Origin: Paramicrosporidium saccamoebae KSL3
Lineage: Eukaryota > Fungi > Cryptomycota
Direction of reading: 5' to 3'
NCBI GenBank assembly: GCA_002794465.1
Contig: MTSL01000119.1
Coordinates: 1-7,767 of the forward strand
Length of the DNA stretch: 7,767 nt
Part shown: in pieces, positions 1-7,767 of the stretch
How positions within the stretch are numbered: position 1 is the stretch's first letter
Layout: every line of letters starts with the position of its first letter
Position numbers and translations under genes: made by a program
Notes under the pieces: model-generated
The model's database searches: none
What the model was told of the DNA's origin: nothing
The model's input: the letters and a program-made list of their open reading frames with translations, nothing else

Positions 1-39
1 GCAAAGCGATCCACTCTAGCACACAAATACGTCTCACTG

Positions 40-149
40 TTCTCAAATACCCAGCAACTCAGTCTTTTCTGAACTAATCAACCCTCTACGTCAAATACCC
101 GACTAATCAATCCTCTACCTCTACCTCTACCTCTACCTCTACGTCACAC
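40..149 (-). repeat. Repeat family A, rearranged cluster of about 2.5 copies
   Basis: ttctcaaatacccagc (40-55), actaatcaaccctctacgtca (73-93) and actaatcaatc(ctctac)5gtcacac (102-149) match the reverse complement of 4537-4574 (ttctcaaatacccagctaatcaatcctctacgtcacac). Confidence 0.9.
113..142. repeat. Hexamer microsatellite (CTCTAC)5 inside a repeat A copy
   Basis: Five perfect tandem ctctac units read directly from the sequence. Confidence 0.97.
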
Positions 150-377
150 TTGAGCATTCGAGCTACACATTTCACGCATGAATACAACCAGGAGCCTCTG
201 GCACCGGTACTCGACTTGATACAAACAGAACTATACGGAAAGCAAAATCTCAATCATGCTATCTATAGCAAACTAAAAATAGGTTTATCAGAATAAGGTA
301 ATCATGTTAGGGCATCAATTGAGCCAAGTATAAGCTTGTTACGCAGAAATTGGGATAAAAATCGTTTCTTGTTGGAC

Positions 378-2114
378 TTAATCCAAGTCTTCGTCGCTCG
401 ACTCTTCTTCCTCGGAAGACATGGCACCGGCAGCCGCAGTTGCGGCCGCTGCGGCGGGAGTAGGTCCTCCTCCTACGGTGGGCTTCTTGGTGCCCGAACC
501 GCCCGTGCTAGGCTTCTTGCGCTTAGCAGAGGCTCCAGTTTCGCCCAGAATGGCAGCCAAGGAGGTGATTCCCTTGCATTCCATGACATATCTTTGCAGC
601 TGTCGAAGCGTGCGCACATTCAGACTCTCAATGTCAAGCTCAATGACGTCCGAGTCGCCTTGGGCCTCGAGTGCCATGCCAGCCTGGATAATTTCCACCA
701 CTCGTCCAAGCTTTTCGGGGGGAAGATTGTTGACCTCAATGCTGAGCTGGCGCTTCTCCTCAAAGGACATGGGCCTCGACAAAAACTCTTCCTCTGTGAT
801 GGGCGCCGAACCGGGTTTGCTCGCGGGACGGGATGCCTTTTTTGGTCGCGGAGTCGCCCCTGCCGTCATGGAGGATGACCTGTTCCTGCGCTTCATCAGC
901 AGAGTATTCAGTTCCTGCTGAAGAGCTTGGATCTGCCGGTTAATTTCCAAAATCTTTTCAGAATCCGAGTCGACATCGTCGTAGCTGGATCCTGCATAGC
1001 CCCATTGAGCCGGTTTCTGTGCCCATTTAGAGTCGAACAGCTTTTCAAAGGCGCGACAAAGGGACACTACATCCGAATCAGGAGCATTGTAACTGTAGCA
1101 GTTGGAGAAGATGAGACGGACGTCACCCTCAAACTGCTCAGCAGTTGTGTATTGGCCTGCTTCCAGCTTACGACGGACTGTAGAGAGATCCATCGGCTGC
1201 TTGATCACGTCGTAATAGTCGGGAATGCCGAGTTTGGCGGGATCCACTGGCTCTAGGAACGGCCACGCAATAGCCAAATGTGCCTTTTTGGTCAGCTCTT
1301 TCAGGACGTTGTTGCAGAAGGCGAGTTCGGGGTTGCTCGTTGAACGCGCCCGGCTACGAGGAGTGCTGGACCCCACAGCATTTGCAAGGCGATGGGGAGC
1401 ATGAGACTCGCGACGAGCACGAGTGGCAGAGAGGGGAGTCGAGGTGCTTCGTTTTTTGTCATCCTCGCCAGGTAGTGGCAAAGAGGTGGGCAACTTTCCA
1501 ATGGCCGTGTTGAAATATTTTTCCAGGGAATGTCCCATTTTGGAGACTTGGCTGTCGGGATGGTTGTATGAGAAGCAGTTTTGGAGCATAAGACGAATAT
1601 CGGCTATAAACGAGTCGGCATCGGCATACTCTCCCGCCTCCAGCTTTTTGGAGACAAGACTAAGATCCATGGGGTTTTTGATAATGTCAAAATAATCGGG
1701 AATATTCAAGGCCAAGGGGTCTACTGGCGCTTGGAAGGGAGGAGACTGAGGATGTCGCTTCAAGCCCTTAAGGACTGTGGCACAATAACGAAGTTGCTCC
1801 TTGACCAGAGCAGGCGACTTGTCCTCGGCACCTGCATCGACCGCAGAAGCCTCGACGCCGGCAGCAGATTCGGTGTTTTCAGCAGCAGTCTCAAGAACAG
1901 CAACCCCAGCAGCAGACTGCTCCGAGGTCTCTGGAACCGAGTTAGACTCTACCACTACAGTCTCTACTATTGTCGTCACCGTCTCCTGAACTAGTTCTGC
2001 TTCGAGTACTGGCTGGACGTCCTCTTTTTGAGGAAGCGGCTTGGTGGGAATCTCTGTATGAACGTCAGTATCGTTCAGGTTGTTGACTTCTTCCTCCGTG
2101 TGCATAGTTAGCAT
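378..2114 (-). CDS. BDF1: BET-family double-bromodomain protein (Bdf1/BRD2-4-like), 578 aa, no intron in the CDS
   Basis: Acidic N-terminus; BD1 at about aa 107-209 (PPF..PVDP..IPDYFDIIKNPMDL..NCFSYN); BD2 at about aa 263-368 (WPFLEPVD..PDYYDVIKQPMDL..NCYSYN); coiled-coil segment; ET domain (MSFEEKRQLS..LPPEKLGRVVEII..IELDIESL..TLRQL); C-terminal SEED-like tail SSEEEESSDEDLD. The start could be Met4 (2105). Confidence 0.95.
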   Translation of the reverse strand: MLTMHTEEEVNNLNDTDVHTEIPTKPLPQKEDVQPVLEAELVQETVTTIVETVVVESNSVPETSEQSAAGVAVLETAAENTESAAGVEASAVDAGAEDKSPALVKEQLRYCATVLKGLKRHPQSPPFQAPVDPLALNIPDYFDIIKNPMDLSLVSKKLEAGEYADADSFIADIRLMLQNCFSYNHPDSQVSKMGHSLEKYFNTAIGKLPTSLPLPGEDDKKRSTSTPLSATRARRESHAPHRLANAVGSSTPRSRARSTSNPELAFCNNVLKELTKKAHLAIAWPFLEPVDPAKLGIPDYYDVIKQPMDLSTVRRKLEAGQYTTAEQFEGDVRLIFSNCYSYNAPDSDVVSLCRAFEKLFDSKWAQKPAQWGYAGSSYDDVDSDSEKILEINRQIQALQQELNTLLMKRRNRSSSMTAGATPRPKKASRPASKPGSAPITEEEFLSRPMSFEEKRQLSIEVNNLPPEKLGRVVEIIQAGMALEAQGDSDVIELDIESLNVRTLRQLQRYVMECKGITSLAAILGETGASAKRKKPSTGGSGTKKPTVGGGPTPAAAAATAAAGAMSSEEEESSDEDLD

Positions 2115-2147
2115 GACAAATTTGGTTTCTGTCTACTCGATAGTCGC

Positions 2148-2270
2148 CTACGCAGGGTTAGTATCTGGAAACCACCCCGGTCTCGAGACTAATGATGAGG
2201 CCTCCTCCGACCTCGGAGTATCCATCCATCATAAGCAGCCACAGGTCTCGAGGGCCGGTTCGACTATTAC
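2148..2270 (-). other. Predicted 123-nt structured intron in the BET 5' UTR
   Basis: Donor AAG|GTAATA at 2270, perfect branch point TACTAAC at 2163-2157, acceptor TAG at 2150-2148, 33 nt before the ATG. The upstream exon has no ATG. Nested inverted repeats lie inside. The donor choice is less certain than the acceptor. Confidence 0.6.
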
Positions 2271-2376
2271 CTTAATTGAGACGGATTAAAGCGAGAAATC
2301 AAACGAGAAGAGTGAGGAGTGCTGACAAAGTCTCCTCTCTACTGGTTGTACGCCGAGAAATGCGCAGCGGACGCCC

Positions 2377-2390
2377 TATAAAGCCAATCG
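2377..2390. promoter_or_regulatory. CCAAT (NF-Y-type) box with adjacent TATA-like element, candidate BET promoter
   Basis: agccaatcg (2382-2390) fits the RRCCAATSR consensus and tataaa lies at 2377-2382, about 110 nt upstream of the predicted UTR-intron donor. Confidence 0.4.
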
Positions 2391-2403
2391 ACCCCTGGTC
2401 AAT

Positions 2404-3630
2404 TTATGTATTCCCGCCAAAATTTGCTTTTGCTATATGCTGGAGGTAGCTTACGGTGAGGCGTTGGGCTGCAGACCGCAGCGACTCGCTCCCCAAAGCT
2501 ACTTTTGGACTATCGGGGTTTCGGGAAAGATATTCCTGGAACCTGCTGGTGGTTAGCTGATAAAATTAAAAAAATCAAACCTTGTGAGAAGCTCTTGTTG
2601 AGCGATGCTCGTGATCCATTTGGATTCCTGAATATTCCTCCTGTCAGGGATTGTCTAAAGTAACTTGGACCAGGTTCTTGGGATGGAGTACTTGGAGAGA
2701 CTCTATGTGCTCTTGGATGGCCTCCCAGGCCTCGGAAATGCCTCTTCCATTCCTCCCCGAAATAGGCAGCACCTGACAGGTCAGTCGACACAGATAGCAG
2801 TACTTTTTTCGACTTACCACCAAGTGCATATTTCATGGCGCTTTTGTATTCAAATAAAGTCTGATTTGCGCCTTTGTCCAAGGGGTCATCAGCCTTGTTG
2901 ACGAGGATAATATCAGCCATTTCTGTGATGCCCTTTTTCAAGCCCTACCAAATTGGCTAAGGAGGATGGGTACCTGCAGCTCGTCGCCGATCCCAGGTGC
3001 AACGAGGAGGATGAACATGTCCACCAGGTCCATGACTGCCAACTCGGACTGTCCCACTCCCACCGTCTCGACCACGACAATGTCGTATCCCGCATCTAGC
3101 TAATCATGGCCACATTTACAGCATGTACATTCACAGAGACGGATTGTATCAAATGTGGAAACGACAACTCCGCCTGAATCGCCATGATTTGGAGATGACC
3201 TGATATATGCGTGTTCCTCGAGCGACAGATATGGCATTCGGGTCTTATCGCCGAGAATTGAGCCGCCTGACCGCACCGAGGACGGATCCACCGTCTATAA
3301 TCAATGGTCATCAGCCACAGCTACGAGGACGGCGAGATGTTTTTGTTGGTCATTAACGAGGAACATGCCGAATCGCTCAATCAAGGTGGACTTTCCAACA
3401 CCGGGTGCGCCTGAGAATCCCAATCTAATTGCCGGCTTGTGGGTGCCCTTTTCTGCAAGAGCGGAGAATAGGTCAGAGACGAGCAGCTGGTCGGCGGGCA
3501 GACGCGACTCGAGGAGGGTAATGGCTCTCGACAGGACATGACGGTCGCCGTTCTGGATCGACTTTGCCATCATTGGGATGTCGCCCGTGCTAAGGGAGGT
3601 GATTTGTCGGACTATCGACTTGCATAGCAT
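2404..3630 (-). CDS. MMAA: MMAA/MeaB (ArgK-family) GTPase chaperone of methylmalonyl-CoA mutase, about 342 aa, 7 exons
   Basis: Exons 3630-3325, 3294-3129, 3095-2974, 2944-2804, 2772-2692, 2654-2581 and 2542-2404 sum to 1029 nt in one open frame. Motifs: [11 protein letters not shown]-loop [86 protein letters not shown]. The N-terminus [15 protein letters not shown] resembles a mitochondrial presequence. The last acceptor is a CAGCAG tandem (2546 or 2543). Confidence 0.93.
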
Positions 3631-3632
3631 GA

Positions 3633-4456
3633 ATGTACCGACAAGGGTGTCGCATGATAGAATATTTGTATGGACACCAGCCGGTCATGGCGGCCTTACA
3701 GGCGCAAGTCCGACGTGCATATCAACTGCTAATCTACGAGGGCAGTCCTGCGTCTCAGTAGCATTCCGTTCAGTCTTAATGTGTAGACAGAAGATTGAGG
3801 AAATTGTGCAGCTGGCAAGGTCGCGGTCCATACGGATGCAATTCACAACCAAAACGCAGTTGGACGACCTGTGTCAGCAACGGCCGCACCAGAATGTCGC
3901 CCTTCAGGTTGAGCCACTCTCCCTGCCCACCGTGGAATCTCCCTCTGGCCGTCTGTCGCTTTTGCTAGCGGACATTGTGGATCCACAGAACATTGGCTCC
4001 ATCATTAGGTCGGCGGCATTCTTTGGCGTGCATAACGTTTATTTGACAAAGGGCTGTGCAGGCCAGAGTCCAACAGTCTCCAAGGCAAGTGCGGGGTCGT
4101 TGGAGTGGTTCACACACCAGATGGCGTGGTGTCGACGGGGGGCTGCGTTTGTACAAAAGGCTGAAGAAGCAGGCTATCGGGTGGTAGCTACTGGGATGGG
4201 TGTGAATGCAGGGTCGGTGTGGGAAATGTCGCAGGACGATCGACCAATCCTGCTGGTTCTTGGAAACGAAGGAGCCGGAATCCCCAGAGGGATTTTGGAA
4301 AAATGCAAGGAAACGATCAAAATTCCTGATATTGGCTCGAGAATGGACTCGTTAAATGTCGGAGTGGCGGCTGCCGTGATGGTTGCCCATCTTTGCCGTT
4401 TCAATACTGTGAGACAAGACCCGCTGCCCGTTAGGGTCCCCAATCCGACATGCTGA
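3633..4456 (+). CDS. MRM1: SpoU/SPOUT rRNA 2'-O-methyltransferase, MRM1/RlmB-like, about 264 aa, 2 exons
   Basis: Exon 1 (3633 or 3654 to 3757) encodes MIEYLYGHQPVMAAL, the conserved N-terminal motif of RlmB/MRM1. Intron 3758-3786 (29 nt, gtagca..cttaat..gtgtag) joins it to the frame with DPQNIGSIIRSAAFFG, SKASAG, LVLGNEGAGI and DSLNVGVAAAV. The family call is firm; the MRM1 orthology and the exact start are less so. Confidence 0.85.
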
Positions 4457-4536
4457 TAGCGATTATATTTAGAAAGGGTACGCTCTTTAATAGACTTTTT
4501 ATGAGATGATATATATACAAATGATACGGGATTACG

Positions 4537-4680
4537 GTGTGACGTAGAGGATTGATTAGCTGGGTATTTGAGAATGGTTCCCTAGGGTGGAGAAGGGATA
4601 ATAAGAACAATCGATGAAGTGTGACGTAGAAGACTGATTAGTTGGGTGTTTGGAGAAGAGATAATCAGAACAATCGATGA
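4537..4680 (+). repeat. Repeat family A, tandem pair
   Basis: gtgtgacgtagaggattgattagctgggtatttgagaa (4537-4574) and gtgtgacgtagaagactgattagttgggtgtttggagaa (4619-4657) differ by 4 substitutions and 1 indel. Both units end in ggagaagRgataatMagaacaatcgatga (4589-4617, 4652-4680). The second unit lacks about 19 nt. Confidence 0.93.
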
Positions 4681-4725
4681 GGGATAATGATATCTTTGTC
4701 ATTTGAGAACTACTACGTGATTTTT

Positions 4726-4826
4726 GAGACTATAAAATGACTTACAAATTGATATTAAGTGAGTTCCCTTGTCTCCCAAATAAATAATAGTGACAAAGCC
4801 CGTGGTGTTATCCCCACTACGCGACA
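4726..4826 (+). repeat. Repeat family B, degenerate copy B1
   Basis: gagactataaaa (4726-4737) and ccgtggtgttatccccactacgcgaca (4800-4826) recur in the same order at 4877-4888 and 4936-4962; the second block is 26/27 identical. Confidence 0.85.
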
Positions 4827-4876
4827 GAAGGATGATGAGGTCTATATCTTTACCATTTTATGATTATGTTATTTGT

Positions 4877-4963
4877 GAGACTATAAAAGGGTCCGTTGGA
4901 TTGACTGAAGAAATTCTCTTCTCACCTAAACTGGGCCGTGGTATTATCCCCACTACGCGACAA
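4877..4963 (+). repeat. Repeat family B, copy B2
   Basis: 4911-4963 is 52/53 identical to the reverse complement of 7715-7767. Confidence 0.95.
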
Positions 4964-5082
4964 TAGGCGGATGCTGCTTAACCGACCCCGTTGGTTAGCG
5001 ATACTACGCCTCTGCTAAAGGCGCCATTATAGATAACCGCTCTCAATAGTCTCACTTGTCACTCAAACGCCAACAATTACAA

Positions 5083-6985
5083 TTACGTTTGCCGTGCTAC
5101 GCTATAATGACTACAAAAATCGACTCTGGACATGAATTGGCTCTCATGGGTGATGCGATCCACTTCCTTCATCAAGTCAAATGTAATCTCGGGGGTGACC
5201 ACCGAGTCACGTTGGTATCCGGGATGGTTCTGTACAAAATTCCTCATCCAGGATGCGGGCGTCAGTAGCTCTCCCGAAGCACGCATCCGGATCAGGGTCA
5301 GATATTCGGACAATCTGCCTCGGGTTGTCTCGTCCACACTAACAGAGTCCAAATATTGATCCACAAGTGTCGCCAGTCCAACAAATTTGTCGCTTCCATT
5401 GATAATGTCATTGACGGTCAGTTCGGTGAGACATTCATCCGCACATCCCTCTCGATACGGATCACAGGGAAAATGAAACCTCTGACTTTTCAGAGAATCC
5501 CGACGATGGGCCCGCTGCATGTTCTCATCCACCAAACTAAGGGGCATGTAAAAGTTTAGATTGTAAACAAGAATAATTCTGGTCAGCAACACGATAAAAA
5601 CGGAAAAGGCGGCATTTTCAAACTCTGTGGGCTGCACCTCCATCGGACGAAACTCGACACGCCATCCGATGGAATCATCTTCAGCTGGGGGCGGCTTGAA
5701 CCGCATTGTCTGCCAATTGGTAGATTGAATGTTCTCAAAATGATCGGAAGAGTTGTTGTCTTGATCGACAAGCTCGGAAAAGATGACCAAGGGATCTCTG
5801 ATGAACAGCCAGGCAAAATGCTTGGCTAGCAAGTCATCAAATCCCGCCTCAATGAGACGATCGTAGGTTTTGCCGTTGTAGGGGACATTGAGATCATTGT
5901 ACTGGGGAAGCAATCTGGGATCCATGGCGATGAATCGACTGATTGATGCATACCGTGACTTTGGAATATATGCACTGCCTGACACGCGCTCTTTGTTGGT
6001 GCGATCATCCACCGACGCTGAAATGACGTTCCATCTACAATCAACATCGGCCAAGTATCCTCTGTAAATGGGAGTTGAAGCAGTCAGTGCCATCTACCAA
6101 TTAGCTGCAATTATTGCCAAGTACCACTATGGGACACATGACGGCGAGCTGATCATACAAATGACGAGCCTCCAGGATATCTCGAGCCTGGAATGTAATT
6201 TGCAGACAACAGCAGCCCATTCCAAATCCCATTGCATCCATATAAATTGTATCTCGCTTGGTGTTGTTCTGCGTCGAACCCGGAAATGCGGACGTTGTCT
6301 CTGAATCAACAACCATTTTGGTGTTCGTGTCCCGGAACAATGGTAGTTCAATACAAACCTTTTCGCCACGTCTCTCTCGGATGTTTCTGGTGATCGTCTT
6401 GAATCGTGGATGTTTGTTAATGAATTCGTCGGGGAAGAATAGGGATCGCGATGCCTCGTTGGTTAATGTTGTGGCCAGGGGATCGGCAAATGCATCTTTG
6501 CATCCAAGTCGCGGGAAATTACCAATTGCCAAGAGACTTTCGTTGGGACGGAGGTGCAGCTCGGCCTGGCGTCTGCGGAGGGTCATGTCCCGTTCTACGC
6601 AAAGCAGATCCTTGACATCGTGGCGGTAGGGTTTTGCTGGAGTCGCCTCCAACATATACCGTCCATATTCTGGATGCCAAGTTGCTGTAAAACTCTCCAT
6701 CGCCTCGGTGCAACATTCTGGTAGCGAGTGCGACTTTTCCGCCATCTCCGTCTTTAGCTGTTCCAACATTTCCTCCGCCCGTACCGTCACATGGCAGCTC
6801 TTGTCGTTGCCAAATCGCACCACAATATACTCCACTTCATCTCCCCACTTTAGATAATCATGTGTTCGGTCTTTTAGCCGTTCAAACACTCGAATCAGCT
6901 GTTCCACGCCGCCTGCCCGAACCTTTTCGGCCAAGGGCTTCGCATCCTCCCAATTTAACGGAGTCCCACAAGAGAGTAAACCCAT
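5083..6985 (-). CDS. GSH1: Glutamate-cysteine ligase catalytic subunit, about 623 aa, 2 exons
   Basis: MGLLSCGTPLNW, LKWGDEVEY, WHPEYGRYMLEATP, YMDAMGFGMGCCCLQITFQ, CRWNVISASVDDRT, ENIQSTNWQTMRFKPPP, GWRVEFRPMEVQ. Intron 6124-6094 (31 nt, gtactt..gctaat..ggtag) joins CPIV to MALTAS in phase 0. Confidence 0.97.
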
Positions 6986-7077
6986 GGGCGGATCTGATTG
7001 GCTGGGGGTGCATGTTTGACGCGCAACCCAAGCTGGTCGGTGCCAATTGGTTCCGCCGGGCTTGGTAAGAGAGTGGA
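6986..7077. promoter_or_regulatory. 92-bp divergent GSH1/PRA1 promoter with CCAAT boxes
   Basis: Space between two head-to-head ATGs. tgattggct (6995-7003) is agccaatca on the minus strand; the palindrome ccaattgg (7043-7050) carries CCAAT on both strands. Confidence 0.5.
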
Positions 7078-7612
7078 ATGGAGGGACTACAGGAATTTAG
7101 ACAGGAGAAGATGGCCAACATGAGGCCTTGGATGACTGAATTTCTGAACCGGGAACAATTCTCCACTCCCGATGGCTATTCTATGGCGCAGAATCGCATC
7201 ACGGCTAATCTGCGCTACTTCCAGTCCAACTATCTGGTCGTGGGTCTGGTGCTGTACCTCTATTGCGTGTAATTTCATTATGGGTGGGCTAACTTTTGCA
7301 GCTTTCAGCATATAATCCTGGCGGCCATGATGACTGCTCTGGTAGTCTCGTACATCTACACTGCCAATCTCCCCGAGTCGTACAGCGCCCAAGTCGGTGG
7401 AATGACTATAACCAAGAGGCTCCTCTATGTGGGGCTTGTTGTCGTGGGGATTTTGATGTTGATATTCACAAACGTTGGATCAGCCTTTTTCTGGCTGCTT
7501 GGGGTAACCAGCTTGATTGTTGGAGCGCATGCTGCCTTGCACGAGGTTTGGGTTTTGGGTCAACCTAATGTTGTAGGTGAGCGTTGAAACGGATTTTGGC
7601 CAGCATGCGTGA
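7078..7612 (+). CDS. PRA1: PRA1 family (prenylated Rab acceptor 1 / Yip3), about 156 aa, 3 exons
   Basis: Exons 7078-7268, 7302-7545 and 7577-7612 total 471 nt. Introns 7269-7301 (33 nt, gctaac branch) and 7546-7576 (31 nt, cctaat branch). Motifs RPWxxEF, RITANLRYFQSNY, long hydrophobic segments and HAALHE, ending VSVETDFGQHA. Confidence 0.88.
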
Positions 7613-7656
7613 CCACGGCATGTCAGACGTGACATAGCATGACGCGACATGACATG

Positions 7657-7662
7657 AATAAA
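7657..7662 (+). terminator. Candidate polyadenylation signal of PRA1
   Basis: Canonical AATAAA 44 nt after the predicted stop codon. Confidence 0.5.
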
Positions 7663-7714
7663 GTCGTCTTTTGTAGCTTGGATAATGTTTGGGGCCAAAG
7701 AGCAATCTATTTAT

Positions 7715-7767
7715 TTGTCGCGTAGTGGGGATAATACCACGGCCCAGTTTAGGCGAGAAGAGAATTT
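7715..7767 (-). repeat. Repeat family B, copy B3 (runs off the window edge)
   Basis: Reverse complement aaattctcttctcgcctaaactgggccgtggtattatccccactacgcgacaa equals 4911-4963 except for one G/A difference. Confidence 0.95.

Follow-up and report, generated by a model that had tools for sequence, protein, structure and literature searches.

MITEs such as Stowaway and Tourist are short elements (below ~800 bp) without coding capacity that carry terminal inverted repeats and are flanked by a target-site duplication. Small intergenic repeats of a different kind are the pneumococcal BOX elements, which have the form boxA-(boxB)n-boxC, and likewise the Correia elements of Neisseria, whose terminal inverted repeats are long and which carry a TA duplication; repeats of this type are often located between convergent genes in compact genomes. 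The solo LTRs of yeast Ty elements (delta and sigma) are a few hundred base pairs long and intergenic. Gene ends can also be marked by sites that act on transcription or chromosome structure, as seen in the roadblock terminators of yeast, where Reb1 or Rap1 sites follow the genes, and in cohesin at convergent genes of fission yeast. The repeat described here, from Paramicrosporidium saccamoebae, is like the MITEs in being non-coding and shorter than 500 bp, in its inverted termini and sharp boundaries, in occurring as several gene-proximal, lineage-specific copies, and in breaking short-read assembly. It differs from them in having a terminal repeat of 10 nt that matches at 8/10 positions, in the target-site duplication, which was not found, and in the variable numbers of two tandem units inside it, and its superfamily cannot be named. 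With BOX and Correia elements it shares, by analogy only, a small composite intergenic form with distinct end modules and variable internal units; those elements belong to a different domain of life and have no sequence relationship to it.

The stretch analyzed, hereafter called the window, comprises 7,767 nucleotides (bases 1-7767 of contig MTSL01000119.1). Window position 1 is contig position 1, the left edge being the contig end, and a 144-N scaffold gap (contig 7768-7911) adjoins the right edge. The identities of the genes in the window were confirmed with Pfam; the BET ORF matches a P. saccamoebae protein at 100% identity, and the deposited protein model joins this ORF to MeaB. The assembly to which the contig belongs (GCA_002794465.1) comprises 221 scaffolds, and RNA-seq data are available for this species (PMC5701793). 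The P. saccamoebae genome has been described as containing 0.53% repeats in 7.28 Mb, mostly simple, together with 3750 genes; transposons are unmentioned in that paper, and no retrotransposon is reported there (PMC5701793). In the literature that we searched, neither this element nor any P. saccamoebae transposon was described. Two repeats, A and B, are located in the window as follows.

4537-4618 and 4619-4680, plus strand: repeat A, central, two tandem units
149-91 and 93-40, minus strand: repeat A, left, two cores
4681-4830 and 4831-4966, G-rich strand on minus: repeat B, in the central spacer
7715-7767, G-rich strand on plus: repeat B, behind PRA1

Both repeats are real and far above chance. 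The A match between 4541-4571 and 121-91 extends over 31 nt at 90% identity (E = 1.8e-4 by self-BLAST), the four A cores gave nhmmer E-values of 2e-8 to 2e-13, and B at 4911-4963 is identical to 7715-7767 at 52/53 positions (E = 1.2e-15). The coordinates given for A and B in the original prediction all held in self-comparison, self-BLAST, and nhmmer, as did the distances of 228 nt past the BET stop, 80 nt past the MRM1 stop, and 119 nt past the GSH1 stop. The distance of 102 nt between the PRA1 stop and B is correct if a 31-nt terminal intron is spliced and becomes 127 nt if it is unspliced, and either is possible; the AATAAA downstream of PRA1 (7657-7662) does lie 52-53 nt ahead of B. We also confirmed that the G-rich strand is the sense strand of the adjacent gene in 4/4 cases in the window, and profile scans of the divergent promoters and the MMAA-BET junction detected no additional copies. 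From this pattern it had been proposed that the repeats form a gene-polar family marking 3' ends, with a chance of about 1 in 8 for the orientations if A and B were one family. Local alignments of A against B in both orientations scored no better than shuffles, and only their 10-nt termini match. Grouping A and B as one family was rejected, as their overall similarity is not significant in either orientation, and for two unrelated families the orientation pattern has a chance of 1 in 4.

We conclude from the sequence that A and B belong to one composite non-coding repeat, of which they are the inverted ends; its layout is 5'-TGTGACGTAG-(A unit, x1-2)-(B unit, x1-2)-CTACGCGACA-3' and its length ~230-430 bp. 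Element boundaries were placed where similarity to other copies ends, and the copies and their parts within the window are listed below.

4538..4962, plus strand: central copy, complete, reading A to B (A1-A2-B1-B2), in the middle of the MRM1/GSH1 convergent spacer
4538..4547, plus strand: A terminus TGTGACGTAG, placed by aligning termini with unrelated flanks
4538..4618, plus strand: A unit 1, ~81 nt, core TGTGACGTAGAGGATTGATTAGCTGGGTATTTGAGAA, then a tail ending ...CCCTAGGGTGGAGAAGGGATAATAAGAACAATCGATGAA
4619..4680, plus strand: A unit 2, internal tandem duplicate of A1, ~20 nt shorter
4681..4830, minus strand: B unit 1, inner, older-looking
4831..4962, minus strand: B unit 2, outer, bearing the element terminus
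4953..4962, minus strand: B terminus TGTCGCGTAG, inverted relative to the A terminus
1..148, minus strand: left copy, A side only, severed by the contig end, with its A terminus toward the BET 3' end
112..142, no strand assigned: (CCTCTA)5 microsatellite, grown from the TAGAGG of the left copy's A terminus
7716..7767, minus strand (of the composite): right copy, B terminus only within the window, facing the PRA1 3' end

The terminal boundaries are sharp against unrelated flanks at three loci, and they were set by comparing copies with flanks, independently of the inverted match. The A terminus, TGTGACGTAG, and the B terminus, TGTCGCGTAG on the minus strand, are inverted and match at 8/10 positions (binomial P = 4e-4 for at least 8/10 in a fixed register), forming an imperfect terminal inverted repeat of 10 nt beyond which the ends are unrelated. 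The start of the A terminus recurs in the left copy (148 down to 139, minus strand), in the internal unit A2 (4620), and, as TGTGACGTAA, in the copy that extends beyond the window (contig 8007 down). The central copy measures 425 bp and is bordered by unique sequence, 81 nt toward MRM1 and 120 nt toward GSH1. With no ORF exceeding 59 aa, it lacks coding capacity. Units B1 and B2 are ~65% identical overall, with B1 retaining the 27-nt core and the TTTTATAGTCTCA block, and the ends of B1 are weakly self-complementary (fold z = -1.8). The left copy contains A cores at 148-91 and 93-40 followed by a partial tail at 39-1 (CTAGAGTGGA); past the contig end, B units would be expected, followed by a convergent Ist1 gene, which the relatives have.

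We considered whether these units might be small RNA genes lying between the protein-coding genes, either snoRNAs of the C/D-box class or Pol III units derived from a tRNA. On the plus strand, positions 4831-4907 contain AUGAUGA and CUGA ~76 nt apart, and the B terminus TCGCGTAGTGG agrees with the A-box consensus for Pol III in 10/11 positions, with TTTT ~75 nt downstream. However, the boxes have no adjoining terminal stem and are not kept in the sister unit B1, the fold z-scores were positive (B2, +0.4 to +0.9; A units on the plus strand, +1.1 to +1.6), and nothing similar occurs in the relatives' loci. A search of Rfam returned no relevant match at E <= 1, and ARAGORN found no credible tRNA with default or relaxed settings. 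Both RNA identities were rejected given that there was no covariance-model or tRNA match and no significant RNA fold, and we regard a small RNA origin as extremely unlikely.

On the far side of the 144-N gap, the right copy resumes with the B/A junction and a single A unit in inverted orientation (7912-8007); this unit is 81% identical to the central A1 over 89 nt. A 49-nt stretch over the same A/B junction is 90% identical between the right and central copies, and the recurrence of this junction beyond the gap indicates that A and B were copied as one unit. At least three copies are present on the contig (BET/contig end, MRM1/GSH1 spacer, and PRA1/ERCC4 spacer), all within 8 kb, and the four cases previously treated as separate events are really terminal pieces of three copies of one composite. 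Both assembly breaks that bound the window fall within repeat copies, as would be anticipated when a repeat is assembled from reads of 80 nt (PMC5701793). The A end of the right copy is located 115 nt upstream of the ATG of ERCC4 (ERCC4/XPF; contig 8123, beyond the window) and is antisense to this gene; the 102-aa ORF at the ERCC4 start on the contig matches a relative's ERCC4 over residues 6-94 at 69% identity. An antisense A unit (contig 7912-8007) upstream of a gene contradicts the proposal of a gene-polar family marking 3' ends. The apparent polarity arises because inverted ends read identically inward from either flank, such that a reader leaving any flanking gene would meet the same G-rich terminus in the "sense" direction. 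The inverted termini fully explain the polarity seen in the window, and we found no evidence of a termination signal.

A composite with outward-facing ends could nonetheless serve as a functional gene boundary, acting as a Pol II roadblock, an insulator, or a cohesin/origin site through protein-bound cores, and it may have spread as a mobile element; we consider this improbable. The terminal cores are far better kept than the interiors: the 27-nt B core, TGTCGCGTAGTGGGGATAAYACCACGG, which begins at the B terminus, is retained at 26-27/27 positions in all three B copies compared to ~65% overall identity between B1 and B2, and TGACGTA is present in 5/5 A units. Each of the three copies has at least one end toward a 3' end, the central copy is located between convergent genes, and a symmetric outward-facing design would suit a two-sided barrier. 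However, of the ten gene 3' ends in the 13.6 kb of genome covered on this contig, four carry the element, and the six without it include the tightest convergent pairs, where a barrier would be most needed. Among the three confirmed convergent spacers on the contig, one contains the element, and those of Asp/RRM (69 nt) and SecE/ERCC4 (~68 nt) do not. One end is also located in the ERCC4 promoter region, and no copy is present in syntenic relatives, whereas true cis-motifs of the same spacers are conserved. Genome-wide, with repeats making up 0.53% of 7.28 Mb (~39 kb, most of it simple), there is room for far fewer than 100 copies among 3750 genes (PMC5701793). Neither a constant orientation, nor presence at most 3' ends or convergent junctions, nor syntenic conservation was observed, as would characterize a gene-polar cis-element. 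The element resembles Reb1/Rap1 and cohesin sites in having short conserved cores past poly(A) signals and one copy between convergent genes; it differs from them in that the core is part of a 230-430-bp repeat, is missing from most 3' ends, is also found upstream of a promoter, and is not conserved in relatives, and no binding factor is known. A mobile boundary cassette, in which a MITE-like repeat spread and was co-opted in a parasite whose genome is extremely gene-dense, with a host protein binding its cores (TGTGACGTAG... and TGTCGCGTAGTGGGGATAAYACCACGG) to halt or insulate transcription from either side, is very unlikely in our judgment, and its sole hint is that the cores are better conserved than the interiors. 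The suggestion that a small element targets terminators was not borne out either; three insertions all missing three tiny divergent promoters would occur by chance with P ~0.29.

Nine loci of relatives (~100 kb; L001-L006, L008, and L009 among them), which keep the gene order ERCC4-PRA1-GSH1-SpoU-MeaB-BET, contain no similarity to A or B. As a positive control, promoter motifs of the same spacers are conserved in these relatives. The GSH1/SpoU spacer measures 110-147 nt in relatives versus 626 nt here, and subtraction of the 425-nt element from the latter leaves 201 nt. A 60-nt tandem repeat at the contig end of relative L005 was set aside as having no similarity to A or B, and a (TAGAGG)-like match downstream of BET in L001/L002 was rejected as low-complexity sequence that is probably within the next gene. 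The core patterns had 0 matches in metagenome_contigs and genome_contigs (A and B) or in viral_contigs (B), collections that do not contain this genome.

No 2-10-bp direct repeat representing a target-site duplication was found at the two complete copies, with a shift of 0-2 nt allowed, and the flanking 5-mers (TACGG/ATAGG and GACAT/AATAA) match at 2/5 positions each, which is the chance level. It is possible that a target-site duplication was lost through decay; the A units are 19% diverged. The element ends TG...CA (5'-TGTGACG ... CGCGACA-3'), and such termini with a short inverted repeat, together with a size of 230-430 bp and an intergenic position resembling yeast delta and sigma, raise the question of whether it is a solo LTR remaining after LTR-LTR recombination of an LTR retrotransposon. 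We think this origin is quite doubtful, given that the 4-6 bp target-site duplication was not found (flanking 5-mers 2/5), that a modular interior with variable tandem units is unusual for LTRs, and that no retrotransposon is reported for the P. saccamoebae genome (PMC5701793). The TG...CA ends, the few inverted bases, and the intergenic dispersal in a compact fungal genome are shared with Ty delta and sigma, but the element lacks a 5-bp duplication, has no known full-length retroelement, and has a modular tandem interior.

Conservation is uneven along the element, with 52/53 identity at the B terminus compared to 81% for the A unit between copies. A single clean, recent transposition accounts for this uneven divergence less well than do gene conversion, selection on a core, or bleed-through in the assembly at the gap. 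One explanation along these lines is that the repeats are not mobile: arrays of minisatellite type would have formed locally, and ectopic recombination or gene conversion would have copied them from spacer to spacer. The A and B units are tandemly duplicated internally, the (CCTCTA)5 microsatellite is growing from one terminus, identity between copies is mosaic (98% versus 81%), no target-site duplication was found, and all three copies are within 8 kb on one contig, all of which would suit such an origin. The sharp boundaries and the same A/B junction in unrelated flanks, in both orientations, are nevertheless easier to explain if a discrete unit was inserted, and we judge the local-array explanation unlikely.

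Collectively, the element is probably a lineage-specific, MITE-like dispersed non-coding repeat in dispensable gene spacers, and its polarity is a matter of geometry. It has the small size, lack of coding capacity, and terminal inverted repeats of a MITE, and lacks a detectable target-site duplication at the two complete copies. The insertions postdate the divergence from the sampled relatives; each copy sits near the middle of a spacer and enlarges it, e.g., from 110-147 nt to 626 nt. We hypothesize that the element belongs, or once belonged, to the non-autonomous mobile elements of MITE type and was mobilized in trans, and that it may be tolerated only in spacers because ~76% of the genome is genic. 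The internal A and B units would then grow by tandem duplication, and the conserved termini would reflect the needs of the mobilizing enzyme and not those of Pol II. The shortness of the 10-nt terminal repeat, the small number of copies seen (three), and the lack of a known autonomous partner count against the MITE reading, in which mobility is inferred. Of the three candidates in the original prediction, the small non-autonomous element fits best; the reality of the repeats stands as well, and the polar 3'-end family does not.

In summary, the polar signal vanished once 240 bases past the window were read. Inverted termini mimic polarity, and in a window bounded by assembly breaks, a single end of a repeat tends to be all that is visible. 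If our interpretation is correct, a discrete dispersed element with inverted ends would add modestly to the near repeat-free picture of P. saccamoebae. Such an element would also help explain where this short-read assembly breaks and would provide a marker of recent genome dynamics near the root of Microsporidia.

Repeats A and B, the G-rich repeats that the original prediction had placed behind gene 3' ends and read as polar cis-elements, are indeed present in the window, at the following positions.

4537-4618 and 4619-4680, plus strand: repeat A, two tandem units
149-91 and 93-40, minus strand: repeat A, two cores
4681-4830 and 4831-4966, G-rich strand on minus: repeat B, two tandem units
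7715-7767, plus strand: repeat B, single copy running off the window end

Their similarities are far beyond chance: by self-BLAST, B 4911-4963 and 7715-7767 were identical at 52 of 53 positions (E = 1.2e-15) and the best A pair at 90% over 31 nt (E = 1.8e-4), and profile E-values of the copies ranged from 2e-8 to 3e-19. A and B as wholes had no significant similarity to each other in either orientation. Pfam returned the same five gene names as had been predicted, the repeat-to-stop distances agreed with the sequence and ORF positions, and profile scans confirmed that both divergent promoters and the MMAA-BET junction are free of further copies. The PRA1 stop is at 7585-7587, or at 7610-7612 given a weak 31-nt terminal intron, and a 15-nt unit (GACGCGACATGACAT-like) occurs twice at 7626-7657 in the PRA1 3' region, immediately before AATAAA at 7657-7662. 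PRA1 itself (~7110-7612) is absent from the deposited annotation of the contig (MTSL01000119.1, here L007), which also fuses MeaB/MMAA and BET into an 827-aa protein (P0121) with PF03308, Bromodomain and BET matches. Spliceosomal introns at 6094-6142, 7271-7303 and ~2942-2970 are very short (~29-49 nt), and their branch sites, close to the 3' splice site, resemble CTAAC or CTAAT; a single 49-nt intron in GSH1 reproduces the deposited product length of 617 aa.

The BET ORF matches a protein of P. saccamoebae with 100% identity. The window is the first 7767 bases of MTSL01000119.1 (15,760 nt; assembly GCA_002794465.1), so position 1 is a contig end, and a scaffold gap of 144 N directly follows position 7767. 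Both discontinuities fall within repeat copies, in an assembly whose Illumina reads had been trimmed to 80 nt (PMC5701793); breaks at copies do not alone prove that there are more than three. Past the gap, in window orientation, the contig reads ...AAAATAACATTATCCTTCATCGATTGTTCTGATTATCCCTTCTCCATACTAGGGAACTATTTCCAAAAGCCATGCTAATCAGTTTTTTACGTCACA and then unique sequence. AAAATAACATTATCCTTCATCGATTGTTCTGATTATCCCTTCTCCATACTAGGGAACTATTTCCAAAAGCCATGCTAATCAGTTTTTTACGTCACA is a reversed A unit, 81% identical across 89 nt to the first A unit of the MRM1/GSH1 spacer (the central copy), and the A/B junction of that spacer recurs ahead of it (90% identity in a 49-nt stretch across the junction). Behind PRA1, the copy therefore runs B...gap...A, a mirror of the central A-A-B-B, and the junction common to two spacers indicates that A and B propagated together as one unit. 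The reversed A unit stops at contig 8007, and 115 nt separate it from a downstream ATG (8123), the start of a 102-aa ORF that shares 69% identity with residues 6-94 of ERCC4/XPF from a relative. This ORF, deposited as a separate protein, is the first exon of ERCC4/XPF.

We set the element boundaries by aligning all termini with their flanks, and they were sharp throughout. All A ends begin TGTGACGTA(G/A) after unrelated flanks (...gattacgg, ...gctcaag, ...catgacat), and all B ends begin TGTCGCGTAG after ...ccgcctat or ...ctatttat. The A and B termini are mutually inverted, matching at 8 of 10 positions (P = 4e-4 with the register fixed independently by copy/flank comparison; ~2e-3 with a few registers permitted). 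This gives the element the structure 5'-TGTGACGTAG-[A unit x1-2]-[B unit x1-2]-CTACGCGACA-3', with units of ~81 nt (A) and ~135-150 nt (B). The central copy is 425 bp and the right copy ~292 bp, the estimated gap counted in; the terminus of the left copy has expanded into a (CCTCTA)5 microsatellite. The element holds no ORF longer than 59 aa.

Because the termini are inverted, entry from either flank meets the same terminal sequence with its 5'-to-3' direction unchanged, so no biological cause is needed for the apparent coincidence of orientation. In the window, each of the four cases enters the element from a gene's 3' side. A fifth terminus, just beyond the window, is entered from the 5' side of ERCC4, where the G-rich strand is antisense to that gene and within its upstream region. 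BET, MRM1 and ERCC4 lie on the A side of their copies, GSH1 and PRA1 on the B side, so that whole-element orientation is not fixed relative to genes. The predicted gene-polar cis-element family is accordingly unsupported.

Element content of the ten junctions within 13.6 kb of contig read (absences from profile scans).
BET 3' end/contig end: element; convergent with Ist1 by synteny with relatives
MRM1/GSH1: element; convergent
PRA1 to ERCC4: element; tandem
MMAA to BET: no element; tandem
Noc2 to Asp: no element; tandem
ERCC4/SecE: no element; convergent, ~68 nt
RRM/Asp: no element; convergent, 69 nt
Three divergent promoters: no element

The element is at 4 of 10 gene 3' ends in these 13.6 kb. 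Three insertions would miss all three divergent junctions with a hypergeometric P of 35/120 = 0.29, and those promoters are short (only ~100-125 nt). The Sec61-gamma/SecE gene (L007 ~2648-2922; Pfam E = 4e-14) is absent from the deposited annotation, and the RRM-protein gene contains three 39-nt tandem units (L007 2173-2289; 82% and 67% identity to the first), presumably coding for 13 aa given that 39 is a multiple of 3. Pattern scans for the repeats in public sequence collections gave no match. The published repeat content of the P. saccamoebae genome, 0.53% (~39 kb, mostly simple repeats; 3750 genes; PMC5701793), gives the sole external limit on copy number and leaves room for well under 100 copies.

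Nothing resembling A or B was found in nine loci (~100 kb) of uncultured relatives from Logan, JGI and ENA assemblies, which retain the gene order ERCC4-PRA1-GSH1-SpoU-MeaB-BET with 64-66% (GSH1) and 63-75% (BET) identity to the window. The GSH1/SpoU spacer is 110-147 nt in relatives versus 626 nt in the window, or 201 nt without the element, and the PRA1-to-ERCC4 spacer is 172 nt in one relative (L009) versus 510-535 nt in P. saccamoebae. One JGI metagenome contig (L005) has two 60-nt tandem units, 88% identical, at its very end (1-120), within the spacer that precedes the Asp protease gene. Their sequence is not related to A or B, and relatives may carry separate spacer repeats that break assemblies. 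The absence of the element is meaningful because real cis-motifs of the same spacers are conserved across those genomes.

2383-2432, minus strand (BET sense): non-coding block AAATTTTGGCGGGAATACATAAATTGACCAGGGGTC, ~270-320 nt upstream of the BET ATG at 2114
6995-7065: GSH1-PRA1 divergent promoter, with GATTGGCT (CCAAT box for GSH1) and ATGTTTGACGCGCAA

The block upstream of BET is strongly conserved, and its 28-nt core, TTGGCGGGAAnAnATAAATTGACCAGGG, is invariant in two relatives (L002, L005) whose coding DNA is merely ~75-80% identical. It contains TTTGGCGGGAA, the textbook E2F site, and so probably serves BET as a cell-cycle promoter element. Upstream of GSH1, L005, L006 and L009 conserve the reverse complement, GCGCGTCAAACAT...CCAATCA; in the window, a 38-nt imperfect palindrome (7028-7065) centred on CCAATTGG lies next to it. 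Given this conservation, the element is a lineage-specific insertion and not an inherited signal. Its absence from relatives and its distribution along the contig disfavor a functional boundary element. They likewise speak against small RNA genes, as do Rfam and tRNA searches, which gave no match, and RNA folding, which gave no significant fold.

Collectively, there is one composite, non-coding, lineage-specific element with inverted ends, whose internal units vary by tandem duplication. It is present in no fewer than three discretely bounded copies, set in unrelated flanking sequence and found in either orientation. Among the originally predicted options, a small non-autonomous element fits best, although no target-site duplication of 2-10 bp flanks either complete copy. 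We propose that this is a present or former non-autonomous mobile element, MITE-like and mobilised in trans. Against this, besides the missing duplication, stand the very short inverted repeat and the uneven identity of the copies (98% at the B terminus versus 81% for the A unit), which could alternatively stem from gene conversion, selection on the core or an assembler extending the contig end with another copy's reads. We call the element MITE-like rather than a MITE because a defining MITE feature was looked for and not found. A solo LTR would account for the TG...CA ends but is likewise at odds with the missing duplication, and non-mobile minisatellite blocks copied via ectopic recombination are a further competing explanation. 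Under the MITE-like reading, the conserved ends would reflect recognition by the mobilising enzyme, and survival in spacers could follow from how little else is dispensable in the P. saccamoebae genome. Small dispersed repeats of this sort are ordinary genomic features; none had previously been described in this genome.

Follow-up and report, generated by a model that had tools for sequence, protein, structure and literature searches.

Paramicrosporidium saccamoebae is an intranuclear parasite of amoebae that stands at the base of the Microsporidia. In Microsporidia and their relatives introns have shrunk to ~25–40 nt, a few much longer ones have been kept, and why they have been kept is an open question (Whelan et al. 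2019, PMC6349667). The long introns, described from the poly-A-binding gene and from RPS23, are ~3 times the mini-intron length and highly spliced. They have an internal conserved region that overlaps a stem-loop, with G-U compensations and UGAUGA/CUGA-like motifs, and a hyperextended duplex between the branch point and U2 (PMC6349667). The RPS23 intron of P. saccamoebae, 120 bp long, has the same internal region (Whelan et al. 2019, PMC6349667).

Structured introns have also been described in Saccharomyces cerevisiae. [quoted passage not shown] 2025, PMC12350175). Structured autoregulatory introns are reported for the yeast genes RPL7B, RPL18B, RPS22B and RPL30 (bioRxiv 10.1101/2025.03.14.643126, PMC13232506).

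Here we describe a probable intron of 123 nt in the 5'UTR of a BET gene of P. saccamoebae KSL3. The stretch of DNA that was analysed, which we call the window, is the 7,767 nt of contig MTSL01000119.1 from position 1 to 7,767. The closest known case is the microsporidian long-intron family, the comparison being one of descriptions. By description, both are 3–4 times the mini-intron length, are deeply retained, occur in the same clade and are of similar size (123 vs 120 nt), and both have a conserved region on a stem-loop and G-U-tolerant stems; extended complementarity of the branch site to U2, a feature of the family, is predicted for the window. The BET intron differs in its host, which is neither the poly-A-binding gene nor RPS23, in its position in a 5'UTR as opposed to coding sequence, and in its much longer hairpin. 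Like the zipper stems, the BET hairpin would shorten the effective distance, and it has stem sequences that diverge while the pairing persists; unlike them, it is conserved over far greater divergence and carries invariant sequence motifs. With the yeast ribosomal-protein introns it shares a conserved intronic structure, with possible alternative conformers, that would govern splicing and hence expression, but the gene class is different, and a protein ligand or feedback would be conjectural for BET.

The BET intron is a variant of the structured long introns that genomes with tiny introns have conserved, and possibly a member of that set. Its host gene, for a chromatin reader, is new among them, as is its location in a 5'UTR. 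The locus also brings eight independent uncultured lineages for comparison, with alignment-free evidence that the hairpin arms have co-evolved.

Gene order and annotation of the BET locus

The window has GCS, MeaB and BET on the minus strand and a SpoU methyltransferase and a PRA1-like gene on the plus strand. The synteny GCS-SpoU-MeaB-BET-Ist1 is retained in relatives. A tRNA scan of the window returned none. The BET coding sequence (378–2114, minus strand) is an intronless open reading frame of 578 aa with two bromodomains and an ET domain; Pfam PF00439 and PF17035 were matched on BET homologues. The reading frame matches a portion of a P. saccamoebae protein in GenBank at 100% identity (contig MTSL01000119.1). 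That deposited model, of 827 aa, fuses MeaB with BET by way of a 450-nt 'intron' and reads through real mini-introns. The fused MeaB-BET model is an annotation artefact and should be split.

Because an in-frame TAG lies upstream of the ATG at 2114, the region before this ATG is 5'UTR. The start M-L-x-M is kept in 7 orthologues and is found 33–113 nt beyond the intron acceptor.

A probable long intron in the 5'UTR

The 123-nt stretch at 2148–2270 (minus strand) has the layout of a spliceosomal intron (GUAAUA ... UACUAAC ... UAG), and the positions of its splice signals are conserved in eight close orthologues and one distant orthologue. The distal 5' splice site, D1, is GUAAUA (2265–2270, minus strand) with AAG before it; the GUA is present in 9/9 and the AAG in 7/9. 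The extended branch site CAGAUACUA[A]CCC (2155–2167, minus strand) contains TACTAAC with the branch A at 2158, and its ACU.ACCC is invariant. The 3' splice site (2148–2150, minus strand) reads UAG in the eight close orthologues; in L010, the distant one, it reads CAG. The acceptor lies 10–18 nt past the branch A in orthologues. All coordinates that the first-pass annotation had given for the intron signals and the stems check out on the minus strand.

Upstream lies 5'UTR exon 1 (2271–2350, minus strand), the 5' end of which is presumably located at about TATA+30. Downstream, 5'UTR exon 2 (2115–2147, minus strand) is 33 nt long and holds the in-frame TAG. Both are ATG-free, exon 1 in all nine orthologues (0 in 720 nt) and exon 2 in all orthologues (0 in 563 nt). 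Exon 1 also has a semi-conserved element in the alignment, (U)AAUCCGUC (2287–2280, minus strand). The AAUCCAC of this element is the complement of UGGAU in a conserved motif of the hairpin described below. A pairing between the two was considered and rejected, as it comprises 5 bp only and shows no covariation.

Eight coding introns were delimited in the window by reading frame and homology, automatic models of MeaB being ambiguous (456 minimal models). They measure 29–38 nt: 30, 33, 29, 31, 37 and 38 nt in MeaB, 31 nt in GCS and 33 nt in the PRA1-like gene. At 123 nt, the BET intron is 3–4 times the local length, as had been claimed in the first-pass annotation. On comparative sequence grounds, the 123-base stretch is very probably a real and unusually long intron, a reading that is strongly, if indirectly, supported.

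Conservation across related lineages

A protein search retrieved many uncultured relatives, and loci were taken where BET is 50–75% identical. Eight lineages have a common architecture: the window, L002, L003, L004, L005, L006/7, L066 and L067. In these lineages the BET protein is 60–75% identical. A ninth and more distant lineage, L010, has a variant of the same architecture, and two more distant relatives (L008 and L009) have no such hairpin. The order of the common architecture is TATA, AAG|GUA donor, long hairpin, GGAUGG(A/C)U, CAU, CC(R)GGGU, ACUNACCC branch site and TAG acceptor. The first stem base lies at intron position +13 in the window and ranges from +11 to +17 among the orthologues, and the helices are 7–11 bp long.

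Four words are invariant (GGAUGGAU, CAU, CCRGGGU and ACUNACCC) and provide handles for a partner search. The first belongs to the motif GAUGGAUGGAUA, which lies on the 5' strand of the upper hairpin (2219–2230, minus strand), in which the columns A.GGATGG.T are invariant in 8/8. Its core, GGAUGG(A/C)U, starts at intron +41 to +46 in 8/8. In 6/9 orthologues the core is less paired than the hairpin is on average, and in the predicted folds of L006, L066 and L010 it sits in the apical loop. Such unpairing in the modelled structures probably marks a binding site, the partner of which would be a protein or an RNA.

The CAU on the 3' arm (2192–2194, minus strand) is invariant in 8/8 and lies 17–18 nt before the end of CCRG in 8/8. 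It is paired with an AUG or GUG of the 5' arm, fully in 6/8 lineages and partly in L002 and L003. At the base of the hairpin, in CCGGGGU (2174–2180, minus strand), CC.GGG is invariant; the CCGG is the 3' strand of the basal helix P1, and GG|GU at 2175/2174 constitutes a cryptic donor, D2. From the end of CCRG, the hairpin base, to the branch A there are 17–19 nt in 8/8. The sole segment that varies in length (23–38 nt), and also in sequence, is the one between the GGAUGG motif and CAU.

Evidence for the hairpin

In the window, the hairpin spans 2177–2258 (minus strand) and has four nested stems: P1, ccgg/ccgg (2258–2255 with 2180–2177); P2, ctcgagac/gtctcgag (2252–2245 with 2189–2182); P3, augaugg/ucaucau (2232–2226 with 2198–2192); and the apical stem-loop CUCCG-AGGU-CGGAG (2205–2218), which has an AGNN tetraloop and is not conserved. 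The four stems and the AGGU loop had been drawn in this way in the first-pass annotation, and they are the exact minimum free energy (MFE) fold of 2177–2258, at −32.2 kcal/mol.

Taken alone, this fold is ordinary. Against shuffled sequences the window hairpin has z = −1.37 (17/200 as good), or z = −1.58 and p = 0.06 with 500 shuffles, and the whole intron has z = −0.40. In the whole-intron ensemble of the window P1 has p = 0.01, since the G-run is taken up, with p = 0.98, by a helix with the CCC that follows the branch site. The corresponding values in L004 are 1.0 for P1 and 0.0 for the G-run:CCC helix. The significance of the hairpin therefore comes only from the orthologues. The earlier suggestion that folding be compared with shuffled controls has a divided outcome: the window alone does no better than chance, whereas the hairpin is conserved and stable across orthologues.

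For the hairpin region (+10 to CCRG), the z-scores against dinucleotide shuffles in the eight lineages are −1.6, −3.6, −0.4, −3.1, −4.8, −3.05, −2.5 and −5.0, and the z-score in L010 is −0.3. The mean over the nine orthologues is −2.7 (Fisher p 8e-9). Control means from the same loci are −0.84 for exon 1 and −0.38 and −0.24 for two CDS segments. When arms were swapped across lineages, the duplex energy was −33.3 kcal/mol for cognate arms and −21.5 for non-cognate arms, and the true arm assignment was the single best among all 40,320 permutations. The stem sequences vary by lineage and include CUCGAGAC/GUCUCGAG, CCUCGGG/CCCGAGG, CUAGCAUG/CAUGCUAG, CGUCCCAUG/CAUGGGACG and GCGGGGAGG/UCUCCCCGC, among others. 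In L067, CCAG stands in place of the invariant CCRG pattern and its partner is CUGG, a C-G to U-A double change that keeps P1. Finally, the sense strand is 7–11 kcal/mol more stable than the antisense strand in 6/9 lineages, by way of G-U pairs, which argues for an RNA structure and against a DNA palindrome. None of these measures (z-scores, arm swap, double change in CCRG and strand bias) relies on alignment.

When the window helices were projected on a MAFFT alignment, 57% of cells were paired, with 47/500 shuffles as good. The projected pairing is poor because a sequence-only alignment cannot register shifted helices, and for this reason the per-sequence z-scores and the arm-swap permutation were used. 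Judged by this comparative evidence, the hairpin is a real structure. The hairpin in general is conserved and the particular register of the window is not, the apical stem least of all.

The apical stem was the basis of the proposal, in the first-pass annotation, that an Rnt1-type RNase III cleaves the AGNN-capped stem and thereby controls the BET mRNA. Rnt1 measures ~14–16 bp of continuous duplex below the loop, and S. cerevisiae BDF2 is controlled by RNase III (Rnt1p) and spliceosome-mediated decay. To our knowledge, AGNN specificity is documented in budding yeasts only. BDF2 and the gene in the window are both of the BET family, and the window has one such stem, of 5 bp and capped by AGGU; BDF2, however, is without such an intron. 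In the predicted folds of the 8 other orthologous introns there is neither the AGNN loop nor its stem, and among these genomes both are particular to this one. The stem falls inside the only variable segment, where the projected apical helix is 17–50% paired. In place of a continuous duplex, the 5 bp under the loop give way to a 3/4-nt internal loop, after which come 2 bp, a bulge of 2 nt and a helix of 7 bp. Literature searches on RNase III and Dicer in P. saccamoebae found nothing. Regulation through AGNN and Rnt1 is not upheld by these results, and we give it scarcely any credence. The resemblance to Rnt1p substrates and BDF2 is coincidental on present evidence, and the tetraloop would be a lineage-specific accident.

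A conserved hairpin inside an intron could also host a snoRNA or a miRNA-like small RNA, and UGAUGG in two or three orthologues resembles a C box. We consider this very unlikely. In Rfam searches at E up to 1 the window gave a single match, a chance one to a lncRNA at 1651–1748, and 11 loci gave none at the gathering score. For a C/D snoRNA, the C-like AUGAUGG stands at least 12 nt away from the terminal stem and no D box (CUGA) comes before the 3' strand; an H/ACA box is likewise missing. Conservation falls on the motif in the loop and variation on the arms, the reverse of what a miRNA shows.

Upstream AUG codons and the choice of donor

The flanking 5'UTR of the nine orthologues, counted over 80 nt upstream of the donor and from the acceptor as far as the start codon, has 0 ATG in 1,283 nt vs 19.3 expected from composition (P ~4e-9). 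The nine introns have 46 ATG in 1,222 nt. The ATG-free zone extends at least 117 nt upstream of the donor, and in three lineages it ends at donor +3 (GUAUGG). The edges of the ATG desert coincide with the proposed splice sites. This pattern, in eight orthologues with ATG-depleted flanks, bears out the earlier placement of the intron in the 5'UTR of the BET gene. The looped-out segment has 2–7 AUG codons, and since the intron ATGs would block a scanning ribosome from the BET start, the segment must be removed. We rejected a hairpin-encoded peptide, as the uORFs that begin at the motif AUGs are unconserved in sequence and frame.

The proximal donor D2, CCRG|GU(R) at 2175/2174, would produce an intron of 28–35 nt with the same branch site and acceptor. 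The distance from D2 to the branch A is 16–18 nt, and 9 nt in the distant L010. Out of 46 intron ATGs, 45 are upstream of D2, and a productive mRNA must therefore use the distal donor. A short donor near 2175 had been raised as a challenge to the long intron; it exists as a conserved feature, but as the productive donor it is disfavoured by the 45 ATGs upstream of it. D2 may be a cryptic or regulated site that P1 helps to hide.

If D2 is regulated, the hairpin could be a switch in splice-site selection. In the folded state it would bury the exon side of D2 and present the distal donor; when it is unfolded, or when its GGAUGGAU loop is bound, D2 would be used or the intron retained, which would leave a uAUG-laden 5'UTR and BET untranslated. 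The conserved CCRG|GU(R) gives introns of local size (28–35 nt), P1 pairs the 4 nt just upstream of the GU of D2, P1 competes with the G-run:CCC helix in some orthologues, and all but one intron ATG lie between the two donors. The position +3 of D2, however, varies (A, G or C), in contrast with the invariant GUA at the distal donor. The 16–18 nt from D2 to the branch A are fewer than the ~23–28 nt in local introns with a clear branch site, and the conserved GGGU could be accounted for just as well by a helix with the CCC that follows the branch site. We find such a switch unlikely.

Taken one step further, the hairpin would be a conserved riboregulator of BET, with BET made when the distal donor is used and turned off, by 2–7 uAUGs, when D2 takes over or the intron stays in the mRNA. 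A factor that sets the switch would then dock on the invariant GGAUGGAU loop, and the CCRGGGT in the promoter might couple the control of transcription with that of splicing. This is likewise an improbable reading.

A proposed role for the hairpin in splicing

The explanation that we favour, and hold to be probable, is that of an obligatory structured 5'UTR intron in which the hairpin brings the donor and the branch site to mini-intron distance. The central ~80 nt would fold into a long irregular hairpin and be looped out of the path. From donor to branch site there would then be ~30 nt of single strand, which is the geometry of the 29–38 nt introns. The single-strand linkers are 12 + 18 nt in the window, and the 3' linker is 17–19 nt in 8/8. 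The idea that removal of the hairpin leaves an intron of local size was already part of the first-pass annotation, and it gains support from eight orthologues and from the covariation of the arms. Splicing would be obligatory for BET expression, with unspliced or D2-spliced mRNA translationally crippled. The extended complementarity to U2 would reinforce the branch site, and the conserved GGAUGGAU in the upper hairpin probably binds a protein or RNA partner. Conservation, structure, covarying arms and the distribution of AUGs are what the sequences show, whereas splicing as such, bridging by the hairpin, pairing with U2 and a partner for the motif are inferred. It would offer a rationale for the survival of a long intron, in that the hairpin restores mini-intron geometry and an intron filled with uAUGs must go.

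The role of the hairpin would resemble that of a yeast zipper stem. [quoted passage not shown] The linkers, with 17–19 nt to the branch A and ~30 nt in total, are shorter than the zipper-stem limits. Bridging alone leaves the invariant GGAUGG(A/C)U, CAU and CCRGGGU unexplained, as well as the CCRGGGT in the promoter. Other limits on the bridging model are that the window hairpin is not significantly stable and that P1 is out-competed in the full-intron ensemble.

The complementarity to U2 was assessed with the universal U2 sequence GUAGUAUCUG, which we assume to hold for P. saccamoebae. The CAGAUACUA[A]C of the window is complementary to this assumed U2 over 10 bp. In orthologues, with the same universal U2 assumed, the complementarity is split into 3–4 + 3–4 bp with an internal mismatch. 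The orthologues keep CAG 2–3 nt upstream of ACUNAC. The fourth and sixth MeaB introns, which are the two short introns of the window with a clear branch site, are without the U2 extension. The CCC past the branch A does not pair with U2 and can pair with the G-run of CCRGGGU. The G-run and the CCC are both invariant, which leaves no covariation to support this helix.

These features bear on whether the intron is a member, in a third host gene, of the 'long intron' family of microsporidia and rozellomycotans, a reading that overlaps with the explanation we favour. What matters in it would be the conserved internal loop and stem: the loop would bind a spliceosomal protein for very efficient splicing, or the excised intron would be a functional RNA. 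The length (123 nt vs local introns of 29–38 nt), the invariant (U)GAUGGAUGG motif, which lies at the loop or close to it, and the 10 bp between the window branch site and the assumed universal U2 are consistent with membership. On the other side, the host gene (BET) and the position (5'UTR) differ in a family that was compared by description only, the U2 complementarity of the orthologues is interrupted, and Rfam is without such a family. We regard membership as possible, though less likely than not. As part of the improbable riboregulator reading, the BET element may also be the first example of a broader set of long introns in Rozellomycota and Microsporidia that goes beyond RPS23 and the poly-A-binding genes.

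Putative promoter elements upstream of the intron

Upstream of exon 1 is a putative promoter block, TTTTGGCGGGAATACATAAATTGACCAGGGGT (2391–2422, minus strand), which is near-identical in 8 relatives and consists of an E2F-like TTTGGCGGGAA followed by GACC(A)GGGGT. The E2F-like element overlaps the last MeaB codons and the stop codon (TAA 2406–2404). The shared form of the block is TTTGGCGGGAA-N4-TAAATTGACC(A)GGGGT and spans the MeaB stop codon. The heptamer CC(R)GGGT of the promoter block recurs at the base of the intron hairpin.

The recurrence raises the question of whether the conserved letters are DNA elements, that is, transcription factor sites downstream of the transcription start, with the hairpin arising incidentally from sites that are palindromic. 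Nearly all copies of CC(R)GGGT at a locus are two, one in the promoter and the other in the intron. ATCCA/TGGAT is found in both orientations, and the exon-1 AAUCCAC complements the UGGAU of the motif. Against DNA elements, the arms co-vary as the sequences diverge, the 7–11 kcal/mol by which the sense strand is more stable in 6/9 lineages indicate RNA, and the splice signals and the ATG pattern require an explanation at the RNA level. We judge a purely DNA-level origin to be highly improbable.

Scans with the promoter word GGCGGGAANNNNTAAATTGACC retrieved 35 metagenome and 20 GTDB loci, all of which were chance bacterial matches without a following ACCRGGGT. A search for the intron pattern in IMG/VR gave 3 chance matches inside unrelated sequence. 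A TATA-like box, CTTTATAGGG (2374–2383, minus strand), is present in all 9 orthologues. Its distance to the donor is 107–114 nt based on a TTATAG/TATTTAG match and 109–116 nt based on a broader pattern.

The BET promoter and the MeaB–BET gene model

A promoter block (window 2391-2422) followed by a TATA box (2374-2383) is also present in L002-L006, L066 and L067, the loci of close relatives, and is near-identical across the eight lineages. Its order is an E2F-like TTTGGCGGGAA, then TAAATTGACC(A)GGGGT, then the TATA box, which lies at a fixed spacing of 107-114 nt from the donor of the BET 5' UTR intron. The E2F-like TTTGGCGGGAA overlaps with the final MeaB codons and the stop, and therefore the BET promoter overlaps the 3' end of MeaB. 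The GenBank protein model of this region (P0001, 827 aa) joins MeaB to BET through an 'intron' of ~450 nt (2131-2578, minus strand) and translates several real MeaB introns of 29-38 nt in the wrong frame. On the minus strand, the true end of MeaB is the TAA codon at 2406-2404 and the start of BET is at 2114.

Motifs of the promoter, exon 1 and the intron

The word CC(R)GGGT is found in all orthologous loci, where it has almost only two occurrences per locus (~80 kb of relatives' DNA). The first copy (window 2391-2399) is just 5' of the TATA box and the second (2174-2180) is at the base of the intron hairpin, on its 3' side; both vary between lineages, in A/G and in the length of the G run. Exon 1 carries a semi-conserved element, (U)GAAUCCAC, with the form AAUCCGUC in the window (2280-2287) and located 13-22 nt 5' of the donor in the orthologues. 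Over a stretch of 5-7 nt this element is the complement of UGGAU/GAUGGAU, the motif in the intron; the two showed no covariation.

More distant relatives

Three more distant relatives are unlike the eight close lineages. In L009 (BET 50% identical, GC-rich) none of the motifs was seen. AT-rich L008 (BET 56% identical; ~2305-2480) has the GACCGGGGT-TATA promoter, with only a candidate 36-nt intron, lacking the hairpin, at the equivalent position. L010 (BET 52% identical; 2210-2383) has kept a 174-nt intron, in which GAUGGAUGGAUGAUGG sits in the loop of a 14-bp C-rich/G-rich stem.

Repeats and neighboring genes

The window has two sets of inverted repeats in intergenic DNA, each enclosing a block of genes: one set flanks BET, MeaB and SpoU, the other GCS and the PRA1-like gene. 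Among the second set is a 53-nt pair with 98% complementarity. The paired segments are 1-150 with 4537-4680, 4911-4963 with 7715-7767, and 4800-4837 with 4936-4973. Further direct copies occur in the spacer at 4460-5080, and positions 112-139 hold a (CCTCTA)n-like run. These intergenic repeats look like a dispersed repeat family. Separately, one lineage (L006/L007, 2060-2130) has a microsatellite of the form (CATC/CATT)n ~100 nt 5' of the promoter block; it is complementary to the GGAUGG-type repeat. The PRA1-like membrane-protein gene (window 7105-7590, plus strand) contains a 33-nt intron (gtaatttc...ttgcag); of this gene, the mechanical ORF list shows the second exon only.
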